This document shows positions 1-64,000 of a stretch of 64,000 nt of DNA, in pieces. The position numbers and the translations under genes were made by a program. The notes beneath the pieces were generated by a model. That model searched no databases. It saw only the letters and a program-made list of their open reading frames with translations, and was not told the DNA's origin. Within the stretch, counting starts at the first letter, position 1; each line of letters opens with the position of its first letter. The stretch is from the IMG/VR virus record IMGVR_UViG_3300020473_000013, positions 160,854 through 224,853 of that record; one strand, given 5' to 3'.

Positions 1-1
1 G

Positions 2-697
2 CCGGCTGCTAAGACTCGCGGTAAGTCCCAGGCAGCCAAGGCGCGAACTCAGGCCACCAAAGTGAACAAGCTCCTCCGCCAGTTCTCTGGTGAAGATAAG
101 GAAGTGGTTCGCTCCGTCGTCGAGTCCCTGCGAGATAACGACTTAGAGTCCGCTGGTCACACCCTGAAGACCGCAGACACTGCCGTGCGGGAACCTGTGC
201 TCGATGTCATCGACCGTGAGTATTGGCCTGCGCTCGGGTTCAAAGCCCCTGTCTCTAAGCCGTCATCTTCTCGCCGCAAGAAAGCTGCCCGGAAGCCGCA
301 GACCAAGGCCAGCAAGCATCCTGGGCTGGAGATTCCGCAGGGCCAGACAGCCAAGCAGGACAAGCAGGGCGAGAACCTGAAGCGTATCGCCGAGAAGGAT
401 ATTACGCCTACGCTCAAAAAATTCGGCCTGAAGTTGGAGCGTGTTGCTGGTTCTCCTTCCGACTGGGTCGCTACAACTGCTGTCGATGCTAAGACTATCC
501 GCACTATCAAGGACACGTTCCAGAATGCGGGGTGGAAGATCGACTATCGGAAAGGAGGCAGTAAGACGCGCCGGCGAGGTGTTGGAGGCTCCTTCACGTA
601 CATGAACATCGCTCTAACAGGAGCCAATCGCCACATCACCATTCAAACCACAGGCAAGAGCAAAGGCCGTCTCGTCATTCGCTCTGGGAAAAGCTAA
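2..697 (+). CDS. Hypothetical Lys/Arg-rich protein, 5'-truncated by the window edge
   Basis: Frame is open from position 2 to TAA at 695-697, with typical phage codon usage. Confidence 0.75.
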   Translation, partial: PAAKTRGKSQAAKARTQATKVNKLLRQFSGEDKEVVRSVVESLRDNDLESAGHTLKTADTAVREPVLDVIDREYWPALGFKAPVSKPSSSRRKKAARKPQTKASKHPGLEIPQGQTAKQDKQGENLKRIAEKDITPTLKKFGLKLERVAGSPSDWVATTAVDAKTIRTIKDTFQNAGWKIDYRKGGSKTRRRGVGGSFTYMNIALTGANRHITIQTTGKSKGRLVIRSGKS

Positions 698-709
698 CCG
701 GAAGGGCCT

Positions 710-1033
710 ATGGTAACTAAACTGAAAGACTCCAACTTCTCGGAGGCGCTTGCTTCGGAGAAGCCTGTTCTCGTCCTGTTTAGTGCGCACTGGAGCGGTC
801 ACTCTGAACTAATGGAGAAGGTCGTCGAAGGTATCGCTGAACGGGACGATTCTATCGACATCTATACGGCACCTGCCGTCGATTGTACGAGGACTATCGC
901 CAAGTTTGGTATTCGTACCGTTCCCACGCTGGCTCTGTTCGATCAGTCAACGTTGGTTGGTATACGTATCGGCCCTCAGCTTTCGGAGAATGTCACCAAA
1001 TTCATCCAATCCTCCTTAAAGAAGGAATCATGA
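710..1033 (+). CDS. Thioredoxin-fold protein with a degenerate active site (WSGHS instead of WCGPC)
   Basis: 107 aa; KPVLVLFSAHWSGHS...FGIRTVPTLALF (cis-Pro loop) matches the TrxA layout; both active-site Cys are Ser. Confidence 0.85.
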   Translation: MVTKLKDSNFSEALASEKPVLVLFSAHWSGHSELMEKVVEGIAERDDSIDIYTAPAVDCTRTIAKFGIRTVPTLALFDQSTLVGIRIGPQLSENVTKFIQSSLKKES

Positions 1034-1098
1034 TGGGTACGTCTCGGGTGTTGCTACACGGTGTAAAGACATAGTGATACCTGAAGTACGAGGCCGCT

Positions 1099-1275
1099 AT
1101 GTTCGATAACAGTTGCATCACCCCGCTCCGCAAGCACAAGCCACACATCGTCCTGATAGGAGGCTACTGGAGAGTAAGCAAGCTCCACAAGCCTTACATC
1201 AACAGTGTGTGGTGGAATCACGCGCACGCCTTTATCACGCGCCTCAATTCCGAGCAGCGTCCCAATGAAGCCTAA
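1099..1275 (+). CDS. Small hypothetical protein (58 aa, MFDNSCITPLRKHKPHIVLIGGYWRVSK...), below the ORF-track cutoff
   Basis: GAGG upstream of ATG 1099, TAA 1273-1275; preceded by the TGTAAAGA motif and followed by a terminator. Confidence 0.65.
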   Translation: MFDNSCITPLRKHKPHIVLIGGYWRVSKLHKPYINSVWWNHAHAFITRLNSEQRPNEA

Positions 1276-1277
1276 GG

Positions 1278-1313
1278 AAAAGCCCCGATCGCCTAGTGCC
1301 TTCGGGGCTTTTT
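1278..1313 (+). terminator. Intrinsic (possibly bidirectional) terminator
   Basis: AAAAGCCCCGA...TCGGGGCTTTTT inverted repeat. Confidence 0.8.
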
Positions 1314-1327
1314 CGTGTCTATGGAAC

Positions 1328-1335
1328 TGTAAATA
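1328..1335 (+). promoter_or_regulatory. Recurrent TGTAAA(T/G)A phage promoter-like motif (representative copy)
   Basis: Intergenic copies at 1062, 1328, 6985, 9376, 22714, 35826, 42160, 51889, 54063, 55816, 57864 and 58585, all just upstream of + strand genes. Confidence 0.7.
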
Positions 1336-1375
1336 TCTGGCATAAGCGATACACGCTTTGTTCGGAGTCCATTTT

Positions 1376-4357
1376 ATGAAGAAGCCCAAGTATGTAGACT
1401 TGAGCTACAGGTTCTCCCCATCGTATCGGAATCTCCAAAACGATTTCAGTTACGTGCAGTTGGCCAAGCATAAGACCTCGAAGTCTAAGGAGAAGATTCT
1501 CCTTGTGCTGGACTACATGCCTACGGAGGACCTGAAGTCTGGTCGTATTCTCTCAGGTGCCACAGGGACGTTGCTCAAACGCATCCTCCAGGTATCCAAT
1601 CAGTTTTACGGTGAAGAAAGGACACTCGACAGCTATAACTGGCTAGCGGTGTCCTATCATGCGTTCAAGACCTCTGGTGAGAGCCCTGCCTTCAAGGAGG
1701 GAGCCCACAAGGAATTCCGGAAACGTCTCAACCACATCATTGCTGAGTACAAGCCCGACACGGTGATCACCTTCGGCCCTGATCCTTACAAGGCGCTGAA
1801 TGGCACCAAGATCAACGAGTACAACGGTAAGCTGCACCATCTGTTCGGCGTCCCGACCCCGACCACCATCAAGCACAAGGGCGAGAAGCACAAGTTCAAG
1901 CATGTGCCTTCCCTCAGCCTGAATACGCTGGTGAACGACGCTGGCAAGGGTAGCGAGATGGCGCTCGCCGGTTACGTGGCACGTAACCTCGTGAACGGCC
2001 TACACGGCAAGCTCAAGTACCGCATACCGAAGCGGCCCGACTACCAGACAACACTTATCGACACCGTGGAGAAGTTCGATAAGATGTTGAAGAAGTTGCT
2101 GCGGGCCAAGTACGTGGCAATCGACACGGAGACGGAGAACCTAAACAGGCGCGCTAACAGGATGCTGACGCTCCAGTTCGCCTGTAGTACCAAGCGTGCG
2201 TTCGTTTTACCGTACTTCCACAAGGACAGCCCGTTCACCGCGCAAGAGCTGGAGTACATCGCCAAGAAGCTCCGCAAGTTCTTCGAGGTGAAGAACGAGA
2301 ACAAGTACCACGTATTCGCCAACGCCACGTTCGATCTGACGGTCCTCCGCAAGAACCTCGGCATCCGGTACTTCAAGACGCAGGTGTGGGACCTGTTCGC
2401 CGCCGAGTTCGCGCTCGACGAGAACATGAAGTTCCTTAGCGGCGTCACAGGCCACTATTACTACAGCCTGCTCAACCTGAGTATGCAGTACGGGTGCCCT
2501 GCGTATTACGAGGCGGAGTTCGGCAAGGAGAACAGGAAGACCATTGTCTCCGCCGACCTGAACGACGCGCTCCTGGAATACTGTTCGCTGGACGTTGTGA
2601 TACCGCTGCACATCATGCGGGTCCAGATGGAGCGGGCGGCCGACATCGAATACGAGAAATACGAGTCCATCGTATCGGAGCAGATCAGTGACATGCTCCA
2701 CTCGTTCTCTACGTTCGAGTACAACGGCGCCTACACGGACATCGAGTACCTGTTCTACCTCAAGACGAAGGACAGTCCGATCCGTGCGGAAATGCTCAAG
2801 ATCGAGGAGCGCCTCAAGAATACCAAAGGCGTCCAGAAAGCCAACAAGATACTCAGTAAGAAGAAAGGCGCTCCGACTGTCGGCCTGTGGGGCAAGTCCA
2901 CCTTCGACCTGTTCGACATCGGCAAGCAGGACCACCAGCGCCTCCTGTTCTTCGACATCCTCAAGCTCAAGCCGTTGCAGAAGGGTAAGTCCGGGCACGG
3001 CAAGATCGACAAGAAGTTTCAGGAGAAGTATTCGGACGTCGAGGAGGTCAAGCTCTACTCCGAGCTCCAGAAAGCCAAAAAGCTGTTCAATGCCTACGTC
3101 AAGTCCTTCATCAAGAACTGGGGAGAAGACGAGGACATGCGGTTCGACCGTCGCATCCGTCCTCACTTCAAGTTCCTCGACGTTGTGACGGGTCGTACAT
3201 CAGCCCAGAAGCCCTCGCTTCACCAGATTCCTTCTCGGTCCGAACTAGGCAAGCATATCAAGCGCCTGTTCATCACCGAGGAAGGTCGCATCATGATCAA
3301 GGTCGACTATGCTGCGCACGAGGTGCGCTGTTGGTCCTTGTTCACAGGCGATAAAGATGTGGCCAACCTGTTTGGTAAGGGTATGGACATGCGCCAGCGC
3401 TACAAGCTGGCACCTGATCCTGGCCTCCTCAAGAAGATCGACCTCGAGGGCGACGTTCACAAGATCAACGCCAGTTACTTCTTCGGCGTACCGATCGAGA
3501 AGGTGGACAAGCCGATTCGTAACGCGGTTAAGCAGGTTATCTTCGGTCTGATCTACCAGCAGGGTCTGAAAGGTCTGGCTGAATCGACAGGCCAACCGCT
3601 CGCCGTCATCGAGAAGCTGGTCGAACAGTTCAAGAAGAAGTACCCGGTCGGTGTATCGTGGTTCGACGACATCAAAGGGTTTGCTCGCAATCACCTATAC
3701 GTCGAGTCTCCGCTCGGTCGCCGCCGTCACGTTTGGGGTCTGTTGATTCCCGACGATGCTCCGAATGCTGATTCGTGCAAGGCGCGTAACGAGCGTCAGA
3801 GCGTGAACAGTCCTATTCAGGGTATGGGTTCCGACTTCCTGATCAATGGTAGTCGCCAGATCGAACGCCTACGCTTCGAGCATTTGCAGGAGACCGGTCA
3901 CTACCCTGACTTCTATCAGGCTAACTCGGTGCACGACTCCATCATCTTTAGCTGTGCTATCGAGGACTTCTGGACAGCCATCAAGATCATCGAGGAAGGT
4001 CTCACCGCCGCCGTTGCAGAGGTGTCCTACGAGCGTCACGGTATGGAGTTCCATGTTCCGCTGGAGATCGACTTCGAGATTGGCTCCAACGAGCGTGATG
4101 TCGAGGGTTGGGATTACAGCATGGAGCATCTGTCCAAGATCATCAAGGGTACGGCCAAGACTCACAAGGAGTGGGAATATAAGGCCAAGGTCAAGACGAT
4201 GCACGACGACATCATGTACCAGCAGTACGACCAGATGCCTGATTGGGCTAAGAAGCAGTGCTGGAATCTCGGTTGGAAGCTCAAGGGTATGAAGAAAGAC
4301 CCTCGCTCCAAGAAAGACAAGCACAAGGTTGTCACCGAGAGAAAGAAGGCGGCCTAA
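1376..4357 (+). CDS. polA: Family A DNA polymerase: N-terminal UDG-like domain, 3'-5' exonuclease and polymerase domains
   Basis: ExoI AIDTET; TGRTSAQKPSLHQIP; motif A KVDYAAHEVR; motif B RNAVKQVIFGLIY; motif C VHDS. N-terminal EDLKSGRILSGATGTLL is UDG-4-like. ATG 1376 follows GGAG. Confidence 0.95.
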   Translation: MKKPKYVDLSYRFSPSYRNLQNDFSYVQLAKHKTSKSKEKILLVLDYMPTEDLKSGRILSGATGTLLKRILQVSNQFYGEERTLDSYNWLAVSYHAFKTSGESPAFKEGAHKEFRKRLNHIIAEYKPDTVITFGPDPYKALNGTKINEYNGKLHHLFGVPTPTTIKHKGEKHKFKHVPSLSLNTLVNDAGKGSEMALAGYVARNLVNGLHGKLKYRIPKRPDYQTTLIDTVEKFDKMLKKLLRAKYVAIDTETENLNRRANRMLTLQFACSTKRAFVLPYFHKDSPFTAQELEYIAKKLRKFFEVKNENKYHVFANATFDLTVLRKNLGIRYFKTQVWDLFAAEFALDENMKFLSGVTGHYYYSLLNLSMQYGCPAYYEAEFGKENRKTIVSADLNDALLEYCSLDVVIPLHIMRVQMERAADIEYEKYESIVSEQISDMLHSFSTFEYNGAYTDIEYLFYLKTKDSPIRAEMLKIEERLKNTKGVQKANKILSKKKGAPTVGLWGKSTFDLFDIGKQDHQRLLFFDILKLKPLQKGKSGHGKIDKKFQEKYSDVEEVKLYSELQKAKKLFNAYVKSFIKNWGEDEDMRFDRRIRPHFKFLDVVTGRTSAQKPSLHQIPSRSELGKHIKRLFITEEGRIMIKVDYAAHEVRCWSLFTGDKDVANLFGKGMDMRQRYKLAPDPGLLKKIDLEGDVHKINASYFFGVPIEKVDKPIRNAVKQVIFGLIYQQGLKGLAESTGQPLAVIEKLVEQFKKKYPVGVSWFDDIKGFARNHLYVESPLGRRRHVWGLLIPDDAPNADSCKARNERQSVNSPIQGMGSDFLINGSRQIERLRFEHLQETGHYPDFYQANSVHDSIIFSCAIEDFWTAIKIIEEGLTAAVAEVSYERHGMEFHVPLEIDFEIGSNERDVEGWDYSMEHLSKIIKGTAKTHKEWEYKAKVKTMHDDIMYQQYDQMPDWAKKQCWNLGWKLKGMKKDPRSKKDKHKVVTERKKAA

Positions 4358-4373
4358 CAGTCGGAGAACAATA

Positions 4374-4796
4374 ATGGCACTGATTCGATTCGGCGTCGAG
4401 GTTGATAGACCTCTCGCCACTTTCTTCCAGCTCACTGGGTTGGACGAAACCGAAGTTCCGCGAATCATCCGCGACTCTCCTCGCCTGTGCATGAAGACCT
4501 GCGTTACGCGGGAAAACGGCGGTGATACTATAGACACTAGCCGTATCGACATGTATTTGGAGACTCTGGAGAACGCTGTAAATAAACACGCAGAGAGACA
4601 ACTGGAGAAAAATGGGTTCAAGGCCCGCGATCCTAAGATAAGGGTCGTTTGCTGTTTTGTCGAAGACGAGGACCTGAGTAAGAAGGCTCGTGGAGACGGC
4701 ACACTCCAGATCAAATTCTACCGCTGTGACGCGCTGGAACCCAAACCCGGCTCCCGCCTCATCGGAATACTGAATCGCACCGAGACGTACCATTAA
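4374..4796 (+). CDS. Hypothetical protein
   Basis: GGAG RBS then ATG 4374; tightly packed in the operon. Confidence 0.75.
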   Translation: MALIRFGVEVDRPLATFFQLTGLDETEVPRIIRDSPRLCMKTCVTRENGGDTIDTSRIDMYLETLENAVNKHAERQLEKNGFKARDPKIRVVCCFVEDEDLSKKARGDGTLQIKFYRCDALEPKPGSRLIGILNRTETYH

Positions 4797-4810
4797 GGAG
4801 ATAGGCAGTA

Positions 4811-6001
4811 ATGCTCAAGAAAATTTCAATCAAGACTGGCGCTAGCTTCGGGTTCGTCTGCGAGTCCTCTAAGTTGTCAGGTGCTATTACCAAGGCTCTG
4901 ACGGTAAGCTCCTTTTCCAACAGCGCGGATAGCGAGAAGCACCACTTCATCCTGTCCAGCAAGGGAAACCTGTATGTCATCGGCTATTCGCCTGAGACAT
5001 TCATCATCATTCAGGTTCCCAATGTCGAAACAGAGAAGGATGGCATCCTCGGCTTCACTCCTGGCATCTTGCAAGGCTTGATCAAGAACAGGAAAGAGCT
5101 GGAGTTCAGCTTCAACAAGGGCCAGCTCGACTTCAAGGCTATCAAGGGCAAGTACAGTGCCAACATCGAGACCATTGCCGTCACCGATGATCACGTTCCT
5201 CATATCGAGCGGATGCTTAACCCTAAGTCCAAAACTAAGGCCAGTTCCATGAGCGGGTCGCTGCTGGAGGAGATTCGTAAGGGCGTGAAGTGCGCGGACC
5301 TGCGCGACTTCTATAACGACGAGCAAATCCTCTGCGCCATCCGCGTCAAGAAGAATACGCTCGACGTGTCGGCCCATGATAACTTCCACATGTCCTACTA
5401 CAAGGCTCAGGTGGAGGACGCCAACGACTTCGAGCTGGCGATCCCTGTCAACACTTTCAAGCTGATCGACCGCTTTATCTCCGACGAGAAGGAAGATGCT
5501 GACTTCTTCCTCGACAACAAGCAGTTCCGCATTGTGGGCAAGACCTACATGGTGACCCTGCCTCCTGTACAGGTAGACGAGGACTACTTCGACCGCGTGC
5601 CCGGGTACATTCAGTCCCTCAAGAACCCGCTGGTCCAGTTGAAGTTCAACGCCGAGGCTATCCGCACAGTGGACAACATGTTCACCATAGCGGACGACGA
5701 GACGCGCCTCAGCCTGACAGTCCAGAAGTCGGGCACAGTCGGTATTTCGCTGGCTACCGAGAGCGGCAAGATCAGTGACGGGTTCAAGTCGAAGAAAGTG
5801 AGCATCGACGGTATGGACAAGGTCTCCTTTATGATTGACCCTCGCATCTTCGCCGACCTGTTTGGCAAGGTGCGTGATCGTAAGGAGGTTCCGATGCGCC
5901 TGTTCAGTAAGAGGAACAAGGGCGTGTCTTCCTGCTTCATGATTTCCGGTTCTACCGAGACGTCCAAGTCCTTTCTGGTAGGTACGTACTATGAAGAATA
6001 A
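4811..6001 (+). CDS. DNA sliding clamp, DNA polymerase III beta-like
   Basis: 396 aa, apparent three-domain repetition; LDVSAHDNFHMS resembles the DnaN 'VATDGHRLA' motif; replication context. Confidence 0.65.
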   Translation: MLKKISIKTGASFGFVCESSKLSGAITKALTVSSFSNSADSEKHHFILSSKGNLYVIGYSPETFIIIQVPNVETEKDGILGFTPGILQGLIKNRKELEFSFNKGQLDFKAIKGKYSANIETIAVTDDHVPHIERMLNPKSKTKASSMSGSLLEEIRKGVKCADLRDFYNDEQILCAIRVKKNTLDVSAHDNFHMSYYKAQVEDANDFELAIPVNTFKLIDRFISDEKEDADFFLDNKQFRIVGKTYMVTLPPVQVDEDYFDRVPGYIQSLKNPLVQLKFNAEAIRTVDNMFTIADDETRLSLTVQKSGTVGISLATESGKISDGFKSKKVSIDGMDKVSFMIDPRIFADLFGKVRDRKEVPMRLFSKRNKGVSSCFMISGSTETSKSFLVGTYYEE

Positions 6002-6434
6002 AGGGAAGATCAGCTTCCTGCATTCTTTGGTCGACCCGTTCGAGTATAGCCCGAACGCTCTCAACTCCTTCGAGGAGTTGGGGGCGGGTCCGCAAGGCGA
6101 GTACCACGTCGCCGTGTTTTTCCGCAACGTGGTAGCTTCCGTTCTCCAGATCGACTACAAGAATCCGATCAGAAGCACCAAACACTCCACTCTATACAAC
6201 ATCACCAACACGGGAGGCACCGTCTACGGCCTCCTTTTCGTCGTCAATCAAGACAAGTTCCGCATAGGTTCCAATCACATGGTGATCGACGGCGATAAGG
6301 CTACCGTTGGAGACTTCTCTCCATTCCCGTTCTCCGGTGACAAGTATAGCGTGTCCATGTACCGGGATAGTGCCGATACCCTGTTGGTCAACGTCGGTGA
6401 ATCCGATTCAAAACTCGTAGTGTTGGATGACTAG
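5991..6434 (+). CDS. Hypothetical protein
   Basis: Overlaps the clamp stop codon; typical codon usage. Confidence 0.7.
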   Translation: MKNKGKISFLHSLVDPFEYSPNALNSFEELGAGPQGEYHVAVFFRNVVASVLQIDYKNPIRSTKHSTLYNITNTGGTVYGLLFVVNQDKFRIGSNHMVIDGDKATVGDFSPFPFSGDKYSVSMYRDSADTLLVNVGESDSKLVVLDD

Positions 6435-6436
6435 CC

Positions 6437-6979
6437 ATGGCAGATAAACAAGACCTGTTGCGGATCAAGCGCTTGATCCAAAAGGACAAGCGCGTCAAGA
6501 AACTGGACCGCGCGTTCGAGCAACTTGCCGAGTACAACCTTCCTATCAGGGAAATGTACGAGGAGATCGAGCGCATCCACATGACGCGGAAGACGCGACA
6601 CTTGGACAAGAGCAGCGAGACGTTCGTGCAGGACGTTACCGACGCCATGCTCAACGATCAGGCCAGCCGTTCCCGCCTTACCGAACTCCTGATGTCGTGT
6701 ATCCACGCGAAGCGCAATCTGGAGAACACGCTGGAGAACCTGGAGGGCTACCTGATGATCGAGTACGCTGACCAGCTATCTCCCATCCGAACCAAGGCGG
6801 AGCGCACCAACTTCATCAGCCACCATGTGATGTCCAAGTACCACAAGTACATCGACCGCGTGGCTCGCATCAAGGAGGCCGCCGAGCTGGCTACGGTGGA
6901 CATCGACAAAGCCGGTTATATGCACCGTAATCTTATCGAAGCCATCAAGCTGGCTGCTGGTCGCCGCGAGGTGATGTAG
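6437..6979 (+). CDS. Helical/coiled-coil protein, possibly a UvsY-like recombination mediator
   Basis: All-helical charged 180 aa protein next to a UvsW-like helicase; function inferred from position only. Confidence 0.6.
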   Translation: MADKQDLLRIKRLIQKDKRVKKLDRAFEQLAEYNLPIREMYEEIERIHMTRKTRHLDKSSETFVQDVTDAMLNDQASRSRLTELLMSCIHAKRNLENTLENLEGYLMIEYADQLSPIRTKAERTNFISHHVMSKYHKYIDRVARIKEAAELATVDIDKAGYMHRNLIEAIKLAAGRREVM

Positions 6980-7029
6980 CGCACTGTAAAGACGTTGCAT
7001 ATTCATCCTAAGAACCATAGGGACCCAAT

Positions 7030-8682
7030 GTGCCTAAACACGACTATGACGACGAGACCATCATCGTCCGGGACAAGATATACGTCCCGGCGGATACTGT
7101 GGATGTAGAGGCCGCCCAAAACGCCTACACTCACTACATGTATGATGAGAAGAATTGCAAGCGGTGCCCGAATCGTCCACTGCGTCACAACTTCGAGTGT
7201 GACCAGTGCTTGTCTTTCAAGGGCGCCATTGCTACCTGCAACACCACGTTCAAGAACGGCATCGAGTATGTAGGTCTTCCTCTGGGCGACCGTTTGAAAG
7301 TGGAGCGGAAGGTCGGATTCGACATGTCCGACTACAAGATCATCGACATGCGGAAGAAGCCCAAGTTCGATTATCCTATTAAGCTCCGCAAGAGTTTCAA
7401 GCTCCGCGATTACCAGGAAGAGGCTGAGAACGCTTGGTGGGACTACAAGCACGGCCTGATCGTGGCACCACCCCGCTCGGGTAAGACTCCGACGATGTTG
7501 CACCTTGCGGTGCGTATCGGATACCGGATGATCTTGCTTGCCAACCAGCATGAGTTCCTCCAGCAGTTCGTGGAACACATCGAGGAGCTGACCAACCTTC
7601 CGCATCTTGAGAAGAAGTACGGCGTGAAGTTGTACGGGTTCCCGAAGAAGATCGAGGACTTCGACACGCTCCAGATCGCGGTCTGTACATACCAACAGTT
7701 CGTTAGCGAGAAAAATGGGCAGGAACGCTTTAAGCGTGCCATCAAGAACTTCGGCACGGTCGGCGTCGATGAGGTACACAAGGCCAACGCCAACGAGTTC
7801 GCCCGCGTCATCAACCGCTGGCCTGCTCGCGTGAAGTTTGGTGTGACGGGTACCGATAAGCGGAAAGACGGTCGCCACATCGTATCAGCGGAGATTATCG
7901 GTCCCGTGGCTGCCCGTGTGGAGATCGACCAGCTCACTCCAAAGCTCGTCGTCCACGTCTGCGACTATGTGAAGTCGCGCAGCAAGTTCCGAGGTCCTGC
8001 TGGATTCACCTATGCTTGCCAGTTCCTCGCCAAGCATGAGAAACGTATGGACGAGATTCTGTCCTACGTCCTCAAGGACTTATCGAAAGGCCACAGCATC
8101 GTCATCCCAGTGATGTTCAAGGAGCACGTCTGGGACCTCGTCAAGCGCATCAACGATCTTGCAGGTGACGAGGTGGCTAAAGGCTTCGTCGGCGGCGGAG
8201 GCAAGCGCAACAAGGAGCAACGCGAGAAGATCATTGAGGAAGCTCGCGAAGGCAAGGTACGTGTAGTCGTCGGTATCCGCAGTATCATTCAGCTCGGTAT
8301 CAACATCCCCCGTTGGTCCTGCCTGTACTATATCGTGCCTATGAGCAACGAGCCGAACTGGAAGCAGGAGTCCTCTCGTATCCTGACGCCGATGGAGAAC
8401 AAGCGACAGCCGTTGATCCGTATGTTCGTCGATCCTGAGATCGGCCTTAGCCTAGGCTGCTTCGTTAGCACCTACAAGTCCTCCATGAAGTTCAAGCACG
8501 CGCCTACCGACACCGCTCGCGAGCGTGCAGGCGAAATGTTTGAGCTGCAAGGTGCAGGGCGCCGCAGTCTTGAGGAGGATAGCGGTATCGAGATCGACTA
8601 TGACGCCGACGAGAACTATCAAGGCGGCAAACGTAAGTCCAAACCCAAAAAGAAGAAGGCGAGCGGCCTCTTCGGACGTTAA
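7030..8682 (+). CDS. Superfamily 2 DNA helicase (UvsW/XPB-like) with an N-terminal CxxC...CxxC zinc site
   Basis: Q motif LRDYQ, Walker A APPRSGKT, DEVH, TGT, GINIP; GTG start. Confidence 0.9.
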   Translation: MPKHDYDDETIIVRDKIYVPADTVDVEAAQNAYTHYMYDEKNCKRCPNRPLRHNFECDQCLSFKGAIATCNTTFKNGIEYVGLPLGDRLKVERKVGFDMSDYKIIDMRKKPKFDYPIKLRKSFKLRDYQEEAENAWWDYKHGLIVAPPRSGKTPTMLHLAVRIGYRMILLANQHEFLQQFVEHIEELTNLPHLEKKYGVKLYGFPKKIEDFDTLQIAVCTYQQFVSEKNGQERFKRAIKNFGTVGVDEVHKANANEFARVINRWPARVKFGVTGTDKRKDGRHIVSAEIIGPVAARVEIDQLTPKLVVHVCDYVKSRSKFRGPAGFTYACQFLAKHEKRMDEILSYVLKDLSKGHSIVIPVMFKEHVWDLVKRINDLAGDEVAKGFVGGGGKRNKEQREKIIEEAREGKVRVVVGIRSIIQLGINIPRWSCLYYIVPMSNEPNWKQESSRILTPMENKRQPLIRMFVDPEIGLSLGCFVSTYKSSMKFKHAPTDTARERAGEMFELQGAGRRSLEEDSGIEIDYDADENYQGGKRKSKPKKKKASGLFGR

Positions 8683-8691
8683 GGAGATTCT

Positions 8692-9051
8692 GTGTTTATC
8701 CTCGACCAAAACACTAGAGAGGTCCAAGCTTGGTTTGCACCGGGCTGCCCTCCTCTGTTCTTCATCAGCACGGACGCAGGTCCTCTTATGGACCCTCGCA
8801 TCGTGCATAGCTTGCAAGAACTGCTGGATACGTTCTGTGCCGACCTCGACTCTCCGAGCGCGGACATCGTTAACCTCGTCGCCTTCTTCAACAGAGGGCC
8901 GATCAATCCTCCTTGGGTTATACGGCATGACGGTGATATACAAAACGCTATCAATCGCGTGCTAGTGTCCAACTATCCGTATCGCGATGTGATCGAAACG
9001 GACATGGAAAACCTGCGCGACTTCTTCCCCGCACCTGACAACGACCAGTAA
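8692..9051 (+). CDS. Hypothetical protein
   Basis: AAGGAG RBS then GTG. Confidence 0.7.
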   Translation: MFILDQNTREVQAWFAPGCPPLFFISTDAGPLMDPRIVHSLQELLDTFCADLDSPSADIVNLVAFFNRGPINPPWVIRHDGDIQNAINRVLVSNYPYRDVIETDMENLRDFFPAPDNDQ

Positions 9052-9059
9052 GGAAAATC

Positions 9060-9374
9060 ATGGAACTGCCCACCTTCATGTACGCCGCATCCGTCATCCT
9101 CCTCATCGTCAACAGCGTCCTGCTCATAGTGATGCTCGCTCTCTTTCGCCTCGGTATTTTCCGCGGGCCTCGCGGCTTCAACGGACCTCCTGGCGCTATG
9201 GGTGCGATGGGTGAACCTGCGTCCATCATCAGCTTCATCGCCGTACTGTCGAGTCTGGACGATCTTCCTGACGATCCTGAGCACGCCGACTGCTATATCG
9301 TCAACGGGCGTTACATGGTGTACTCCAACGTGGAGGAGAAGTTTCAGGATGCTGGGTCCATAAGCCGTGCGTAA
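9060..9374 (+). CDS. Small membrane-anchored protein with a short collagen-like (Gly-X-Y) stretch
   Basis: N-terminal hydrophobic helix followed by GIFRGPRGFNGPPGAMGAMGEP. Confidence 0.75.
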   Translation: MELPTFMYAASVILLIVNSVLLIVMLALFRLGIFRGPRGFNGPPGAMGAMGEPASIISFIAVLSSLDDLPDDPEHADCYIVNGRYMVYSNVEEKFQDAGSISRA

Positions 9375-9428
9375 GTGTAAATAGAGAGCATCAGCTAACG
9401 AATAGCGCATTGTATATTTGAGGATCGC

Positions 9429-10088
9429 ATGTCCGCCAATCCACTAAAAGCCCCGAAGTTGAAGTTCCGCTTCGAAGGCAAACGACAGAAGGTAATGCGA
9501 TCCCGGGGTGTTGATGGTGTTTTGTTCGCAGGCCAGAGGAATGCTTTTGAGTTCGACATAGCTGCGGTCCGAATGAAACCTGATATTCCCGGGATCATTA
9601 CCAAAGGTATCTCGGTAAAGCGTCAGGTCAAGACGCTGACCAAATTGTTTTCCAATCCGCTGCGCGGGCACCCTGTCATAGGCATAGGTAGCTTTCCGTC
9701 TGACCTGCGGGCCAAGATGCTAGCCGCTAATCTTATGGATCGCGCAATCATGGCTCAAGACTTGGCTAAGCGCGGTCGACTAGCCATTCGCGATTATCCT
9801 CTGTGGCACAAAGTCTACGGCGGGCTCGGTGACCCTCTGCGTGATAAAGGACTGCCTGATAATCCAAGCATGTTGATCATATCTAACGTGGATGCCGACA
9901 GCACCTCGTTCAAGATAGAGAAGGTGCGAGATATTCTGGAACAGAACACCCACATTCCGCGCGTCGTCGTGGTAAGCGGTTGCGACCCTATGTGGTTCTT
10001 TGCAACCAAGCTTCACATGCCTATGGATTATGGCTACTATATAGGTGCGGATAACCGCGAAGGGAAAGGGAGCATACTGGACCTATGA
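9429..10088 (+). CDS. Hypothetical protein, possibly a degenerate DnaC/IstB-like P-loop fold
   Basis: GAGG RBS; MLIISNVD...KVRDILE resembles the Walker-B region of loaders, but there is no intact Walker A. Confidence 0.6.
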   Translation: MSANPLKAPKLKFRFEGKRQKVMRSRGVDGVLFAGQRNAFEFDIAAVRMKPDIPGIITKGISVKRQVKTLTKLFSNPLRGHPVIGIGSFPSDLRAKMLAANLMDRAIMAQDLAKRGRLAIRDYPLWHKVYGGLGDPLRDKGLPDNPSMLIISNVDADSTSFKIEKVRDILEQNTHIPRVVVVSGCDPMWFFATKLHMPMDYGYYIGADNREGKGSILDL

Positions 10089-10393
10089 CCATTACAAGAC
10101 TTCCCATGCCTCCTCGTATGAAGAAGCACTGGCAGGAAAAGCAACGCTCCGCGATCGAGGCCAGAATACTTCCTCGGTTACTCAAGCCTGAGACTCGCGA
10201 GCTTTGCCACTTCCAGCTCAACGGAGGTTTCAGTCTCACCATCTATCCTGTGGAGGGACAGGACAGATTTGCCTTGCGTCGAGTGTTGGCTGAGTTGGAG
10301 AGCGCGGGTGTTGTGGCTAACTCCATCTTGTTTCATAACGAACTCCAGACACAGCTTCAATTTGGATGGCGCGACGCGCTGCACCAAGAATAA
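10085..10393 (+). CDS. Hypothetical protein
   Basis: ATGA overlap with the upstream stop. Confidence 0.65.
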   Translation: MTITRLPMPPRMKKHWQEKQRSAIEARILPRLLKPETRELCHFQLNGGFSLTIYPVEGQDRFALRRVLAELESAGVVANSILFHNELQTQLQFGWRDALHQE

Positions 10394-10403
10394 GGAACCA
10401 CCC

Positions 10404-10922
10404 ATGAAATTCATATCTAGCCTGTTGGACGCGCTACTCGGTAAACCCTTCTCCGTACGGGATGAGCCGGACCTGAGCCCTATTAAGGATGCTTCCAAGC
10501 TGCTTCGCGCTGTCGATCCGTATATTGAAGGTATGCGCGAAGAGGTTGAGGTGTGCGGTTCATCCGGCTGGATTTCCATCGAGTCAGAAGGTCTAATCGA
10601 GTCCAGACTCGTTAAGTACGGTCCATCCGCAGCTATGATGACAGGTACCGCTCTTGAATGTCGCACTCGACGCGGTACGCGCTTCGACCGTCTCTGCGTT
10701 TCATGGTTTGACCTCATACACCACTACGGTCGCAGCCTTGTAACGGACGACGGTCCAAATCCTGCCGACTTGAAAGGTTCGACGGCTACCCTTCTGGGTG
10801 TGTTTCCGCAGGTCGAGACACATGAAGTTATATCGTACCGAGAGACGCAGGTCGGCCAGTTAGTTTCTAAGCCGACAGGATTCATCAAGTGGTTGTTCGT
10901 CTATGACTGCTCTATAACATGA
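10404..10922 (+). CDS. Hypothetical protein
   Basis: AAGGA RBS then ATG 10404 (MKFISS...). Confidence 0.65.
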   Translation: MKFISSLLDALLGKPFSVRDEPDLSPIKDASKLLRAVDPYIEGMREEVEVCGSSGWISIESEGLIESRLVKYGPSAAMMTGTALECRTRRGTRFDRLCVSWFDLIHHYGRSLVTDDGPNPADLKGSTATLLGVFPQVETHEVISYRETQVGQLVSKPTGFIKWLFVYDCSIT

Positions 10923-11269
10923 GGCTTGGAGTAGTTGGCAGCCGGGATTTCGGGGATGACGAGCTTGTTTGGAGCACGCTCGACTGGGTTCATGCTACAT
11001 ACGGTATCACCGAAATAATCTCCGGAGGTGCCCGCGGTCCAGATCGCGAGTCCGTGCGCTGGGCTAAAGCCAACAACATTCCTGTGACCGAGCACCTTGC
11101 GGACTGGGAAAAGCATGGACGGGCGGCTGGATACATTCGTAACCATGACATCGTGACGGATAGCGAGCGGATACTAGCCTTCTGGGATGGGGTTTCCAAA
11201 GGTACGTACCATTCAATCACTCTGGCTCGCCGACACAAAATACCCCGTAAGATTATCTACCCTTTATAA
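10919..11269 (+). CDS. SLOG-superfamily protein (YspA/DUF2493-like)
   Basis: VVGSRDF, IISGGARGPD, ADWEKHGRAAGYIRN, AFWDGVSKGT. Confidence 0.85.
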   Translation: MRLGVVGSRDFGDDELVWSTLDWVHATYGITEIISGGARGPDRESVRWAKANNIPVTEHLADWEKHGRAAGYIRNHDIVTDSERILAFWDGVSKGTYHSITLARRHKIPRKIIYPL

Positions 11270-11279
11270 GGATACCTAT

Positions 11280-12158
11280 ATGGTACCCCAACATGCTCAA
11301 CTACCCGTGCCGACTTTCCTTCCTGTGCTCTACGCGGGCGATCCGGACTACGAGAAGACCCTCGACGACCGTATCGCCGAGACGTCCGCTAAGATGGAAA
11401 GTCTGCGTGCGAAGCGTAAAAGCATCGAGAACGAAATGGAGCGCGTGTCTATGTTGTACCGCGCTCAGTTTCCTAATGTCGCCCAAGGCATCATTGCTGC
11501 CGACGAGGAGATCGCAGAGGCTCAGACCGAACTCATGCTCCTTCTCGGCAATCCTGAAGGCGATGAGAGCGCTCCCGAAGGCGAAGAAGATGAACAACCG
11601 GAAGACGTATCGCACGACGAGAAGAAAGCGCGCAAGGCACGAAAGCGTAACTCCAAGGACATCTACGGCAAAATTTGTAACCTGTGCCACCCCGACAAGA
11701 ACAAGGGTCTGGAACAGGACCGTCTGGATGAGCTTACCGAGCTGTTTATCGAAGCGACCGATGCTTACAAGGCTCGCAACCTCGAACGCCTGATTGAGAT
11801 TTACGCTACCGTCATGGCGCTCCGCTCTGGCAAGTCCGACCATGAGATTGCCGAGGAGAAGCGCAAGCGCCTGGAGTACCTTCTGGACACGGTGGAAGGT
11901 CAGCAGCGGCAGATCGATCAACTGCGTGAGCACGTCGTCTACCACGTCATGGAGCTTCACAACTCTGGCAACCGTGGTCGCGCCAAGTCTATTTACGGTC
12001 AGGTGTTCCGGCACATGCTGCAGGAGCGTCACAGTATGCTCAACGGCATCCGCTCGGAAATCGCCAAGATCAAGCGTATGCGCAATGGTGACCCGGAGCC
12101 GCCTCCCGGCCCTGACGGCTATGAGTTCACAGTCTCATTCAACTACGGAGATACCTGA
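11280..12158 (+). CDS. J-domain (DnaJ-like) co-chaperone with coiled coils
   Basis: IYGKICNLCHPDKN (HPD motif) followed by LFIEATDAY; AAGGA RBS before ATG 11280. Confidence 0.75.
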   Translation: MVPQHAQLPVPTFLPVLYAGDPDYEKTLDDRIAETSAKMESLRAKRKSIENEMERVSMLYRAQFPNVAQGIIAADEEIAEAQTELMLLLGNPEGDESAPEGEEDEQPEDVSHDEKKARKARKRNSKDIYGKICNLCHPDKNKGLEQDRLDELTELFIEATDAYKARNLERLIEIYATVMALRSGKSDHEIAEEKRKRLEYLLDTVEGQQRQIDQLREHVVYHVMELHNSGNRGRAKSIYGQVFRHMLQERHSMLNGIRSEIAKIKRMRNGDPEPPPGPDGYEFTVSFNYGDT

Positions 12159-12841
12159 TGGAAATGGTTAAGCACGACCGCCTTGTTCTGTGTTCTGATA
12201 CGCTGTCCATCTCGCAGTACAAACGCATTCTGGATGTCATTCAGGACCAACACCCGTTCGCCGACATCCATGGCGCCAACGTCAAGTACATCGACTCCGA
12301 GGTGACGATTACCACCGTCAAGGACACGCGAGATTCCTCCGCCTTCACCGTAAAGATCGGGATGCGCGCTCTCGGTGACTCCGTCGTGTTCTCTCAAGGC
12401 TCTCAGGAGCTCTTGGATATGATGGAGGAGAATCCCGGCGAGGACCCGTATCATCAGCGCGAGTACAGCGGCAAGTCGATGTTCGAGACGATCACCGAGT
12501 ACCTGGAGCGCAACGGTAGCAATCGCAAGGCTTTCTCTGCCTCGTCTATCGGTCGCCTGAAAGGAGCCAAGTGCATCTTCGGTGCTTATAGCGGTAAGTA
12601 TCACATGCACGACATCTTCCCAGGGTTCGCGGCCTTCTTGTCTGTTCGCCACGCGAAGTCAACCCATCTGTTCGAGCTGTATCGGGATGATGAGCTTACA
12701 GGGTATCTGGCGTTCGACAACGATACGCGGGATGCCTTGATCTTCAACACCGACCAGCAACTGATATTCGCTGGTCGTCTGGAATGTCTCGATGACATGC
12801 TCACCGCGCTGCGCCTCGTAGGCGTTCGCACCTCGTATTAA
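12158..12841 (+). CDS. Hypothetical protein
   Basis: TGATG translational coupling; GGAG RBS. Confidence 0.7.
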   Translation: MEMVKHDRLVLCSDTLSISQYKRILDVIQDQHPFADIHGANVKYIDSEVTITTVKDTRDSSAFTVKIGMRALGDSVVFSQGSQELLDMMEENPGEDPYHQREYSGKSMFETITEYLERNGSNRKAFSASSIGRLKGAKCIFGAYSGKYHMHDIFPGFAAFLSVRHAKSTHLFELYRDDELTGYLAFDNDTRDALIFNTDQQLIFAGRLECLDDMLTALRLVGVRTSY

Positions 12842-12850
12842 GGACTCCTC

Positions 12851-13432
12851 ATGAGCCGTACCGTAGCAACCATTGATCTGGAGAGTATGTCTCTCCGTAC
12901 CGATGCTGTGATCGTATCCGTCGGTGTTGTGTTCTTCGATCTGGAGGAAGTGGACACGTTCGAGGACCTCCTTAAGCGAGGTACAATCTTGTACGTCAGT
13001 GCTGAGGAGCAAGCCAAGAATGGAGGGCGGCGAGCTGACTCTGACACGCTGGATTGGTGGCGCAAGCGTCCGGAAGACGTGCAGGACCAGTTGAGCCATA
13101 AGGGCGTGTCGCCTGCAATGTTGGCTGACCTGATGACTCAGATGATGTGGGCCAACAATACGAAGCGCAACAACACCCGCTGGTACGCCCGCGGCCCTCA
13201 GTTTGACATTGCCAAGCTGGAAGACCTGTTCTGGCAGTTCGAGGTTACCAGCCCTTGGCATTACCGCAAGCCTCGGTGCTCCCGCACATTCTTAGAGGAG
13301 CACGGCGTCGAGGATGATGGCAAGATCGCGTTTCCTGCAGGAATGATTCCGCATAACGCTCTCCATGACGCTGCGTTCGAGGCTTTCATGATGCAACGCG
13401 CCTACAACGGCGTCCCGATGATCGTTAACTAG
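12851..13432 (+). CDS. DEDDh 3'-5' exonuclease (ExoVIII/RNase AS-like)
   Basis: IDLESMS, DTLDWW, GPQFD, HNALHDA. Confidence 0.85.
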   Translation: MSRTVATIDLESMSLRTDAVIVSVGVVFFDLEEVDTFEDLLKRGTILYVSAEEQAKNGGRRADSDTLDWWRKRPEDVQDQLSHKGVSPAMLADLMTQMMWANNTKRNNTRWYARGPQFDIAKLEDLFWQFEVTSPWHYRKPRCSRTFLEEHGVEDDGKIAFPAGMIPHNALHDAAFEAFMMQRAYNGVPMIVN

Positions 13433-13441
13433 GAGTCTACC

Positions 13442-13798
13442 ATGCCCAACACTACCGCGCCCGGCACTTCTCGCTCTGTTGGTGTTCTGTCCGAGGGAGT
13501 TCGAGGCGGAGCCGCTCCGGTCGATGATAACGACCCTCGCAATGTCGTCAATGCGTCCTCCTATCAGGAGTTAGAAGCCCTTCTCGTGGACATCGCTGAA
13601 CTCGAAGATCAGCTCGGCCATCTGGAGACAAAACTGGGCCCGATCCTCAATCCTGCTCTGACGGGTGTTGGTGAAGGTACGAACTCCGATAAGCGCGAGG
13701 AGACTAGCGTGATGCGTGAGCGTATTCGCGGCGGTCGGGCACACGTGGAGCGCCTGTCCGGCATCCTGGGCGACATCCGCCGCCGTATCGACCTGTAA
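13442..13798 (+). CDS. Hypothetical coiled-coil protein
   Basis: AGGAG RBS; heptad pattern. Confidence 0.7.
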   Translation: MPNTTAPGTSRSVGVLSEGVRGGAAPVDDNDPRNVVNASSYQELEALLVDIAELEDQLGHLETKLGPILNPALTGVGEGTNSDKREETSVMRERIRGGRAHVERLSGILGDIRRRIDL

Positions 13799-13837
13799 CA
13801 CTCTGTCCTTTTGTTCCCGAAATTCCCTGCGTGATTT

Positions 13838-13869
13838 GGCACCTTCAGGCAACTGTCGGTGCCTTTTTT
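13838..13869 (+). terminator. Intrinsic terminator ending the replication block
   Basis: GGCACC...GGTGCC followed by TTTTTT. Confidence 0.75.
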
Positions 13870-13904
13870 GTGTCTACGGTCCTCAGTCCAACCTACTCAC
13901 AATA

Positions 13905-13910
13905 TAATTT
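13905..13910 (+). promoter_or_regulatory. TAATTT late-promoter-like motif (representative copy)
   Basis: Copies at 13905, 28535, 31840, 31905, 39926 (upstream of sheath, head and scaffold genes) and 57419. Confidence 0.5.
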
Positions 13911-13988
13911 AGAGCGTGGTGTCTGAGACGAAACTGGCCGAGTTTCGATAACGACCATCTATAAGAAACGCTAGAAGGAGTTTCGAGA

Positions 13989-15620
13989 ATGAATACAGTG
14001 TACCCCAGCGCGGGCGTGTACCCCAATGAGACGGACCTGTCTCAGCGCGTCGCCGCGGTGTCCACCAGCATCGGAGCTATCATCGGTGCTGCACGGAAAG
14101 GCCCTGTTGGCAAGCGCGTCCTGATTACTGACACCGCTGAGCTTTCCCAGACGTTCGGTGATCCCAGCGCCCGTTGGTATCAATACATGATGTACTGTGC
14201 CGACGCATTCATCCGCAAGAGCAACCAGCTCTATGTCACCCGTGTGGTAAACGGCGCGCTTACCGCCGGTGCCTACCTGACTGTGGACGACCCGCAGGCT
14301 TCGACCCCGATCATGTCACTGACCAATTTCGATGACGGATCGAACAACCCGCAAGGCGTGGACGACCCGATGAACAATCTGGCGTTCTCTGCCGAGCAGG
14401 CGGATTTGGAGAGCACCATGCTTTTCATCTGCGCTGATAACCCCGGCGAGTGGAACAACAAGATTTCTGTTCGTATCGTGCCTTCCAACCCCAAGGGCCT
14501 GCCTGTCGGCGAAGGGCACGATCCTCACCATTTCTACATCGAGGTGTACTACGACTACACAGGTCCTAACAACCTGCCGGTCGAGAAGTTCCTCGTCAGC
14601 CGCCGTCAGGGTGAAGTGGACGGTGCCGGCCGTGCCTTGTTCGTCGAGGACGTGGTGAACAGCGGAAGTCGCTACATCAAGGTGCGCAACAACGCGCAGT
14701 GTCCCGAGTACGGCGTCTACAACACCGTGTTCGAGTTCCTGGCAGGAGGTACCGACGGCGACCCTGTTACCCACGATCAGGTGGCCGAAGCATGGTCCCT
14801 GTATGAGGACCCGGAAGAGATCGACGTTAACATCCTGATCAACGGAGGCTACGCTTCTCCGACGGTGCACCGCACCATGATCGCTCTAGCTGAAGGGCGT
14901 GGTGATGCGACTGCTGTTCTGGATATGCCCGACGAGTATTACGAGGTGGCGGATGCTGTGAACTACCGCCGTAACGACCTCAACGTCAATTCCAGCTACG
15001 GTGCTATCTACGGTCCTTGGGTGCAGATTCGGGATACGGCGAACAACAAGAAGATTTTTGTTCCGCCTTCTGGTCTGGTTGCCGGAGCCTATGCTGCTAC
15101 CGACAGCAACCGTGCTCTCTGGTTCGCGCCTGCTGGTCTGAGTCGTGGCGGCCTGTCCGTGCTGGGCATCCGCAAGAAGTACAATCAGGGTTCACGCGAT
15201 GCTCTGGACCGTGCGCAGATCAACCCGATCCGTTTCATGCCTGGTCGTGGCTATGTTGTCTGGGGACAGGAAACTCTCCAGTCTCACGCCAGCGCTCTGT
15301 CGAACGTCAACGTGCGCCGCCTCATCAACTACATCAAGAAGTCCGTCAGTACCGCGGCGAACGTTGGTGTGTTCGATCCGAACGATACATTCCTGCGTAC
15401 CCGACTCAGCGGTATCGCTGAGAGCTTCCTGAAGCCTATTCGCAACGGTCGCGGCCTTTACTCGTTCGAGGTCATCTGCGACGAGAGGAACAATAAGGCT
15501 GACAACATCGCTAACGGCGACATCATTCTGGACATCTATGCTGATCCTGTGATTCCTGCCAAGCAGATTCACCTGACCGCTCACGTCCAGCCCACAGGTT
15601 CTACTTTCGAGGGCGGATAA
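13989..15620 (+). CDS. Contractile tail sheath protein, copy 1
   Basis: SAGVYPNETDLS, VPPSGLVAG, WFAPAGLSRG, QINPI, VWGQETL, VNVRRL, FEVICDERNN. Confidence 0.93.
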   Translation: MNTVYPSAGVYPNETDLSQRVAAVSTSIGAIIGAARKGPVGKRVLITDTAELSQTFGDPSARWYQYMMYCADAFIRKSNQLYVTRVVNGALTAGAYLTVDDPQASTPIMSLTNFDDGSNNPQGVDDPMNNLAFSAEQADLESTMLFICADNPGEWNNKISVRIVPSNPKGLPVGEGHDPHHFYIEVYYDYTGPNNLPVEKFLVSRRQGEVDGAGRALFVEDVVNSGSRYIKVRNNAQCPEYGVYNTVFEFLAGGTDGDPVTHDQVAEAWSLYEDPEEIDVNILINGGYASPTVHRTMIALAEGRGDATAVLDMPDEYYEVADAVNYRRNDLNVNSSYGAIYGPWVQIRDTANNKKIFVPPSGLVAGAYAATDSNRALWFAPAGLSRGGLSVLGIRKKYNQGSRDALDRAQINPIRFMPGRGYVVWGQETLQSHASALSNVNVRRLINYIKKSVSTAANVGVFDPNDTFLRTRLSGIAESFLKPIRNGRGLYSFEVICDERNNKADNIANGDIILDIYADPVIPAKQIHLTAHVQPTGSTFEGG

Positions 15621-15649
15621 TCGTCCTCCCTCTATCTGAGGAAAGCAAC

Positions 15650-15763
15650 GTGACCGATATCCAACGACTGACACGGGCGGCAACCATCGCCCGTTCGGTA
15701 TCCACTCTCCTCGACCAGTGCTATCAAGCGCACGTCGTGGCAGCAAATCAAACGCGAGGCTAA
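15650..15763 (+). CDS. Possible 37-aa small protein (VTDIQRLTRAATIARSVSTLLDQCYQAHVVAANQTRG)
   Basis: GAGG RBS then GTG 15650; TAA ends 2 nt before the next ATG; fills the gap. Confidence 0.45.
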   Translation: MTDIQRLTRAATIARSVSTLLDQCYQAHVVAANQTRG

Positions 15764-15765
15764 TC

Positions 15766-16404
15766 ATGGAACTTCGACTGCAAAATCTCATCGAGGACTT
15801 CGAGCGCGTATCCAACGTCCGGAACCTCGACGAGAACAACCCGATCGTGATGCGGCTCAGTCACCCGACCAACGCCTCGGTGCATGTCATCGTGTGCGCG
15901 CTGACCGAGCCCGAAACTCTGGTGCTCCCGCTGAACGTCACGTGGTTCGTGTACGATCCGCTGCACAAGTTCTACCGCCAGGCTCTCCGCCGTAAGAGCA
16001 AGGACTCCGATCCTACAGGTGAGTTCTCCCATACGTGGGAGCGCGTCGAAACCTACGATGAAGTGTTCGTCGATCAGTATTATGACGCTGACGATACGGA
16101 CAAGCTCAGCGATAACTCAGGTCCTGACGTTGCTCAGCCTTCCGTGCTTGGCATCGCGCGTCTGTCCGTTGAAGCCGAGGTAGCGTCCAATCCTGTCGTC
16201 GTTGCCGAAGGTGACCCTCGCCTGAGCGATGCACGCGAACCTCTGGCCCACACGCACCCGGAACGTCCCGCTCGACAGCTTCGCACTTCCGAAGGTGTTG
16301 TCACCATCGAAGGTTCCGCCGAGCCTGTGACTGGTGCCGTCCTCGTAGCAACGGGACCCAACACCGCTGAGTGGCGCAAGCTCCGCACTTCCGACATCCG
16401 CTGA
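15766..16404 (+). CDS. Virion fibre-attachment-like protein, paralog of the N-terminus of the next gene
   Basis: Shares LPLNVTW..DP...YR.ALRR and PVVV...D.R.S..R.PL.H.HP with 16419..20915. Confidence 0.75.
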   Translation: MELRLQNLIEDFERVSNVRNLDENNPIVMRLSHPTNASVHVIVCALTEPETLVLPLNVTWFVYDPLHKFYRQALRRKSKDSDPTGEFSHTWERVETYDEVFVDQYYDADDTDKLSDNSGPDVAQPSVLGIARLSVEAEVASNPVVVAEGDPRLSDAREPLAHTHPERPARQLRTSEGVVTIEGSAEPVTGAVLVATGPNTAEWRKLRTSDIR

Positions 16405-16418
16405 TAAGGGAGCATCCC

Positions 16419-19400
16419 ATGAATCGACTGGAACAATTCGTCGATCGGTTGATGGCGGTTGCCGATAAGCGTAACCTCGCTTACGAAAACCCCGTCACCA
16501 TTATGATCGACGTAGGCCAGGAGCAGTTTTACGTGGTGGTCAGCCATGCTGAACCTAACCACGTGACTCTGCCTCTAAACGTCACATGGATCGTAGCCGA
16601 TCCCGAAAGCCCGAACTACCGCAAGGCCCTGCGCCGTGCTTCCGCTCTACCGTTCGATGGACTGCGTAACACCTGGGCGGAGCTTCGTACCTACGAAGAC
16701 TTCACCGAGGAACTCCAGTTCTGGGACCTGAGCGCCACCTTCCAGTTCGGTGAGATTCAGGTTCCCGGCGTCAAGGAGGCCACTCCTACCCGTCGCGGTC
16801 TGTTCTCTCTGAATCGCGAAGCTGGTGACCCTGACGATCCTGTCGTGGTAGGTGACAACGACGAGCGCATGTCCAATCCGCGCCAGCCGCTCCCTCACCA
16901 ACATCCCCTGCTTCCGAGCACCATGCTGGCAGGCAGCACAGGCATCAACGAGTTCTACGTCATCATCAGCGAAGGAGGTAGTCCCGCCGAAGGTCAGATT
17001 CTCTGTTTGACCGAGCCTGGGGATGAAGAAGGTGAATGGAACGGTATCTGGCGCTACCCGACTGCGGCTGACATCGTGTATGACGGTCCGACGGTTCAAG
17101 AAATCGTTATCAACGGCCCCGCCGACGATCAAGTCGAAGAGGGTACTCCTGTTCCGTTCACGGCTACCGCCGTGTTTACCGACGGTTCAACCATCGAGTC
17201 TATCGCTGCGGAGTGGGAGATCATCGCCAATACTGGTGCAGGTACGATCAGCACCAGCACAGGTGTCTTCACCTCAGCGGACGTGTCAGGTGATCAGGTC
17301 GTCCGTATCCGAGCCTCCTGGGTTCACGAGGAGAGCGGCGAGCAGCATCAGGGTACCTACGACCTTACCGTGATCGACACCACGGTCGTGGCCGTGCTGG
17401 AGCGTATTGAACTCTCGGGTGTTGATTCCATCGACGAAGGTGGCAACACTTCCCAGTTCACCGTCACCGCGTTCTACGATGACGGCTCCAGCCGCGGTGT
17501 TACGCCCACCACCTTCACTTCGAGCAACCTGTCCGCTGGTTCCTTGAACAGCAGTACCGGTATGTTCACGAGTGCGGTGGATGTGGTGAACAACCAGACC
17601 ACAACCCTGAACGCGACCTACACCGAGAACGGCGTAACCGTGTCCGATGCTCTCGACCTCACCGTAGTGGACACCACGGTGTACCCGGAGAGCGCGGTCA
17701 TTCAGGGCCCGGTCGTTGTCGCCGAGAACACCGAGGAAACATACGTCCTCGTCGTCACGTTTACCGACCAGACCTCCAGCCAGGTCGCGGTGTCCGACTG
17801 GGCTATCGACAATGCTAGCGCAGGTGTTATCGGGTCTTCCGACGGCGTACTTCAGGCCCCGACCAACCTCGACGCGGACGAGATCGCTACGATCAGCGCT
17901 AGCTTCACGTCCAATGGGCGTACCGTGAACGCCAGTTACGAAATCACCGTGACTGACGAGACCGTGTACCCTGTCAATGCTACCGTCGTTGGTCCGAACC
18001 AGATCGACGAAGGTGAAGTGGTTACCTACCAACTCGAAGTCGAGTTCAGCGACGGTACCACCAGCTTCGTCTCCGTGTCCGACTGGTCTCATGATACTGC
18101 GTCCGCAGGTAGCATCGGTCCTTCCAGTGGTGAGTTCACCGCCTCGGAGGTTACCGCGAACACCGACACTGTCATCAGTGCTAGCTACACTCAGTCTGGT
18201 GACACCGTGTCGGACACTCTGACGCTGACCGTGCTCGATACCACGAACTACCCGGTGTCTGCTCGCATTGTCGGCAACGCTACCATGGGCGAAGGCTCCA
18301 CTCAGGACCTGGACCTCGAGGTCACCTACCAGGACAACACAACAGCTATGGTTGTCGCCGATTCCTGGGTGAGCTCCGACGACACGCTACTCCCTGTATC
18401 AGCCATCGGTGAGGTCGTGGCTAAGGATGGTCTTCGCACTGACAGCTTTGCTACCATCACCGCCAACTACTCCGAGAACGGCGTCGACCTCGCACCGACT
18501 CTCACGATCACTGTGACTGACGATACCCTGTACCCGACAGGTGCTCAGATTCTCGGTCCTATCGTGGTCAACGAAGGTACCACTGTCGGTTACTCTCTCG
18601 AAGTCACCTACGAGGGTGGTGGGAAGCAGGTGGAGCCGGTCAATACCTTCGCAATCGACAACGCCTCAGCCGGCACCATTACTAACGATGGTCGTCTGTC
18701 TGCGCCTGCCGATGTGACCTCCGATGTTGCGACGCAAGTTAGCGCCAGCTTCACTCTCGACGGCACCACCGTCAGCGCTACTCTCGACATCACCGTGACG
18801 GACGACACCGTCTATCCTGCCAGCGCTCAGATTCTGGGTCCTGTTAGCATCGACGAGGAGACCGTTCACACCTACGAGCTGGAGGTTACCTACACAGATG
18901 CTACGAAGGGTGTCGTGACCGTAAGCGACTGGGACAGCAGCAACACCGCTGCCGCCACCATCGATACGTCCACGGGTCAGCTCACCGCGCTCAGCCTTGC
19001 GGAAGACGCGATGACCACCATCAGCGCCAGCTTCACTGAGAACGGCACGACCGTTGGAGACACCATGGACATCACTGTCCGTGACGTTACCAACTACCCC
19101 GTCAGCGCCCAGATTCTCGGCGTTGCATCCGTTCCAGAGAACGGTACCGCCACCTATGAACTGGAAGTTACGTTCAAGGACAGCACCGTTCAGAAGATGC
19201 CTGTTACCAACTGGGCTTCTTCCAACACCAACGCTGGTGTCATCAACGCAACCACGGGCGCGTTCCAAGCGCGTGCTAACGTGACCGCTGACGTGAACAC
19301 CACCATCAGCGCCAGCTACACTGCCTTTGGGCAGACTGTTAGCGACACGCATCTGGTGACCGTGACCGACGAAACTGCGTACCCAGTGTCCGCAACCCTC

Positions 19401-20915
19401 AACGGTCCTGTCACTGTGGACGAGAACACCGACGCCCAGTACACTCTGCGCGTAGTGTTCGACGACAGCTCCGAGCGTGACGTGCCTGCCACTGACTGGG
19501 CTGTGGACAACCCTGCCGCAGGCTCCATCGTGGCAGACACTGGTGTGTTCAGTGCTGCCGAGAACGGTACTGGTGCCAACATCACTACCGTCGTGTCCGC
19601 TTCGTGGAATGTGGATGGCGTTGAAGTGTCCGACCAGAAGACTATCGGCGTTGTCGATACGACCGTGTACCTCGAATCCGCTGAGGTGCAGGGTGCTGGC
19701 TCTGTGGACGAGGGTGCTTCCGAGACGTACCAGCTTCGCGTCTTCTACACCGATGGTTCCGACCGCGTGGTATCCGTCGAAGACTGGGGCATCGACAGCG
19801 GCGGCGCGTTCGCTACTATCGACCCGGTCACCGGCGTGCTCACCGCGGACGCCAACTTCATCGGCGACAAGACTGTGACCATCAGTGCGTCGTTCACCGA
19901 AGGCGGTATTACCGTCGGCGACAACCTGCTGATCAACCTGGCTGACGTGATCCTGCGTCCCATCAGCCTCGACATCAGCGGTCAGAACGAAATCGACGAG
20001 GGACAGTCCGACACCTACAGCGCAGTGGTGACTTACGATAACGGTTCCACCGCGTCTGTCTCCCTGACTGATTGGGCTACGGATAACGCTGCCGCTTCCA
20101 TCGACGCCACAACTGGGGAGCTGACTGCGAATCAGGTGGACGCAGATACCGACGTGATCATCACCGGTTCCTACACGGAGAACGGTGCAACCGCGAACGG
20201 TTCGTTCACCATGCGCGTCATCGACGTGTACGCTGTCTCCGCCGCTATCACTGGTCCGACGTCCGTACTGGAAGGCACCACCGCTCAGTACGAAATGAAC
20301 GTGACTTTCAGCGACAGTTCCGTGGATACTCGCGCTATCAGCGACTGGGCTACCTCGGATGAGGCTGTGGCGACCATCGACGCTTCCACCGGCGAACTGA
20401 CCGCCGTGATGCTCGATGCTGATACTCCTGTCACGATCAGTGGTTCGTATACCGAGAACGGCTACACGGTTAATGCGACGCTTGACATCACCGTGACCGA
20501 CACTCCGCCTGTGACGCAGGCTCTGCCGAAGTGGGGCTACGCTCCGTATGCTGGTCCTGATCTGACGGCCGCAGGCGACACCGTTCAGTCGTTCCTAGAC
20601 GCTTTGCCTAGCGACATGCCGAGCGAGAGCAACGGCGAGGAGTTCACCTACGACCTTCCGGATGGGAACACTTATGCGTACTTCGCGCATCCGAAGTCGC
20701 TGGGTCTCGCCACGTTCACCGACACGGCTAACAACTTCGCCGGTTCGTGGGACGGTGCTTCGTGGCAGAGCGATCTGTCCAACATGGACAACACCGGTCC
20801 GATCGAGGTGACCTACGACGATGGTTCTGGTCCGGCCCAGTGGTACGTATATCGTACTGATTGGCCTGGACCCAGCAACAATCCGTCCACCTTCCGGGTC
20901 GATTACGCGGGCTAA
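16419..20915 (+). CDS. Large virion fibre/adhesin with 12 tandem Ig-like (Big_2-type) repeats and a C-terminal tip domain
   Basis: About 95-aa repeats starting YPxSAxIxG..xxEG; Thr/Asp-rich; ATG 16419 after GGAG. Confidence 0.85.
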   Translation: MNRLEQFVDRLMAVADKRNLAYENPVTIMIDVGQEQFYVVVSHAEPNHVTLPLNVTWIVADPESPNYRKALRRASALPFDGLRNTWAELRTYEDFTEELQFWDLSATFQFGEIQVPGVKEATPTRRGLFSLNREAGDPDDPVVVGDNDERMSNPRQPLPHQHPLLPSTMLAGSTGINEFYVIISEGGSPAEGQILCLTEPGDEEGEWNGIWRYPTAADIVYDGPTVQEIVINGPADDQVEEGTPVPFTATAVFTDGSTIESIAAEWEIIANTGAGTISTSTGVFTSADVSGDQVVRIRASWVHEESGEQHQGTYDLTVIDTTVVAVLERIELSGVDSIDEGGNTSQFTVTAFYDDGSSRGVTPTTFTSSNLSAGSLNSSTGMFTSAVDVVNNQTTTLNATYTENGVTVSDALDLTVVDTTVYPESAVIQGPVVVAENTEETYVLVVTFTDQTSSQVAVSDWAIDNASAGVIGSSDGVLQAPTNLDADEIATISASFTSNGRTVNASYEITVTDETVYPVNATVVGPNQIDEGEVVTYQLEVEFSDGTTSFVSVSDWSHDTASAGSIGPSSGEFTASEVTANTDTVISASYTQSGDTVSDTLTLTVLDTTNYPVSARIVGNATMGEGSTQDLDLEVTYQDNTTAMVVADSWVSSDDTLLPVSAIGEVVAKDGLRTDSFATITANYSENGVDLAPTLTITVTDDTLYPTGAQILGPIVVNEGTTVGYSLEVTYEGGGKQVEPVNTFAIDNASAGTITNDGRLSAPADVTSDVATQVSASFTLDGTTVSATLDITVTDDTVYPASAQILGPVSIDEETVHTYELEVTYTDATKGVVTVSDWDSSNTAAATIDTSTGQLTALSLAEDAMTTISASFTENGTTVGDTMDITVRDVTNYPVSAQILGVASVPENGTATYELEVTFKDSTVQKMPVTNWASSNTNAGVINATTGAFQARANVTADVNTTISASYTAFGQTVSDTHLVTVTDETAYPVSATLNGPVTVDENTDAQYTLRVVFDDSSERDVPATDWAVDNPAAGSIVADTGVFSAAENGTGANITTVVSASWNVDGVEVSDQKTIGVVDTTVYLESAEVQGAGSVDEGASETYQLRVFYTDGSDRVVSVEDWGIDSGGAFATIDPVTGVLTADANFIGDKTVTISASFTEGGITVGDNLLINLADVILRPISLDISGQNEIDEGQSDTYSAVVTYDNGSTASVSLTDWATDNAAASIDATTGELTANQVDADTDVIITGSYTENGATANGSFTMRVIDVYAVSAAITGPTSVLEGTTAQYEMNVTFSDSSVDTRAISDWATSDEAVATIDASTGELTAVMLDADTPVTISGSYTENGYTVNATLDITVTDTPPVTQALPKWGYAPYAGPDLTAAGDTVQSFLDALPSDMPSESNGEEFTYDLPDGNTYAYFAHPKSLGLATFTDTANNFAGSWDGASWQSDLSNMDNTGPIEVTYDDGSGPAQWYVYRTDWPGPSNNPSTFRVDYAG

Positions 20916-20976
20916 GCCCAAACCAACGGGGCGCATCCAACCGGGTGCGTCCTACTCTCTCTATCTGAGGTGAATC

Positions 20977-21498
20977 ATGGCAATCCCAATTTCCTCGTAT
21001 CTCTCGAAGGCGAGTGCCGCCATTCCGTTCCTTCTCAAGGACACCGATCTGCGGGGCGGCTTCCGCTGTGTGGCCGATGCTACAGCCCGCGACGCTATCC
21101 ACGTCGGCGCCAAGACTCACGGCATGCTGGTGTTCGTTATCGCTGACGCTACGTATTGGCGCTGGAACAACGACACCGCCGCGTGGGACTCCTGGGACGT
21201 GACGGGGCTGGTCAGTCTGGGTGCAGGTATCAAGCGTGACACCAACAGCGCTCTCGCCGTCGATACCGGGCACCTGAATACCATCTACGCGCTCAAGACT
21301 CACACCCATGAAATCAGTGGTGTGAACAACCTCCAGCAGACGCTCGACAGCAAGGCCGCCGTGTCGCACAATCACACCTTCGCGTCGCTGCAAAGCGTCC
21401 CCAAGGTGACCGCGATGCCCGGCGTCACCGTATCGACTGCGGAGCCCGGCAGTACCGATGGTGAAGATGGAGACCTCTGGTTCGTCGTTCCCGCCTAA
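20977..21498 (+). CDS. Tail-fibre-type protein with His-x-His repeats
   Basis: LRGGFRCVADATARDAI..GMLVFV domain; HTHEISGVNNLQQTLDSKAAVSHNH fibre repeat; GEDGDLWF end. Confidence 0.7.
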   Translation: MAIPISSYLSKASAAIPFLLKDTDLRGGFRCVADATARDAIHVGAKTHGMLVFVIADATYWRWNNDTAAWDSWDVTGLVSLGAGIKRDTNSALAVDTGHLNTIYALKTHTHEISGVNNLQQTLDSKAAVSHNHTFASLQSVPKVTAMPGVTVSTAEPGSTDGEDGDLWFVVPA

Positions 21499-21516
21499 TA
21501 GCTAGAGGTTCATATT

Positions 21517-22068
21517 ATGCCTTTGATCACAAAGACCGGAGGCGCTTGGAACCAACTGCTTCAAGGCGACGTCCATGTGAACGACGGTGGCGCTATGAAA
21601 GCCGCCGACCAGGTGTTCGTGAAGGATAATGGCGTTTGGGTACCTATGTTCGAGAGTCTGACACAACCCCGCTGGGGCTATGCGTCCTATGCAGGGCCGA
21701 CTCTTTCGGACAACGGGTACCTCGGTGCTCAGTCGTTCATCGAGGAGAACCTCACTACCTTGATGGCCAGCGACGCGGACAATCTGGAGTTTACATACGA
21801 CCTCCCTGATGGTCAGACCTACGCATACTTCGCTCATCCGAAGTCGCTGGGCCTTGCTGTGTTTACGGACACGGTATCCAGCTTCGCCGGAGCGTGGGAT
21901 GGCGCCAAGTGGCTCGAAGACCTCAGCAACATGGACGAGACTGGACCCATCGAGGTAACCTTCGATGCAGGTAACGGTCCCGAGCAGTGGTACGTATATC
22001 GTACTGACTGGTCAGGTCCCAGTTCTGAACCCACTACGTTCCGAGTCGAATACCCCAATCGCTCGTAG
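21517..22068 (+). CDS. Virion protein carrying a copy of the fibre C-terminal tip domain
   Basis: YAYFAHPKSLG...WDGA.W...TGPIEVT.D.G.GP.QWYVYRTDW shared with 16419..20915. Confidence 0.8.
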   Translation: MPLITKTGGAWNQLLQGDVHVNDGGAMKAADQVFVKDNGVWVPMFESLTQPRWGYASYAGPTLSDNGYLGAQSFIEENLTTLMASDADNLEFTYDLPDGQTYAYFAHPKSLGLAVFTDTVSSFAGAWDGAKWLEDLSNMDETGPIEVTFDAGNGPEQWYVYRTDWSGPSSEPTTFRVEYPNRS

Positions 22069-22079
22069 ACGTGACGGAG

Positions 22080-22102
22080 AGCGGTCCTGCGGGGCCGCTT
22101 TT
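22080..22102 (+). terminator. Intrinsic terminator-like hairpin
   Basis: AGCGGTCC-TGCG-GGGCCGCT followed by TTT. Confidence 0.6.
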
Positions 22103-22124
22103 CGTATCTACGCAGGAGTTCCAC

Positions 22125-22706
22125 ATGCCCTTACTTACCAAACAGTCGGGGGCTTGGACGGATTTGGCAGCGAGCGCTGTCTTCTTGTTCCACTCTGGAC
22201 AGATCAAGAACCCGACCCAAGCCTTCATCAAGCGAGCAGGATCATGGCAGCCAGTATTCGATGCTGGGAATCCATGGCCTGCTTCTCCTCTCCCTGCAGG
22301 TACGCCTCGCTTCGGTGTCGCACAGTTCTCCGACACCGACTTCACAGGAGGCAAGACCGACCCCAACCCAGCTGGCGATCCGTACATCCGCTGGTCAGGC
22401 GTTCAAGAGTTCATGGATACCGTACTGCTACAACAAGGTACGGACATAGACCTTAACGTTCCCTACCCTGAGTATGGTTACTTCGCGCATCCGAAGTCCA
22501 TGGGTACCGCATCTATTGTCGATAATGCGTTCGGCTTTGAAGGCGGTTGGGACGGCGCAGCATGGGAAGAAGACGGCGGCACGGGCTCTACCACAGGTCC
22601 TGTCGAGGTGACCTACGATGATGGCGACGGACCCAAACAGTGGCTCGTCTATCGTACAGACTACTCAGGCCTCGGTCAGATGTCTTGGTCTGCCACCATC
22701 TCCTGA
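22125..22706 (+). CDS. Third paralog with the fibre tip domain
   Basis: MPLLTKQSGAW N-terminus like 21517; YGYFAHPKSMG, WDGAAW, QWLVYRTDY. Confidence 0.8.
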   Translation: MPLLTKQSGAWTDLAASAVFLFHSGQIKNPTQAFIKRAGSWQPVFDAGNPWPASPLPAGTPRFGVAQFSDTDFTGGKTDPNPAGDPYIRWSGVQEFMDTVLLQQGTDIDLNVPYPEYGYFAHPKSMGTASIVDNAFGFEGGWDGAAWEEDGGTGSTTGPVEVTYDDGDGPKQWLVYRTDYSGLGQMSWSATIS

Positions 22707-22821
22707 CGAAAGCTGTAAATTGTAGATATAAAGTGCGTGCCGCGCACGGGCAGGCCCTGTAATTGGTAGCCTTGCCCAAATCTGATTATGGGGCCTACGC
22801 CCCTCTCTTTGGAGAGGATTT

Positions 22822-24216
22822 ATGTTCTTTGTATCCCTAGCCGCCAACATTGACCCGGACGACTATGCTTGGCTGGTGTTCACCCGTGCGACGAAGATGC
22901 GCCTCAAAGGCTATCACCAACGCCATGTTCTCAATCTGGAGAAAGGTGACATCTTTGGCGTCCGCCGTACGCGGTCCAACACCTACCAGTTAGTCAAGTC
23001 TGACTCGATGCACATTTTGTATCGCAACATCAAGCCGAAGACGCACGATAACATTCTGAACAACAGTATTCCTTACAAGGGACCGACTCCTTCCAAGCAG
23101 GAGGTTGAGGAAGGGTTTGTGCGGCCTCGCAAGGTGTCTACGCGGGAGCCTAGCCAACGCTCCAACAAGCGCACCGACGACTACTTTAAGCCGTCCAAAC
23201 AGCGTATTACCGAGAAGTACGAGATCGACCAGTCCAACTATCAGTGGCGCAAGCTCAAGGAAGGGCCCATCCGCGTCCTTAGTAAGAAGCAAGGCAAGGC
23301 GCGCGGTATTCTGCGTTCTGGTGATGTGGTAGGTATGCGTTTCCGCAGCCCTGCCCGAGGCGGTTATGTTCTTCTGGACGGTAACGTTCGTGTTCACGTT
23401 TCCCACGAAATGTACACCGAGATAGTCCACGCCTCCCGTGTCGTACCTGATAGTGAGCAGCGCTCGGACGTGGTTGATCTTGGCAAGAACGTTTCCGAGG
23501 AAAAGCTCAAGGAGCAAGAGGCTAAGCGAAAGAAAGCACTTCCTGTTAAGCGTAAGCCTGCCGCTCCTCCAGAAGACATCGAGGAGGAGCCCATCCAGAA
23601 GATGTACGACATCGACGAGGTGGACGAAGACTTCCACGCTCGGACTAAGCGTCGCGCCAAAACACAGCGCAATTTGCGCAGGACAATCCGCAAGCTGTTG
23701 GAGGTACCGGAGCAGGATACTTGGGTAGAGAACGAGGATGAAGGTTTCGAGGACGAAGGTGAAGCCCCTGTTCAAGGTACCCCGGAATCTGGAGACGAGT
23801 TCGAGCCTGAGGATGAAAGCACGCCTGAAGAGGAGCCTGATCTGGACGAAGACGCTGATCTGGATGAAGATGAGGACGAGGACGAGGACGAAGAAGATAC
23901 CTCTCCTGCTATCGAACAGCTTGAACCCGGCACCGTCTTCCGTATGACGAAAGGCAGCAACCGTACTTTTGTCGTGGTCGAATCTAATCCTATGGAGCGC
24001 AACGAGAACCTGGTGGAACTCACTCTGTTCGATCCTGCTGCTGGTGGTGATGATGACTACGACATGTACCGCCTCCGTCTTAACGTCAACATGCCGATGT
24101 CCAAGTTCAAGGAGAGCGCCGAGGTTTCGGCTGAACCCTTCGATCCCAAAAAACTCAAAGAACTACAGGACAGTGTAGAGTATGCTGACATTAAATCTAT
24201 CTCTCTCGTCAAGTAG
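22822..24216 (+). CDS. Hypothetical protein with a basic N-half and acidic tract (putative head/internal protein)
   Basis: GGAGAGG RBS; N-terminus MFFVSLAAN; D/E-rich linker. Confidence 0.75.
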   Translation: MFFVSLAANIDPDDYAWLVFTRATKMRLKGYHQRHVLNLEKGDIFGVRRTRSNTYQLVKSDSMHILYRNIKPKTHDNILNNSIPYKGPTPSKQEVEEGFVRPRKVSTREPSQRSNKRTDDYFKPSKQRITEKYEIDQSNYQWRKLKEGPIRVLSKKQGKARGILRSGDVVGMRFRSPARGGYVLLDGNVRVHVSHEMYTEIVHASRVVPDSEQRSDVVDLGKNVSEEKLKEQEAKRKKALPVKRKPAAPPEDIEEEPIQKMYDIDEVDEDFHARTKRRAKTQRNLRRTIRKLLEVPEQDTWVENEDEGFEDEGEAPVQGTPESGDEFEPEDESTPEEEPDLDEDADLDEDEDEDEDEEDTSPAIEQLEPGTVFRMTKGSNRTFVVVESNPMERNENLVELTLFDPAAGGDDDYDMYRLRLNVNMPMSKFKESAEVSAEPFDPKKLKELQDSVEYADIKSISLVK

Positions 24217-26194
24217 GAACCGTGTCGTGCCTAAACGTCCTGAAGGTGTCTCCTTAGCTGCGTTCAACCGTGATCCGGGTGTGTACGCGGAGAAGCTCAA
24301 CCGTACGCAATCCATCGGTCTGGCGAAGTACCTCGACTACTGGTACCACGAGAAAAACAAGCCAAAGTCTGAGGACGAGGCCTACGACATCCTGCTCGAT
24401 CTCATTCAGGCCCGCTGGCCCAAAGCTCGCTACCTGAAGAAGGTCGGCCATAAGGTCGTAACGAAAGGCCGCAAGGAGGTCCAGCTTCCGATCTTCATGC
24501 CCTCTCTCGACAAGGCCAAGGCGGATACGAAGAACCTGCCCAAGTTCCTGTCCGGCGCATTCGTCGTGTCGGACAAGCTCGACGGTATCAGCCTTCTGCT
24601 AGAGTATCGCAACGGCATTCCCTACGCCTGCTACACGCGGGGCGACGGAACTAAGGGGCAGGACGTATCTGGTGTCATCCCCGCCCTCAATATACCGAAG
24701 CGTATCACCGACAAGTCTACCGTGCTGGTTCGGTGCGAGTTCATCATCAAGCGTACCACATTCAACAAACGCCACTCTAAGGCACAAGGCAAAGGCGAGT
24801 ATAAGACTAGCCGAAACATGGGTGGTGGCCTTCTCACTCGCAACGAGCCTTCCAAAGCGGTGAGCGACTTCGATGTGAAGGCCTACGAGATTTCCAAAGG
24901 CAAGGGCGCGGGTAAGCCGCTGAGTTCTCAGCTCGCGTACCTCAAGCGGCAAGGCTTTACCGTGGTACGCCACAAGAAGTACAGCTCCTTGACCGTCGAT
25001 CAACTGACCGAGCTTCTGGAGCAGTTCCGCTCCACAGCCAAGTATGACATCGACGGCATCGTGGTGACGAAGGACAAGTCGTACTCCATCACACGCTCCA
25101 ACCCGAAGCACGCCAAGGCGTTCAAGATGAACTCCCTCGCCGCATCCAAGGTGGTGAAGATCAAGGACATCGAGTGGCGTCGCTCGCGCTACGGTAAGCT
25201 GGTGCCGCGTGTTATCCTCGACCCGATCGAACTCGGCGGTGTCACGGTGACCTACCTCACAGGTCACAACTTCTACTATATCCAGCACGGCTTTCGATAC
25301 CAAGATCGTAACAAGGGTTTGCCTGTTCGCCCCTTGGGCAAAGGTGCTGAGATTCGCGTCATCCGCAGTGGCGATGTTATTCCGTGGATCATGGAAGTCG
25401 TCAAGCCTGTTCGCAAGCCCTCGCAACCTCAGGAACCTTTCACTCTCGACGAGTCTGGGGTGTTCGCTATGGCCGTGCGGGAGAAAGGTGCCAAGGACCC
25501 TGCGCTTCGTAAGCAACGTATCACCCATTTCTTTAGTGCCATGAAGATGAAGGGTGTGAAGGCAGGACAGATAGAGCGCTTGTACGATGCAGGTTTCCGC
25601 ACGTTGCGCAGCATTCTCCATGCTACAGAGGACAAGCTGCTGAATGCCGGGTTTAAGGAGAAGACTGCTCAGAACATCACGACCACCGTGCGCAAAGGTC
25701 TGGCCGATGCCACGTTCGCTAAAACTGCCTACGCCAGCTCCGTTTTCGGGGACAAGATCGGCGAGTCTAAGATGCAGGCCGTGATCGACGCATATCCTGA
25801 CATCATGGAGCGCGTCGATACGTTCAGCGCTCAGGAGCTACAGGAGCAGATCGAGGAGATCGAAGGCATCAAGACGCAAGCTCGCGTGATAGCTCGGCGT
25901 CTGCCCAAGTTCGCCAAGTTCCTTGAGCGTAACCGCATTCAGCTCGTGGGTGAGGTCGCTCAGGTACAGGAGAGCAATAAGCTGGAAGGTATCAAGGTGT
26001 TGTTCACTTCCGTGCGTGATGATGACCTGCTTCAATCCATCAAGGCGAACGGCGGCGACAAGGCCTCTTCGGTCAAGTCAGCCACCCATCTAGTCGTCAA
26101 GCCCGGCGCGTCGAACAAGAAGACTGCCGAGGCGGAGGACAAGGGCATCCCGATCATGACTGTGGACGAGTTCCGCAAGAAGTTCAAGCTGTGA
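24182..26194 (+). CDS. ligA: NAD-dependent DNA ligase (alternative start GTG 24227)
   Basis: MPSLDK, SDKLDGIS (KxDG), YTRGDG, DIDGIVV, AFK, IRSGDVIP, HhH repeats, C-terminal BRCT; no C4 zinc finger. Confidence 0.92.
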   Translation: MLTLNLSLSSSRNRVVPKRPEGVSLAAFNRDPGVYAEKLNRTQSIGLAKYLDYWYHEKNKPKSEDEAYDILLDLIQARWPKARYLKKVGHKVVTKGRKEVQLPIFMPSLDKAKADTKNLPKFLSGAFVVSDKLDGISLLLEYRNGIPYACYTRGDGTKGQDVSGVIPALNIPKRITDKSTVLVRCEFIIKRTTFNKRHSKAQGKGEYKTSRNMGGGLLTRNEPSKAVSDFDVKAYEISKGKGAGKPLSSQLAYLKRQGFTVVRHKKYSSLTVDQLTELLEQFRSTAKYDIDGIVVTKDKSYSITRSNPKHAKAFKMNSLAASKVVKIKDIEWRRSRYGKLVPRVILDPIELGGVTVTYLTGHNFYYIQHGFRYQDRNKGLPVRPLGKGAEIRVIRSGDVIPWIMEVVKPVRKPSQPQEPFTLDESGVFAMAVREKGAKDPALRKQRITHFFSAMKMKGVKAGQIERLYDAGFRTLRSILHATEDKLLNAGFKEKTAQNITTTVRKGLADATFAKTAYASSVFGDKIGESKMQAVIDAYPDIMERVDTFSAQELQEQIEEIEGIKTQARVIARRLPKFAKFLERNRIQLVGEVAQVQESNKLEGIKVLFTSVRDDDLLQSIKANGGDKASSVKSATHLVVKPGASNKKTAEAEDKGIPIMTVDEFRKKFKL

Positions 26195-26202
26195 GGTGAT
26201 GG

Positions 26203-26724
26203 ATGAAGATCGAAAGAGCAGGGTTGGTCGGTGGGTATTTCGAGGAGTTTCGACTTCCTACAGAAGGCGAAGAGGCTCAGTCTTTAGTGGCGGTTCCTGA
26301 TGGAATTGTTGTGAAGACCCAAACGGGCGATCGCCCTGTTCCTAGAGCCTTAGAGGACTTCCTGTCTCCCGGTAGCTTCACATTCACTATCCCTGCAGGC
26401 ATGACGAGCTTGAAGTACACTCTCTCCGGAGGCGCTGGAGGGTCTGGAACCGGGTTCTGGGGAGGTAGATACTATGTATCCTACGGAGGCGCTGGAGCCC
26501 TCGTAGAAGGCACGTTAGATGTGACAGGCGGACAGGTCGTCAACGTTACTGTAGGGGCCATGGGTGATCGCTCGGACGGGTATGCCACGGTTATGGAGAT
26601 TGACGGACGGCGTATACAAGCTCTAGGCGGCGAGCGCGGTCAAGGGTGGGGTGTCAATGGGGACCCGGCGCTGCCCTTAGGAGGATCAGACTCTAATGGT
26701 TACGCTATGTTTGACAGGGGATAA
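26203..26724 (+). CDS. Glycine-rich tail-fibre/receptor-binding-like protein
   Basis: FTFTIPAG..LKYTLSGGAGG..GGAG..LDVTGGQVVNVTVG Gly-rich domain pattern. Confidence 0.7.
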   Translation: MKIERAGLVGGYFEEFRLPTEGEEAQSLVAVPDGIVVKTQTGDRPVPRALEDFLSPGSFTFTIPAGMTSLKYTLSGGAGGSGTGFWGGRYYVSYGGAGALVEGTLDVTGGQVVNVTVGAMGDRSDGYATVMEIDGRRIQALGGERGQGWGVNGDPALPLGGSDSNGYAMFDRG

Positions 26725-26726
26725 GT

Positions 26727-27380
26727 ATGAAGATCGAAAAGGCACACATGGTGGGAGGATCCTTAGAACGTCTGTCTCTTCCCACGGTCGGCGATCCCTC
26801 GACTGGGGCTCTTGTTGTCCAGGATAGCGACATCCACATAGGCATGAACGATCAGTTCAACTCCCTCCGTCCAGAGTTCTCATTTAGCGCTCCAGGGCCT
26901 GGGACGTATACCATGACCGTGCCGTACGGCGTACACCGCATAGTCTGTAACCTGCGCGGAGCAGGAGGCGGAGGCGGCGGCGCCGGACTGCATCCGAACT
27001 CGATCTACACGCATCGAGACGCTAACGGTGGCAGCGGAGGGGATGGTGCTCGACTGTACGAATACATAGACGTGTCCCCTTTTGATGAGATTCGCCTGAT
27101 TGTTGGACAAGGTGGGTCCGCAGGATCCAACAGGACCGGATATAACGTTAGAGGAGCTTCAGGGTCAAACGGTCAATCGACTCGACTTTATATTAACAAT
27201 AGCCAGGTCCTTCACGCGGATGGAGGAGGCTATGGTCGGGGAGGTCTTCAGAATGAGTCGTCAGGTCGCAATGGTTCTGATGCTTCCCCTTCAGGCGGCG
27301 CTGTAGGCGGCTCTCGTGGTACGCGCTCCTCTCAACCTACTAGCGGACAAGATGGTTCCGCTTCACTGTCACTCGCTTAA
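26727..27380 (+). CDS. Glycine/serine-rich tail-fibre-like protein, paralog of 26203
   Basis: MKIEKAHMVGG N-terminus matches the previous gene; YTMTVPYGV..GAGGGGG..IVGQGG. Confidence 0.7.
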   Translation: MKIEKAHMVGGSLERLSLPTVGDPSTGALVVQDSDIHIGMNDQFNSLRPEFSFSAPGPGTYTMTVPYGVHRIVCNLRGAGGGGGGAGLHPNSIYTHRDANGGSGGDGARLYEYIDVSPFDEIRLIVGQGGSAGSNRTGYNVRGASGSNGQSTRLYINNSQVLHADGGGYGRGGLQNESSGRNGSDASPSGGAVGGSRGTRSSQPTSGQDGSASLSLA

Positions 27381-27389
27381 GGAAACACG

Positions 27390-28490
27390 ATGACCAAAGT
27401 AGCCGTATATGCAATAGCCAAGAACGAATCGTTCCACGTTGATCGCTGGTATAGTTCAGTGAAGGACGCGGACGGTATCTTCGTTCTGGATACAGGTAGC
27501 GAGGACAACACCGTCCAGATGTTGGAGGCTCAAGATGAAGGCTGTCCGATCGAGGTGTTTCGCGCCTCGTTCGATCCCTTCCGTTTCGACATCGCCCGTA
27601 ATTTCGTTCTGAACCAGATTCCCAGTGACTTCGATTACGTCATGTTTATGGACCTGGATGAGGTCGTGGAGCCTGGTTGGAAACAAGCGATCATCGACAT
27701 GGTGGAGGAAGACCCGAGCATCACCGCTATCAACACACGGATGGTATTCGACGTGAATCCTGACGGTAGTCCGGGCACCACCTATAATCGGCTGATGGTC
27801 ACACGCAACGGCATGTATCGGTGGGTATATCCCGTACACGAGGTGCTCGACGCTAAGAATGGTGTACCTGTTAACGAGACGTTCTCCGACATTCGGGTCC
27901 GCCATCTGCCTGATCCGAACAAGAGCCGATCCGATTACCTGAACCTGCTGTACATCGCAGCTCAGGAGCGCCCTACCGATCCTCGCTGTGCTCAGTATTT
28001 GGCTAAGGAGTTGGCTGGACGTGGGCGCACGGCAGAAGCTCTGGCCGAGTTCCGTCGCCACCTTACACTGGAGAACAACACTTGGTTCCGCTGCGAGACA
28101 ATGCGTATGATGGCGTACTGTCACGAGGCGGACGGTGACACTCTGGAGGCACGCAATCTCCACACGGCCGCTTGCGCCGAAGCTCCTGAACTGCGTGAGC
28201 CGTGGGGCGATGCTGCTGCTTTCTACATGCGCGTGGAGCGCTACCACTCGGCTCTTGGGTGCGTCGAAAGCATGATGGACGTGACGGAGCCTCCTCAGCA
28301 CACCATCATACGCAATGATGCTTACTACGGAGCGTGGCCTCACCACGTGGCGGCTGTATGCTACCACCGACTTGGTGATACAGCATCCGCGCAGCGCCAC
28401 ATTCGTATAGCCGCATCGTTGTCGCCCAACGACGTGTCCATTCTTACCGACATGGTCACCATCTGCGATATTCCAGTCGAGGAGAAGTGA
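27390..28490 (+). CDS. Family 2 glycosyltransferase with C-terminal TPRs (SunS-like architecture)
   Basis: VYAIAKNE, DTGSED, FDIARN, MDLDE (DxD), YPVHE; TPR-like helices after about residue 180. Confidence 0.88.
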   Translation: MTKVAVYAIAKNESFHVDRWYSSVKDADGIFVLDTGSEDNTVQMLEAQDEGCPIEVFRASFDPFRFDIARNFVLNQIPSDFDYVMFMDLDEVVEPGWKQAIIDMVEEDPSITAINTRMVFDVNPDGSPGTTYNRLMVTRNGMYRWVYPVHEVLDAKNGVPVNETFSDIRVRHLPDPNKSRSDYLNLLYIAAQERPTDPRCAQYLAKELAGRGRTAEALAEFRRHLTLENNTWFRCETMRMMAYCHEADGDTLEARNLHTAACAEAPELREPWGDAAAFYMRVERYHSALGCVESMMDVTEPPQHTIIRNDAYYGAWPHHVAAVCYHRLGDTASAQRHIRIAASLSPNDVSILTDMVTICDIPVEEK

Positions 28491-28494
28491 CGAT

Positions 28495-28518
28495 CGGGGG
28501 CCTAGCGCCCCCGTTTTT
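28495..28518 (+). terminator. Intrinsic terminator
   Basis: CGGGGGC-CTAGC-GCCCCCG followed by TTTTT. Confidence 0.8.
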
Positions 28519-28566
28519 GTTGGCCGTCCTTTTCTAATTTACCGCATCTTTACAGGAGGCAAACCA

Positions 28567-30204
28567 ATGACCGAGATCGTTATAAGCGGTTTCGAGTCCT
28601 TGTCGTTCTCTAATCCGAGCTCCGTCCGCAAATCACGCAACAGTAAAGGTGGCGGTGTTCAGAAGAAGCGCAAGGGCGCGACAACGCGCTTAGGTAAGGA
28701 CCAGTTTCTCAAGCTGTCCAGCAAGGAGCAGGAACGCTATCTGGAGACGTTCCCCAAATCCAGCCACCGCAATCTAATCGGCGGCAAGGAAAAGGACTCC
28801 TCTCCTGAGCCTGAGAAAGAAGCCAAGAAGCCGAAGACTGGCAAGGCTCCCGAAGATCAAGCACCTGCTAAAGGGAAGAAAAAGAAGGGAAAGAAAGCCA
28901 AGAAAAAGGAGCAGGACTTCCAAGTCAAGGACGAGAAGCCAAAGAAGATTTCTCACGAAGACTTCCTCAAGTTGAGCGAGAAGGAACAAAAAGCCTATAA
29001 GAAGGCTTATCCGAAAGACTCATTTACTCGCAAGCATCACGTTACCAAGAAAAAGAACATCGTCGAGCAAAACAAGACCGGCGATGCAGGTGAGACTGTC
29101 CTGGATGGCAGCGAGAAGTCTTCCACCTCCAAGCAGCGCAAAGCCGCAGAAAATAAGGCCTTGAAGCAAGGACGGGATGAGGCTAGAAAGGATGTGCGTC
29201 ACGGCGTTACTCAGGAAGCTACGGACGCGCTCAAGACCTCAAAGCCCGAGGATTTGAAGGCTGCGTCCAAGAACCTGAAAGATAACCGTGAGGACAACGT
29301 CCGCAACATCAAGAAGACGCTGCGGAATCGCCACGAGTTTGTGTCCTTCGATAAGAAGGAGATCAAGCGGGCTCAGGAGGCGATGCGTCGTGAAGCCAAA
29401 CGCGACGAGACGACGTGGAACAATCGCGACCTCAACAAGACCAAGAAGCTGCTGGAACGCTTGGAGAAAGGCGACACCCAAAAGCTGACCAAGCACGAGC
29501 GGGAGCTTCTGGAGCGTGTAGGCGAAAGCGCTCCCAAGAAGAAGGAACCGTTCTGGAAGCGGGACCTCAATACCTTAAAGCAGATCATGACAGGCGAGAA
29601 GGTGGAGCCCGAAGGTCGCAGTAACGCGATGTTGGCCCTCACCATGGTGTCTCGCTACGCCCTTCTGGCCGGAGGTGTTGCAGCCCTTTCCATCGGTGCG
29701 GCACCTGCCGCTCTCCACATCGCCCAGCACCTGTTCTCACAGTGGGATGACTTCACGGTCAACGCTTCCTCTGTAGAGGACATCGACGAGCACGCGGATG
29801 CCGACGCGGCTATCTATGCTGCGTATGATGCTGTGGCTGATACTCTGGCTCACATGGATCATGAGGAGTTTGTCGAGGACGTGACCAAGACGTTCCGAGA
29901 GTTCCGGTCCGAATCCAGTTCCGACGATATGTTGAGTAAGCTGATGGTGTTCCTTATGAACACAGGTGTCCACGTCAAAACACGTCGCCAGTACAGCTTA
30001 GGATTTCGCACGTCCCAGACAGAGGCGGCCCGCAACTGCCTAGACCGTTTCGCAACAGCTAACGGCTTCTCCCTCACGGCCGACAGCGATAACGTCGAGT
30101 ACAGCCGTAATCAGGAGCAGCTTACCATGCCGATCGGCAAGAGCGTCGTTCTGTATAACCCTGGCAACCTCGCGTTCGCCAAAGACATCGCAGGGAGGTC
30201 CTGA
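28567..30204 (+). CDS. Lys-rich protein with a hydrophobic hairpin (putative internal/ejection protein)
   Basis: AGGAGG RBS; duplicated FLKLS.KEQ..Y...P motif; ALLAGGVAALSIGAAPAAL hydrophobic segment. Confidence 0.7.
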   Translation: MTEIVISGFESLSFSNPSSVRKSRNSKGGGVQKKRKGATTRLGKDQFLKLSSKEQERYLETFPKSSHRNLIGGKEKDSSPEPEKEAKKPKTGKAPEDQAPAKGKKKKGKKAKKKEQDFQVKDEKPKKISHEDFLKLSEKEQKAYKKAYPKDSFTRKHHVTKKKNIVEQNKTGDAGETVLDGSEKSSTSKQRKAAENKALKQGRDEARKDVRHGVTQEATDALKTSKPEDLKAASKNLKDNREDNVRNIKKTLRNRHEFVSFDKKEIKRAQEAMRREAKRDETTWNNRDLNKTKKLLERLEKGDTQKLTKHERELLERVGESAPKKKEPFWKRDLNTLKQIMTGEKVEPEGRSNAMLALTMVSRYALLAGGVAALSIGAAPAALHIAQHLFSQWDDFTVNASSVEDIDEHADADAAIYAAYDAVADTLAHMDHEEFVEDVTKTFREFRSESSSDDMLSKLMVFLMNTGVHVKTRRQYSLGFRTSQTEAARNCLDRFATANGFSLTADSDNVEYSRNQEQLTMPIGKSVVLYNPGNLAFAKDIAGRS

Positions 30205-30548
30205 TGTCCCGTATTTCATACCGCTGCCTTCCTGAGGAGCGTGGTCTTCCTTTCGCGGAGAAAACTCGCTGGTACGTATATCACGGCGAGAGTTGCGTTG
30301 GGTGTATCAAGCTGAGCGATAGCGCACAGGCTCGCTCACCTAATCTGCGCGTCTGGCACCCTATTGTCCATGAACAGGCTTTCGATCCCATGGAGTTCCC
30401 GCATACAGATGACGGGCAAGGGTTCGCGGAACCGTTCGTGTTGACGAACGACACGGAGGACGAGCACAACCTCGAACTTCATTACCCCTCGCTGATGTCC
30501 ATGTACGAAGCCCGGCAATGGATTCGCAGCATCGTTAACCAGGAGTGA
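30204..30548 (+). CDS. Hypothetical protein
   Basis: TGATG coupling; GGAGG RBS. Confidence 0.7.
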   Translation: MSRISYRCLPEERGLPFAEKTRWYVYHGESCVGCIKLSDSAQARSPNLRVWHPIVHEQAFDPMEFPHTDDGQGFAEPFVLTNDTEDEHNLELHYPSLMSMYEARQWIRSIVNQE

Positions 30549-30555
30549 CTCCACC

Positions 30556-31302
30556 ATGAGCAATATGATGAAGTCGGTGAGCTTTAGTATCGGCGCACCG
30601 GCTACCGAACTGAAAGGCGTCAGCAACAAGAGCAAGGACGTCCGCCTCGGCAGCCAGGTAACAGGCGATGCTGAGCGTACAATCGACGCCAACCTTTGGC
30701 TCGGGCGTGCTGCGGAGCATTACCATATCAGCCCCAACCTGAGTGATTACATTCTGGTGCCGGTGCCTAGCGTGATCTCCGAGCTACCGAATACCAACGG
30801 CGACTCCGTTTCCACTGCCGAGCTGTTGCGCTTCCATCCGGAACTCGGTCAGCTCGCGTACCGATCGTGGGTGGGTAAACCGACTCACGTGGAGCACGAT
30901 AACCGCGACATCACCAAGGCCAAAGGTGTCATCTTCGACGTGTTCCTTCGTAAGCTGCCGAGCTTTGCCGGAGGCCACGTCAAGGTAATCAAGTTGCTCG
31001 GTTTCGACCGTACCAAGGACTCGGTTCTGTGCGACGCCATCCTGTCCAAGCGTGTAAATACGTATTCGCTTGGCATGTATTTCAAGGCGTACCAGTGCTC
31101 CATCTGCGGTAACGTCGTGTCGCAGAACTCTGGGGCGCCGTGCCAGCACACCCGCCCTCGCCGCAAGACGTATAAGCAGGTGGACGGCCGCCTCGCGTAC
31201 CGCAAGTGCCTGAACATTATCGGGTTTGAAACCTCGGTCGTAGCAGACCCGGCCTACTCAGTCGCGAACAGCGACCTGATTTTGGACCCGACCAACATGT
31301 AG
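30556..31302 (+). CDS. Prohead maturation protease (HK97/herpes-type fold) with a zinc-ribbon insert
   Basis: NGD, GKPTHVEHDN, NTYSLG, CSICGN...PCQH, FETSVVADPA; upstream of scaffold and capsid. Confidence 0.75.
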   Translation: MSNMMKSVSFSIGAPATELKGVSNKSKDVRLGSQVTGDAERTIDANLWLGRAAEHYHISPNLSDYILVPVPSVISELPNTNGDSVSTAELLRFHPELGQLAYRSWVGKPTHVEHDNRDITKAKGVIFDVFLRKLPSFAGGHVKVIKLLGFDRTKDSVLCDAILSKRVNTYSLGMYFKAYQCSICGNVVSQNSGAPCQHTRPRRKTYKQVDGRLAYRKCLNIIGFETSVVADPAYSVANSDLILDPTNM

Positions 31303-31310
31303 GAGGATTC

Positions 31311-31826
31311 ATGCTTACCCACATGGTGAGTTTGTCTAGCGTCAGTTGGGAAGTTAGCCCGTACACCGGAACCAAAGGCTGTTACGTGGCAATGCAACCC
31401 GACGATCCCAGCAAGCTGCGTATTATGGACCTGTGCGCACGCCTCGGTGTGGATACCGATCCGCGCAAGCTGCACAGCACCTTGATGTACAGCCCTGAGC
31501 TGGCCCCGGAACCTGATACGTTCACCAGCTATCCTTCACGCGCTACTGCGCAGTGTCGAAAGGTGGAATACTTTCCGGGTCACAACAACGCCGGCTACTT
31601 GGTGGCAACACTGGATAGCGATGATCTCCAGTCCGAGCATCTTCGACTCAAGGAGAACGGCGCGAAGCACACCTACGATCCTTACAAGCCGCACGTCACT
31701 CTAGCCTCCCACTTCGACATGACCGACGAGTTGGACGAGGCCATGCAGGCGATGAACATGGAACTGGGCGCTAACCCTGTCCAGTTCGGCTTCGATTCGT
31801 ACACGGTGAGCGACATCAAGGACTGA
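31311..31826 (+). CDS. acb1: 2H phosphoesterase, anti-CBASS nuclease Acb1 (T4 gp57B)-like
   Basis: GCYVA, LHSTLMYS, LVATLDSDDL..EH, GAKHTYDPYKPHVTL: two HxT motifs with Acb1-type spacing. Confidence 0.8.
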   Translation: MLTHMVSLSSVSWEVSPYTGTKGCYVAMQPDDPSKLRIMDLCARLGVDTDPRKLHSTLMYSPELAPEPDTFTSYPSRATAQCRKVEYFPGHNNAGYLVATLDSDDLQSEHLRLKENGAKHTYDPYKPHVTLASHFDMTDELDEAMQAMNMELGANPVQFGFDSYTVSDIKD

Positions 31827-31995
31827 TTTTTGCAGTCTATAATTTGTTACCATTGCAGCGATTCGAGGCTTGCTCAGAAGACCAACGCCGATTTCTGCAT
31901 TTGGTAATTTTAATGCAACGCACGATAAGTAGCGTGCATTTTTGCCGCGGCCCTAATCAGGGTCGCACCCTCCAACCTTCATGATAGGAACCGCT

Positions 31996-33936
31996 ATGAA
32001 AAAGTCCAACGTTACTCTCCGGGGTATCGTGGTCGCGGGCGATTCTCGGCAAGAAGCTGAGGATAACTACCGCGCTGTGGCTACTGGCGTTTCGGTGAAG
32101 GCGCTCCAGGATAAGGACAACGAGTTTGTCATTCTGAGCAACGCCGATTCCGAGCTGACCCTCATGAACCCGCTTAGCGGCGACATGAACCTGGTCGAAG
32201 CCAGTGACCTGCAGAACGACCACTTCGAGTTTCTAGCGTCCGATAGCGACGAGACGGTGACTACGCACTACACCCTCTGCGCCTCCGGATGTGGTTCGCA
32301 CATCATCGCCGATGATACCGAACTCATGGAACGCTGCCCCGTCTGCGCTTCCACTCTCGAAGACCTCAGCGCTGATGACATCGAGGAAGCCCTCAACGCC
32401 GAAGCCTCCGACGAGGAAGAGGAAGACTTCGATGAAGAAGTCGAGGCCTCCGATGACAGCAATGAAGGCGTCTCCACTCCTCTTCTGGTGGTGGCCGGTT
32501 CGTACAACGATGCTGTCGAAGCGTTCCGCTCCATCGCTAGCGGCGAAGCCGATACCGAAGGCTATGACTGTGGTGGCCTGACCATCGTGGCCGACGCAGA
32601 CTCGGACATCCAGTACAGCCCGTACAACGCCGAAGAAGCTGTGGCGTCCGAAGCTCCGGAAGGCTTCTCCGTCGAGGCTTCCACAAACGGCGATTACGCT
32701 GCTCACTGGTACATGTGTGCCAGCGACGAGTGCGGTGTTCATGTCGTGGCGTCCGATGATGAGCCCGTTTTCTGCCCCGTGTGCGCTTCAGGCCTGATCG
32801 AGCCTGACGAGGAAGATCAGCAGGAAGACGAGGTTACCGCTTCCGCCGAGGACGACGAGGAAGACTACGAGGCCGAACTCGAAGACGTGGCTCTGGCCGG
32901 CGACGACGAGGATGAAGAGGAAGACGAGCCCGACGACGAAGACGATGATGACGAAGACGACGAGGAGGATGACGACGAAGACGAAGACTTCGACGACGAG
33001 AACTCCATGTCTGTCTCCAGCGTCACCGTGGAAGACGACGAGGAAGACTTCAAGGGTGAAGCCTCTGCCGAGCACGAAGAAGCCGCAGCGTCCGCAGCTT
33101 CGGAGCCCGCTCCTCTGGAATCTGTGTCCACCGACCTGCTGGCGCTTGCGTCCGCTCAAGGTGAACTCTCCGTCGACCAGCTCGAAGTGGCGTTTGCCGG
33201 AGACATCGCTGGCGAGAGCACCTGGGTAGCGTTCCATGGTGGTAAGCCTGTGGCCACCGTCACCGCGTCCGGCACCAGTGCTCAATCCGAAGTCTTCAAT
33301 TCCAACGTATTCAGCAATCTGGTTCATGCCTCCGCTTCCGAGCAAGGTGTGAGCGCTGCGCTGGAGGAGCTGGGCTTCAAGCCGATCGAGGCATCCGTCG
33401 AAGTCGATTCCTATGTACAGAATGAAGTCTCCAGCCGAGTCGAGGCCGGTGTTTCTGATGTTCGTAGTAATTTCGAGAAGTCCAGCAGCGATCACGCTGC
33501 TCGCTTCGAGGCCGCCCTGGCGACCGCCGCCACCGGCATCAACAAGGGCTTCTTCGACAACGTGAACAACCCTGTTAAGGGAGCCCTCGTGGCCACCATG
33601 AGTTCTCTCGGTATCCGGAACCCGGAGCGCGTCGTTGCCTCGGCATTCGCCAAGCACAACGAGCAATACCTCCGCAATCTGGTCGCCAAGGCGAACGAGA
33701 TCATGGACTACGACGTGGAAGTGCAGAACCAGCTCACCAAGGCTGTCGCTTCTACTGCCGAAGAGCAAGTCGCTACGGCCAGCGCCGGTGAAGGTGAACA
33801 CCTGCCGATCGGCAAGCCCGTAACCTCCGCGAAACCCTCGGCCCGCCCGCAGGAAGACGCACCCTCGCAGGAAGCCACTGCATCCGCCGGCCCGAACCTG
33901 GACGCTGTTCTGGGTACCCTCGGCCGTCGGCGCTAA
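31996..33936 (+). CDS. Capsid scaffolding/core protein with two zinc-ribbon repeats and acidic tracts
   Basis: HYTLCASGCGSH...CPVCAS and HWYMCASDECGVH...CPVCAS; long D/E runs; lies between protease and capsid genes. Confidence 0.7.
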   Translation: MKKSNVTLRGIVVAGDSRQEAEDNYRAVATGVSVKALQDKDNEFVILSNADSELTLMNPLSGDMNLVEASDLQNDHFEFLASDSDETVTTHYTLCASGCGSHIIADDTELMERCPVCASTLEDLSADDIEEALNAEASDEEEEDFDEEVEASDDSNEGVSTPLLVVAGSYNDAVEAFRSIASGEADTEGYDCGGLTIVADADSDIQYSPYNAEEAVASEAPEGFSVEASTNGDYAAHWYMCASDECGVHVVASDDEPVFCPVCASGLIEPDEEDQQEDEVTASAEDDEEDYEAELEDVALAGDDEDEEEDEPDDEDDDDEDDEEDDDEDEDFDDENSMSVSSVTVEDDEEDFKGEASAEHEEAAASAASEPAPLESVSTDLLALASAQGELSVDQLEVAFAGDIAGESTWVAFHGGKPVATVTASGTSAQSEVFNSNVFSNLVHASASEQGVSAALEELGFKPIEASVEVDSYVQNEVSSRVEAGVSDVRSNFEKSSSDHAARFEAALATAATGINKGFFDNVNNPVKGALVATMSSLGIRNPERVVASAFAKHNEQYLRNLVAKANEIMDYDVEVQNQLTKAVASTAEEQVATASAGEGEHLPIGKPVTSAKPSARPQEDAPSQEATASAGPNLDAVLGTLGRRR

Positions 33937-33958
33937 CCCTCCTTTGGAGACATGAGAC

Positions 33959-34645
33959 ATGATCAACCAAAAGTACACTCGTCTTTTCAATACTGAGCAC
34001 CGTCCGGTCGAGACCGGCGTGATCATCCCCGATGAAGGCATCGCCCTCGTCTACACCAAGGAAGGCGACAAGACCGTCGTTCGTCCGTCCACCGGCGCCG
34101 CCGGCGAGCACTTTGCGGGCCTGAGCCTGTCGCGCAACGCTCCGCCGCTGTTCATGCCGTACATCGAAGAAGCCTCCGTCGAAGGCGAGTTCCTGGAGCT
34201 GCCGCGCACTCCGATCGCCGGCCAGATTCTGGTGAAGATCGGTGGCACCAAGGTCACCATCAACGCCGGTACCGACGCACCTGCCGATGCTTCCAGCGTC
34301 AGTCTCGATGACAACACCATCCGCTTCCACGCTGATCACGACGGCGAAGACCTGATGGTGCAGATGATGTACGAGCCGACCATCACCGAAGCACGGCAGT
34401 GGAAAGGCGACATGCCGGTCGGCGGTCTGCCCTCTTCCGCTCAGGGTATCATCGGTGTCATCACCAAGGGCGACGCCAGCACTACCTACTTCGACGCCTC
34501 TGCCGACTGGTCTGGCGCAATCAAGGCCAAGCTGGGCCCGGACGGCATCTTCACTACCGTCGGCTCTGGCGCTCAGGCCGAAGGCGTCACCGTGCTGCAA
34601 TCGCCGACCCCGGCGGTTCCGCTCCTCGTCCTCAACATCGACTGA
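33959..34645 (+). CDS. Head structural/decoration protein
   Basis: Immediately upstream of the MCP; strongly biased codons typical of high expression. Confidence 0.65.
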   Translation: MINQKYTRLFNTEHRPVETGVIIPDEGIALVYTKEGDKTVVRPSTGAAGEHFAGLSLSRNAPPLFMPYIEEASVEGEFLELPRTPIAGQILVKIGGTKVTINAGTDAPADASSVSLDDNTIRFHADHDGEDLMVQMMYEPTITEARQWKGDMPVGGLPSSAQGIIGVITKGDASTTYFDASADWSGAIKAKLGPDGIFTTVGSGAQAEGVTVLQSPTPAVPLLVLNID

Positions 34646-34696
34646 TCCCACTCCAGCGAAGATCAGCAGACCATTTTAATCACGGAGAACTGAATC

Positions 34697-35797
34697 ATGA
34701 CTCAACCGTACAAAGGCGCACGTATGGTGCTCGCCAGTGGCGATCCGATCGAAGAACTGCGCTTCGGCAACTCCAACCAGCGCGCGCTCGATCCGAAGAC
34801 CGGCGAGTTCAACGCCAACGACAAGGGCGAACTGGTCAATGCCATCAGCAACCTGATGTCGGCCTACGCCAGCGGTGAAGTTCGCGAACAGCAGCCTGCC
34901 GAGATGTCCAGCGCCGAGATTTCCGAAGCTCGTCGCGAAGTTCTCGCCAGCGCTCTGAACGACGCTACCGGTCAGGAGTGGGCAGCTCTGGGTTCCGGCC
35001 TCGCTCGCCAGATCGACTCTGAGACCAGCCGTCAGGGCTTCCTGCGTCGCATCGCTCAGGGCCAGACCCTGCGCCAGGGTGAAGTGCCGCGTGTTCCGAT
35101 GCCCGCGCACGACAGCATCGCCATCGTCGCCACCAACGCTTCGTCTGTCGGCTACCAGACCATCCGTCAGCGCGTGTTCACTCCGGACGAGTTCGAGATT
35201 CAGGCGAACGTCCGCGTCGAGAACCTGGACATCGAACAGGTGAACGGCGATCTGCTGGAGCACGCCTACAACGACGGCCTGCAGGCTGTGATGGTTCAGG
35301 AAGACCGCCTGTGGAAAGACGCTGCTGACAAGACCGTCGGTGTCGTGAACGATCTGGAGTACATCGCTGGCGAGCTGACTACCCGCAACCTGGGTAATCT
35401 GCGTCAGGCCGTGGCCCGCTGGAACCTGCCGGTCAACACCGCCATCATCAGTAACGACTACTGGGCGGACATCATCGGCAGCCAGGACTTCGCTACCTTC
35501 CTCGATCCGATCACCAAGTACGACTTGGCTCTGAACGGTCAGATCGGTACTCTGGTCGGCATGCAGCTCCTGACTGACGCCTTCCGTCAGCCGAACCAGA
35601 AGGTCCTCGGCAGCGGCGAAATCTACGTCGTCGCCAGCCCGGAGAACCACGCTGCCTACTCCACCCGTGGCGGCATCCGGTCCACTCCGACCTCCGGTGC
35701 CAACGCCGGTAACAGCACGCGCGGCTGGTTCATGACTGAGCCGTTTTCTTTTGTACTCGCCAACAGCCGCTCCGTGGCGAAAGGCAAGCGGGTCTAA
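34697..35797 (+). CDS. Major capsid protein (HK97 fold)
   Basis: 366 aa, extreme codon bias; RQGFLRRI..Q.L.QGEVPR, QEDRLW, GQIGTLVGM; position after protease and scaffold. Confidence 0.85.
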   Translation: MTQPYKGARMVLASGDPIEELRFGNSNQRALDPKTGEFNANDKGELVNAISNLMSAYASGEVREQQPAEMSSAEISEARREVLASALNDATGQEWAALGSGLARQIDSETSRQGFLRRIAQGQTLRQGEVPRVPMPAHDSIAIVATNASSVGYQTIRQRVFTPDEFEIQANVRVENLDIEQVNGDLLEHAYNDGLQAVMVQEDRLWKDAADKTVGVVNDLEYIAGELTTRNLGNLRQAVARWNLPVNTAIISNDYWADIIGSQDFATFLDPITKYDLALNGQIGTLVGMQLLTDAFRQPNQKVLGSGEIYVVASPENHAAYSTRGGIRSTPTSGANAGNSTRGWFMTEPFSFVLANSRSVAKGKRV

Positions 35798-35837
35798 TCT
35801 CCCGACCCGGAGATACCGAGCACGATGTAAAGAGTAC

Positions 35838-35921
35838 AGGGTATCGTGAGGACAAGGCCGGCCAGCCCTGTCGCTTCCCTGAGTGACTAACTCACGGTAC
35901 CCTTCTTATTGTTTCAGGGGA
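35838..35921 (+). ncRNA. Structured leader RNA (three-way junction, copy 1) upstream of the endonuclease
   Basis: P1 35838-35850/35891-35903, GAC, P2, P3 GTCGCT/AGTGAC, TAA; loop CCCTGA is complementary to TCAGGG at the RBS. Confidence 0.6.
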
Positions 35922-35929
35922 CAATCATC

Positions 35930-36943
35930 ATGCGAAGCGATTTTTATGTCTATGCACTTCTCGATCCGAGAAAGCCAGGCAAGTACCGTTACGGTAAACT
36001 CAGGTTCGACTATGAACCGTTCTACGTCGGAAAAGGATGCGGTAAAAGGCACGACGCTCACTTCAAGGTAAATCCTTCGAAGGTCTACAACAAGTGGAAG
36101 GATCGGAAGATACGTCGCATTCAGAAAGAAACAGGAAGCGACCCTATCGTCCGTATTTTGAAACGCGACGTTGTAGAGTCAACTGCCTTCCGCCTCGAAG
36201 CTAAAGCCATAGGGCTGATAGGGCGCAAGGGATCAGGCCCTCTCACCAACCTTACAGACGGCGGTGAAGGAACATCTGGCAGAGTGGCTTCCGCTGCTCA
36301 GCGATTGAAGAATGCGGCTTCATGCCGTAGAGTTCGATTGACCATGCCTAAAGGTAGACAGCAGCTATGGTTCAAGAGAATATCCGAAGCCAGCAAGCGT
36401 AGAACGCTAGAAGAACGGGCAGCACTCAGCAAGCGGTATAGCGACATCCAGCACAACCTGCCGGAAGACGTTGACGCCAAACGCCGTGCAGCTCTATCCA
36501 AGTCGAACAAGCGGTACCGTGAATCTATGACGGAGGAACAACGCGAAGCCGAGTCGAGAACCCTGTCCAGTGCAGTCTCCCGATATTGGGAATCAGCATC
36601 CGACGAGGAACGAAAGTCTCGCAGCGACGCGATCCGCCGTGGGTATGCCTCAAAGGCCAGATCGGAAGTAGAAGCAAAGAACCAGAAGATTGCCAATGCC
36701 ATCAAGCAACAACACAGCTCAGCCTCTCCGTTTGACAAGCGGATGCGTAGCTTCAACGTGATGGCAGGTGTCATGGTTCGTAACAGCGTTAACTCTGGCG
36801 AGATTGATCCTGCCGATGCGGATACGATCAAGGCACGCCTCAAAGTGTCTGCCACCAAGTTCTACTCGAAAGAGCATAATTTGGAGCGTGAACCCAAAGC
36901 CCTTCGGGAAAAGGTTCGCAACGTTATCGCCCAGTATGCGTAG
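35930..36943 (+). mobile_element. Free-standing GIY-YIG (LEM-3-like) homing endonuclease gene
   Basis: FYVYALLDPR...PFYVGKG.GKR..AH, LTNLTDGGEG, then helical NUMOD-like repeats; atypical A-rich codon usage. Confidence 0.85.
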
Positions 36944-36976
36944 CCATAAATATCGCTTCGTGTGTTGATTTTTCCT

Positions 36977-37225
36977 GACCAATAGGAGGAGATAATATGT
37001 GCTTCTAACATTGGCAGGTATCTCCTAAAGATCATTGGTCGTTAGACCGCACCGAGTGCGAGCACCCTGCGAGGACAAAGCACCGTAGCTTTGATGCTGT
37101 CTAGTCACATGGATTCCAGCATCTAACTCGCAGGGCGCTCCCTTTCTCTCGGGTGATCTTGTGTCTTGGTCGTAGCAAGCTGTCACGCCCGGGAGCGACC
37201 TGCGGCCAAGATTGTGCAAAGGGAG
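36977..37225 (+). ncRNA. Multi-domain structured RNA (hairpin, three-way-junction copy 2, crossing helices)
   Basis: At least six complementary pairings within about 250 non-coding nt (see findings). Confidence 0.6.
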
Positions 37226-37234
37226 GATAGTCCT

Positions 37235-37708
37235 GTGAATAAAGCGTGCGACCTTTTCGCACTAGCCATTACTGCCTTCAAGGAAGGTAAGTACGACTCC
37301 GCAGCTAAATTCTTCTCCTCCGCGATGGGGTCTGATGACCTCGACTCGTTCGTGAATGACATCGCCCGCAACGTTCCACGTTCGGCGCTCACGGGCCTTG
37401 TACCTTCTTCTGAAAACACACTGTCGCCGTCTCTGGCTTCTGCTGACTCTGAGGACCTTTCCTACATTGTCGAGCGGATCGAAGCTGGATTCCGGGCCGA
37501 GTGCTCTCTCCTTGATGAGGGTGATGAAGAAGCCGAGGTTCGAGCGTCCGATGAGGACGAGGATGATGACCTTGACGAGGAGGACGACCTCGACGATGAA
37601 GACGACGATGACCTCGATGCTGAGGACACGGAGTTGGATGACGAGGAAGACCACAACTCTGGTAAGATGAAGCTCACGGCGTCGGCTGGTCCTGTGCGAT
37701 TCAAGTAA
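37235..37708 (+). CDS. Acidic hypothetical (head-associated?) protein
   Basis: GGGAGG RBS then GTG 37235; D/E tract; LASA, RAS and TASA motifs. Confidence 0.7.
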   Translation: MNKACDLFALAITAFKEGKYDSAAKFFSSAMGSDDLDSFVNDIARNVPRSALTGLVPSSENTLSPSLASADSEDLSYIVERIEAGFRAECSLLDEGDEEAEVRASDEDEDDDLDEEDDLDDEDDDDLDAEDTELDDEEDHNSGKMKLTASAGPVRFK

Positions 37709-37712
37709 AACG

Positions 37713-37746
37713 ATCCCCCTCAGGGCACTCCCTAGGGGGATTTTTT
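37713..37746 (+). terminator. Intrinsic terminator
   Basis: ATCCCCCT...AGGGGGAT followed by TTTTT. Confidence 0.8.
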
Positions 37747-37775
37747 GTATCCCTGCGATGTAAGGAGTACAGCTT

Positions 37776-38453
37776 ATGTCCGCGAAAGGAGAGGGTTTCG
37801 ATCTACTCGCCTCCATACGCAACGCGCAGACCCCACTGTTCCTGACGCTCACTGGCTTTCGGAAGTCCATGGCCAAGCATCTGGGGCTGACGATTCTGCC
37901 GTTCATCCTGCACGACAACCCAAAGGCTGTGATTCGACGCAGCCAGAACGCAGAATACCCGTACGGATACTTTCGTCTCAACTCGTTCGAGATCATGCGG
38001 GACCAGCAGGCGGTCAAGACTATTCGTCGGCACGGTTCGACCCGCTCGCTCGATGACATGACCAACGCGGCTATCAGCAAAGGCTACATGTTCCCGTGTA
38101 AGCTGATGGTGGAGCTCCACTTCATCCACAATGAGCCTAGAGAGGTGCTAGCGCTGATCGAGAAGGCTTCTATCCTTGGAGCAGTAGACGGGTTTTCATT
38201 CGAGGCCACTATGGAAGGCTCAACGCCGTGGACGGTAGGAGTCGCTATGGAGGAAGGTCCCGTCGAGATTCCGCAGGTGTCCCTTGAGGAGGAGTCTGAT
38301 GCTGCTGCATTCGACATCCAGTTCTCCTTCTCTATCACTTCTCGCGTCGGTGTCGTCAAGAGCGTGCCCAAGATCAACAACCAAGGCCACGTCACACGCA
38401 ACATCGGTGTGCCTGGCGCGGAGCCTGAGCCTTTTTCAGGAGGTGACCAATGA
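37776..38453 (+). CDS. Putative neck/tail-terminator structural protein
   Basis: Between the head and sheath genes; YPYGYF and beta-rich pattern. Confidence 0.55.
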   Translation: MSAKGEGFDLLASIRNAQTPLFLTLTGFRKSMAKHLGLTILPFILHDNPKAVIRRSQNAEYPYGYFRLNSFEIMRDQQAVKTIRRHGSTRSLDDMTNAAISKGYMFPCKLMVELHFIHNEPREVLALIEKASILGAVDGFSFEATMEGSTPWTVGVAMEEGPVEIPQVSLEEESDAAAFDIQFSFSITSRVGVVKSVPKINNQGHVTRNIGVPGAEPEPFSGGDQ

Positions 38454-39925
38454 GCAAGTTTCGATCCGCGAGCCGTACCGTAGTCACGGAGATCAAGTCC
38501 TTCGTCGTGGACACGGTCGCCCGTACTGGTGCCTTTCGACAGTCCGTTAGTGCTCGTATTACAGAGACCGATTCTCTGGATCGGCGCGACATCAACGTGT
38601 CTGAGGAATACCCCTTTATCATACCCAAGGACACCAACGCGGTGCTAGGCATCCTCAGTCCGGAGCCTGTACGCCTCGTACTTACGCAGACAGGTGAGTA
38701 CGATCTGGAGCCTGAGCCCGAGCCTGTGCCAGACCCTCCCGCGTTCGACGTGTCAAGCCAGATATATGCAGGCAGCACCTTGAACATCGGCCTCACTGAT
38801 TCGTCAGTCAAGTATCCTCGCAACCGTTTAACCATCACCGCGTTTAACATGCGTACTGGTGAGACGGAGGCGGTAGAGCTAAACCGGGACGACGAGGACG
38901 TTTTCCGTGGAACCCTGCAAATCGCTCTGGGTGAGGACGGTAACGACTTCGACGGTGTGATGTACGCCGAGTCTCAACATCAAATCCTTCTCCAGTACCA
39001 CGTAAATCCTGATGAGAACGAGCTTCTGGAGACGACGGTCAATGTCGATTCTCCTTACACCGATCCTGCTATCTCTAGTCTCCACCGCGTATTTCCTGGG
39101 AAGCCTATTCCTGTATACGTGGATGATCCGGACCTTGATGGAGCGCATTCTGTTAGCGTCAACGTGCTGAACCTGAACTTCGGTTCGTCTCGGACGATGG
39201 AGCTAAGCCCTGTGGAAGGGGAGACTGGCCTGTTCTACGGCCTTCTGCTTACCCGTTCCGAGGACGCTCCTGAGAACGACAGCGCTATCACCGTCCGTGT
39301 TGGTGACGAGGTTTCCCTGACCTTCCGTTCCCCGTACTACGATCAGGTCGACCTCGTTGAGGAGATCGTGCTGATCGAGGATTCTCGTGACATCGACGCG
39401 CAAATCTCGGTCGAGGCCGAAGTCATGCAGGGAGGTAGTTTCGACATCGCCCTGAACGACTACAACCTGAGCGGCGTTGGTACCACCGAGCTAGTAGTGT
39501 CCAACGTTCGCACTCGGGAGTACGTGCTGGTCAAGTGCCGTGAGCTGATCCCGCACGGCGGCGTGTTCAACGGCACGGTCAACACTACCCTAGGAACATC
39601 GGATGTCGCCAACGGGCTTCTCGGTGTAGAGGTCGGAGACGTGATCCGCACCACGTACATCGACAGTACGGCTGAAAGCATGCCGTCCATTCGTGTCGAA
39701 GGAGACACGCTAGTCACTTCCGGCCTCGCTCCCTCGCCTGCCGGCATTTCTCTCATGGTTGAGTCGGAGCAGGAGCCCGAGACGGAGCCCGAGACGGAGA
39801 CGAAAACTCAAACGGTAGAAATGATTGTCGATGGCCTGTTCTACCTGAACGGCGCTTTCAAGGGCACGGTGGAGGTTTACGGACTCTCCCCAGAAATGAC
39901 TCGCTGTTCGATCCTCCACAGTTGA
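38450..39925 (+). CDS. Virion structural protein with three internal beta-repeats
   Basis: Repeats of I.L.D......V...N...G....V.L.......F.G.L bounded by EPEPEP and EPETEPET linkers. Confidence 0.7.
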   Translation: MSKFRSASRTVVTEIKSFVVDTVARTGAFRQSVSARITETDSLDRRDINVSEEYPFIIPKDTNAVLGILSPEPVRLVLTQTGEYDLEPEPEPVPDPPAFDVSSQIYAGSTLNIGLTDSSVKYPRNRLTITAFNMRTGETEAVELNRDDEDVFRGTLQIALGEDGNDFDGVMYAESQHQILLQYHVNPDENELLETTVNVDSPYTDPAISSLHRVFPGKPIPVYVDDPDLDGAHSVSVNVLNLNFGSSRTMELSPVEGETGLFYGLLLTRSEDAPENDSAITVRVGDEVSLTFRSPYYDQVDLVEEIVLIEDSRDIDAQISVEAEVMQGGSFDIALNDYNLSGVGTTELVVSNVRTREYVLVKCRELIPHGGVFNGTVNTTLGTSDVANGLLGVEVGDVIRTTYIDSTAESMPSIRVEGDTLVTSGLAPSPAGISLMVESEQEPETEPETETKTQTVEMIVDGLFYLNGAFKGTVEVYGLSPEMTRCSILHS

Positions 39926-39976
39926 TAATTTAGCCCGTACAATGGTTTCTACGAACCAACGAAGGAGATTGTAGAT

Positions 39977-41566
39977 ATGCCTGTGAACAGTGGTTCCAGC
40001 ACGAGTGCTGGTGTTTACACGGGTGAGGTGAACAATAGCGTCCGCACTACAGCGGTCTCCACTTCGGTGGGCGCTATTGTGGGTCCCTCTCACCGTGGTC
40101 CCGTGGGAGTTCCGACTCTGGTCGTGGATGAAGAAGACTTCATTCGTCAGTTCGGCAACTCTGATCAAGCTCTGACCTACATGCACTACTGCGCTCGCGC
40201 TTTCCTCCAGGAGAGCAGCCGACTGTACGTCGTGCGTATCGCAGACAATGCCAAGTTCGGCGGTGTTCGCGTGTCCACCGTGGACAATTTCAGCGAGTGC
40301 AGCAACTTTGTCAACGGTTGGGAAGACCCTGACGAGTATGTGTTCGACACCTACGACATTCTGGCAGTGTTCGGACGCAATCCTGGAGACTGGAACAACG
40401 ACCTGCGCGTGCTCCTCCATCCGGACACCGACGATATGTCGGGCGAGGGCTTCGTGCTCAGCGTCTACGAGGGCACCAGCCAGATTCCGGTCGAGGTGTT
40501 CCGCGGTACCCTTCACGACAAGATCGACGGCTACGGGCGCCAGCTCGCTATCGAGACCCAAGTGGAGGAGGCCGACTACTCGCGCATTCAGGTCCGCGTC
40601 AATCACGACCACCCGGATCGCAAGTACAACGATGCCACTCCGCTGATCAACGCCGTGACCGTAGGCGAACTGACGCAAGGTAGCGTCGGTGATCCTATCA
40701 ATCAGTCTCACGTCATCGAAGGCTGGAACCTGTTCGAGGACAAGGAAGACGTTGCGGTCAATATCCTGATCAACGGCGGCTACTCTGATCCGAGCATCCA
40801 GCTCCGCATGATCGAGATTGCGGAGGAGCGCGATGACTGCTTTGCAATCCTGGACCTGCCGTCGGATAAGCAGCTCACGCAGGAAGCGGTGAACTACCGT
40901 CGCAACGTGCTGAACGCCAACACCAGCTACGCCGCTCTCTACGGCCCCGATCTTCTGGTGCGCGATACTCGCGAAGCTCGCGACCTGTACGTTCCCCCGT
41001 CCGGCCATATCGCAGGTGTGTATGCTCGCACCGACCGTGTGGCGGAAGCATGGTTCGCTCCTGCAGGCCTGAATCGCGGCCAGCTCAACGTCAACGGTGT
41101 CCGCGAGATTTACAAGCAGGGTCATCGTGACGTGTTCGCCGAGAACCAGATCAACCCTGTGCGCTTCATGAGCGGTCAGGGTATCGTAGTCTGGGGAGCG
41201 GAGACTCTGGAATCTCAGGCCAGCGCCCTGTCCAACATCAACGTTCGCCGTCTGCTGCTGGTCCTCAAGAACAGCATTTCCGACACAGCGCTCTCTGGTG
41301 TGTACGAACAGAACGACGAGTTCCTGCGCACCCAGCTCCGTGGCGTGGCGGAAGGGTTCCTCAACCCGATCATGCGTGGTCGCGGTCTGTACGGGTTCCA
41401 GGTCATCTGTGACGAGCGCAACAACACGCCGGATCGGATCGCCAATGGGGATGTTATCCTCGACGTTTACGTGGACCCGGTCATTCCGGCCAAGCGTATC
41501 CACCTCAATGCCATCATCCCGAAGACTGGTCAAATCCAGTTCGCTCAGGAAGAGATGGGGCTTTAA
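39977..41566 (+). CDS. Contractile tail sheath protein, copy 2
   Basis: SAGVYTGE, VPPSGHIAG, WFAPAGLNRG, INVRRL, FQVICDERNN. Confidence 0.93.
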   Translation: MPVNSGSSTSAGVYTGEVNNSVRTTAVSTSVGAIVGPSHRGPVGVPTLVVDEEDFIRQFGNSDQALTYMHYCARAFLQESSRLYVVRIADNAKFGGVRVSTVDNFSECSNFVNGWEDPDEYVFDTYDILAVFGRNPGDWNNDLRVLLHPDTDDMSGEGFVLSVYEGTSQIPVEVFRGTLHDKIDGYGRQLAIETQVEEADYSRIQVRVNHDHPDRKYNDATPLINAVTVGELTQGSVGDPINQSHVIEGWNLFEDKEDVAVNILINGGYSDPSIQLRMIEIAEERDDCFAILDLPSDKQLTQEAVNYRRNVLNANTSYAALYGPDLLVRDTREARDLYVPPSGHIAGVYARTDRVAEAWFAPAGLNRGQLNVNGVREIYKQGHRDVFAENQINPVRFMSGQGIVVWGAETLESQASALSNINVRRLLLVLKNSISDTALSGVYEQNDEFLRTQLRGVAEGFLNPIMRGRGLYGFQVICDERNNTPDRIANGDVILDVYVDPVIPAKRIHLNAIIPKTGQIQFAQEEMGL

Positions 41567-41583
41567 TCAAAGGAGCATAGACA

Positions 41584-42093
41584 ATGCCTAAGCCGAATAT
41601 CAATGACGTGTTGGACGTCGCTGATCCGATGCTGTCGGACAACTACGACCTTACGTTCGCAAGCGTACCGGGTGGTGGCGACAACCGTCAGCTCACCATT
41701 CAGTGTAAGACGGCCGTGAAGCCGGGTACCACTCTGACCGAGGTCGAAGTGGAGCTGTTCGGTCACAAGGTCATGCACGCCGCCAAGCGGGAGTGGAGCC
41801 ACGACATGTCCATCGAGTTCATCGAGGACAATCAGGGCACTATCACCCGGAACCTGGAGAACTGGGCCGAGGTTGCTCGTGCTCACGAAACCCAGCACGG
41901 TGCGTTCAAGGCCGACTACGCCGTCGATGCGATCTTCAAAATCTACGACCAGACTGGTGCGGTCGCGATGGAGTACAAGATCATCAACTGCTGGCCGAGC
42001 GAAGTGCCCGAGCTTTCCTTCGACGGCTCCGGCGGCACAGCCATCAGCCTCAGCGCCACGTTCAAGTTCGATTACGTAGAGCGCGTCAGGTGA
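41584..42093 (+). CDS. Tail tube protein (T4 gp19-like)
   Basis: Follows the sheath; YKIINCWPSEVPELSFD..ISLSATFKFDY. Confidence 0.85.
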   Translation: MPKPNINDVLDVADPMLSDNYDLTFASVPGGGDNRQLTIQCKTAVKPGTTLTEVEVELFGHKVMHAAKREWSHDMSIEFIEDNQGTITRNLENWAEVARAHETQHGAFKADYAVDAIFKIYDQTGAVAMEYKIINCWPSEVPELSFDGSGGTAISLSATFKFDYVERVR

Positions 42094-42179
42094 GGTAACA
42101 AGTAACACCGTGTGCTGTCTCGGGCTTAGGCTCGGGGCAGCCTTAGCTTTGTAGGGGAATGTAAATATAGGAGGGAAAC

Positions 42180-42737
42180 ATGCCCGACACAAGTATTGGT
42201 ATCCTGGAGAGTCGAAAGGATGCTAAGCTGGACCCACTCCTCGACTTCAAATGGGCTTGCACCTCGCTTCCTCTCGGGCACGATGTTTCCTATGTGGAAG
42301 AGGTCGAGCTTCCCTTCCCTCAACTCAGTCCTAAAGAGGGTCTGTTCGGCGCGGGTCAGTACACGTACTACCCGGCGTTTCAGGACATCAACGCCTTCGA
42401 CATCACCTTCTACGAGGACAGCAAGCTCAACACCACACGCTGGTTAAAGACGTGGTTCGAGCGCATCCGTCGGCCGAGCGATGGGGCATACTACCTGCCC
42501 ACGAACTACAAGTTCGACATCGACATCGCGCTTATGGATACCACAGGACAGGTTGTAGGAGAGGCCCGACTTATCAATGTTTGGCCTACTTCGCGAGGCA
42601 CCTGGCCTCTAGCATACTCCGGTAATGATCGACTGAAAGTCCAGCAAAACTTCTCGGTCGACAACATGGAATTCAAATTTAACAGCATCGGTACAGGAGT
42701 TCTAAGTGGAATCCTTCAAGCCCTCAACATTACCTAG
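42180..42737 (+). CDS. Second tube-like protein (tube paralog or gp54-like initiator)
   Basis: FDITFYED..TRWLKTW, LINVWPT..LAYS, QQNFSVD. Confidence 0.7.
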   Translation: MPDTSIGILESRKDAKLDPLLDFKWACTSLPLGHDVSYVEEVELPFPQLSPKEGLFGAGQYTYYPAFQDINAFDITFYEDSKLNTTRWLKTWFERIRRPSDGAYYLPTNYKFDIDIALMDTTGQVVGEARLINVWPTSRGTWPLAYSGNDRLKVQQNFSVDNMEFKFNSIGTGVLSGILQALNIT

Positions 42738-43494
42738 TCGCTGCATCCCGTACTCCTTCAATGAGATCGAGATGGAGCCGTTCCGCATCGCTCAGATCAT
42801 GCAGCTTTCTCGGGCTGTGGCTCTGGACTCTATCCAACCCGCGATCGAGGCAATGGATTCCGTCCTGAACGTGGACGTGAACGAGCTTACCGACGGGGAC
42901 TTCTATTATCTGTTGGCGTACCAGCGTCTCAACGCTTACTCCAACAGCCCTCTTCTGGCGCAGTGGGAATGCGGAGGTACCGTGTTCCAAGAGCAGGACG
43001 GCCTGAAGCGGACGTTTACGTCCGAGCAGCTCCGCGCTCTTGTCGATGAATACGACAACGCTTCCGAAGAGGATCGCGAACACCTCACAAATCCGGATGA
43101 TCTAACGGTAACCTCCATCCCGTGCAAGCACCAGAACCGCGTGGAGATCAAGCTGGATCATCTGACCACCGTCTTCCTCGAACAGGAGAAGCTGCCCGAC
43201 GGCCTCGACTTCCCGCGTATCAGCACGCTGGTGGACACCCAGGTCCGCAGCAAGGACCCTGCTGAGGAGCGCGTTGCTCACGCCGCACGCTGGATACAGC
43301 CGGGGAACACGCTGGAGGAGAAGATCGACATTCTCCACAACCAGCCCACGCTTGCCCTGTTCGAGAAGGCCCTTCAGGCTAACGCCACCGTCGTTCACGG
43401 TGTGTCCCAGATCATCGTACTGCCGTGCGAGCACTGTGGTCAGATGTCCGAGCATATCTTCAACATCAGTCCGAAGACCTTCTTCGACGTGTGA
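42706..43494 (+). CDS. Baseplate hub assembly protein (T4 gp26-like), copy 1
   Basis: LPSRCIPY, ELTDGDFYYLLAYQRLNAY, LDFPRI, C-terminal CEHC; AGGAG RBS before GTG. Confidence 0.65.
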   Translation: MESFKPSTLPSRCIPYSFNEIEMEPFRIAQIMQLSRAVALDSIQPAIEAMDSVLNVDVNELTDGDFYYLLAYQRLNAYSNSPLLAQWECGGTVFQEQDGLKRTFTSEQLRALVDEYDNASEEDREHLTNPDDLTVTSIPCKHQNRVEIKLDHLTTVFLEQEKLPDGLDFPRISTLVDTQVRSKDPAEERVAHAARWIQPGNTLEEKIDILHNQPTLALFEKALQANATVVHGVSQIIVLPCEHCGQMSEHIFNISPKTFFDV

Positions 43495-43506
43495 TGTGGA
43501 GGCCCT

Positions 43507-44496
43507 ATGCTCGATAAGTTTGGAGTACCCAAAGAGATATACAACGATTACCGGTATGTCGATGTTGGTGACCTTCCGACTGGATTCGGGCCATACGTAG
43601 GGCTGGGCGTAAAGAAAGTGTACGTCCGGCCTTTTTGCGTTAAGGAGCTCTCGCTTTTGCACATGGGCTCCAACCTGGGTTCGTCTGGTATCAGTCACAT
43701 TATCCGCGCCGTGGACATGGCCATCTCCTGCGATGTCAATATCCTGACGGACGGTGACTTCGAGTATATGATGGCGTGGTTGCGCTTGAACTCCTACCCG
43801 AAGGCTCCGTCGCTCGTACGGTGGACATGCCGCAAACTCAACGTGATCGAGTCCGAGGGTCGTGCGTTCTACACCAAGCCTGACGCTTGGTCCTTATCCG
43901 AACGCGAGATGGCATTGCGCGGGCTGGAGTATGAGGTATGCAACGCCTCCAACAACGAGATCGTCCACAACGTTAAGATGGACATCCTGACGTTCGATGA
44001 CGACGACCTCACCATGGAGTACGACGATCTGGACTTCCCGCGCGTCGATACTCTGGTGGAACTGAATGAGCTTATCCAATCGCGCCCTGAGTATGAGCAC
44101 CACGCTCGAATGGCTCGTTGGGTGAAAGAAGGTTCCACGCTACAGGAGAAGATGGACGCTCTGGACAGGGCGCCTGATCTTGACATGTACTTCCGCATTC
44201 AGGAGTGCATCAAGCGTTACCAGCACGGTGTCGTCGAGAAGATGAAGCTCCGCTGCCGTACATGCGGTAACACGGTGGACCATGACTCGGTCCCTAATCC
44301 GTTGACCTTCTTCGCAGATAACTCGGAGAAGGATATTCTGGATATACAGTACACCCTTCTCGCGGAGCTAAAGCTCCAACCGAATGATGACATGCCTGCC
44401 AAGACGCTGCTTTACCACCATTCTTGCCTTGCTAAGGACAAACAGGAAGAGGAGGAGCGCAACCGTCTTCGCAACGCTATGAGCAAAGGTAAGTAA
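43507..44496 (+). CDS. Baseplate hub assembly protein (gp26-like), copy 2
   Basis: LTDGDFEYMMAWLRLNSY, LDFPRV, CRTC; clear paralog of the previous gene. Confidence 0.65.
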   Translation: MLDKFGVPKEIYNDYRYVDVGDLPTGFGPYVGLGVKKVYVRPFCVKELSLLHMGSNLGSSGISHIIRAVDMAISCDVNILTDGDFEYMMAWLRLNSYPKAPSLVRWTCRKLNVIESEGRAFYTKPDAWSLSEREMALRGLEYEVCNASNNEIVHNVKMDILTFDDDDLTMEYDDLDFPRVDTLVELNELIQSRPEYEHHARMARWVKEGSTLQEKMDALDRAPDLDMYFRIQECIKRYQHGVVEKMKLRCRTCGNTVDHDSVPNPLTFFADNSEKDILDIQYTLLAELKLQPNDDMPAKTLLYHHSCLAKDKQEEEERNRLRNAMSKGK

Positions 44497-44498
44497 CC

Positions 44499-47400
44499 AT
44501 GGCTGACAGAATAGCGAACGACATGCTAGACATGGCCAGGTCCTACGAGCCCCAGCATCGCGTTCCGATGTTGCAGGACCGAGCCAAGCAGGCGTTCCAG
44601 TCTGCGAAAAAGAAATTTGGCGGGTCCAAGTCGGCGCGTGAGGCTGCGGATACTCCCAAGTCTGGTCCCTCTAAAGCAAAAGAGGCCGGGTCGAACGCTA
44701 TTCAAGGCGGCCACGGCCTGGTCGGAGTGTTGCGCAAGTCGTTTGATAAGCGCGGTGATGAGGACGCTCGCCAGCATCGTGAGGTGATGCAGAGCCAGAG
44801 ACGCCAAACTTCGGCGCTTCGTGAAGTTCAAGGTAGTGTCTCCAGCATCCAGAACATGATGCAGAAGGATCGCTACGGGCCCAAGGTGGAGCCGTACAAG
44901 CGCGATCAGGAGGGTACCGGTGCATCGGTGCGCGAGCTTACCCAGCAGCTTGGTGAGCAACATCGCGAACTGATGCAGGAACTCCAGCAGATTCGCTATG
45001 CCATCATGAACATTGATGGTCTCGGCGGAGGCATGTTCGGCGGAGGCTGGGGAGGCCGCAGAGGGGGTAACCGTGGAGGCGGCCGCGGAGGCAATCGAGG
45101 CGGTGGCGGCTTTGGTCGCAATCGTGGCGCTAATCGCACGCCTCCTACTGCCAATCGTACAGGCGGCGCTCCTCGAATCGACACGCGAGCTACTACAGCG
45201 CGCAACGCTGCCCGCGCGGGCGGTACTCTCGATCTGGATATTCCGACTAATCGCTCCGGCGGGTCAGGGTCTCCTAGTACAAGATCGTCGTCAGCTAGCT
45301 GGGGAAGCCGACTCAAGAACGCTGTTACCGGAGCTACGCACGGCGGCGGATGGCGTACTCGCGCTCTGGAGGCTGCCCTAACAGGTGGTGCCGCGATCTA
45401 CACCGGCATTCAGATGTTTGGAGGCAGCGACACACCATCCACTGTGAGCGGCGGCAACAGCGGAAGTAGCGCCAATGTGCGTACAACCGGGCCCGTTACT
45501 GAGTCTACTGCGTGGTCTGGTTTGGGCAGTATCAGCCAGTCCAACGAGTCTACTGATGGTGTCCATACGATCAGCTCCGGGCGCGGCGATCACGGCGGTG
45601 TGAGCTATGGTGCGCACCAGTTAGCGTCCGCCAACGGTAGCATGACGGAGTTCTTGGAGTCATCTGAGGGTGCGCCCTTCGCTCCGGCTTTCCAAGGAAT
45701 GCGCCCCGGCTCTCAGCAGTTTAACCAGCGCTATGCTCAGGTTGCCGACGAGTATGAGACGGAGTTCGCCCGTGCTCAGTCCAACTACATCAAGCGCACC
45801 CATTACGAGCCGATGCTCGATAATGTGCGTGAGGGTTCCGGTGTTGATCTGTCGGGTCGCGGACCTGCCGTCCAGGAAATGCTCTACAGTACGGGCGTTC
45901 AGTACGGCACAGGTACCAGCGTCATTAACCGTGCGCTTCGCGGACAGAACGCGAATGCCATGTCCGACGCGGAGATCATCAATGCCGTCCAGAACTACAA
46001 GGCGCAGTCCGTCGGCCGCTACTTCCGCTCCTCTAGTGCCAACGTCCAGCAGTCGGTAGCACGCCGCGCCGTTCGCGAGAAAGGGCAGTTACTGGCGCTA
46101 AACGAGCAGTTCCAGAGCGGCGAACTCGACGGAATGATGGGTGCCCAAAGCGGGGACGAACTTGGCCCTGCTGTAGGCACAGGCGAGAGCGAAGCTCAGG
46201 TAGCCCAGACATCGCCTGCGCAAAACACGGCGTCTCCTCAACAGTCTGAATCTGACGGCTTGATGGGTAGCGCCACGGTGGCTGCCGCCGGTGTTGGAGC
46301 TGGCGCCCTTGCTTTGGGCGGTAAGTCGATGGTGCAGTCTGCGGCACCTACTCCTGCGGCTAGCGCTCCTGCTTCCACTCCGTCCGCTCCCACGTCTGCC
46401 CGAGCCGCTAGTGCTCCGCCCGCATCCATACGTGCCCCGTCCAGTACGGCCGCCCGCGCAGGAAACGCGGTACGTGGCGCCGCGAGTGGCGCTTCGTCTG
46501 CAGGCAAAGGCTTAATTCGACGGCTGCCTGGTGCTAACGTAGCGTTTGGTGCCATCGACGCTGCTATGGTGGTATCGGACGACTCACTCACGACAGGGGA
46601 GAAAGCTGGTGCTGTTACTGACATCGCTGGCGGCACTGCTGGGGGCGCTGTCGGTGCTCAAGCCGGCGCCGCAGCAGGAGGTGCGGTCGGTCTGCTGGGC
46701 GGTCCGCTTGCTCCTGTCACTGTGCCTGTTGGTGCAGCTATTGGTGGTATTGCCGGAGGCATAGGCGGCTACTGGGCTGGCTCCAACATGACCAAGAAGG
46801 CTCGCGAGTGGGTCTCGGGTTGGTGGGGCGATGAAGAGGATGAAGCTGACGTTGAGAGTTCCAGCAGCGTCTCAGGCAACTCGTCCGGATTTCTTGGTGC
46901 CGACGTTAGCAGTGCTGTGGAGCAAGCGCGTGAGTCCCAGAATGCGGATGTCGATAGTACAGGTTCCGTGCGCACTACAGGTTCCGCGCAGGAAATGCTG
47001 GCTCAGATTTCTCCTAGCACCCAACGGACGCTGGACGAGCTTCGCAACGGTACCGAGCAGCAGCGCAACATTGTCCAGAGTTCTGCACAGGCTTCTCAGG
47101 AGGCGGCAGATCGCGCAGTAGCCGCGCAGGAGGCAGCGACAGGCGCAACGCTCGACGCGGGCGCAGTACAATCCGCAGCTCAGGTGGCAGCATCCGTCGG
47201 TCTTGGTGCTGGAGCCTCCGCAGCAGGGGCTGGAGCTGATCGTTCCGTCGCAGGTCAAAATACCGTGCCGGGTCAGAACGTGAGCGGTGGATCGGGTGGT
47301 ATGTCCCTCGATCCGAAGACTGCCATGGCGGGAGCCGCTTTTAGCTCACTGTTTGGCATGAACCCGATGTCGATGACTCCGACCGGGTATGGTATGGCAG

Positions 47401-48107
47401 AGCGGTATGGAAATCGTCCTCCTGAAACTGCGCCTTCTCCTGCTCCGGAGCGCAGACCCGCTACTGTGCGCGAAGGTAATCAGGTAACGCACGACTTCAC
47501 AGGGCGCCAAGCTCCAAGTAGAGGTCCTGCTCCTCCGGAGTATACCGACGAAGACATTTCTACTCGTCCTGTTGGATCGTCTCCTGACAGCAGTGGGTAC
47601 GCAGCACAGAGAATGCAGGCTAGATCGGCTTCGCAGCGTCCTTCTCCGTCGCAGCCTGCGCGACGCACCAACGCTCGGGCAGCAAGCCGTTCGACGGGTC
47701 CTGCTCAAGGATTCATGGACAATGTTAGCAGTGTGTCCCCTATACCTGGCACCTCTCCCAGCCTAAGCGCAGGGGTGGCAGGCGCCGCGGCAGGCATGTC
47801 CGTATCGTCCGTATCGCAGTCTGGAAGAGGGTCGATTCCTGATCCCGCGACGAGCGCTTCCGACATTAGCACACGGACGGTTAACGAGACTCCGTCAGGA
47901 CGTTCTACGCACGATAGCGTTCGGAAGGTGATGATGGTTGATCCTACCGTCTCCAAGACGCATGAGCGCAAGGACTTGACTCAGGAGGGGCGCGCACCTA
48001 GCACTACGTCTACGTTCGAGGGTCGCAGCACCCAACCCAAGATCGACGACACTCCGGTGCTGGTCGCTGACTTCGGTCTTACATTCCTCAACACAGGGTT
48101 CATCTAA
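44499..48107 (+). CDS. Tape-measure/baseplate-hub protein with a peptidoglycan hydrolase (VgrG3-C-like lysozyme) domain and a Gly-zipper segment
   Basis: NES...ISSGRGDHGGVSYGAHQLAS, QEMLYSTGVQYG; GGTAGGAVGAQAGAAAGG...GAAIGGIAGG. Confidence 0.75.
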   Translation: MADRIANDMLDMARSYEPQHRVPMLQDRAKQAFQSAKKKFGGSKSAREAADTPKSGPSKAKEAGSNAIQGGHGLVGVLRKSFDKRGDEDARQHREVMQSQRRQTSALREVQGSVSSIQNMMQKDRYGPKVEPYKRDQEGTGASVRELTQQLGEQHRELMQELQQIRYAIMNIDGLGGGMFGGGWGGRRGGNRGGGRGGNRGGGGFGRNRGANRTPPTANRTGGAPRIDTRATTARNAARAGGTLDLDIPTNRSGGSGSPSTRSSSASWGSRLKNAVTGATHGGGWRTRALEAALTGGAAIYTGIQMFGGSDTPSTVSGGNSGSSANVRTTGPVTESTAWSGLGSISQSNESTDGVHTISSGRGDHGGVSYGAHQLASANGSMTEFLESSEGAPFAPAFQGMRPGSQQFNQRYAQVADEYETEFARAQSNYIKRTHYEPMLDNVREGSGVDLSGRGPAVQEMLYSTGVQYGTGTSVINRALRGQNANAMSDAEIINAVQNYKAQSVGRYFRSSSANVQQSVARRAVREKGQLLALNEQFQSGELDGMMGAQSGDELGPAVGTGESEAQVAQTSPAQNTASPQQSESDGLMGSATVAAAGVGAGALALGGKSMVQSAAPTPAASAPASTPSAPTSARAASAPPASIRAPSSTAARAGNAVRGAASGASSAGKGLIRRLPGANVAFGAIDAAMVVSDDSLTTGEKAGAVTDIAGGTAGGAVGAQAGAAAGGAVGLLGGPLAPVTVPVGAAIGGIAGGIGGYWAGSNMTKKAREWVSGWWGDEEDEADVESSSSVSGNSSGFLGADVSSAVEQARESQNADVDSTGSVRTTGSAQEMLAQISPSTQRTLDELRNGTEQQRNIVQSSAQASQEAADRAVAAQEAATGATLDAGAVQSAAQVAASVGLGAGASAAGAGADRSVAGQNTVPGQNVSGGSGGMSLDPKTAMAGAAFSSLFGMNPMSMTPTGYGMAERYGNRPPETAPSPAPERRPATVREGNQVTHDFTGRQAPSRGPAPPEYTDEDISTRPVGSSPDSSGYAAQRMQARSASQRPSPSQPARRTNARAASRSTGPAQGFMDNVSSVSPIPGTSPSLSAGVAGAAAGMSVSSVSQSGRGSIPDPATSASDISTRTVNETPSGRSTHDSVRKVMMVDPTVSKTHERKDLTQEGRAPSTTSTFEGRSTQPKIDDTPVLVADFGLTFLNTGFI

Positions 48108-48108
48108 T

Positions 48109-48822
48109 ATGCCAATCACCAACATCGGGGCCGCTATGGCCCCAGTCAAATCGGTGTCTGAGGTTGCCCCGTTCGGTGGGGTCGACGGCGGTTTCCCTGA
48201 CATGTATACGGCCGAGCTGGATGCCATTCTGCGTAGCGGGGAACGCATCACTATCAAAGCGCCCTTGCCAGAGAACTATCAGTTCCAGCTCTCGACTTCG
48301 TTCGACAACCCGTTCAACCAGCCACTCTCCAACTTCGCTGCACAGTTCGGTAACGGCGTTGGTCAGGCCACCGATGCTCTATCTACCGGTGTCTCGATGG
48401 CTACAGGGCGCAGCACGATCAATAAATGGTTCAGTGGTGCCGTGTGGACAGGTGGCAGCTTGTTCCAGATCACCGTGCCTTTCGTTATCCACGCCTACGA
48501 GGACACGAAGAAAGAGATCGTCGAAGTAATGCGTGACATGTTGAAGCTGGTAGCTCCTTCTGAGGCCACAGGCGGCTTCCTCATCGCGCCTGGTCCTACG
48601 ATGTCTCAGGCGTTTGAAATGACCAACGAAGGCGATGACATCACCATCCGCATCGGTAAGTTCTTCACCATGCGCCCGTGCGTTATTGAATCGGTCACTT
48701 GCGACTTCGATACGCAGATGGATGTGGACGGAGAGTCACCCTTGTCCGCCACCATTACCGTGAATGCCATGTCCTTCTGGGCCACCACCAAGCAGGACCT
48801 CGACTCTTACTTCAAGGTGTGA
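48109..48822 (+). CDS. Baseplate/tube-initiator protein (gp48-like)
   Basis: Position after the TMP; IRIGKFFTMRPCVIESVTCDFD..PLSATITV. Confidence 0.6.
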   Translation: MPITNIGAAMAPVKSVSEVAPFGGVDGGFPDMYTAELDAILRSGERITIKAPLPENYQFQLSTSFDNPFNQPLSNFAAQFGNGVGQATDALSTGVSMATGRSTINKWFSGAVWTGGSLFQITVPFVIHAYEDTKKEIVEVMRDMLKLVAPSEATGGFLIAPGPTMSQAFEMTNEGDDITIRIGKFFTMRPCVIESVTCDFDTQMDVDGESPLSATITVNAMSFWATTKQDLDSYFKV

Positions 48823-48825
48823 TCC

Positions 48826-49155
48826 ATGTCTATCCTACGTAGAAACGAGCACGTGGTTGTGGACAATCTCGGTATGGACCCGCTTCGCGATTCTTCGTTC
48901 GAGCATATCCGCAACATTGCCGACTGGACGTACTTCACGGTTACCGATGCGGAGAAATTCAACGCTCCGTTGATCGCGCACAACATGTACGACAGTCCTG
49001 ACATGTGGTGGGTCATTTTGGTTTACAACGGGATTCCAGATGCCTTTTCCCTTACGCCAGGAACACGGCTAAAGATTCCCAACCAGAACGCGGTTATCTC
49101 GGCTCTATCCGTGGAGCAGGAGAAAGCTCCCATCAACTCGGTAAGAGAGCTATAA
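48826..49155 (+). CDS. Baseplate wedge protein (gp53/LysM-like)
   Basis: LIAHNMYDSPDMWWVILVYNGI...LTPGTRLKIP. Confidence 0.8.
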   Translation: MSILRRNEHVVVDNLGMDPLRDSSFEHIRNIADWTYFTVTDAEKFNAPLIAHNMYDSPDMWWVILVYNGIPDAFSLTPGTRLKIPNQNAVISALSVEQEKAPINSVREL

Positions 49156-49156
49156 T

Positions 49157-51886
49157 ATGGAAGCCGTCCTTCACGTCCAAAATCTTGCGTTCTGCAAGAT
49201 CGAAATTGAAGATTCGCCTATGCCGGCGTCCTTCAACTTGATCGACCATATCGTCATTCAGGAAGGGTTCGGTATTGCGGTACCAACCTTGACCCTTTAC
49301 CTGTTCGATCAGACAGGTTCTCTCCAGAATGAAATGAACCTCGTTCAGGGTACCAAGTGTACCATCTCACTCGCACGAAACGGACAGCAGGACCGCATTA
49401 TCAAGCGCACGTTTAGCCTCTGGGGCATGACCAAAGGGGTTACGGATAGCGGTCCCCACCTCCAGGTCACCTTCATCCTAGAGGTGCCTAAGTGGAGCGC
49501 AGGCGTCTACTGTGAGAACTTCCGGGGATCGTCCGACAACGCCATGTCACAAATCGCGTCTCGCGCAGGTCTCAAGTATAGTGGGCCTGGCGGGACCGAC
49601 GACAACATGAACTGGCTCAACGTCAACACGACACGGAGCAACTTCTCCGAAGACGTGGCCATGCGCGGCTACCGGGGCACCAGTAGTTGTATGGCTCGCG
49701 TTCTGACCATGAATAGTGAGCTTCGGTACAAGGACATCTTCGAGAAGCTGAAAGAGCAGGAGACTGGGACGCTGCTCCTCAACATGGAGGACGAGGGTCC
49801 CAATCCGTACCCTGTGAAGGAGACCGAGCACTGCTCCTTGAGTGGTGTCATGGCCCACTGGTTCAACTATGGTCAGATTCAACATGAACACTCTCTGGAC
49901 AGCAAGGGCCAGCAGAAGACGGACAAGATTTCGGCACCCGTCTTAGGCGATTCGTTTCCGCTTAGTGACCGCATTAAGGGCATGATCTCCGACGCGGTGG
50001 CTGCGCGTGTGACGTACACCGGTATGGACCCCGGCACTGAGCCGAAGCCGAACTCCAACATCCACAACAAATACGAGACGGCCTTCTACCAGAACCTTCG
50101 CGGACTCGGCCTGTTCTGTGAGCGCATTCGCTCCATGATCACGGTGATGAGTGACATCTACAGTCTGGATTGTGTTCACTATAAACAGCGTGATCCTGTA
50201 GGGCACCAGTTCGTACCTAGCAAGACTATCAACGGTAAATACCTAGTGGCAGGTAAGACCATCCGTATCAAGAACGGTCACGTCTACAGCGAGGTGCTTG
50301 ATCTTGTGCGTCCGTACGTGTCCAATCCAGGCATGAGTAATCAGACCTCTGGCGCTCAGGGTCGTACCCAGGTTCCAGCTAACGAAGGACCGTTTGATCT
50401 GGCTAGCGAGCGTGAACAGAGACTCTCCGAGACGCCTGTGGCTAATGCTATGCCTCGTCCGACAGTCGATCCCGCAGCGAATGAAGTTGACTCAGCTCGC
50501 GGCCTGATGAACTCGCTGGAGGAGTACGACTCGGTGAACCCTGCAATACCTGATACTCCGCTCGGAGGTCCGGGTGGGTTGAGTCCCAGCTCTCCTGTGT
50601 CGTTGTCCGGGGCGAAGATTCGTAACGCTATAGGGGAGGTCAACCGCGTCAACCGCACGTTGTCGGACGTGATCGACAGTTCCAACAGCGGGTTCGACCC
50701 GACGCAGAGTCATACCATAAAGCGTATTGCGTCTGAGGCTATCTCGACTTCGGCCAACGGCACTATCAACGCGATGAAGCGGTACGCTGAGGAAACGGGG
50801 CGCATCATAGACTCTCCAGAGAACCTGCCTGACTCATTCCTCCGCGATACAATCGTGAGCGTTGAGAAGCCTATTCTGGACCGCTATTCTATGGATGGCA
50901 CCGAGCTGAAAGAAGACCTATTCCGATCCATCGTCTCCCCTGTGAGTGCTGTTGGGCTCGAAGTGGACGATCTGTTGGGTGACATTCAGAACGGCGGTGT
51001 GTTCGTCGAGGACTTCCTGCGGAATGGACTGGATGACCCGTCTAGCTTCTTTGAGGATAAGGCGGTCAACGCTATCGAACAGGTTGCCAACAAAGGCGCC
51101 AACTTCGCATTTCCTGCTTCGCAGTTTGGGCTCGGAGCCAGCGACGTTGCAATCAACCCGAAGAAAGTGGCCGACTTCGTTATCGAGTACGCGGAGAGCA
51201 ACAAGAACCCACAGGAGTTCCTCAAGGAGAAAGGTGCTGAGGCGTACCAGCGTGTGTTCGGCAACAAGCCTCCTACAGACGCCAAGACCGCAATAGACGA
51301 TCTGGGCGAAGCAGCCAAGCGCGTGGCCGAGAAGTTCGGGGACAACGAGTTCCTTGTGGATGGTGCGAATGCGGTGTCCGACGTGGCCGACATCGTTACA
51401 GACCGAAACGTCCAGACCGTGTTTGACGAGGATGCCAGCAAGGAGCGCCGCTTAAAAGCCGCCCGCGATGCGCTGTCCATCAAGGACCCAACAGCTACGA
51501 TCAAGACATCGAGGCTAGGCGGGTTCGAGTCTAGCACTCGGTTGAACGTGGACAAGGCTATCGAAATTGCCAGCCGTAGGTCTGGCGATACGGACTACTC
51601 CGAGACGTTAGACTTCCAGTTCGGTCAGACGGGTGTGTCACCTCTTGTCGAGCGCGTCGTATCCAAAGGTCGCGATCAGGAATACTCGGAAGCCGAAGTC
51701 ATCGAGACGGTACGTGAAGCCTTGTCTTGGGCACAGTACACACGCATCGGCAACAACGAAGCGAAGAAGCAGGGGACCGAGGATGAGGAACACCATTGGG
51801 AATTCCCGTTCTCTATCCCGTTTGAGATTTACGAGGAAGGAGAAGGGATTGCGTTCGACATAAGTGACGCTCCGCCCGACTTTTAA
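49157..51886 (+). CDS. Baseplate hub protein (gp27/GpD-like) with a long C-terminal extension
   Basis: Position; N-terminal PTLTLYLFD; NGKYLVAGKTIRI..EVLDLVR hub end at about residue 385. Confidence 0.6.
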   Translation: MEAVLHVQNLAFCKIEIEDSPMPASFNLIDHIVIQEGFGIAVPTLTLYLFDQTGSLQNEMNLVQGTKCTISLARNGQQDRIIKRTFSLWGMTKGVTDSGPHLQVTFILEVPKWSAGVYCENFRGSSDNAMSQIASRAGLKYSGPGGTDDNMNWLNVNTTRSNFSEDVAMRGYRGTSSCMARVLTMNSELRYKDIFEKLKEQETGTLLLNMEDEGPNPYPVKETEHCSLSGVMAHWFNYGQIQHEHSLDSKGQQKTDKISAPVLGDSFPLSDRIKGMISDAVAARVTYTGMDPGTEPKPNSNIHNKYETAFYQNLRGLGLFCERIRSMITVMSDIYSLDCVHYKQRDPVGHQFVPSKTINGKYLVAGKTIRIKNGHVYSEVLDLVRPYVSNPGMSNQTSGAQGRTQVPANEGPFDLASEREQRLSETPVANAMPRPTVDPAANEVDSARGLMNSLEEYDSVNPAIPDTPLGGPGGLSPSSPVSLSGAKIRNAIGEVNRVNRTLSDVIDSSNSGFDPTQSHTIKRIASEAISTSANGTINAMKRYAEETGRIIDSPENLPDSFLRDTIVSVEKPILDRYSMDGTELKEDLFRSIVSPVSAVGLEVDDLLGDIQNGGVFVEDFLRNGLDDPSSFFEDKAVNAIEQVANKGANFAFPASQFGLGASDVAINPKKVADFVIEYAESNKNPQEFLKEKGAEAYQRVFGNKPPTDAKTAIDDLGEAAKRVAEKFGDNEFLVDGANAVSDVADIVTDRNVQTVFDEDASKERRLKAARDALSIKDPTATIKTSRLGGFESSTRLNVDKAIEIASRRSGDTDYSETLDFQFGQTGVSPLVERVVSKGRDQEYSEAEVIETVREALSWAQYTRIGNNEAKKQGTEDEEHHWEFPFSIPFEIYEEGEGIAFDISDAPPDF

Positions 51887-51904
51887 ACTGTAAAAAGACC
51901 GTGT

Positions 51905-51931
51905 GCGGACGGCTTCCTGTCGTCCGCTTTT
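51905..51931 (+). terminator. Intrinsic terminator-like hairpin
   Basis: GCGGACGG...TCGTCCGC followed by TTTT. Confidence 0.7.
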
Positions 51932-51958
51932 CTCCCATTGTAACCACAGAGAGATCGC

Positions 51959-53755
51959 ATGTCCACACCTGTAGCTTTAGGCCCCACTCTTCCCATCTCC
52001 GAAGAAATCCATCGCACCAAGTACCGCCAGGACGGCGAGACTTTCCGTGAGGCGATGGGGCGTATCGCCAGCACGCTGTCCGACGGCGAGCGGCACTTCT
52101 ACGAATTTCGTGACATCATCCTTCACCAGCGTTTCATGCCGGCTGGCCGTGTGCAGAGCGCCATCGGCAGTCCGCGTCAGACCACAGCCTACAACTGTTT
52201 CGTCAGCCCGCCCATTCCTGATAGCATGGATGGCATCATGGACTGCGCCAAGTTGGCAGCACGCACCATGCGTATGGGTGGCGGTATCGGTTACGACTTT
52301 TCTACCCTGCGTCCTGCTGGCGACCTGATCGTCAGTCTGGAGAGCTCCAGCAGCGGTCCCGTCAGCTTCATGGACATCTTCGATTCCGTGTGTGGGACCA
52401 TCTCCAGCTCAGGTCATCGTCGTGGCGCACAGATGGGCGTGCTGCGTGTCGATCATCCCGACATCGAACAGTTCGTCGAAGCCAAGACCAACAGCAACAA
52501 GCTGACCAACTTCAACATCAGCGTTGGCGTGACCGATGAGTTTATGACGGCGGTGCGTAATAAGGAGCAGTTCGACCTGCGCTTTGACGGTAAGGTGTAC
52601 AAGCGTATCGACGCCCACGCCCTGTGGGAAAAGATCATGCGTGCCACCTGGGACTGGGCGGAGCCTGGCATCCTGTTCATTGATCGCATCAACGAAATGA
52701 ACAACCTGTGGTACTGCGAGACTATCGCCGCCACCAACCCGTGCGCTGAGCAACCGTTGCCGCCGTATGGTGCGTGCCTGCTCGGGTCGTTCAACCTCGT
52801 CAAGTATCTCATCCCGAACCTGATTCGTGACGAAGGCGAGGCGCCGTTCGACTTCGACTGGGATGCTTTCCGCGCAGACATTCCGAATGTCATCCGCGCC
52901 ATGGATAACGTGGTCGATCGTACCATCTATCCTCTGCCGGAGCAGCGCCAGGAAGCGGAAAGCAAGCGCCGCATGGGCATCGGCATCACGGGCTTCGCGA
53001 ACACAAGTGAGGCTATCGGTTACACGTACGGCTCTCCGGAGTGTCTGGCATTCGAGGACGAACTTCTGGAAATGCTGGCGAACGAGGCATACCTCGCATC
53101 CTCCGACCTGGCCGTCGAGAAAGGCAGTTTTCCGCTGTTCAATGCGGACAAGTATCTGGAAGGCAAGTTCATCCAGACCTTGCGCCCCGAAGTACGCGAG
53201 CGCATCCGGCGCAACGGTCTGCGTAACAGCCACCTGCTGTCCATCGCGCCCACAGGCACTATCAGCCTCAGCGCCGACAACGTGAGCAGCGGTATCGAAC
53301 CTCCGTTCATGCACTACTTCGACCGTACCGTCATTCAGTCTGACGGAAGCCAGAAGGTTGAGCGCGTGGATGACTATGCCTATCGCGAACTCAAGATCGA
53401 AGGCCGTACAGCCAATGAGTGTTCCGTGAAGGAGCACCTGGACGTCCTGATCGTGGGAAGCCGCTGGGTGGACAGCGCCGTCTCCAAGACTCTTAACGTT
53501 GGCGATCACGTCACGTGGGAGGAGTTCAAGGACATCTACATGACAGCGTGGCTGCACGGATGTAAGGGCTGCACTACGTTCCGCGCAGCAGGCAAGCGCT
53601 TCGGTATCCTTAATGCAGCTTCGGACGAAGGCGAAGAAGAACAGGACGCTCCGGCCATGGGTGATGCCGTCGATACTTCCGATGAGCTTCAGGAACAACA
53701 GGAAGGTGCCTCCTGTACGTTCGATCCGGCTTCAGGCCGTCGCACCTGTGAGTAA
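51959..53755 (+). CDS. nrdJ: Class II (B12-dependent) ribonucleotide reductase
   Basis: FMPAGRV, AYNCFV, GGGIGYDFS, TNPCAEQPL, IAPTGTIS, C-terminal CTFD...TCE; no ATP cone; no nrdB nearby. Confidence 0.9.
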   Translation: MSTPVALGPTLPISEEIHRTKYRQDGETFREAMGRIASTLSDGERHFYEFRDIILHQRFMPAGRVQSAIGSPRQTTAYNCFVSPPIPDSMDGIMDCAKLAARTMRMGGGIGYDFSTLRPAGDLIVSLESSSSGPVSFMDIFDSVCGTISSSGHRRGAQMGVLRVDHPDIEQFVEAKTNSNKLTNFNISVGVTDEFMTAVRNKEQFDLRFDGKVYKRIDAHALWEKIMRATWDWAEPGILFIDRINEMNNLWYCETIAATNPCAEQPLPPYGACLLGSFNLVKYLIPNLIRDEGEAPFDFDWDAFRADIPNVIRAMDNVVDRTIYPLPEQRQEAESKRRMGIGITGFANTSEAIGYTYGSPECLAFEDELLEMLANEAYLASSDLAVEKGSFPLFNADKYLEGKFIQTLRPEVRERIRRNGLRNSHLLSIAPTGTISLSADNVSSGIEPPFMHYFDRTVIQSDGSQKVERVDDYAYRELKIEGRTANECSVKEHLDVLIVGSRWVDSAVSKTLNVGDHVTWEEFKDIYMTAWLHGCKGCTTFRAAGKRFGILNAASDEGEEEQDAPAMGDAVDTSDELQEQQEGASCTFDPASGRRTCE

Positions 53756-54059
53756 TAGTCCTTGCGTAGGCGTCTGCAAGCTCCAGAATGGTATTTGTTC
53801 CGGTTGCGAGCGGACGCTCCATGAAATATCCGAATGGGGAAAGATGCCTATGTCCGATCGTATGGACCTGATGCGTAAGCTGGAAGGTCAGTCGTCCACG
53901 CATAGTTGTCCGTCGTGCGGTGCGGCAAGCTACTGCGCTATGGAGGCAGGTAAGAGCGCCAATACCTGTTGGTGTATGACGGTAGAAGTGACTGACCCCA
54001 AGAAGATGAACATGGACTCCGAGCGCTGCATGTGCCGGACATGTCTACGAAGTCAGTGA
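53748..54059 (+). CDS. Cys-rich protein: DUF1289-like plus CWC-type domain fusion
   Basis: SPCVGVCKL..ICSGCERTLHEISEW; CPSCG...C...CWC...CMCRTC; GTG overlaps the nrdJ end. Confidence 0.75.
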   Translation: MSNSPCVGVCKLQNGICSGCERTLHEISEWGKMPMSDRMDLMRKLEGQSSTHSCPSCGAASYCAMEAGKSANTCWCMTVEVTDPKKMNMDSERCMCRTCLRSQ

Positions 54060-54069
54060 AGATGTAAAT

Positions 54070-54103
54070 AAAGGGCAGACAGCCGTGAGTTGTCTGCCCT
54101 TTT
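54070..54103 (+). terminator. Intrinsic terminator
   Basis: AAAGGGCAGAC...GTCTGCCCTTTT. Confidence 0.8.
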
Positions 54104-54118
54104 TGTTTGGAGGCAAGC

Positions 54119-54979
54119 ATGACACGTAGGTACCTTGATGTGGACCCTATGCGACTGGAGAACGCCATCACTCCTGAGCAGGTTATCATGGCGACGATGG
54201 ATCAAATACGCAACACGGTGAGCGACTTCGATCTTGAGCGCATGCCGACGATTAGCGCGAGTCCCCTGCAAGGGTGGCCGTTCAAACCTGAGGACTATCT
54301 TAGCTCCGCTATTCGCCATCTCTATAGCATGGTCAGCTCCGATAAGGAGTTTGCGGCTCACGTTCGTATGTTGATGTCCTTGTATGGACGTTGGAACGGT
54401 AAGGACTACCCGCCTCCCTTGAGAGTGGAGCTAAGTGGGCGTAACGATGAGGTTATCGTCCGTTACGAAAAATGCCGTATTTCCTTCCCGTACAACAAGC
54501 CGCTAATGCGGCCCCGCTTGGACTGGCACGACTACTTCATGGATCAAGCCCTGAATGCTAGCGAGCGTAGTACCTGCGCGTCTGGTCGTCGGGTAGGTAG
54601 TGTGTTCGTCAAAGACAAAGTGCCTCTCATGAGTGGGTTTAACGGAGTGCCTCCGAACTACCCTCACCCTAAGGTATGCCCGCGTATCGAAGCTGGGTGT
54701 AAGTCAGGCGAAGGGCTTGATATGTGTCCGTGCAACCACGCGGAGAAGAACGCTATCAATCTGGCGGCGAAGCATGGTGTTTCTTTGCACGGCTCCACCC
54801 TGTATTGTACCACGCGACCCTGCTTCGGTTGTATGGGTGATCTGGCTGTCGCCGGGGTAGAGCGCGTCATCTACCTGCAGGATTATCCAAACGAGACGAG
54901 CACGCTGATCGCTCATCACGCTGATATTCAAGTCCAACATATTTCGGAGGCCAAGAATGGAAATCGAGATTCCGCTTAA
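54119..54979 (+). CDS. dCMP deaminase (ComEB-like) with an N-terminal extension of about 130 aa
   Basis: WHDYFM, RSTC, GFNG.P, HAEKNA, PCFGC. Confidence 0.88.
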   Translation: MTRRYLDVDPMRLENAITPEQVIMATMDQIRNTVSDFDLERMPTISASPLQGWPFKPEDYLSSAIRHLYSMVSSDKEFAAHVRMLMSLYGRWNGKDYPPPLRVELSGRNDEVIVRYEKCRISFPYNKPLMRPRLDWHDYFMDQALNASERSTCASGRRVGSVFVKDKVPLMSGFNGVPPNYPHPKVCPRIEAGCKSGEGLDMCPCNHAEKNAINLAAKHGVSLHGSTLYCTTRPCFGCMGDLAVAGVERVIYLQDYPNETSTLIAHHADIQVQHISEAKNGNRDSA

Positions 54980-55445
54980 CCCGCACGTTGTATCCGAGGA
55001 ATTTCCGGACGAAGACCAGAAGCTGGTAGATGCCTACGCCAAGATGATGTGCGAGGCGCAGAGCGTTCACGATATGGTACTGACCGCAGGTCTCCGCGTC
55101 GAAGCCGGCACCACTGACCCAAACCGCCCGTATGACGGGCAGGTCCACACAGGACAGGGCGAGCGAGGCAAGCAGGTCGTAGACGGTCTGACAATGCGCG
55201 ATCTAGCAGATTGCATGGTGAAAGGTATCGGACACGCAGCCAACGACCAGCTCACCGAGGAAGCATACGACCGCCTCCAGAAGGATCAGTACGAGTACGG
55301 CGAACTCTATGATCTGGACCTGAACAAGGTGGACATCATCGCTGCCGTGCAAAACTTCGGTGTTGAAGTCGAGAAGCGCATGGGCATCTACCCCAATCTG
55401 CCCAAGGCTATGCTGGAAGCTATACAGGAGCGTGGCAATGTCTGA
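54957..55445 (+). CDS. Hypothetical protein
   Basis: GGAGG RBS; overlaps the previous stop. Confidence 0.7.
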   Translation: MEIEIPLNPHVVSEEFPDEDQKLVDAYAKMMCEAQSVHDMVLTAGLRVEAGTTDPNRPYDGQVHTGQGERGKQVVDGLTMRDLADCMVKGIGHAANDQLTEEAYDRLQKDQYEYGELYDLDLNKVDIIAAVQNFGVEVEKRMGIYPNLPKAMLEAIQERGNV

Positions 55446-55812
55446 CCAGAAATTTATCCAACAGCACGTCGCACCTGTCATCCAGAACTACGATCCCAAC
55501 ATGACGCTGAGTGGTCGCAAGGCGCAGCAGCAAGTTGAGCTGGTGTTCCAAGTCTGGGACTATACTGCCAAGTTCACGGTCCCTGTAGGCGGCAACTGCA
55601 CTGGGCTTTCTATCATGGATAGCGCGATCGGCACCATCTATGAAGACCTGCCTGGGCTTCCGTACGACGAGGAGACACCCATGCTCATCCTCTACAATGC
55701 TGCTGGTGAGCCGATGGAATGCGCGGACGACGAGGATCGAGACGAGGACTGGCTCAAGGATATGCTGGTATCTGCCCGCATTCTGAGCATCGAACCCGAT
55801 GGTATGATCTGA
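55438..55812 (+). CDS. Hypothetical protein
   Basis: AGGAG RBS then ATG 55438 (MSDQKF...). Confidence 0.7.
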   Translation: MSDQKFIQQHVAPVIQNYDPNMTLSGRKAQQQVELVFQVWDYTAKFTVPVGGNCTGLSIMDSAIGTIYEDLPGLPYDEETPMLILYNAAGEPMECADDEDRDEDWLKDMLVSARILSIEPDGMI

Positions 55813-55859
55813 CACTGTAAATATTCGTCAGTACGCAAACACACTCACAGGAAGAACCA

Positions 55860-56687
55860 ATGTCACCCATGCTCCTCAATCGTCCGGCCATCGCCTATAA
55901 CTCGGGTTTCAGCTTCACCGGCGAACAGCTCGCTGAAATGTTCCGCTTGCAGGCCGAAGCCAACAACGTCATGTCCGACGTGTGGCGCGAGTCCGACAAC
56001 AACTCCATCCCGTACTATCGCGCATCGCACGTCGAGTCTGTGGAAGCCTTGCAGCACGTCGGCTACAAGTGGTGGAAGCGCATCGTGCCTAACGTCGCTC
56101 AGGCCAAGATGGAGTTGATCGACATTCTCCACTTCGCGATCTCCGACATGCTGCGCGACGGTCCGAATACCACGGTATGGCATGAGCTGTTAGGGTACGG
56201 GCACTACCAAGCGCACAAGCTGTCTGAGGGTTCCGTGCTTTTCTACGCGATCGGCCGCTTTGTTAACGGATTCGAGAATGTCCACATCAACGGTCATCGT
56301 ACTTACGCCGACGGAAACGAGTTCTACGTCGCCGAAGACGTGGACTTCTTCGACTTTGCCGACCTGTGTGAACAGTTCAGCTTCTCCACCATCATGTACG
56401 GCAGCAACGACATGGGTATCCTGTGTGCCATGTTCGAGCATATCGGTATGACCCCGAATCAAGTTCATGCCATGTACGTCGGTAAGAACGTCCTCAACAA
56501 GTTCCGTACCGACATGGGGCAGCGCGAAGGCCTGTACAGTAAAATCTGGGACGGCCGCGAGGACAACGAACACCTCACAGAGTACCTCGACCGGTTGGTC
56601 AAAGACAATGAGCCTACTTCCGAAGAGGACATCTACGCATTCCTCAAGACCAGGCACGCCAACGCGAAGACGCTCAAGGAGGCCTGA
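55860..56687 (+). CDS. dut: Dimeric all-alpha dUTPase (dUTPase_2 family)
   Basis: ESVEAL..GYKWWK, MELIDILHF, YVGKNVLNKFR, YSKIWDGREDNEHL. Confidence 0.88.
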   Translation: MSPMLLNRPAIAYNSGFSFTGEQLAEMFRLQAEANNVMSDVWRESDNNSIPYYRASHVESVEALQHVGYKWWKRIVPNVAQAKMELIDILHFAISDMLRDGPNTTVWHELLGYGHYQAHKLSEGSVLFYAIGRFVNGFENVHINGHRTYADGNEFYVAEDVDFFDFADLCEQFSFSTIMYGSNDMGILCAMFEHIGMTPNQVHAMYVGKNVLNKFRTDMGQREGLYSKIWDGREDNEHLTEYLDRLVKDNEPTSEEDIYAFLKTRHANAKTLKEA

Positions 56688-56923
56688 TGCTCAATCGGAC
56701 GATCCCCGTCATGGGGATCATGACACTCCACCCGAATATTCCCGACTTCGCACCTCGCGGTTCCAGCACGAGGTATAAACGACGGTATCGTCGTGCAACC
56801 CGCACGCTTCGCCGTCGCCTGCAGTTCCTCGTAGGTCGTCCCGTCAATAGTGAAACTCTGGCGGCCACGCAACGCGAAATCGACGCACTGCGCCCAACGC
56901 TCATGCGTCTCGTTTTAGGGTGA
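56687..56923 (+). CDS. Small basic hypothetical protein
   Basis: GGAGG RBS; TGATG coupling. Confidence 0.6.
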   Translation: MLNRTIPVMGIMTLHPNIPDFAPRGSSTRYKRRYRRATRTLRRRLQFLVGRPVNSETLAATQREIDALRPTLMRLVLG

Positions 56924-56979
56924 TCGAACCGCCCTACCTTTGAAGGCACTCGCCTTCCCACCACTTTAGGAGAACCATC

Positions 56980-57393
56980 ATGGCAGCTAAAGATCAGAAG
57001 AATCCTCAGCAGACCGCAGCCGCTAGCAAGCCGACGACTGCCAAGAAGCCGCAGTCCAAGGCTAAGAGCGCTCCGAAGTCTCAACCCATTCCTGTGTCGA
57101 ACGAAGGTCGTCCTGAAGTCGCACCCACCGCCCTCTTCCACGTCGAGGTGCGGGAGACTCAGTACCTGAAGACCCAAACGCCGAAGGAGGGTGAAGTCGT
57201 CGAGTCTGTCGGTACCTTCCTTCACACCGTGGCCGTCACTGTGCCTATTGAGCGGGCTGCGCACTTCGACGCCAACAGCGTGTACGCCGAGATTCGCGAC
57301 CTTATCATCGGAGACTACATGTCTCCTGAACTCACCGAAATCGAAATCGTGGGCGCACGTCGTGACGAGATTCTGTCTCTGCACGTTGTCTAG
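56980..57393 (+). CDS. Hypothetical protein
   Basis: AGGAG RBS; Lys/Pro-rich N-terminus. Confidence 0.7.
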   Translation: MAAKDQKNPQQTAAASKPTTAKKPQSKAKSAPKSQPIPVSNEGRPEVAPTALFHVEVRETQYLKTQTPKEGEVVESVGTFLHTVAVTVPIERAAHFDANSVYAEIRDLIIGDYMSPELTEIEIVGARRDEILSLHVV

Positions 57394-57583
57394 GACGGCA
57401 CCGCGGACAGAAAGACGCTAATTTCCTATAAGAACGCTTAGCCCATAACAAGGGTACCGTTAGCGTAGCATTCGCCGCCCAGAAATTCATCGCTGCCTGC
57501 TAAGTTCATTGGTGCCCGATAAGGAGGTGTTCTCCCGCGCTAGAGCGCGGGTATTGTAACCTTTTATCGCAGGGAACATTCCA

Positions 57584-57814
57584 ATGAACGACATCAAGCG
57601 GTGTTATATTTTAGGGCGGAAGGACCTGGCTATGCCTGTCCGACATCTGCCTCTGAGTCAGGCGAAGCTCAGACACATTTTACCTTCGAGCATGTCCAAG
57701 CAGCAGATCAAGGACGCTCAACTCATTGTAGTGAAGGTATCCAACGTGGAAGGGGTGACGTTGAAGGACGTCATTTCTGTATCGCCGGAACCTGAATCAG
57801 AACTTGTAGATTGA
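57584..57814 (+). CDS. Small hypothetical protein
   Basis: AGGG RBS; followed by a terminator. Confidence 0.55.
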   Translation: MNDIKRCYILGRKDLAMPVRHLPLSQAKLRHILPSSMSKQQIKDAQLIVVKVSNVEGVTLKDVISVSPEPESELVD

Positions 57815-57818
57815 TCGC

Positions 57819-57850
57819 AGGGCGCTCCTCCAACGAGGGCGCCCTTTTTT
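57819..57850 (+). terminator. Intrinsic terminator
   Basis: AGGGCGCTC...GGGCGCCCT followed by TTTTT. Confidence 0.8.
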
Positions 57851-57914
57851 GTGTCTGAGAAACTGTAAAGACAGATCGCAGGACAACTCATACCTATCCT
57901 CCTAAGGAGACGAC

Positions 57915-58529
57915 ATGACCGTTTCGTTCGACACCCTCAGCGTGGGCAATTTCATCCAGACTCGCGGTAACGACTGGCACGCCGTCATGTACAAGTACGG
58001 AAACGAACGCATGGTGAGCGCCGTTGGTCTGGGCAAGCGCGACGGGTACCCGATCCTTCTGGACGAGATCACCGATACGGCCAGTGAGCTTCCGCTGGTG
58101 TTCACCCTGCAGGGTGATGATATACTCGTGTGGGGAGACCGCAACGGCAATGCCTTCGTATCCCTGCCTCCGCAGAAAGACGCGGAAGGTAATATGCTCC
58201 AAGGTCCGCGTCTCGCCACTCTGGCACGCCTGACCGACGGCAGCACGATCTTTGCCAACGTCACTGACTTCGCTTTTTTGTACCACGTGGAAAGTCTGGC
58301 CTTGGCGGATCGTATGCCCGGCACTACCGACCTGGAAGCCGTCAAGGCTCACGCTCAGCGCGCGGCTCTCACTTCGTCAGGCTCTCGCGACCTGGAAGGT
58401 GCACTGCACAAAGTCGGTGCCGGCGACATTTCAGCGCATCTGGGGGCCGTCGTGTTCAGCGAAGACCTCGACATGGGTGCAACGATCTACGTTCCCTCGC
58501 CGAGCATCCTCCATCCTATTGGCGACTAA
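57915..58529 (+). CDS. Hypothetical protein
   Basis: Own TGTAAAGA motif, AAGGAG RBS and terminator. Confidence 0.75.
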   Translation: MTVSFDTLSVGNFIQTRGNDWHAVMYKYGNERMVSAVGLGKRDGYPILLDEITDTASELPLVFTLQGDDILVWGDRNGNAFVSLPPQKDAEGNMLQGPRLATLARLTDGSTIFANVTDFAFLYHVESLALADRMPGTTDLEAVKAHAQRAALTSSGSRDLEGALHKVGAGDISAHLGAVVFSEDLDMGATIYVPSPSILHPIGD

Positions 58530-58546
58530 TCGCCTCGTAGGTACCC

Positions 58547-58574
58547 ACAGGGTGGTCTCTGACCGCCCTGTTTT
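58547..58574 (+). terminator. Intrinsic terminator
   Basis: ACAGGGTGGTC-TCT-GACCGCCCTGT followed by TTT. Confidence 0.75.
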
Positions 58575-58631
58575 CGTCTGAAACTGTAAATATATGACGT
58601 AAGGCAAACACGCAAGCAACAAGGAACAGGC

Positions 58632-59015
58632 ATGTATCTAAAGATTCGCGATGTGGAACGCGGCTGTTGGTTGTATATCAGCGGTTTCGACAGGGTAGAG
58701 GCCTTCGATAAGAAACACTACTCTGAGCTTTCCCATGCTCCTGACCAGTCGGAAGCGTGCGAGCGTATGGACACCATCATTCAGGAATGCGGAGCCTCGC
58801 TGTCCGTTATCGACGTGGACAAGATACGCTCTGGTAACCTGATGGTCCTTCATTGTATCACAGACGATGAGGATGCTCCGAAGCCCACGCACAAGAAACT
58901 GGCTTTCAACACATACGGATTCCTGTGCAACGACAGGGGCGATACCATGGACCGCTTCTCAGTTAACCACTACGACCATCTCAAGAAGTCGCCACGTAAA
59001 CGGGAGGAAGCATGA
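58632..59015 (+). CDS. Hypothetical protein
   Basis: AAGGA RBS after the TGTAAATA motif. Confidence 0.7.
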   Translation: MYLKIRDVERGCWLYISGFDRVEAFDKKHYSELSHAPDQSEACERMDTIIQECGASLSVIDVDKIRSGNLMVLHCITDDEDAPKPTHKKLAFNTYGFLCNDRGDTMDRFSVNHYDHLKKSPRKREEA

Positions 59016-59494
59016 TCGACACAACAGGTGAGTTCTCAGACACCCGTTACGTTGGGTCCTACGCTCCGTCCTGCGAACCCGTCGATGCTAGCGTCGGACA
59101 AATCATCAATGTGATCGACACCCTGCCCGACGGAAGGGACCGCTTCGTCACGCAGGTTTTCAACGGTGAGGATTGGTCACTCGTTCCTCACTGTGGTGTT
59201 GATATCGGAGGGTTCCGACTCTACCTGCCGCACTACCGCGATATGGTCTACAAGAAAACGGGTAAGTTCCCTTATGGGCAAGACTCGGCTGCGATCATCC
59301 GTGAATTTATGTGGGGCGTGGAGTTCAAAACGAAGACACATGCTTTCGTCGCCCATGTTGCCGACTACAATCACACTCCTCATATCGTCCTGCGTGATGC
59401 CGCTGGGCAGGTGCACTTCCTGCGGACGTTCGCCGACGAGTCCTGGGGCGTTCTGTCGCACAGCCAGATGAAGGAGATGGCGCATGGCGCGTAA
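59012..59494 (+). CDS. Hypothetical protein
   Basis: GGAGG RBS; ATGA overlap. Confidence 0.7.
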   Translation: MIDTTGEFSDTRYVGSYAPSCEPVDASVGQIINVIDTLPDGRDRFVTQVFNGEDWSLVPHCGVDIGGFRLYLPHYRDMVYKKTGKFPYGQDSAAIIREFMWGVEFKTKTHAFVAHVADYNHTPHIVLRDAAGQVHFLRTFADESWGVLSHSQMKEMAHGA

Positions 59495-59693
59495 GCAAGT
59501 GCTCGCTTCCGCAATGGCTGGCGCGCTGGGGTCACTCAGCGGATGGTTCATGCTCCCCAGTCAGATAGCCGGGCCAAACTTCTTCACGGACAACGCGCCC
59601 GTCATCAACAACACCCGAGGCACCAAACAACACCAACGCCAGATGCAACGCAAGCGCGCCCAGAAGCGGGCCAAGAAAAGAGGACATTACTGA
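59484..59693 (+). CDS. Small protein with a hydrophobic N-terminus and basic tail
   Basis: AAGGAG RBS; coupled at both ends. Confidence 0.6.
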   Translation: MARKQVLASAMAGALGSLSGWFMLPSQIAGPNFFTDNAPVINNTRGTKQHQRQMQRKRAQKRAKKRGHY

Positions 59694-60253
59694 TGGACGA
59701 TCAACCGAACAACGTCGTATCTCTGCATGGTCAAACAGCAGAACGGAACCAGCGTGGCTACTACAAGGCGATGGTAGAACCGCACCTAGCCTCCTATGAC
59801 TATCCGGGTGCTCAGATCGCCTTGTACGGAGGACTGCCACCCGGACACAGCTACAACTACGTCAGCTCCTCCTTTCTGTGTGGTTTGGTGAATTACGCAG
59901 GCATCAAGACTGGGTATATGCTGAATCGTTACGGTCTGGACGACTGTGACTGGGAAAGCTACGCGCAGGTAATCGAGCACATCAACACCATGCCTCACTT
60001 CATCGACCCGGATGCGGACGATGTGGTGTTACTCGGAGAGACGGACACCTGCTTCTGGTGGTTCTGGTTCGATCGGGACGTGTCCGACTGTAATGTCACG
60101 CGCATCCCGCGGGAGCTGTTCCGCAACGACTTCGAGTTTTTCGAGCAGTGCATCCTGGAACACCTGCGCGAGAACTACGACGGCTGGCAACACACCGAGG
60201 ACGCAGAGCCAGAGTTCTACCGATTCAAGGTCAACGGGTGGATTTCGTGGTGA
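59693..60253 (+). CDS. Hypothetical protein
   Basis: TGATG coupling, start MDDQPNN. Confidence 0.7.
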   Translation: MDDQPNNVVSLHGQTAERNQRGYYKAMVEPHLASYDYPGAQIALYGGLPPGHSYNYVSSSFLCGLVNYAGIKTGYMLNRYGLDDCDWESYAQVIEHINTMPHFIDPDADDVVLLGETDTCFWWFWFDRDVSDCNVTRIPRELFRNDFEFFEQCILEHLRENYDGWQHTEDAEPEFYRFKVNGWISW

Positions 60254-60471
60254 GCAAGGCTAGAGTCGTATTCGGGCAGGTCTACTCTGTGAAGCCTGCT
60301 CCAGGTACCAAGGTGCCGTTCACTGTGCAGTATGAGGCACAGGACGAGGACACGCCTGTCATTACCGTCACGGACAGCAACGGCTGGAAGCATGAGCTAA
60401 CCGACGTTGAGGCGGAGGAGCTGGCGCGCCAACTCAATCACGCTCTACGCCGTTTACCGTCCAGCAAGTGA
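60250..60471 (+). CDS. Hypothetical protein
   Basis: GTGA overlap, start VSKARVV. Confidence 0.6.
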   Translation: MSKARVVFGQVYSVKPAPGTKVPFTVQYEAQDEDTPVITVTDSNGWKHELTDVEAEELARQLNHALRRLPSSK

Positions 60472-60480
60472 GGAAGGACA

Positions 60481-60723
60481 ATGGTTGATATAGGAGCGAT
60501 CCTACTAATCGGAGCATTCGTCTTGTCGGTCTGCTATATAGCGACAAGAGCGTATGAGCGGCACGCCTGGAACAAAGGCATCAGCCCGTACAGCGGTCGA
60601 CCTTGGCAGTATTTCGACACTGCCTCAGATAGCTCCAGAGGATACACCGATGGTGAAGGTAACGTCATCTGGATTAACACCAACGTGGATAAGCAGCAGG
60701 AGAAAACACATGTCCGAGGATAA
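60481..60723 (+). CDS. Small membrane-anchored hypothetical protein
   Basis: N-terminal TM helix; WNKGISP..G.PW.YFDT.SD.SRGY.D. Confidence 0.7.
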   Translation: MVDIGAILLIGAFVLSVCYIATRAYERHAWNKGISPYSGRPWQYFDTASDSSRGYTDGEGNVIWINTNVDKQQEKTHVRG

Positions 60724-61192
60724 ATCCATCCATACGCAGCCCGAACTCGTCAAGGCTATCCTCAACTTGGAGTATCCGCGCGTCACTCGCGACTTCGTGG
60801 AGAAGATGGTTGAGGAGGTGAAGTACGACGTACTGAGCGACGGTATGACCACTGTTTGCACTCTGATGATGTTCGGTGGCACCTACAGCGCACGCGGCCA
60901 CAGCGCTCCAGCGGACCCTCGCAACTTCGACGAGAAGATCGGTCGCACCCGTGCCTACTCGAAGGCTATGGATGCGGCGTTCGACATCGGCAGCGCTATT
61001 CTGGCTTTCAACATGTTCATGGCGCGCAGCGGTTCCAACCAACACCTACTTGAACTCATGAAGTCGGAACTCGACCAAGACATCGAAGCCCTCGATAACG
61101 TCGGCTTCACTCCGTGCGATGGCCACGTCCTTCGCTATCTCCGCAACTATCGAGAGGTTCTCCATGGTAACGTCGATCATTCGCAAGATTAA
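60710..61192 (+). CDS. Phage Gp49/gp66 (N4-like) family protein
   Basis: TTVCTL..GG.YSARGHSAPADPRNFDEKIGRTRAYSKA matches the family signature. Confidence 0.75.
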   Translation: MSEDKSIHTQPELVKAILNLEYPRVTRDFVEKMVEEVKYDVLSDGMTTVCTLMMFGGTYSARGHSAPADPRNFDEKIGRTRAYSKAMDAAFDIGSAILAFNMFMARSGSNQHLLELMKSELDQDIEALDNVGFTPCDGHVLRYLRNYREVLHGNVDHSQD

Positions 61193-61382
61193 GTATCCGT
61201 TCATCCGTCAGTCGCGCCTTATGATGCACCCTGAAAGCCCTGGGGACCGCATCCTCATCCGGCGCAGCCCGTTCGAGGCCCTGTTCAAGTCGCGGCACTT
61301 CGCCACACTCAATGAATCTCTGAGGAGACACCGTGAACTGCAAAAACTGCAAGTGGGCACGCCTAGCCGGAAACAAGGGTGA
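61164..61382 (+). CDS. Small hypothetical protein
   Basis: GAGAGG RBS then ATG 61164; overlaps both neighbours. Confidence 0.45.
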   Translation: MVTSIIRKIKYPFIRQSRLMMHPESPGDRILIRRSPFEALFKSRHFATLNESLRRHRELQKLQVGTPSRKQG

Positions 61383-61602
61383 CGACATCGTTGGTTGCGC
61401 CCTGCTAGCTAATGATGCAATACTCATAAAGGACGTGAAGCAGGGCCCTGTTTTTCAAGGCTGGTTGTATAACAACCGGCTCCCGCATGAGAAGGAAGGG
61501 GGCAACAGGGCCTTCGACGGTGCCATGACGTACGGACCTAATCTGGTCGCCTCGTATGCTACATGTTACCAATATGAGCACGAACAACTACAGGCAGGAT
61601 AG
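61333..61602 (+). CDS. Small CxxC-containing hypothetical protein
   Basis: AGGAG RBS then GTG; CKNCKW. Confidence 0.6.
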   Translation: MNCKNCKWARLAGNKGDDIVGCALLANDAILIKDVKQGPVFQGWLYNNRLPHEKEGGNRAFDGAMTYGPNLVASYATCYQYEHEQLQAG

Positions 61603-61611
61603 GAGTGCCGG

Positions 61612-61944
61612 ATGGCTAAAAAGGAATCTAGCTCACTAGGCAAGAAAGCTATCGACAAAGCCAAGAACTACACCGCATGGGAACTAAGTGGCTTTGTCTT
61701 TGTGGCACTTGCCTCACACTACGGGTGGAAAGATCGCATCAACATTAGTGCTGGGTACTCGCTTGCGTGCAGCACCGTTGAAAACCTTCCGCCCGTTACT
61801 CTATTTGGCTTGTCTCCCGGAGAGTACATCGCTATCAAGGAGCTTTTGGATCATAGCTTGAGGCGGAAACACCAGAGCTGGATAAGCACTGACAAAAACT
61901 ACACTGATCGTCCTAAGTCAGGTGGCATAATCTCCATCTACTAA
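61612..61944 (+). CDS. Hypothetical protein (AT-richer codon usage)
   Basis: AGGAG RBS. Confidence 0.6.
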   Translation: MAKKESSSLGKKAIDKAKNYTAWELSGFVFVALASHYGWKDRINISAGYSLACSTVENLPPVTLFGLSPGEYIAIKELLDHSLRRKHQSWISTDKNYTDRPKSGGIISIY

Positions 61945-61961
61945 ACAAAAGGTAAGTAGGC

Positions 61962-62420
61962 ATGAAAACCAAGAACGTAAGAGTGAAGTTTCAGGACATC
62001 AAGACAGGCCGTATCATTTACGTGGCACACCCCGTATACGGTATTGAGCGCTTCGTTATCCGCTCTAAGCCCTATTTCAATCCTCGTGTGGGCAGCCATT
62101 TCGTCAAGGTTGAGGTACGTGCTAAAGACTTCTCCTTCCAAGACAGCCGTTCGCTCCACGATATGGGCATCCCGAGCAATCCAACCAACGCTTCTCAATT
62201 CTACAACGGTCGCCGTGCATTCTTCAAGCTGCATCAGGCCGAGGAGTGGAAGCGCAAGTGGATCAAGGACAAAGGGTTTCAGCGTTGGCAAAGCAGGCAT
62301 GAGCAAGAAACAGACTACATGCTGCAAGGACTCCACTATGCCGACTCTATTATGGAAGAAGCGTGGTTCAATGAGCACTACGGTCCTCAAGAGGAAGACG
62401 AGCGGGAGATTATGCCGTGA
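61962..62420 (+). CDS. Hypothetical protein
   Basis: Typical codon usage, in the operon. Confidence 0.7.
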   Translation: MKTKNVRVKFQDIKTGRIIYVAHPVYGIERFVIRSKPYFNPRVGSHFVKVEVRAKDFSFQDSRSLHDMGIPSNPTNASQFYNGRRAFFKLHQAEEWKRKWIKDKGFQRWQSRHEQETDYMLQGLHYADSIMEEAWFNEHYGPQEEDEREIMP

Positions 62421-62680
62421 CTAAGCCCGTCCGCGTGCTGGAAATGCTTACTGATGGAGACGGAAGAGGAACCTGCAAGGCTTCGTTCGTCGCGCACATC
62501 GTAACCTCACGCTCAACACGCCCCCGACCGTAACGGAGATACCCTGTACTTTCCTGCCAAGTACGTCGCAGAGTCCATCGTCCAGATTTTCAACTGCTGT
62601 AATTTTTAGGGCGGAGCAGTTGTCGAGGATGATCACTCCGACTGCAAGTACATCATCGTTAAGCCTGATCGGGATTCATA
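62417..62680 (+). pseudogene. Possible degraded small gene
   Basis: Coding-like frame (NGDTLYFPAKYVAESIVQIFNCCNF*GGAVVEDDHSDCKYII) is broken by TAG and lacks an in-frame start. Confidence 0.35.
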
Positions 62681-62683
62681 CCT

Positions 62684-63220
62684 ATGTTCAAGGACCTTGG
62701 AAAGCGGAACGCTCCTACTAAAAAGCGAGTAGACAAGTATCTAGGATTGTCCATCGACGATCCGAACCGGGTTATCACAGCGCACACGGACGGGTCGTGT
62801 CGCGACAACCCAGGGGCAGGAGGATGGGGCGCAGTGCTCCAGCTTCCTGACGGCCGCGGAAAGAAGATCAAAGGTGGTCATCCCGCTACGACCAATAACA
62901 GAATGGAATTGCAGGCCGCGATCGAGGTCTTCAAGCTGCTGCAAGGTCGCGGAAGCTGTAAGGTCATTCTATTCACCGATTCCCAGTACGTGCAGAAAGG
63001 CATGCTAGAGTGGGTACGTGGCTGGAAGATGCGAGGCTGGAAGACCTCAGGTGGCGCACCTGTGAAGAACAGCGATCTCTGGATCGAACTGGAGTTTCTG
63101 TCCAGTACCCACATCGTCGAGTGGAACTGGGTGCGTGGACACAACGGCGATTATTTCAATGAGATGGCTGACCGCTTGGCGGAGGAAGGGGCCATCGAAG
63201 CAGGGTACTATAAGGATTAA
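62684..63220 (+). CDS. rnhA: Ribonuclease HI
   Basis: HTDGSCRDNPGAGGWG, TTNNRMEL, TDSQYV, KNSDLW, WVRGHNG, NEMADRLA. Confidence 0.95.
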   Translation: MFKDLGKRNAPTKKRVDKYLGLSIDDPNRVITAHTDGSCRDNPGAGGWGAVLQLPDGRGKKIKGGHPATTNNRMELQAAIEVFKLLQGRGSCKVILFTDSQYVQKGMLEWVRGWKMRGWKTSGGAPVKNSDLWIELEFLSSTHIVEWNWVRGHNGDYFNEMADRLAEEGAIEAGYYKD

Positions 63221-63224
63221 AGGC

Positions 63225-64000
63225 ATGGCACACAAGATCACACTCAAGTTCAACTCGCGCATCACCATTGCTCACTGGGAGGCATTCTGCCGTACGCACG
63301 GGCTATCCTATCAACCCAAGCTCGCCAACCAGAACATCTACTCCTCGAACGTTCTCGAAGTAATGCTCGGCGACTGGGGAACCGAGACGCAAGAGAACGG
63401 GTGCCTACCTCCGAACAGCTTTGACGAGCTACGTATCTTTCCTTATAAGGATGAAGACGCGGGAAAGGCAATCGCCCTGATGGACTCTATCCAGTCGAAG
63501 TTCGGCGGCTCTGTCGTTCCCCAACACAGCACGCTTCCGTTGTGGGGCCGCACGCTTCCTCAAGAAGAGCCTAGCAAGGTTGCCGGTCCTAGTCCTCTGG
63601 ACGCTATCAACGCACGGCGCATCGTGGATAAAATCCGGGGTGACCTCGAGGCATCCGTGGAGAACCTGATGTACAGTTCGCCTCGCCACTCTGATGAGGA
63701 GCTGCGTAACGTCCTTACCAAGATGCTCCAACGCGCAGTCGACCGCAAAATGGTAGAGAAGGCTAATGTGGAAAACATGCGTATCGAGCATGTGACGTGG
63801 GCTGACCTGTATCCTCGTCGCCGTGATCGTCTCCGTGCTCTATTCACGCGCAAGGTTCTCCGCTTCAATCCTGTCATTTCAGGCCGACCTGGCACCTTTT
63901 TGAAGATGCTTGGTTATAAGTGCGAGCGCAAGATGCGGTACGACCGCGAAGCATTTGAAGCATTGGTTGCGGACGCTATGGATACCGATCAGGGTACCGC
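63225..64000 (+). CDS. Hypothetical protein, 3'-truncated by the window edge
   Basis: ATG 63225 (MAHKITLKFNSR...) stays open to the window end. Confidence 0.7.
   Translation, partial: MAHKITLKFNSRITIAHWEAFCRTHGLSYQPKLANQNIYSSNVLEVMLGDWGTETQENGCLPPNSFDELRIFPYKDEDAGKAIALMDSIQSKFGGSVVPQHSTLPLWGRTLPQEEPSKVAGPSPLDAINARRIVDKIRGDLEASVENLMYSSPRHSDEELRNVLTKMLQRAVDRKMVEKANVENMRIEHVTWADLYPRRRDRLRALFTRKVLRFNPVISGRPGTFLKMLGYKCERKMRYDREAFEALVADAMDTDQGT

What the first reader, a model, noticed from the sequence alone, without database searches (positions are those of the whole stretch)
710..1033. Redox-dead thioredoxin (SxxS) encoded next to a family A polymerase
Seen: an intact Trx fold, but WSGHS replaces WCGPC; the only Cys lies elsewhere. 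Established: T7 DNA polymerase uses thioredoxin as a processivity factor and does not need its redox cysteines. Inference: a phage-encoded non-redox accessory subunit, or a decoy for thioredoxin-dependent host functions. Caveat: the PolA thumb insert here looks much shorter than the T7 thioredoxin-binding domain, and a clamp gene is also present.
Basis: partly seen in the sequence, partly recalled or inferred. Interest (0 to 1): 0.6.

Follow-up and report, generated by a model that had tools for sequence, protein, structure and literature searches.

The report
Cysteine-less thioredoxin family in marine jumbo phages
A marine jumbo phage carries an intact thioredoxin-fold protein that has lost every residue needed for redox chemistry, and the same redox-dead protein is kept just upstream of the DNA polymerase gene in a whole clade of related phages, so it has a conserved non-redox job that is not yet known.

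Summary
ORF 710..1033 (+, 107 aa) is a thioredoxin (Trx) fold: Pfam PF00085 at 46 bits, AF2 pLDDT 96, TM 0.95 to solved Trx. WSGHS replaces WCGPC, the buried Asp26 equivalent is Leu, and the cis-Pro is kept.

It is not recent decay. Eleven homologs at 32-49% identity all lack the cysteines (S-G-x-S/A). They form one clade (96/94) and stand apart from canonical Trx in profile score (>=118 vs <=76 bits). Synonymous sites are saturated (pS 0.7-0.89) while pN is 0.21-0.56.

In all eight loci with downstream sequence the gene lies just upstream of the UDG-exo-PolA gene of marine PaBG-like jumbo phages. These phages form one PolA clade (SH-aLRT 99). Ten relatives outside that clade have no Trx at all.

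The T7 analogy is not supported:
- The PolA thumb-tip segment is 38 aa with or without Trx, against 75 aa in T7.
- A clamp and a clamp loader are present.
- A terminator and a conserved promoter-like motif separate the Trx gene from PolA.
- The co-fold gave no verdict.

Best reading: a redox-inert, partner-binding Trx module serving the replication block. A host-Trx mimic or decoy is the main rival. I rate it a new variant of a known kind, of moderate interest.

The parts
2..697 (+). C-terminal 231 aa of a 357-aa protein with an N-terminal KMPT-N domain (PF20294). The gene starts upstream of the window. It is a variable neighbour of the Trx gene.
   Evidence: Paralogous KMPT-N genes lie before or after the Trx gene in L015 and L028, and are absent in L017, L021, L022, L024 and L035.
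710..1033 (+). Cysteine-less thioredoxin-fold protein (107 aa, P0001).
   Evidence: Pfam 46 bits; PDB sequence alignments; AF2 pLDDT 96 and TM 0.95 to Trx; family conservation.
791..805 (+). Codons for W28-S29-G30-H31-S32, the former WCGPC active-site loop.
   Evidence: S29 and G30 are invariant across the nine family members aligned in A4. The P0154 and P0155 sequences show S-G at the matching place by eye. The position of S32 is S or A.
923..925 (+). Codon for the retained cis-proline (P72, the E. coli Pro76 equivalent), inside the conserved KFGIRTVPTLALF segment.
1099..1275 (+). Conserved small gene (58 aa) between the Trx gene and PolA.
   Evidence: 44-56% identity to 58- and 55-aa ORFs at the same place in L015 and L028. 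Called as a gene in the public assemblies.
1278..1313 (+). Intrinsic-terminator-like GC hairpin followed by a T-run; it ends the upstream transcription unit.
   Evidence: Fold z-score -3.7. An equivalent hairpin plus T-run precedes PolA in all relatives examined. Contigs from four RNA libraries all stop at 1286 (contigs cannot prove an RNA end).
1325..1335 (+). AACTGTAAATA, a conserved phage promoter-like motif upstream of PolA.
   Evidence: Present before PolA in all Trx-bearing loci and in PaBG, Lu11 and HRDY3. A putative middle/late promoter is annotated in Lu11 in the same intergenic region, 28-43 nt before PolA. The core CTGTAAATA occurs only 11 times in 224.8 kb.
1376..4357 (+). UDG-like / 3'-5' exonuclease / family A DNA polymerase (993 aa).
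   Evidence: The domain layout is described for PaBG in PMC7412058.
4811..6001 (+). Beta-clamp-like processivity factor (396 aa).
   Evidence: PHROG 947 at E 1e-19; weak Pfam DNA_pol3_beta_2 hit.

Best explanation
P0001 is a functional but redox-inert thioredoxin-fold protein. One ancestor of a marine clade of PaBG-like ('Lupandier'-type) jumbo phages acquired a thioredoxin and lost both active-site cysteines and the buried catalytic Asp. The clade has since kept it as a small protein-binding module.

Shown:
- The fold is intact.
- All redox residues are gone in every member.
- The three loops that form the canonical Trx partner-binding groove stay conserved: W-S-G, the cis-Pro loop and the G88 loop.
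- The gene is under purifying selection.
- It holds a fixed place as the last, or nearly last, gene of the SNF2-helicase transcription unit, directly in front of the PolA terminator and promoter.

Inferred:
- It works by docking a partner in the Trx groove without thiol chemistry, as a structural subunit or holdase.
- The partner is a protein of the replication gene block. PolA is the first candidate by position, but it would bind at a site other than a T7-type thumb insert.
For: - Fold.
- Redox residues lost in all members: C32 to S (invariant), C35 to S or A, D26 to L, F or V. The cis-Pro, the W-S-G loop, G88 and a family-specific invariant Arg86 are kept.
- Discrete family: one clade at 96/94. 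Profile scores are >=118 bits for members against <=76 bits for canonical Trx.
- Purifying selection: pS 0.67-0.89 (saturated) against pN 0.21-0.56.
- Position: upstream of PolA in 8 of 8 loci, while the gene on the other side varies (KMPT-N, Macro-DUF4326, unrelated small ORFs).
- Single gain: Trx-bearing phages form one PolA clade, SH-aLRT 99. PF00085 is absent from 10 relatives' records, 7 of them complete.
- Sequence 100% identical to the gene is present in four metatranscriptome libraries from two samples.
- Precedent, from my own knowledge: a Cys-to-Ser E. coli Trx still supports T7 DNA polymerase and f1 assembly.
Against: - There is no direct evidence for any partner.
- PolA shows no indel linked to the presence of Trx: the thumb-tip segment is 38 aa in all relatives.
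- PolA is 70-78% identical across the clade, while the Trx-like protein is only 32-49% identical. That is faster than one might expect for an obligate polymerase subunit.
- A terminator and a separate promoter-like motif lie between the gene and PolA. Adjacency may therefore reflect an accessory-gene slot at an operon end rather than functional coupling.
- A clamp and a clamp loader already provide a route to processivity.
Confidence: 0.45

Rival explanations
1. Host-directed thioredoxin mimic. The protein keeps the Trx docking surface but cannot turn over. It would therefore sit non-productively on host Trx partners (thioredoxin reductase, Trx-dependent enzymes, or Trx-activated toxins and defence effectors) and block or divert them.
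For: - The partner-binding loops are retained while the chemistry is abolished.
- It evolves several-fold faster than the neighbouring PolA, as host-interaction proteins often do.
- It lies in a variable accessory-gene slot next to Macro-DUF4326 and KMPT-N genes.
- It is transcriptionally separate from PolA.
- Solved structures show Trx serving as cofactor of a bacterial Rhs toxin (8s2n).
Against: - No host is known and no target is identified.
- There is no PADLOC match.
- The phage has its own RNR large-subunit-like gene, no small subunit and no redox-active Trx or Grx. It probably depends on the host redoxin system, and a general Trx-system blocker would starve that.
Confidence: 0.25
2. T7-type processivity factor. 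The protein clamps onto a loop of the PolA thumb and tethers the polymerase to the primer-template, as E. coli Trx does on T7 gp5.
For: Conserved adjacency to PolA. Redox cysteines are dispensable in the T7 system (my own knowledge).
Against: - The thumb-tip segment is 38 aa against 75 aa in T7 gp5, and its length is identical in Trx-less PaBG, Lu11, HRDY3 and Yoloswag.
- A beta-clamp and a clamp loader are encoded.
- G74 of E. coli Trx is not conserved. From my own knowledge this position matters for T7.
- A published AlphaFold3 test of another phage-encoded Trx (Syn5) with its own polymerase also found no T7-like complex (bioRxiv 10.1101/2025.10.05.680603).
Confidence: 0.08
3. Redox-independent folding or assembly helper for virion or other large phage proteins. 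This would resemble the f1 assembly requirement for Trx, or the Cys-less b/b' domains of PDI.
For: Trx-fold holdases without cysteines exist (PDI b domains, from my own knowledge). One member was auto-named 'thioredoxin-like negative regulator of GroEL' by JGI.
Against: The gene sits in the replication block, not among structural genes. The JGI name is automatic and untested.
Confidence: 0.1
4. A decaying remnant of an acquired host trx gene with no function.
For: Catalytic residues are lost. The relatives do without it.
Against: The reading frame is intact in 11 lineages. Synonymous sites are saturated while pN is far lower. Fold-determining and groove residues are conserved, and the locus is fixed.
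Confidence: 0.03

Closest known systems
Bacterial thioredoxin 1 (TrxA; Pfam PF00085, NCBIfam TIGR01068)
   Same: Same fold, length and secondary-structure order (TM 0.90-0.95). Keeps the cis-Pro loop, the Trp before the active site and the Gly92-equivalent loop.
   Different: No CxxC and no buried Asp26, so no thiol-disulfide exchange is possible. It scores 41 bits against an equivalog cut-off of 96.8 and is 23-34% identical to canonical Trx.
E. coli thioredoxin as the processivity subunit of T7 DNA polymerase (gp5-Trx)
   Same: A Trx-fold protein associated with a phage family A polymerase. That role does not need the cysteines (my own knowledge).
   Different: Here the protein is phage-encoded. 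The polymerase lacks the roughly 75-aa thioredoxin-binding insert, and the phage has a clamp and clamp loader. No interaction is shown.
Phage-encoded redox-active thioredoxins (N4-like roseophages, cyanophage Syn5, SP-15 and others)
   Same: Small phage Trx genes inside nucleotide-metabolism or replication regions.
   Different: In the one phylogenetic survey I read, the retained phage Trx homologs all carried CGPC or CAPC, apart from two with CQPC or CKPC. That survey selected for the canonical site. Syn5 Trx is redox-active and is proposed to serve RNR (bioRxiv 10.1101/2025.10.05.680603). The family here has no cysteines at the site.
Cellular redox-inactive Trx-fold modules (PDI b/b' domains, Dim1/TXNL4A, CnoX/YbbN with SxxC)
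   Same: A Trx fold reused purely as a protein-binding surface.
   Different: These are resemblances from my own knowledge only. No specific sequence relationship was detected: the best hits are catalytic Trx and PDI a-type domains.

Membership tests
Thioredoxin fold / Pfam PF00085 | Sequence match above the Pfam gathering score, and a beta-alpha-beta-alpha-beta-alpha-beta-beta-alpha fold | tested here: met
   46.4 bits against a cut-off of 23.5; AF2 pLDDT 96; TM 0.95 to 6esx.
Catalytic thioredoxin (TrxA equivalog, TIGR01068 / NF006898) | CxxC (WCGPC) active-site dithiol | tested here: not met
   WSGHS at residues 28-32. Every family member has S at the first position and S or A at the second.
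Catalytic thioredoxin (TrxA equivalog, TIGR01068 / NF006898) | Buried Asp26 general acid/base | tested here: not met
   Leu in the window protein; L, F or V in all nine aligned members.
Catalytic thioredoxin (TrxA equivalog, TIGR01068 / NF006898) | Score above the NCBIfam equivalog cut-off | tested here: not met
   41.2 bits against 96.8 for TIGR01068; 31.7 against 138 for NF006898.
Catalytic thioredoxin (TrxA equivalog, TIGR01068 / NF006898) | cis-Pro76 loop | tested here: met
   VPT conserved; the Pro is invariant.
Catalytic thioredoxin (TrxA equivalog, TIGR01068 / NF006898) | Disulfide reductase activity (insulin or DTNB assay, TrxR-dependent) | not testable with these tools
   Needs purified protein. 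Predicted to be absent.
T7-type Trx-polymerase processivity pair | Thioredoxin-binding insert of about 70 aa at the tip of the PolA thumb | tested here: not met
   The segment is 38 aa against 75 aa in T7 gp5, with the same length in Trx-less relatives.
T7-type Trx-polymerase processivity pair | Stable 1:1 complex of the Trx with the polymerase | tested here: inconclusive
   Co-fold of PolA 215-993 with the protein gave 'no answer'. That is neither for nor against binding.
T7-type Trx-polymerase processivity pair | Increase of polymerase processivity in vitro | not testable with these tools
   Needs a biochemical assay.
PaBG-like ('Lupandier') jumbo phage replication module | SNF2 giant helicase, UDG-exo-PolA, beta-clamp and UvsW-like helicase in that gene order | tested here: met
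   PolA is 58% identical to that of PaBG. The module is described in PMC7412058.

The most novel reading that the evidence does not exclude
A previously undescribed family of phage-encoded, obligately redox-dead thioredoxins. It would act either as a dedicated subunit of the UDG-PolA/clamp replisome through an interface unlike the T7 thioredoxin-binding domain, or as a thioredoxin mimic that jams host Trx-dependent enzymes or Trx-activated defence toxins. Either would be a new way for a virus to use the Trx docking surface without its chemistry.
Probability: 0.3. Interest if true: 0.7.

Novelty: new variant of a known kind. Interest (0 to 1): 0.55.

Why it matters
Thioredoxin is the textbook case of a host redox enzyme that a phage (T7) uses for a non-redox structural job.

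This family would be the reverse experiment done by nature. A phage lineage took a thioredoxin, removed all of its chemistry, and has kept the shell at one locus beside its polymerase for long enough to randomise synonymous sites. Finding the partner would show what the bare Trx docking groove is good for in a virus.

It also warns against annotating such genes as 'thioredoxin' or as auxiliary redox or metabolic genes in marine viromes.

Tried and rejected
- **Co-fold.** PolA residues 215-993 with the Trx-like protein, both given with alignments, scored 0.00 in two runs: 'no answer', so the controls were not run. I do not use this as evidence either way. The N-terminal UDG-like domain could not be included because of the size limit.
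- **Word-index search.** With the single protein it found only itself. The relatives came from the exhaustive HMMER search and a profile search.
- **The search for related loci with the Trx family alignment.** It failed because no stretch was conserved enough. I used PolA as bait instead.
- **Population variation.** Ten public contigs carry the gene with 0 nucleotide differences, so no within-population dN/dS was possible. One variant protein differs by L21V.
- **dN/dS ratios.** They cannot be computed properly because dS is saturated. Only pN << pS is used.
- **Megablast of the region against isolate phages.** It found only a 120-nt PolA patch.
- **PADLOC.** No match.
- **Charge and pI.** Unremarkable compared with canonical Trx.
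- **The tool's terminator scan.** It missed the hairpin at 1278-1313. I found it by folding.
- **Possible intein in the PolA of L022.** Pfam gave no Hint-domain hit in the short stretch held.
- **Literature.** The searches found no description of Cys-less phage thioredoxins.

Full report
**1. Where the window comes from**

The window is the last 64 kb (bases 160854-224853) of a 224,853-bp virus record with direct terminal repeats. The same sequence has been assembled repeatedly from Tara and other marine metagenomes. Its family A polymerase is 58%, 54% and 53% identical to those of Pseudomonas phages PaBG, Lu11 and HRDY3. It is 46-47% identical to those of the Erwinia and Dickeya jumbo phages. 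Gene order around it matches the PaBG-type replication module: giant SNF2 helicase, small genes, UDG-exo-PolA, small gene, beta-clamp, two small genes, UvsW-like helicase. The PaBG paper describes this module (PMC7412058).

**2. The observation**

ORF 710..1033 (+) encodes 107 aa.
- Pfam Thioredoxin matches end to end at 46 bits, against a cut-off of 23.5.
- phmmer against PDB sequences aligns W28-S29-G30-H31-S32 exactly onto WCGPC/WCGHC.
- An AF2 model built on an alignment has pLDDT 96. It superposes on solved thioredoxins at TM 0.90-0.95.
- Against E. coli TrxA: Cys32 is Ser, Cys35 is Ser and the buried Asp26 is Leu. Trp28, Gly33, cis-Pro76, Thr77 and Gly92 are retained.
- The one cysteine (C59) is not conserved in relatives.

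**3. Is it recent decay? No.**

- The exhaustive HMMER search of 1.8 billion representatives and a profile search recovered ten further proteins of 104-113 aa, 32-49% identical to the query.
- Their motifs at the active site are WSGHS, WSGHA, WSGIS, WSGLS, LSGHS, YSGTS and YSGIS. None has a cysteine there. All nine members aligned to E. coli TrxA have L, F or V at the Asp26 position.
- The nine members then known form one clade among 36 single-domain thioredoxins, with support 96/94.
- With a family profile, members score 118 bits or more. The best canonical thioredoxin scores 76 bits.
- Between members, synonymous differences are saturated (pS 0.67-0.89) while non-synonymous differences are 0.21-0.56. 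The protein has therefore been under purifying selection for a long time after losing its chemistry.
- The conserved segments are the W-S-G loop, KFGIRTVPTLALF (the cis-Pro loop and the strand after it) and G-V-R-I-G, which carries a family-specific invariant Arg86. In canonical thioredoxins these loops form the partner-binding groove. That last statement is established knowledge, not tested here.

**4. Synteny and origin**

Every locus that extends downstream shows the gene on the same strand, just upstream of a PolA that is 70-78% identical to the window's PolA where measured (alignment A3). The loci are the window, L015, L017, L021, L022, L024, L028 and L035.
- In L015 and L028, one KMPT-N-domain gene and a 55-58-aa gene lie between the Trx gene and PolA.
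- In the window, only the 58-aa gene lies between them.
- The gene on the upstream side varies: KMPT-N protein, Macro-DUF4326 protein, or unrelated ORFs.

On a PolA tree the seven Trx-bearing phages are one clade, SH-aLRT 99. PF00085 is absent from the whole records of ten relatives outside that clade: PaBG, Lu11, HRDY3, Yoloswag, NCTB and five IMG/VR contigs. Seven of those records are complete. The simplest history is one acquisition on the stem of this marine clade. No cysteine-bearing intermediate is known.

**5. Tests of the T7 analogy**

- Aligned with T7 gp5, the thumb-tip segment that carries the thioredoxin-binding domain is 75 aa in T7. It is 38 aa in the window's PolA. It is also 38 aa in every Trx-bearing relative and in Trx-less PaBG, Lu11, HRDY3 and Yoloswag. 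Gaining the Trx gene left no length change there.
- The phage encodes a beta-clamp two genes downstream of PolA and a clamp loader.
- Between the Trx/58-aa genes and PolA lies a strong hairpin plus T-run (1278-1313; fold z-score -3.7), followed by AACTGTAAATA (1325-1335). The same terminator-plus-motif pair precedes PolA in all relatives, Trx-bearing or not. In Lu11 a putative middle/late promoter is annotated 28-43 nt upstream of PolA, in the stretch where the motif lies.
- The Trx gene is therefore the distal gene of the upstream SNF2-helicase unit, and PolA starts its own unit.
- Contigs from four metatranscriptome libraries (two samples, one study) cover 676-1286 at 100% identity, and all of them end at 1286. 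This fits a transcript boundary. Contigs cannot prove an RNA end, and DNA carry-over is not excluded.

**6. Other context**

The genome encodes an RNR large-subunit-like protein (window 51959..53755). It has no small subunit, no glutaredoxin and no other PF00085 protein. The phage RNR therefore probably depends on host redoxins, and this protein cannot supply that function. In the one phylogenetic survey I read, the retained phage Trx homologs carried CGPC or CAPC, apart from two with CQPC or CKPC; that survey selected for the canonical site. Syn5 Trx is redox-active, and its authors likewise found no T7-like complex with its own polymerase (bioRxiv 10.1101/2025.10.05.680603). I found no paper describing a cysteine-less phage thioredoxin family.

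**7. Interpretation**

- Shown: a conserved, selected, redox-incapable Trx-fold protein family, restricted to one clade of marine jumbo phages and fixed at the boundary between the helicase unit and the PolA unit.
- Inferred: it acts by binding a partner in the retained Trx groove.
- I rank a role with a replication-block protein first (0.45). PolA is the positional favourite, but not through a T7-type insert.
- A host-thioredoxin mimic or decoy comes second (0.25). Fast evolution, the accessory-gene slot and transcriptional separation from PolA favour it. The phage's own likely dependence on host redoxins weighs against it.
- A strict T7-type processivity factor (0.08), an assembly holdase (0.1) and a dead relic (0.03) follow.

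**8. Novelty and score**

The fold and the idea of non-redox Trx use are known. A phage-encoded, obligately cysteine-less Trx family with conserved synteny appears undescribed. I rate it a new variant of a known kind, with interest 0.55. The partner and mechanism remain to be found by experiment.

Noticed in passing
window 1278-1313 and 1325-1335; the same elements upstream of PolA in L001, L002, L003, L015, L017, L021, L022, L024 and L028: A terminator hairpin plus T-run, followed by the motif AACTGTAAATA, precedes PolA throughout the PaBG-like group. The core CTGTAAATA occurs only 11 times in the 224.8-kb genome. One copy lies at window 4576, ahead of the clamp gene. It is probably a phage-specific promoter class.
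   Followed up: partly
window 1099-1275 (+): A conserved 58-aa gene (MFDN..KPHI..YWRVS..KP..AH..LN), with 44-56% identical counterparts directly upstream of PolA in L015 and L028. It has no family match.
   Followed up: partly
window 2-697 (+), whole gene at L005:4915-5988; paralogs at L015:6991-7989, L015:8325-10061 and L028:3761-5692: Proteins of 281-643 aa with an N-terminal KMPT-N domain (PF20294, 'KTSC and metallopeptidase N-terminal fusion domain'). They flank the Trx gene on either side and vary in length and copy number between phages.
   Followed up: partly
L022:3792-5945: The PolA of this relative departs from all others right after the conserved HEVRC, continuing with LSLDSYI... up to the contig end. 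This looks like the start of an intein or another insertion. Pfam finds no Hint domain in the roughly 65 aa available.
   Followed up: partly
window 51959-53755 (+): An RNR large-subunit-like ORF (598 aa; PF02867 at 349 bits). The genome has no small subunit and no glutaredoxin or NrdH, which suggests a class II enzyme that relies on host redoxins.
   Followed up: partly
window 1376-2020 (PolA residues 1-215): The N-terminal UDG-like domain of PolA contains no cysteines, so it cannot hold the 4Fe-4S cluster typical of family 4 UDGs. Whether it is an active glycosylase is open.
   Followed up: no
window 676-1286: Contigs from four metatranscriptome libraries (two samples) all end at base 1286, inside the 5' arm of the terminator hairpin. 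Coverage of the first 300 nt or so of PolA is missing or thin in all four.
   Followed up: partly
L021:1673-2467: In one relative, the gene immediately upstream of the Cys-less Trx encodes a Macro plus DUF4326 fusion protein, a candidate for ADP-ribose processing.
   Followed up: no

What the first reader, a model, noticed from the sequence alone, without database searches (positions are those of the whole stretch)
31311..31826. Acb1-like anti-CBASS nuclease embedded between prohead protease and scaffold
Seen: LHSTLMYS and YKPHVTL 2H motifs, with flanks closely resembling T4 gp57B/Acb1 as I recall it. The gene sits in the core head operon, carries the VSLSS leader, and has a TGTAAATA motif at 31053 inside the protease gene upstream. 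Established: Acb1 hydrolyses CBASS cyclic nucleotides, and phage prohead proteases and capsid proteins have been linked to CBASS activation or escape. Inference: a counter-defence co-expressed with its trigger and possibly delivered by the virion.
Basis: partly seen in the sequence, partly recalled or inferred. Interest (0 to 1): 0.7.

Follow-up and report, generated by a model that had tools for sequence, protein, structure and literature searches.

The report
Acb1-family phosphodiesterase beside jumbo-phage head protease
A marine jumbo phage carries a clear but diverged member of the known Acb1 family, enzymes that destroy the cyclic-nucleotide alarm signals of bacterial CBASS immunity; it is transcribed with the head-maturation protease gene, and nothing shows that it is packed into the virion.

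Summary
The ORF at 31311-31826 (+, 171 aa) and both 2H motifs are real. It scores 63 bits on Pfam Acb1 (cut-off 27), while the LigT-type models fall below their cut-offs. Its nearest solved structures are phage Acb1 enzymes. An alignment-based AlphaFold model (pLDDT 92.9) superposes on BCSR5 Acb1 at TM 0.80-0.84. H55/T57/H128/T130 are invariant or nearly so in 99 homologues.

The gene lies 8 nt after the head-maturation protease gene, with an AGGAGG site. A 154-nt structured spacer separates it from the acidic scaffold-like gene.

The same order occurs in two metagenomic relatives. PaBG keeps protease-gp227-Acb1, and Lu11 and HRDY3 lack the gene, so it is accessory. It also diverges faster than its neighbours (44% identity versus 90% for the capsid protein).

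Marine metatranscriptome contigs cover it at protease-like depth.

- "VSLSS" is not a shared leader. It is a subfamily-conserved N-terminal motif.
- The TGTAAATA at 31053 is an atypical intragenic copy of a real promoter-like motif.
- Virion delivery has no support.

Verdict: a new member of a known family, of modest interest.

The parts
31311..31826 (+). acb1-like gene, 171 aa: Acb1-family 2H cyclic-oligonucleotide phosphodiesterase
   Evidence: ORF. Pfam Acb1 63 bits against cut-off 27. PDB Acb1 hits at 8e-12 and 1e-6. AF2 pLDDT 92.9. Foldseek top five hits are all Acb1, TM 0.80-0.84.
31301..31306 (+). AGGAGG ribosome-binding site, 4 nt before the ATG at 31311, overlapping the protease stop codon (31300-31302)
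   Evidence: Read from the sequence. It supports the 171-aa start over the 144-aa database call that begins at M28. Homologues align from residues 1-6.
31326..31340 (+). VSLSS: part of the subfamily-conserved N-terminal [IV]-S-[LI]-S motif, in a low-confidence, probably flexible segment
   Evidence: Single occurrence in the window. Conserved in most of 45 aligned homologues. pLDDT about 50 for residues 1-10.
31470..31493 (+). First 2H motif, LHSTLMYS (H55, T57 catalytic)
   Evidence: H55 and T57 are invariant in 99 homologues. They align with T4 H44/T46.
31683..31703 (+). Second 2H motif, YKPHVTL (H128, T130 catalytic)
   Evidence: H128 and T130 are at least 90% conserved. They align with T4 H113/T115.
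30556..31302 (+). Head-maturation (prohead) protease gene, immediately upstream
   Evidence: phrog_18299, E 9e-95. 58% identical to PaBG gp226, 'putative prohead core protein protease'.
28567..30548 (+). Two upstream genes (545 aa and 114 aa) tightly packed with the protease; probable start of the same transcription unit
   Evidence: Overlapping or 8-nt junctions. Strong terminator-like hairpin at 28495-28513 just before them. Same order in L009, L010 and PaBG.
31827..31980 (+). 154-nt structured spacer with a terminator-like hairpin (31920-31937 plus a T run) between acb1 and the scaffold-like gene
   Evidence: Terminator scan. RNA fold z-score -4.0. GC 46.8% against 56% for the window.
31981..33936 (+). 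651-aa acidic scaffold-like protein (role inferred from position and composition)
   Evidence: phrog_20988, E 5e-130, labelled 'ATPase'. Homologue of PaBG gp82. It precedes the virion structural protein and the major head protein.
33959..35797 (+). Virion structural protein (228 aa) and major head protein (366 aa)
   Evidence: phrog_16710 and phrog_2522. The major head protein is 68% identical to that of PaBG.
31053..31060 (+). TGTAAATA inside the protease gene: an atypical copy of the genome's promoter-like motif, probably non-functional
   Evidence: Genome-wide survey. No exact second copy between 9376 and 42160. RNA-library contig depth does not rise downstream of it: 42.6 to 25 in X4, 12.5 to 4.2 in X5.

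Best explanation
The gene encodes a soluble, metal-independent 2H phosphodiesterase of the Acb1 family. It belongs to the longer subfamily whose solved representative is the Burkholderia phage BCSR5 enzyme.

By analogy with T4 and FBB1 Acb1, the two HxT motifs (H55/T57, H128/T130) cut a 3'-5' phosphodiester bond of cyclic di- or trinucleotide immune signals, through a 2',3'-cyclic phosphate intermediate. This linearises the signal, so the CBASS effector (or another effector driven by cyclic oligonucleotides) is not switched on.

The gene is the last one of a tightly packed late unit: 545-aa gene, 114-aa gene, head protease, acb1. The enzyme is therefore made in the infected cell's cytoplasm while proheads are assembled. 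CBASS signalling is reported to act at that stage. It is an accessory, fast-evolving counter-defence gene occupying a variable slot between protease and scaffold in PaBG-like jumbo phages.

Shown here: family membership by sequence and predicted fold, the catalytic tetrad, gene order, conservation of that order, and presence in environmental RNA libraries.

Inferred: the substrate, the anti-CBASS effect, late timing, and co-transcription as one mRNA.
For: Family assignment:
- Pfam Acb1 63 bits (cut-off 27); 2_5_RNA_ligase2 25.2 (cut-off 27) and LigT_PEase 18.7 (cut-off 23.3) both fall below threshold.
- All 102 aligned sequences (the query, 98 database homologues and 3 from named phages) hit Pfam Acb1.
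- phmmer against PDB finds only Acb1 chains: 9q2g 8e-12, 7t26 1e-6. The profile search gives 1e-31 and 5e-20.
- AF2 model pLDDT 92.9. Foldseek ranks BCSR5 and FBB1 Acb1 first (E 5e-13 to 6e-8); plant CPDase follows at 1e-4 and E. coli LigT at 1e-2.
- H55 and T57 are invariant; H128 and T130 are at least 90% conserved.
- Aromatic stacking positions are kept: Y25 = Y12, F88 = W74, Y122 = F107.

Operon structure: an 8-nt gap with AGGAGG, and terminator-like hairpins before 28567 and after acb1.

Synteny: L009 and L010 share the order, and PaBG has protease-gp227-gp228. Lu11 and HRDY3 have no Acb1, so the gene is accessory.

Divergence: 44-47% identity, against 72-82% for the protease and 90% for the capsid protein.

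Expression: RNA libraries from two samples cover 31427-31826 at depths close to the protease region and below scaffold and capsid. DNA runs are flat.

Precedent: T4 acb1 is expressed middle/late. T4 57B also sits among morphogenesis genes, between 57A and ipI.
Against: - No enzymology or phenotype exists for this protein or any close relative.
- Identity to characterised Acb1 enzymes is only 22-26%.
- The glutamate that reads adenine N6 in FBB1/T4 (E141) aligns with N155, and that position varies within the subfamily. Substrate range may therefore differ.
- The host is unknown, so it is not known whether it carries CBASS.
- RNA evidence comes from assembled contigs without strand or local depth. 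It shows presence, not transcript ends or timing.
Confidence: 0.75

Rival explanations
1. Virion-delivered Acb1. The conserved N-terminal peptide acts as a capsid-targeting sequence. The enzyme is loaded into the prohead, trimmed by the neighbouring protease (for example after S12-W13-E14), and injected with the DNA to pre-empt CBASS.
For: - The gene is adjacent to, and probably translated from the same mRNA as, the prohead protease.
- About 20 N-terminal residues precede the first strand of the fold, modelled at low confidence.
- That segment is conserved in the subfamily.
- T4 acb1 lies next to ipI, a packaged internal protein.
- The portal protein of cyanophage Pam3 (PDB 8hds) carries a C-terminal Acb1-like domain with both H-x-T/S motifs. 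A virion-tethered 2H domain therefore exists elsewhere.
Against: - The N-terminal motif is equally conserved in homologues that are not near head genes (L011, L015).
- The candidate 'x-W-E' cleavage motif is not conserved: L009 has E-W-V and L010 has K at P3.
- PaBG gp228 is not among the 14 virion proteins identified.
- Lu11 and HRDY3 make heads without the gene.
- CBASS acts late, so pre-delivery is not needed, and T4 Acb1 works when expressed middle/late.
Confidence: 0.05
2. An RNA-repair or RNA-end-processing 2H enzyme (LigT/CPDase-like), as the 'RNA ligase' labels in PHROGs and GenBank suggest. It would heal 2',3'-cyclic phosphate ends made by host anticodon nucleases or other RNases.
For: - PHROG 755 is labelled 'RNA ligase', and PaBG gp228 is annotated 'putative RNA ligase LigT'.
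- There are weak sub-threshold hits to 2_5_RNA_ligase2 and LigT_PEase.
- The adenine-reading glutamate of Acb1 is not clearly kept.
Against: - Both LigT-type Pfam models score below their cut-offs, while Acb1 scores 36 bits above its own.
- Structural neighbours are Acb1 enzymes by a margin of about eight orders of magnitude in E-value over LigT.
- T4 57B carries the same 'RNA ligase' label yet is the experimentally defined Acb1, so the label is historical.
- No RNA ligase or kinase partner gene sits next to it.
Confidence: 0.1
3. Same fold and chemistry, but a different immune signal is the main target. Examples are cA3 of type III CRISPR/NucC, 2'3'-c-di-AMP-type signals, or larger rings.
For: - The long BCSR5-like subfamily has a different C-terminal region from T4/FBB1.
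- The E141 equivalent is variable.
- T4 Acb1 already cleaves several signals, including 2'3'-c-di-AMP (PMC12657230).
Against: Nothing measured favours another substrate. The stacking aromatics of Acb1 are retained. Characterised Acb1 cannot take rings larger than three bases.
Confidence: 0.1
4. acb1 has its own promoter at the TGTAAATA of 31053, inside the protease gene, giving it expression independent of the head genes.
For: TGTAAATA is strongly over-represented and strand-matched to genes in this genome. The 31053 copy is the only exact one between 9376 and 42160.
Against: - Typical copies lie in intergenic DNA 20-45 nt before an RBS and ATG. This one is 258 nt upstream and intragenic.
- About 3.5 chance copies are expected in the genome, and about 5 atypical ones are seen.
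- RNA-library contig depth falls rather than rises across it.
Confidence: 0.1

Closest known systems
Acb1 of Burkholderia phage BCSR5 (PDB 9q2g / 9q2y, 'phosphodiesterase', open and closed lid)
   Same: Best sequence and fold match: phmmer 8e-12, profile 1e-31, Foldseek TM 0.80-0.84 over about 155 residues. Similar length (165 against 171 aa). Both HxT motifs and the same longer C-terminal helix-strand region are present.
   Different: Only 24-26% identical. I found no paper describing its substrates, so it adds a structure but no function. Its genomic context was not examined.
Acb1 of phage T4 (gene 57B) and Erwinia phage FBB1 (PDB 7t26/7t27), Hobbs et al. 2022 (PMC9117128)
   Same: 2H fold, HxT/HxT tetrad, and the conserved stacking residues Y12 (Y25 here), W74 (F88) and F107 (Y122). 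The C-terminal D-[IL]-K tail is kept. Local motif flanks agree (KIHSTICYS / YTPHITL against KLHSTLMYS / YKPHVTL). T4 57B also lies among morphogenesis genes and is expressed middle/late.
   Different: About 26% identity. This protein has about 13 more N-terminal residues, with a conserved [IV]S[LI]S motif, and a longer C-terminal region. The E141 adenine contact is not clearly conserved. Here the gene sits next to the head protease, not next to 57A/ipI.
PaBG gp228 ('putative RNA ligase LigT') and unnamed homologues in metagenomic PaBG-like jumbo phages
   Same: Same family (Pfam Acb1 54 bits in PaBG) and the same neighbourhood downstream of the prohead protease. The closest relatives, L009 and L010, have the identical order protease-Acb1-scaffold.
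   Different: Only 32% identical to PaBG gp228 and 44-47% to L009/L010, though head genes are 58-90% identical. PaBG has an extra gene (gp227) in between, and its scaffold-capsid block lies elsewhere in the genome.
LigT / 2'-5' RNA ligase and CPDase-type 2H phosphoesterases
   Same: Same superfamily fold and H-x-T/S catalytic chemistry.
   Different: Pfam scores are below cut-off. Foldseek gives E 1e-2, TM about 0.5, rmsd 4.7-5 Å.

Membership tests
Acb1 (Pfam PF23474, anti-CBASS 2H phosphodiesterase) | Scores above the curated family threshold and better than sister 2H families | tested here: met
   63 bits against a cut-off of 27. 2_5_RNA_ligase2 scores 25.2 (cut-off 27) and LigT_PEase 18.7 (cut-off 23.3).
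Acb1 (Pfam PF23474, anti-CBASS 2H phosphodiesterase) | Compact 2H phosphoesterase fold closest to solved Acb1 structures | tested here: met
   AF2 pLDDT 92.9. Foldseek ranks 1-5 are all Acb1 (9q2y, 9q2g, 7t26, 7t27), TM 0.80-0.84 to BCSR5. This is a predicted structure, not a solved one.
Acb1 (Pfam PF23474, anti-CBASS 2H phosphodiesterase) | HxT/HxT catalytic tetrad (T4/FBB1 H44, T46, H113, T115) | tested here: met
   H55, T57, H128 and T130 are aligned with the T4 residues and are invariant or at least 90% conserved in 99 homologues.
Acb1 (Pfam PF23474, anti-CBASS 2H phosphodiesterase) | Aromatic residues stacking on the bases (Y12, W74, F107, W147) | tested here: met
   Y25, F88, Y122 and F161 align with them. 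The first three lie in well-aligned regions. The fourth lies in the divergent C-terminus, so its equivalence is uncertain.
Acb1 (Pfam PF23474, anti-CBASS 2H phosphodiesterase) | Glutamate contacting adenine N6 (E141), which explains the requirement for an adenosine | tested here: inconclusive
   MAFFT places N155 there, and the position varies among close homologues: N, R, E, D, Y. The C-terminal alignment to T4 is unreliable.
Acb1 (Pfam PF23474, anti-CBASS 2H phosphodiesterase) | Hydrolysis of A-containing cyclic di- and trinucleotides to linear 3'-phosphate products; rescue of phage from CBASS | not testable with these tools
   Needs enzyme assays and plating. The defining experiments are in PMC9117128.
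LigT / 2'-5' RNA ligase family (PF02834, PF13563) | Score above the Pfam gathering threshold | tested here: not met
   18.7 against 23.3 and 25.2 against 27. E. coli LigT structures reach only Foldseek E 1e-2.
Packaged internal head protein with capsid-targeting sequence (T4 IPI/IPII/IPIII type; recalled from the T4 literature) | Short N-terminal targeting peptide ending in a conserved protease site, and presence in virions | tested here: inconclusive
   An N-terminal extension exists, but its candidate S-W-E site is not conserved in relatives. The PaBG homologue is absent from the low-sensitivity virion protein list. No proteomics exists for this phage.
TGTAAATA promoter-like element of this genome | Intergenic, in gene orientation, 20-45 nt upstream of an RBS and start codon | tested here: not met
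   The 31053 copy lies inside the protease ORF, 258 nt from the acb1 ATG, with no start codon behind it.

The most novel reading that the evidence does not exclude
The Acb1-like enzyme is physically coupled to head assembly. Its subfamily-conserved N-terminal peptide would target it into the prohead, where the adjacent protease processes it, so the virion injects a ready-made signal-degrading enzyme. The Acb1-like domain on the Pam3 portal protein would be an independent instance of the same strategy.
Probability: 0.05. Interest if true: 0.7.

Novelty: new member of a known kind. Interest (0 to 1): 0.3.

Why it matters
It extends the Acb1 anti-CBASS family into marine PaBG-like jumbo phages. 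It also shows that genes still labelled 'RNA ligase/LigT' in PaBG and related Erwinia and Dickeya jumbo phages belong to that family.

The gap between protease and scaffold turns out to be a variable accessory slot. It holds Acb1 in some lineages and unrelated small ORFs in Lu11 and HRDY3.

The gene evolves about twice as fast as its head-gene neighbours and is present in environmental RNA libraries. Both fit a counter-defence gene in active use.

None of this changes what is known about how Acb1 works. Late expression beside morphogenesis genes is already seen in T4.

Tried and rejected
- Megablast of the 6-kb region against the phage collection found nothing.
- Back-translated pattern search of IMG/VR found nothing.
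- The word-indexed protein search found only the protein itself, as a truncated 144-aa call. The exhaustive HMMER search was needed.
- Single-sequence AlphaFold gave a useless model, pLDDT 32.6. It was replaced by the alignment-based model.
I rebuilt it without them.
- I tested whether the gene before Acb1 in Alexandravirus is also a protease. It is not.
- Pfam scans of the small ORFs filling the protease-scaffold slot in Lu11 and HRDY3, of PaBG gp227, and of the genes upstream of Acb1 in L011 and L015 gave nothing.
- NCBIfam and PADLOC gave nothing for the protein.
- A PDB sequence search gave nothing for the protease.
- A literature search for virion proteomes of Acb1-bearing Erwinia jumbo phages found none usable.
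- A search for a paper on the BCSR5 enzyme found none.
- Rfam and tRNA scans of the window were empty.
- Recent foreign origin of the gene is not supported: GC is 56.4% and GC3 71.5%, like the neighbours.
- No complex prediction was run, because I do not claim that Acb1 binds the protease or the scaffold.

Full report
**The observation.** The window holds an ORF at 31311-31826 on the + strand that encodes 171 residues. LHSTLMYS is encoded at 31470-31493 and YKPHVTL at 31683-31703. An AGGAGG site (31301-31306) lies 4 nt before the ATG and overlaps the stop codon of the preceding gene. The public gene call for this protein starts at M28 and gives 144 aa. The longer start is better supported, for two reasons. 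Homologues align from residues 1-6. The N-terminal segment is also conserved among them.

**What the protein is.**
- Pfam places it in Acb1 (PF23474): 63 bits against a cut-off of 27, E 3.2e-17. The two LigT-type models fall below their cut-offs, at 25.2 against 27 and 18.7 against 23.3.
- PHROGs puts it in phrog_755, labelled 'RNA ligase'. T4 gene 57B, the experimentally defined Acb1, carries the same label in its GenBank record.
- Against all PDB sequences, the only hits are Acb1 chains: BCSR5 9q2g at 8e-12 and FBB1 7t26 at 1.4e-6. A profile of 99 homologues raises these to 1e-31 and 5e-20.
- An exhaustive HMMER search found 555 relatives. The best reach only 44-47% identity.
- All 102 aligned sequences (the query, 98 database homologues and 3 from named phages) hit Pfam Acb1.
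- AlphaFold with that alignment gives pLDDT 92.9 and pTM 0.86.
- Foldseek ranks the BCSR5 and FBB1 Acb1 structures first, with TM 0.80-0.84 to BCSR5 and E down to 5e-13. Plant CPDase follows at 1e-4 and E. coli LigT at 1e-2.

**Defining residues.** Hobbs et al. (PMC9117128) define Acb1 by several features: an HxT/HxT tetrad (H44, T46, H113, T115), stacking aromatics (Y12, W74, F107, W147), E141 reading adenine N6, and a C-terminal lid. In this protein:
- The tetrad is H55, T57, H128 and T130. H55 and T57 are invariant, and H128 and T130 are at least 90% conserved.
- Y25, F88 and Y122 occupy the first three aromatic positions.
- F161 and the C-terminal D-I-K may correspond to W147 and the lid, but the C-terminus aligns poorly.
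- The E141 position aligns with N155 and varies within the subfamily.

Substrate range may therefore differ in detail from T4 Acb1.

**The genome.** The window is the last 64 kb of a 224,853-bp IMG/VR virus record with direct terminal repeats. The record has a single Acb1 match. The major head protein is 68% identical to that of Pseudomonas jumbo phage PaBG and 63-64% identical to those of Lu11 and HRDY3. Public runs holding this DNA are marine metagenomes.

**Neighbourhood.** Five genes flank acb1:

| Position | Gene | Evidence |
|---|---|---|
| Upstream | 545-aa gene | |
| Upstream | 114-aa gene (phrog_31356) | |
| Upstream | Head-maturation protease (phrog_18299, E 9e-95) | |
| Downstream | 651-aa acidic protein (phrog_20988), then a 228-aa virion structural protein | |
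| Downstream | Major head protein | |

- The upstream genes are joined by an overlap or by 8-nt gaps.
- A strong terminator-like hairpin precedes the unit at 28495-28513.
- A 154-nt AT-richer spacer follows acb1. It has a terminator-like hairpin at 31920-31937 and significant folding, z = -4.0.
- 'Scaffold' for the 651-aa protein is an inference from position and composition.

On this evidence, acb1 is most simply the last gene of the protease sub-operon.

**Is the position conserved?** The answer is partly.
- Two metagenomic relatives have the identical order: glycosyltransferase, about 525-573 aa, about 114-125 aa, protease, Acb1, scaffold-like gene (L009 has an additional ferritin-like gene before the protease). 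In L010 the 228-aa protein and the capsid protein follow as well.
- PaBG has protease gp226, then gp227, then gp228 (the Acb1 homologue). Its scaffold and capsid block lies about 130 kb away.
- Lu11 and HRDY3 have three or four small unrelated ORFs in the protease-scaffold gap. They have no Acb1 anywhere.
- Two other homologues, L011 and L015, sit between an NAD-dependent ligase and topoisomerase I.
- In Alexandravirus the upstream genes are not proteases.

The gene is thus accessory and sits in a variable slot. It is also the fastest-evolving gene in the block:

| Compared with | Acb1 | Protease | 228-aa protein | Capsid |
|---|---|---|---|---|
| L010 | 44% | 72% | 68% | 90% |
| L009 | 47% | 82% | – | – |
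| PaBG | 32% | 58% | – | 68% |

(All values.) Its base composition matches that of its neighbours.

**Expression.** Four metatranscriptomic runs from two marine samples contain contigs identical to this region.
- Contig depths in X4 are 22-50 over the upstream unit, 185 for a contig running from 31484 through the spacer into the scaffold-like gene, and 616 over the capsid region.
- In X6 and X8 the acb1 fragments have depth about 8. The protease unit has 2-6 and the scaffold and capsid have 11-39.
- DNA runs show flat depth over the same stretch: 26.2 in X1 as one contig, and about 3.5-6 in the others.

The gradient is therefore not DNA carry-over. These are assembled contigs without strand or local depth. 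They show that the gene is present in RNA at roughly protease-like level, but they give no transcript ends.

**The two side claims.**
- *VSLSS.* It occurs once in all six frames of the window. It belongs to an N-terminal [IV]-S-[LI]-S ... P-E-L/W-E motif shared by most of the 45 closest homologues, including those far from head genes. It is a feature of this Acb1 subfamily, in a segment modelled with low confidence. It is not a leader shared with head proteins.
- *TGTAAATA.* It occurs 22 times in the genome, against about 3.5 expected from base composition (my estimate). Strand matches gene direction, and most copies lie 20-45 nt before an RBS and ATG. It resembles the T4 late promoter TATAAATA (from my own knowledge). 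The 31053 copy is one of about five atypical ones: it is intragenic, 258 nt from the acb1 start, and contig depth falls rather than rises across it.

**Virion delivery.** Nothing supports it here.
- PaBG gp228 is not among the 14 Coomassie-visible virion proteins identified (PMC7412058). That survey would miss low-copy proteins.
- The candidate S-W-E cleavage site is not conserved in relatives.
- One lead in its favour is that the deposited sequence of the cyanophage Pam3 portal protein (PDB 8hds) has a C-terminal Acb1-like domain with both motifs. The Pam3 paper does not mention it.

**Comparison with what is known.** T4 acb1 (57B) lies between the tail-fibre chaperone gene 57A and the internal head protein gene ipI. 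It is expressed middle/late, which one report describes as matching the timing of CBASS activation (bioRxiv 10.64898/2026.03.30.715471). The Panoptes paper also mentions its later expression (PMC12657230). Acb1 predictions in jumbo phages have been reported (PMC13573597). An Acb1 gene among late morphogenesis genes is therefore not new in kind.

**Verdict.** This is a well-supported, diverged new member of the Acb1 family in a marine PaBG-like jumbo phage. It is probably co-transcribed with the head protease as an accessory counter-defence gene. The leader, private-promoter and virion-delivery ideas are unsupported.

Noticed in passing
Whole genome G000; in the window at 1328, 9376, 42160, 55816, 58585 (typical) and 4577, 31053, 54063 (atypical): TGTAAATA occurs 22 times (about 3.5 expected), always in the direction of the local genes. 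It usually lies 20-45 nt upstream of an RBS and ATG. This is a candidate late-type promoter resembling T4's TATAAATA. Three copies (1328, 55816, 58585) share an extended AACTGTAAATAT...AAACACGC context.
   Followed up: partly
PDB 8hds chain A, residues 489-583 (not in the window): The cyanophage Pam3 portal protein sequence has a C-terminal Acb1-like 2H domain with both H-x-T/S motifs (profile E 2e-5). The Pam3 structure paper does not mention it. This may be a virion-tethered phosphodiesterase.
   Followed up: partly
window 31981-33936: The 651-aa scaffold-like protein has two similar Cys-rich segments (C-x2-C ... C-P-V-C, zinc-ribbon-like) and a long poly-Asp/Glu tract. The PHROG label 'ATPase' and the PaBG label '60S ribosomal-like protein' look like misnomers. 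One DNA run (X2) shows a rearranged joint inside the acidic repeat (33048 to 32412).
   Followed up: no
window 31311-31391: The public protein collection holds this gene only as a 144-aa product starting at M28. That call loses the conserved N-terminal motif and the first beta-strand residues that align to solved Acb1 structures.
   Followed up: yes
window 31484-31486: In two RNA libraries of one sample, a high-depth contig begins inside acb1 at 31484/31486 and runs through the spacer into the scaffold-like gene. This could be a processing site, an internal start, or only a coverage dropout.
   Followed up: no
window 31827-31980: The acb1-scaffold spacer folds much better than shuffled controls (z = -4.0). 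It has three or four hairpins, including a terminator-like one. There is no Rfam match.
   Followed up: partly
L005 3044-4230 (Lu11) and L004 3161-4167 (HRDY3): In the relatives that lack Acb1, the same protease-scaffold gap holds three or four small ORFs of unknown function (39-120 aa). No Pfam family was found among the five tested; the shortest two were not tested. They are candidates for other accessory or counter-defence genes.
   Followed up: partly
P0070 (373 aa): One homologue carries the Acb1 domain fused behind DNA polymerase beta palm and thumb domains. Several others (P0100, P0116, P0130, P0131, P0069) have 120-300 extra N-terminal residues without a Pfam match.
   Followed up: partly
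window 28567-30204: The 545-aa first gene of the unit has a Lys-rich, low-complexity N-terminal half and a hydrophobic segment near residue 345-385. It is syntenic with the protease in all relatives examined, and its function is unknown.
   Followed up: no

What the first reader, a model, noticed from the sequence alone, without database searches (positions are those of the whole stretch)
35741..35758. Locally recoded patch at the capsid 3' end: likely self-immunity at the homing-endonuclease target
Seen: every other Phe codon I read in the MCP is TTC, but 35744-35755 reads TTT TCT TTT GTA (F-S-F-V), a cluster of disfavoured synonymous codons about 175 nt upstream of the endonuclease. Established: free-standing endonucleases (T4 Seg/Mob) cut a neighbouring conserved gene in rival phages and spare their own allele through sequence polymorphisms. 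Inference: this marks the recognition site.
Basis: partly seen in the sequence, partly recalled or inferred. Interest (0 to 1): 0.6.

Follow-up and report, generated by a model that had tools for sequence, protein, structure and literature searches.

The report
Endonuclease-linked codon flip in capsid gene
Two of the four flagged codons (TTT TCT) are a silent variant that, in wild marine phage populations, always travels with a mobile endonuclease gene inserted just after the capsid gene. That makes them a good but unproven candidate for self-protection from the enzyme; the other two codons are ordinary background.

Summary
The capsid gene (MCP, 34697-35797) has 9 TTC and 2 TTT codons. Both TTT, its only GTA and one of three TCT are codons 350-353 (35744-35755). 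As a codon-usage anomaly this is not beyond chance (permutation P=0.20).

The neighbour is a free-standing GIY-YIG homing endonuclease (35930-36943). It sits on a 1,228-bp cassette (35800-37027) inserted 2 nt after the MCP stop. Tara Oceans contigs of the same phage include endonuclease-less siblings with an empty site. Those siblings read TTC AGT TTT GTA, so only 35746-35748 (TTC versus CAG) is endonuclease-linked. TTT GTA is shared background.

Three endonuclease-carrying recombinants have nested conversion tracts. The shortest leaves only 35746-35799 always linked to the cassette. That block holds three differences: 35746-8, 35770 and 35794. Only the Phe350/Ser351 flip recurs in an independent pair (L006+/L005-).

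Homing with co-conversion is shown. Immunity conferred by this flip is plausible (about 0.45) but cannot be separated from hitch-hiking in silico. Two carriers elsewhere (L004, L059) have TTC AGT. This is a new member of a known kind (T4 Seg-like).

The parts
34697..35797 (+). Major capsid protein gene (366 aa), intact
   Evidence: It matches phrog_2522 (major head protein) at E=2e-106. It is 68% aa identical to the phage PaBG MCP, and relatives lie in the same gene order.
35744..35755 (+). Flagged patch, codons 350-353: TTT TCT TTT GTA
   Evidence: Codon counts are. The permutation test gives P=0.20.
35746..35748 (+). Endonuclease-linked trinucleotide: TTC here (TTT|TCT), CAG in endonuclease-less siblings (TTC|AGT). 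It is a silent Phe350/Ser351 flip with a Ser codon-family switch.
   Evidence: Laid contigs of runs X3 and X4 show it, as do L069 and L076-L079. Linkage with the cassette is complete in the haplotype table. The same contrast occurs in L006(+)/L005(-).
35750..35755 (+). Second half of the patch (TTT GTA): background, not endonuclease-linked
   Evidence: It is identical in the endonuclease-less siblings L069 and L076-L079.
35503..35799 (+). Left co-conversion zone. Silent markers lie at 35503, 35506, 35551, 35698, 35710, 35719, 35746-8, 35770 and 35794. Recombinants break between 34396/35503 (L071), 35551/35698 (L070) and 35719/35746 (L072).
   Evidence: One search gives the haplotype table. One search lists the differences.
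35746..35799 (+). Minimal MCP 3' block found in every endonuclease-carrying contig. It has three polymorphic sites: 35746-8, 35770 and 35794.
   Evidence: L072 carries sibling-type markers up to 35719 and window-type markers from 35746.
35800..37027 (+). Mobile cassette of 1,228 nt. The empty site has 8 nt (CGCCCTTC) in its place.
   Evidence: A contig joint 35799->37028 is seen in runs X3 and X4. Empty-site contigs are L069 and L076-L079.
35854..35870 (+). Conserved 17-nt leader motif AAGGCCGGCCAGCCCTG upstream of the endonuclease ORF
   Evidence: It is present, with small variants, in 8 of 10 cassette leaders although the proteins are only 28-63% identical. It is the only exact copy in the 224,853-bp genome.
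35930..36943 (+). Free-standing GIY-YIG homing endonuclease ORF (337 aa)
   Evidence: It matches PF22945 (LEM-3-like GIY-YIG) at E=2.3e-8 over residues 6-111 and phrog_314 (homing endonuclease). Its GC3 is 0.57 against 0.78 in the MCP. There is one copy in the genome.
37028..37234 (+). Native, strongly structured intergenic region after the MCP, displaced downstream by the cassette. It carries right-flank endonuclease-linked markers at 37146 (1-nt indel) and 37163.
   Evidence: The fold z-score is -4.8. The markers appear. Linkage is 6 carriers versus 4 empty-site contigs.

Best explanation
The 12-nt patch is a composite.

The 5' half (TTT TCT, specifically bases 35746-35748) is a real endonuclease-associated allele. 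A 1,228-bp cassette (35800-37027) carrying a free-standing GIY-YIG homing endonuclease sits 2 nt after the MCP stop codon. It is homing in natural marine populations of this PaBG/Lu11-like jumbo phage. The enzyme cuts cassette-less genomes. Repair then copies the cassette plus a variable length of flanking donor DNA (co-conversion).

The flip TTT-TCT versus TTC-AGT is the outermost marker of the 54-nt MCP block (35746-35799) that accompanies the cassette in every carrier seen. It is my leading candidate for the silent change that spares the carrier's own capsid gene. Three things single it out: it is the only multi-base difference in the always-linked block; it is the only difference that recurs in an independent carrier/non-carrier pair; and it sits in the invariant P-F-S-F peptide, where a Ser codon-family switch is the largest DNA change possible without changing the protein.

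The 3' half (TTT GTA) is ordinary background shared with cassette-less siblings.

Shown: the cassette, the empty site, the nested conversion tracts and the linkage. Inferred: that the flip lies in the recognition or cleavage site and confers immunity.
For: - GIY-YIG domain.
- Cassette present or absent at the same slot across relatives: 10 carriers need 9 gains or losses on the MCP tree.
- Near-identical cassette-less siblings have an empty site. They show 0 differences over 34600-35361 and 11 silent differences confined to the last 295 nt of the MCP, P=5e-7.
- Nested recombinants L071, L070 and L072 are all carriers. The L072 breakpoint lies in a 26-nt interval (35720-45), too short for an assembly chimera at usual k-mer sizes (inference).
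- Window-type TTC at 35746-8 occurs in all 8 carrier contigs, and CAG in all 5 empty-site contigs plus runs X3 and X4.
- L006(+) reads TTT TCC against L005(-) TTC AGC. Four codons differ in both pairs (P=0.018). Of these, codon 366 has inconsistent states, and codon 285 is excluded because carriers L070 and L072 have the sibling state. Only 350 and 351 remain.
- Ser351 needs at least 11 TCN/AGY switches on the tree, the most of 9 Ser columns.
- L061 and L062, near-identical, differ by the same flip.
- Free-standing phage endonucleases cut at a distance from their gene, with co-conversion of flanks (PMC2988022).
Against: - Physical proximity (50 nt from the junction) alone would give complete linkage in 13 contigs.
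- The always-linked block also contains 35770 and 35794. The right flank has linked markers at 37146 and 37163, so the site could lie there.
- Carriers L004 and L059 have TTC AGT. Non-carriers L058 and L062 have TTT TCN, and L007 has TTT AGC TTT GTA. Their endonucleases are only 41-58% identical to this one, so their specificity may differ, but this is an excuse and not a test.
- In the short (about 275-aa) endonuclease subtype, carrier L050 and siblings L041-43 have identical codons 350-353 and differ at codons 359-366 instead.
- Across the whole tree, TCN versus AGY is not significantly associated with carriage (tally).
- No cleavage data exist.
Confidence: 0.5

Rival explanations
1. Pure hitch-hiking. 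The TTT-TCT allele is only a neutral donor marker lying between the break and the cassette, or within resection range. It is dragged along by co-conversion. The recognition site and the protecting change are elsewhere: 35756-35799, the right-flank structured region, or tolerance by some other means.
For: Nested conversion tracts show that flanking markers ride with the cassette. The window-type alleles at five other linked silent sites are T where siblings have C. The cassette is lower in GC3 (0.57 against 0.78), as expected for DNA imported from a lower-GC donor such as L004-L006 (MCP GC 0.52-0.53 against 0.62). Carriers L004 and L059 have the supposedly sensitive TTC AGT.
Against: This does not explain why the same flip separates carrier and non-carrier in the independent L006/L005 pair, or why near-identical L061 and L062 differ there. 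It also does not explain why Ser351 is the most switch-prone Ser codon. The MCP is intact in carriers, so if the target is in the conserved MCP 3' end, some silent difference in the linked block must protect it, and only three exist.
Confidence: 0.35
2. Chance. The four A/T-ending codons are ordinary drift in codon choice, with no relation to the endonuclease.
For: Permutation P=0.20 for an equally disfavoured 4-codon window and 0.40 for a run of four A/T-ending codons. TTT GTA is shared with cassette-less siblings. Lower-GC relatives often use TTT and GTA here.
Against: Bases 35746-8 are perfectly linked to the cassette, and the sibling differences cluster next to it (P=5e-7). This reading holds for codons 352-353 but not for 350-351.
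Confidence: 0.08
3. The T-run is an RNA signal. It could be a weak intrinsic terminator or attenuator (hairpin 35726-35743 followed by UUUUCUUUU) that limits read-through from the capsid gene into the endonuclease. It could also be a slippery site for a programmed frameshift like the one in phage T7 gene 10.
For: The terminator scan flags exactly this site. The carrier allele has the better U-tract; the sibling reads UUCAGUUUU. The native structured region after the MCP has been displaced behind the cassette.
Against: The scan found 3 sites against 2.9 expected in shuffles. The hairpin has 7 pairs including 2 G-U. The region 35700-35800 folds no better than shuffles (z=+0.75). Termination 50 nt before the stop would give stop-less capsid mRNA. 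The T-run is not conserved in other carriers, for example L006 TTT TCC TTC and L004 TTC AGT TTT. By eye, I saw no standard slippery heptamer in frame.
Confidence: 0.04

Closest known systems
[quoted passage not shown]
   Same: Both have a GIY-YIG enzyme encoded in an intergenic slot next to a conserved essential gene. Both show sporadic presence among relatives and spread by break repair with co-conversion of flanking markers (review PMC2988022). The candidate target is in the neighbouring gene.
   Different: There is no detectable sequence relation beyond the catalytic domain: the Pfam match is to the LEM-3-like GIY-YIG model, and no NUMOD or HTH domain was found. Cleavage here is inferred to lie within about 80 nt of the insertion, or on the right flank, not hundreds of bp away. 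The evidence is population-genomic, not from crosses or assays.
T4 segD (GIY-YIG gene between gene 23, the major capsid protein, and gene 24)
   Same: It occupies the same genomic niche, directly downstream of the major capsid gene (PMC2988022, Table 1).
   Different: segD is antisense to its neighbours, and the 2010 review lists its activity as not determined. The gene here is co-oriented with the MCP and lies upstream of the MCP's displaced structured region, so it is probably co-transcribed late (inference). It also shows signs of ongoing homing.
HEG islands next to essential phage genes (Barth et al. 2023, PMC10448857)
   Same: Nuclease genes sit at boundaries of genetic exchange, often beside capsid genes. 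In that study, 31% of T5orf172 endonuclease neighbourhoods held a capsid gene.
   Different: That study treats T5orf172 and IPA-HNH endonucleases in cultured phages. Here the family is different, the phage is an uncultured marine jumbo phage, and the exchange boundaries are resolved to tens of bases.

Membership tests
Free-standing GIY-YIG homing endonuclease cassette (T4 Seg-like) | GIY-YIG catalytic domain | tested here: met
   PF22945 matches at E=2.3e-8, 34.6 bits against a cut-off of 27, over residues 6-111. The motifs YVY...PFYVGKG are conserved in all 10 homologues.
Free-standing GIY-YIG homing endonuclease cassette (T4 Seg-like) | Lies outside any intron or intein, in an intergenic slot, with intact neighbouring genes | tested here: met
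   The MCP aligns end to end with relatives. No Rfam family, including group I introns, matches 35500-37400 at E<=1. The cassette starts 2 nt after the stop codon.
Free-standing GIY-YIG homing endonuclease cassette (T4 Seg-like) | Sporadic presence or absence among otherwise syntenic close relatives, with an empty site | tested here: met
   There are 10 carriers and 30 non-carriers, requiring 9 changes on the tree. Empty-site siblings of the same phage exist.
Free-standing GIY-YIG homing endonuclease cassette (T4 Seg-like) | Co-conversion of flanking markers, falling off with distance | tested here: met
   Carriers L071, L070 and L072 have nested tracts. All 11 MCP differences lie in the last 295 nt.
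Free-standing GIY-YIG homing endonuclease cassette (T4 Seg-like) | Site-specific cleavage of the cassette-less allele | not testable with these tools
   This needs purified enzyme and both alleles.
Free-standing GIY-YIG homing endonuclease cassette (T4 Seg-like) | Separate C-terminal DNA-binding module (NUMOD or HTH type) | tested here: inconclusive
   No Pfam hit for residues 111-337 even at E<=10. By eye, residues 150-260 hold about five repeats of the form (S/T)xEE...S...Y. These resemble NUMOD3, but that is only a lead.
Target-site immunity polymorphism | Differs between carrier and non-carrier alleles | tested here: met
   Met for 35746-8, TTC versus CAG. Not met for 35750-35755, which are identical in both.
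Target-site immunity polymorphism | Never separated from the endonuclease gene by recombination | tested here: met
   Eight carrier contigs and five empty-site contigs (plus runs X3 and X4) show no exception. The closest breakpoint is at 35720-45. The sample is small.
Target-site immunity polymorphism | Recurs in independent carrier/non-carrier pairs | tested here: inconclusive
   Yes for L006/L005, and for TCN versus AGY in L008/L009. No for L050 against L041-43, where the patch is identical. Reversed for L004 and L059, carriers with AGT.
Target-site immunity polymorphism | Lies inside the recognition or cleavage site and reduces cutting | not testable with these tools
   The L072 recombinant places the break to the right of 35719, if it arose by a single repair event. 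That is compatible with the patch but not specific to it.
Codon-usage anomaly (local recoding) | A cluster of rare codons beyond what the gene's own codon mix gives by chance | tested here: not met
   Permutation P=0.20 for the 4-codon score and 0.40 for the A/T-ending run.
Intrinsic terminator | Stable GC-rich hairpin followed by a U-tract, more than expected by chance | tested here: not met
   There are 3 hits against 2.9 in shuffles. The fold z-score is +0.75.

The most novel reading that the evidence does not exclude
The Phe350/Ser351 junction in the invariant P-F-S-F motif of the capsid gene may act as a two-state silent 'immunity switch' (TTT-TCN versus TTC-AGY). It would be kept as a long-lived polymorphism across a whole clade of PaBG/Lu11-like jumbo phages by an arms race with a family of capsid-adjacent GIY-YIG endonucleases, and it has flipped at least 11 times. 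Different endonuclease variants, such as those of L004 and L059, would ride on, and perhaps attack, opposite states.
Probability: 0.25. Interest if true: 0.7.

Novelty: new member of a known kind. Interest (0 to 1): 0.5.

Why it matters
Homing of free-standing endonucleases has been worked out mainly in T4 crosses in the laboratory. Here the same process appears to be caught in the wild, in an uncultured marine jumbo phage. The donor, the empty site and three recombinants with nested conversion tracts are all present in Tara Oceans assemblies. Together they narrow the candidate break and immunity region to about 80 nt and three silent differences.

If the Ser codon-family flip is the protecting change, it would show how a protein-invariant capsid motif can still escape a DNA-level parasite. 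It would also explain a recurrent silent dimorphism in this capsid family.

In practice, the result gives a short list of constructs for a simple cleavage assay. It also warns that capsid-gene 3' ends in these phages are mosaic, which matters when the MCP is used as a phylogenetic marker.

Tried and rejected
- Nucleotide search of GenBank phages with MCP plus endonuclease found nothing. Protein-level relatives (PaBG, HRDY3, Lu11; 63-68% aa) are too diverged at silent sites to test the idea. Their TTC/TCG/GTC codons only reflect their own codon bias.
- Codon-usage statistics on the window alone are not significant.
- Segment-wise identity of the window MCP to 19 alleles shows no visible mosaic at about 80% identity.
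- The tree-wide association of TCN/AGY with carriage is not significant by my tally. Per-codon silent-change counts show codons 350, 351, 354 and 360 near the top of their amino-acid classes. Codons 331-360 run about 1.2 times the gene average and 361-366 about 1.4 times, similar to the N-terminus.
- I-TevI-type CNNNG cleavage motif: I saw none in either allele of the patch by eye, and the motif is too permissive to be useful.
- Similarity between the cassette leader and the empty-site target, as in an I-TevI-style operator, is no better than shuffles.
- Terminator or attenuator reading: rejected.
- Frameshift reading: no conserved slippery site across carriers.
- Group I intron or other RNA family: none.
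- Solved-structure search with the endonuclease found only a weak GIY-YIG domain match (E=0.13).
- The Belle et al. 2002 SegF paper (PMC155333) is not held. The statement that Seg enzymes spare their own allele through polymorphisms therefore rests on my own knowledge.
- A five-term paper search for a capsid-gene silent target-site case returned no paper.

Full report
**What is at the coordinates**

The window belongs to a 224,853-bp virus record with direct terminal repeats. The same phage, 100% identical over 7.1 kb, is present in Tara Oceans marine assemblies.

ORF 34697-35797 (+) is the major capsid protein (MCP, 366 aa). It matches phrog_2522 at E=2e-106. It is 63-68% identical to the MCPs of Pseudomonas jumbo phages PaBG, HRDY3 and Lu11, in the same gene order: ATPase-like protein, virion protein, MCP, two to three small genes, tail sheath.

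Codons 350-353 (35744-35755) read TTT TCT TTT GTA. They contain both TTT of the gene (9 TTC elsewhere), its only GTA and one of three TCT.

The cluster is not statistically unusual on its own. Shuffling synonymous codons within the gene gives an equally disfavoured four-codon window in 20% of trials. A run of four A/T-ending codons appears in 40%.

**The neighbour**

ORF 35930-36943 (337 aa) has an N-terminal GIY-YIG nuclease domain (PF22945, E=2.3e-8; phrog_314, homing endonuclease). No intron-like RNA surrounds it. It is the only copy in the genome. Its GC3 is 0.57 against 0.78 in the MCP.

PaBG, HRDY3 and Lu11 lack it. I collected about 45 distinct MCP alleles from IMG/VR, JGI, ENA and Logan contigs. 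Homologues of the endonuclease sit directly after the MCP in 10 of them and are absent in 30. This needs 9 gains or losses on the MCP tree. The proteins are only 28-63% identical and fall into a long (about 335-aa) and a short (about 275-aa) type. This is the sporadic distribution expected of a homing endonuclease gene.

**The decisive natural experiment**

Logan contigs of two runs from another study (X3, X4) were laid on 34600-37400. They are identical to the window over 34600-35361. They join 35799 directly to 37028, with 8 other letters in between. The cassette is therefore 35800-37027 (1,228 nt), inserted 2 nt after the MCP stop and ahead of the strongly structured native intergenic region (37020-37240, z=-4.8).

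Exact-protein look-ups with the MCP and with the next gene (37235-37705) returned 13 further contigs of the same lineage. Five are empty-site siblings (L069, L076-L079). Every empty-site contig reads TTC AGT TTT GTA at the patch.

Two conclusions follow:
- Only 35746-35748 (TTC here, CAG there) distinguishes carriers from non-carriers.
- The second TTT and the GTA are shared background.

The sibling Ser codon is AGT. That is a codon-family switch and is itself a rare codon.

**Co-conversion**

Window and L069 differ at 11 MCP positions, all silent. All lie in the last 295 of 1,101 nt (P about 5e-7). The positions are 35503, 35506, 35551, 35698, 35710, 35719, 35746-8, 35770 and 35794.

Three carriers are recombinants, sibling-type on the left and window-type on the right. 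Their breakpoints are nested:

| Contig | Breakpoint interval |
|---|---|
| L071 | 34396 / 35503 |
| L070 | 35551 / 35698 |
| L072 | 35719 / 35746 |

No reciprocal class was seen: no empty site carries window-type left markers. The L072 interval is only 26 nt. An assembly chimera is therefore unlikely there (inference from usual k-mer sizes). L070 and L071 could be chimeric.

On the right flank, a 1-nt indel at 37146 and the base at 37163 are window-type in all six carriers and alternative in all four empty-site contigs.

This is the pattern expected from break-repair homing with co-conversion, as described for T4 Seg enzymes (PMC2988022). If L072 arose in one repair event, the break lies to the right of 35719.

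**Is the flip the immunity determinant?**

The always-linked MCP block (35746-35799) holds only three polymorphisms: 35746-8, 35770 and 35794.

The independent pair L006 (carrier) and L005 (non-carrier) is 96.1% identical. Its 34 differences include a cluster at codons 350-352 (P=0.033). The direction is the same as in the window pair: TTT TCC in the carrier against TTC AGC in the non-carrier.

Four codons differ in both pairs (P=0.018):
- Codon 366 has inconsistent states.
- Codon 285 is excluded, because carriers L070 and L072 have the sibling state there.
- Only codons 350 and 351 remain.

Three further points favour the flip:
- The near-identical contigs L061/L063 and L062 differ almost only by silent changes in codons 330-337 and 349-351, again CCC TTC AGT against CCT TTT TCG.
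- Ser351 needs at least 11 TCN/AGY switches on the tree, the most of nine Ser columns.
- The peptide P-F-S-F is nearly invariant, so the Phe/Ser junction is where the largest silent DNA change is possible (inference).

Several points count against it:
- Linkage at 50 nt from the junction is expected anyway.
- Carriers L004 and L059 have TTC AGT. Non-carrier L058 has TTT TCA, and L007 has TTT AGC TTT GTA.
- In the short-type lineage, carrier L050 and siblings L041-43 are identical at the patch. They differ in codons 359-366, including an Arg CGT-to-AGA switch.
- The site could also lie on the right flank.

I put the immunity reading at about 0.45, pure hitch-hiking at about 0.35, and the rest on chance or RNA-signal readings.

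**Other readings**

The terminator scan flags a hairpin at 35726-35743 followed by the T-run. However, the scan's 3 hits equal the shuffle expectation of 2.9, and the region folds no better than shuffles (z=+0.75). The T-run is not conserved among carriers. No similarity links the cassette leader to the empty-site target.

**Comparison and novelty**

The closest known systems are the T4 free-standing GIY-YIG enzymes SegF and SegG (homing with co-conversion) and segD, which occupies the same niche between genes 23 and 24 (PMC2988022). More generally, nuclease genes are known to sit at exchange boundaries beside capsid genes (PMC10448857). SegB shows that such enzymes read long, partly degenerate sites (PMC2330249).

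The defining features that can be tested in silico are met. Cleavage and resistance cannot be tested here. This is a new member of a known kind. It comes with unusually clean population evidence and one specific, testable candidate for the protecting change.

Noticed in passing
window 35854-35870: The 17-nt motif AAGGCCGGCCAGCCCTG lies in the leader between the MCP stop and the endonuclease start. It is conserved, with small variants, in 8 of 10 cassettes, including both the long and short endonuclease types. The rest of each leader and the proteins (28-63% identity) have diverged. It is the only exact copy in the 224,853-bp genome. It may be a cassette-borne regulatory or operator element.
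   Followed up: partly
window 37020-37240: The native intergenic region after the MCP, displaced behind the cassette, folds far better than shuffles: -92.7 kcal/mol, z=-4.8. It contains a long hairpin (CCCTGCGAG...CTCGCAGGG) followed by a pyrimidine run. It is probably the capsid operon terminator or a processing structure. This implies the endonuclease is co-transcribed with the MCP.
   Followed up: partly
L061:3954-4017 vs L062 (MCP codons 330-337 and 349-351): Two contigs are 99.4% identical over 5 kb and both lack the GIY-YIG cassette. They differ by 13 silent changes: eight consecutive third positions in codons 330-337, plus CCC TTC AGT against CCT TTT TCG. The 11 lineage-specific codons in between are identical. 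Simple conversion from a diverged donor does not explain the identical core.
   Followed up: partly
L050:4086-4110 vs L041-L043 (MCP codons 359-366): In another lineage, a carrier of the short endonuclease type differs from its near-identical empty-site siblings only in the last eight MCP codons. The changes include an Arg CGT-to-AGA family switch. Non-carrier L041 shares part of the tract. This is a parallel case with a different linked patch.
   Followed up: partly
L026:5189-6574 and L048:4153-5484: The same slot after the MCP is occupied in two distant relatives by an unrelated 443-461-aa ORF. The slot may be a general hotspot for mobile genes. The ORF was not identified.
   Followed up: no
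window 31311-31826: A 171-aa protein matches the anti-CBASS phosphodiesterase Acb1 (PF23474, E=3e-17). It lies just upstream of the head-gene block.
   Followed up: partly
window 31981-33936: A 651-aa protein (phrog_20988, annotated ATPase) has very long Asp/Glu runs and repeated Cys-x2-Cys pairs. Its segment 33075-33430 holds 11 of the 13 non-MCP differences between the window and empty-site sibling L069.
   Followed up: no
window 36260-36700 (endonuclease residues about 150-260): By eye, the C-terminal half contains about five helical repeats of the form (S/T)xEE...S...(Y/W). These are reminiscent of NUMOD3 DNA-binding repeats. No Pfam model matches.
   Followed up: no

Follow-up and report, generated by a model that had tools for sequence, protein, structure and literature searches.

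In the 64,000-nt stretch of DNA analysed here (the window), which derives from a 225 kb jumbo-phage contig, the major capsid protein gene (34697-35797) is followed on the + strand by a structured RNA element (35838-35903, copy 1), a small hairpin (35908-35925), a free-standing GIY-YIG homing endonuclease gene encoding 337 aa (35930-36943), a second structured element (37060-37140, copy 2) and an ancestral post-capsid hairpin (37163-37212). The capsid protein is 68% identical to that of Pseudomonas phage PaBG and 63% identical to that of Lu11, placing the phage near these two, although a megablast search of the region against cultured phages returned no match. The endonuclease assignment rests on a Pfam LEM-3_GIY-YIG domain (PF22945, E = 2.3e-8) and on matches to PHROG families annotated as homing endonuclease. 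The stop codon is followed by a 25-nt tail (CCATAAATATCGCTTCGTGTGTTGA, 36944-36968) that is conserved in three related loci, L002, L004 and L022 (compared loci are designated by L and a number), more loosely in L012, and is absent from the endonuclease-free locus L003.

Two three-way junctions at the endonuclease locus

An earlier note had described copies 1 and 2 as covarying versions of one three-way-junction RNA bracketing the endonuclease, and this observation is confirmed. The minimum-free-energy and centroid structures from RNAfold are the same three-way junction for both copies, at -31.6 kcal/mol (z = -4.0) for copy 1 and -40.1 kcal/mol (z = -6.0) for copy 2, and none of 200 shuffles folds as well. 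The shared junction pattern GAGGACAA-N20-50-TAACTC occurs exactly twice in the window, against 0.01 expected. The bracketing is literally true, as copy 1 ends 27 nt before the ATG at 35930 and copy 2 starts 117 nt after the stop at 36943. Some details of the pairing given in the note require correction. The hairpin AAGGC/GCCCT of copy 1 has an A.C mismatch, leaving only GGC/GCC plus an outer A-U pair, GTCGCT/AGTGAC contains a G.U pair, and the 14-bp stem of copy 2 has one A.C mismatch. The promoter-like motif TGTAAAGA (35826-35833) ends 4 nt, not 7 nt, before the first stem. The sequence TGTAAAGAGTA is conserved only in the two closest relatives and is not recurrent in the window (9 matches at up to 2 mismatches against 8.2 expected). 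Together with the absence of any sigma-70-like site on the + strand in 35600-37400, in a phage group whose promoters are unknown, this leaves the promoter idea without support.

In copy 1, the 13-bp helix P1 (35838-35850 with 35891-35903) closes a junction composed of J1/2 (GACAA, 35851-35855), the P2 hairpin GGC-[CGGCCA]-GCC (35856-35867, extended by A35854-U35869 across the A.C mismatch), the P3 hairpin (35870-35887, with 35870-75 paired to 35882-87 and a loop, L3, of sequence UCCCUG at 35876-35881) and J3/1 (UAA, 35888-35890). Copy 2 contains the corresponding P1 (37060-73 with 37127-40), GAC, P2 (37077-81 with 37088-92), P3 (37093-99 with 37117-23) and UAA, and it scores 59.3 bits with a covariance model of the family (R1, described below), making it a good family member at the level of the junction. 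It differs, however, in its P2 sequence, in its 17-nt P3 loop, and in being followed by neither a partner hairpin nor an endonuclease gene. Complementary runs of 5-8 nt to its loop exist, but shuffled sequence gives runs of at least 6 nt in 98% of trials. The exact 20-mer of its P2 region occurs only in this contig within the viral collection, and the relatives that carry the same endonuclease (L002, L004, L006 and L022) have only the upstream copy, with just the ancestral hairpin after the endonuclease. Bracketing is therefore peculiar to this genome rather than a property of the element. Copy 2, separated by only about 20 nt from the ancestral hairpin, is most simply a relic of another cassette or a solo junction, although a role in processing cannot be excluded.

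Neither copy matches a known RNA family. A search of the whole window against Rfam 15, which includes the hammerhead, twister, twister-sister, pistol and hatchet ribozymes and known riboswitches, gave 0 hits at gathering thresholds, and at E ≤ 10 the only hit in 35700-37300 is a chance match outside the element. No relevant hits were obtained for the family member of Burkholderia phage BCSR5, and in nine other loci the only hit is a neighbouring group I intron in L113 (RF00028, 83.8 bits), where the cassette lies just 3' of the intron. Literature searches found no description of the element, and Weinberg 2017 does not mention endonucleases, although a 2023 catalogue of more than 10,000 viral structured-RNA candidates (PMC10690425) may contain it unnamed.

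An RNA family upstream of homing endonuclease genes

Comparison of 31 loci encoding related capsid proteins shows that the RNA belongs to the endonuclease cassette and not to the capsid gene. Six of these loci, the window's own included (with L002, L004, L006, L008 and L022), carry a related GIY-YIG gene, and each has between the capsid stop and that gene a three-way junction with the near-identical centre AAGGCCGGCCAGCCCT. About 20 loci lack the endonuclease; these have a plain hairpin instead and give no hit with the covariance models. L003 and L004 are 92% and 99% identical in the two flanks, but 91 nt in L003 are replaced in L004 by about 1.28 kb comprising the junction, the endonuclease and the conserved tail.

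The covariance model R1, built from seven sequences, found two further members upstream of GIY-YIG genes, one after a clamp-loader gene (L095, 42.9 bits) and one in an AT-rich phage (L040, 22 bits). Scans with the exact P2 core word extended the set to 31 stretches in the viral collection and 39 in the metagenome collection, of which the model confirms about 18 and 17, respectively, many of them redundant. All 17 exact 20-mer matches in bacterial and archaeal genomes score 25 bits or less and are thus chance words in G+C-rich genomes. One cultured phage, Burkholderia phage BCSR5, carries an unannotated member between its tail-tube gene and a DUF7487 gene, at about 149,343-149,411 of MW460245.1. 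In total, the family is found in more than 20 distinct viral and metagenomic contigs and in BCSR5. In a 24-sequence model alignment, 92.6% of cells are paired and 21 of 23 pairs change on both sides, including all 13 pairs of P1 and all 6 of P3; none of 500 shuffles reaches the observed values, and slid controls give 31-48% paired. The P2 pairs change on both sides in copy 2 and L040. The consensus is P1-GA(A/C)AA-GGC[CGGCCA]GCC-CU-P3-UA(N)-P1, in which the junction G-A and U-A letters are invariant or nearly so and the 17- to 20-mer around P2 is identical in most members while P1 and P3 have turned over completely. The apparent invariance of P2 is partly due to how members were found, as the family was collected largely with an exact word from this hairpin.

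The GAC and UAA segments that face each other at the end of P1 in copies 1 and 2 recall the UAA/GAN and UA_handle junction motifs, the latter described in PMC2615604. At the level of sequence, the UAA/GAN requirement is fulfilled in copies 1 and 2 and in L002 and L004, but most other members have UAG, UAC or only UA, with UA(G/C) opposite GAA, and a hairpin (P2) is inserted after GAN. Any correspondence in non-canonical pairing or three-dimensional structure would be conjecture from sequence.

Every complete ORF after the RNA is of a homing-endonuclease type, excepting the orphan copy 2, which has none downstream. These comprise GIY-YIG proteins, often with NUMOD3, in about 15 distinct loci, HNH proteins of the I-HmuI kind in L129 and L164, DUF723 (PHROG 559) in L137, DUF7487 (PHROG 3339) in BCSR5 and a ParB-like nuclease in L133. 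The genes upstream differ and encode major capsid, tail sheath, tail tube, baseplate wedge, baseplate hub, large terminase, Holliday-junction resolvase and clamp loader. Not all relatives of the endonuclease carry the RNA. Of 80 loci encoding related GIY-YIG proteins, the models find it in about 8, and a descriptor scan suggests about 5 more variants with a different P2. The scan found candidates upstream of 16 of the 80 loci, against 4-5 of 80 in control regions, and a second model (R2) did not pick up the AT-rich variants among them.

Loop complementarity at the Shine-Dalgarno sequence

The part of the element not seen in the earlier note is a fourth hairpin, P4, about 10 nt downstream of P1. 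In the window, RNAfold of 35838-35935 predicts P4 at 35908-35925 (AUUGU 35908-12 with ACAAU 35921-25), with a loop, L4, of sequence UUCAGGGG at 35913-20. The segment CAGGGG (35915-20) of this loop is complementary to L3 and overlaps the Shine-Dalgarno sequence AGGGGA (35916-21). Across the family, L3 is complementary over 6-7 nt to a strand lying 4-17 nt after P1, directly in front of the rest of the Shine-Dalgarno sequence, and the two partners covary. UCCCUG and CAGGGG in window copy 1 correspond to CCCCUAG and CUAGGGG in L002, UCGCAC and GUGCGA in L006, CUAGUAC and GUACUAG in L008, CCCUAAU and AUUAGGG in L095, CCGUAU and AUACGG in L113, CCGCAAU and AUUGCGG in L142, AUAUUGC and GCAAUAU in L129, CUCUAAC and GUUAGAG in L137, and CUCGUAU and AUACGAG in BCSR5.

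The best cognate run has a median of 6 nt and is at least 6 nt in 20 of 24 elements, a length reached by only 4.7% of non-cognate pairs. With a stricter loop definition, none of 20000 permutations reaches the observed mean run or the observed duplex energy (-6.7 against -3.3 kcal/mol). A column-based count on a MAFFT alignment is only moderately positive, with 57% paired at slide 0 and 73% at slide -1, because that alignment splits into two registers; the per-sequence permutation tests were relied on instead. The flanks of the partner strand pair over 3-5 bp (for example AACU/AGUU, CAAC/GUUG, UCAC/GUGA, UGUC/GACA and GCCU/AGGC), with at least 3 bp in 20 of 23 members and a mean of 3.7 bp against 2.4 bp for non-cognate flanks, a value not attained in 20000 permutations. 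The L4 strand ends 6-15 nt before the ATG and is followed by the rest of GGAG or GAGG. The Shine-Dalgarno sequence is therefore split, its 5' half lying in L4, opposite L3 in the predicted pairing, and its 3' half in the 3' strand of P4. The distance from the junction to L4 is nearly constant at 22.8 +/- 2.8 nt, and P1 averages 12.7 bp, close to the 11.8 bp of P3 plus the predicted kissing helix.

A predicted translational leader and its alternatives

The best-supported reading, in which we have reasonable but not full confidence, is that copy 1 is the 5' leader of a mobile homing-endonuclease cassette and most likely represses translation of the nuclease. In this model, the long, sequence-variable P1 closes a junction that presents L3 for capture of L4, such that an intramolecular kissing loop together with P4 would bury the ribosome-binding site. 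The nuclease would then stay poorly translated even on abundant read-through transcripts, here those of the capsid gene, and P1 would close off the fold from flanking sequence so that the module works wherever the cassette lands. The analysis itself establishes the structure and its covariation, the L3-L4 complementarity, the position of the Shine-Dalgarno sequence, the association with endonucleases and the presence/absence polymorphism of the cassette. Formation of the kissing loop in vivo, repression of translation, and the arrangement of P3 plus the kissing helix alongside P1, such that a short linker is enough, are inferred from sequence, without expression, probing or toeprint data, and binding of any ligand by the core would likewise be an inference from its conservation alone. 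Every L3 nucleotide would be used in the kissing helix, which is sterically tight, although such complexes occur, as in ColE1 RNA I/II. A simple hairpin would moreover be enough for attenuation, and the invariant core therefore implies a further function that this explanation does not cover.

The interpretation in the earlier note is thus partly supported. The element is an unannotated structured RNA with real covariation and no Rfam match, the GA/UA junction singled out there is the conserved part of the family, and of the two proposed links, to the endonuclease or to the capsid operon, it is the former that holds. With P4 and the L3-L4 complementarity, the likely role becomes sequestration of the ribosome-binding site, rather than the generic possibilities of operator, processing signal or nuclease-associated RNA offered there.

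Cis-acting occlusion of the ribosome-binding site is already established for T4-type homing endonuclease genes, where hairpins directly upstream of I-TevI, I-TevII, I-TevIII, segB and mobE of Aeh1 pair with the Shine-Dalgarno sequence and limit translation from read-through transcripts of the host operon (PMC2988022). The element described here likewise has its Shine-Dalgarno sequence within a conserved, predicted pairing. Those structures are single hairpins specific to each gene and are relieved by an embedded late promoter, whereas here the partner of the Shine-Dalgarno sequence is the loop of P3 in a three-way junction, no embedded promoter is evident, and a sequence-invariant core is shared across unrelated nuclease families and phage lineages. 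The layout also resembles cobalamin riboswitches, in which a loop of a multi-helix junction domain kisses the loop of a downstream hairpin in the expression platform (L5-L13; PMC9600662), but there is no sequence or Rfam similarity, the element is much smaller, at about 90 nt, and no ligand is known or suggested. The lariat-capping (GIR1) ribozyme of twin-ribozyme group I introns provides another example of a structured RNA with a junction and tertiary pairing that lies immediately 5' of a homing endonuclease ORF and conditions its expression. That RNA is eukaryotic, about 190 nt, derived from a group I intron and catalytic, and nothing here indicates catalysis.

The conserved core raises the possibility, tentative on present evidence, that the leader is a ligand- or factor-responsive switch, an extension of the above model rather than a replacement. 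The junction/P2 core would be a receptor for a small molecule or a universal host factor whose occupancy sets the angle of P3 and so makes or breaks the kissing loop, as in cobalamin riboswitches. About 20-25 nucleotides are invariant while all surrounding helices have turned over, and the same core precedes five unrelated nuclease families in phages with 46-66% G+C, which argues for a universal partner and not the endonuclease itself. The architecture of a junction-domain loop complementary to the loop of a ribosome-binding-site hairpin also matches that of cobalamin riboswitches. On the other hand, the gene context suggests no candidate ligand, as selfish nucleases have no metabolic link, no conserved alternative (ON-state) pairing was found, and more divergent members (copy 2, L040, the AT-rich subfamily and L201/202) keep the architecture with a different P2, whose conservation is in any case inflated by the exact-word searches. 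The core may instead serve tertiary folding. It remains a concrete lead to a ligand or protein partner, and if such a partner exists, the element would be a new riboswitch-like class that times the translation of selfish nucleases of several unrelated families across many phages.

Other readings fit less well. An RNA processing or stability element, in which P1, alone or stacked on another helix, is cut by RNase III or another nuclease to separate the endonuclease mRNA from the capsid transcript and free the Shine-Dalgarno sequence, as in the lambda N leader, is unlikely. P1 is long (9-16 bp) and stable and lies between a highly expressed gene and the endonuclease, the two junctions of this genome could excise the endonuclease message, and processing sites of T7 and lambda, as well as the lariat-capping ribozyme, provide precedents. 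However, P1 is shorter than the roughly 20 bp RNase III usually needs and is only 5-8 bp in some members, the second junction is unique to this genome, and a new self-cleaving ribozyme finds no support in ribozyme family matches, even at E ≤ 10. A branched intrinsic terminator or insulator of the capsid gene, behind which the endonuclease merely sits, is less likely still. P1 is followed by a U-rich stretch in the window and its closest relatives (UCUUAUUGUUU, CUUUUGUU), and the hairpin after the capsid gene of endonuclease-free relatives is in some cases a classic terminator, but the U-tract is not conserved across the family, in which the linker is instead pyrimidine- and A-rich and G-poor, and a terminator scan calls neither copy. 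The RNA also follows the endonuclease to eight different upstream genes and is absent after capsid genes that lack an endonuclease. Neither the processing, the ribozyme nor the terminator reading explains the covariation of L3 with the Shine-Dalgarno region.

Free-standing homing endonucleases are among the commonest selfish genes in phages, and how they avoid harming the operons they invade is known only for a few T4-type cases. The RNA marks endonuclease cassettes and their 5' boundaries in metagenomes and could become a new Rfam family, and its compact size and presence in the cultured host-phage pair of Burkholderia phage BCSR5 mean that a predicted intramolecular kissing loop that would hide a ribosome-binding site can be studied directly. 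As a portable, conserved leader shared by GIY-YIG, HNH, DUF723, DUF7487 and ParB-like nuclease genes at many insertion sites, it suggests that expression control is a module that travels with, or is exchanged among, these cassettes.

Sequences flanking the capsid gene and endonuclease cassette

Upstream of the capsid gene, the window encodes a very acidic 651-aa protein (31981-33936) with two similar Cys-pair (zinc-ribbon-like) segments and long Asp/Glu runs. This protein has no Pfam match and is probably scaffold-related. A 25-nt sequence lies directly after the endonuclease stop codon (36944-36968; CCATAAATATCGCTTCGTGTGTTGA). It is conserved in the related loci L002, L004, and L022, more loosely in L012, and is absent from the endonuclease-free locus L003. 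Between this tail and copy 2, the second three-way junction of the window, lies an imperfect hairpin (36975-37045) in which a strong Shine-Dalgarno-like AGGAGGAG pairs with UAUCUCCU and an AUG opens a 3-codon ORF (MCF*). This hairpin may be the remnant of another regulated gene start.

A long hairpin follows the capsid gene (or the endonuclease cassette) and precedes the next gene in PaBG-like phages, as observed in the window (37163-37212) and in loci L002, L003, L004, L006, L009, L012-L021, and L028. The stem varies, but the apex is conserved, reading GGAGAGCGCCCUCC, AGGAGCGCCCCU, or, in the window, CUGUCACGCCCGGGAG. The hairpin looks like a separate conserved RNA element.

Other three-way junctions and the P2 loops

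A three-way junction is also present in L030 (5129-5208), a capsid relative without an endonuclease, with GAC and AUA at the junction. Its P3 loop contains CUCCU, an anti-Shine-Dalgarno word, and it sits upstream of the native gene that corresponds to window 37235-37708. The covariance models do not match it. In L201/L202, loci that carry an HNH endonuclease gene, a different three-way junction precedes that gene, about 90-20 nt upstream of the ORF start (L202 1201). Its P3 loop (AUUCAGCA) matches both UGCUGAA and the loop AGCUGA of a hairpin that holds the Shine-Dalgarno sequence. The architecture is the same as that of the family, but there is no sequence similarity to the family core.

A variant subfamily was found upstream of GIY-YIG genes in AT-rich phages (L046, L065/L066, L105, and L108), with the sequence GACAG-P2-UUCCUGAAA-P3-AUUA. 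In these loci, the Shine-Dalgarno region (GAUAAGG or GUAAAGG) is complementary to the 5' strand plus loop of P3 (CCUUAUC or CCUUUAC), and the pairing would therefore compete with P3 itself. Across the family, the P2 loops (window 35859-35864 and relatives) usually contain a 4-nt palindrome, GGCC, GAUC, UGCA, or AGCU, an arrangement that, with too few independent types for a test, could mean loop-loop dimerisation or could be trivial. Copy 2 (ACCGUA) has no such palindrome.

Genomic settings of two family members

In L113, a locus in which the junction RNA precedes a GIY-YIG gene, a complete group I intron (RF00028, 83.8 bits; L113 7354-7643) lies about 160 nt upstream of the RNA and its gene. 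This member may be intron-associated; the interrupted host gene was not identified. A further member occurs in a cultured phage, the 227 kb Burkholderia phage BCSR5 (locus L199, 2487-2575; MW460245.1, about 149,343-149,431). Here the unannotated RNA lies between the tail-tube gene and a DUF7487 protein that is annotated as hypothetical but that PHROGs files with homing endonucleases.
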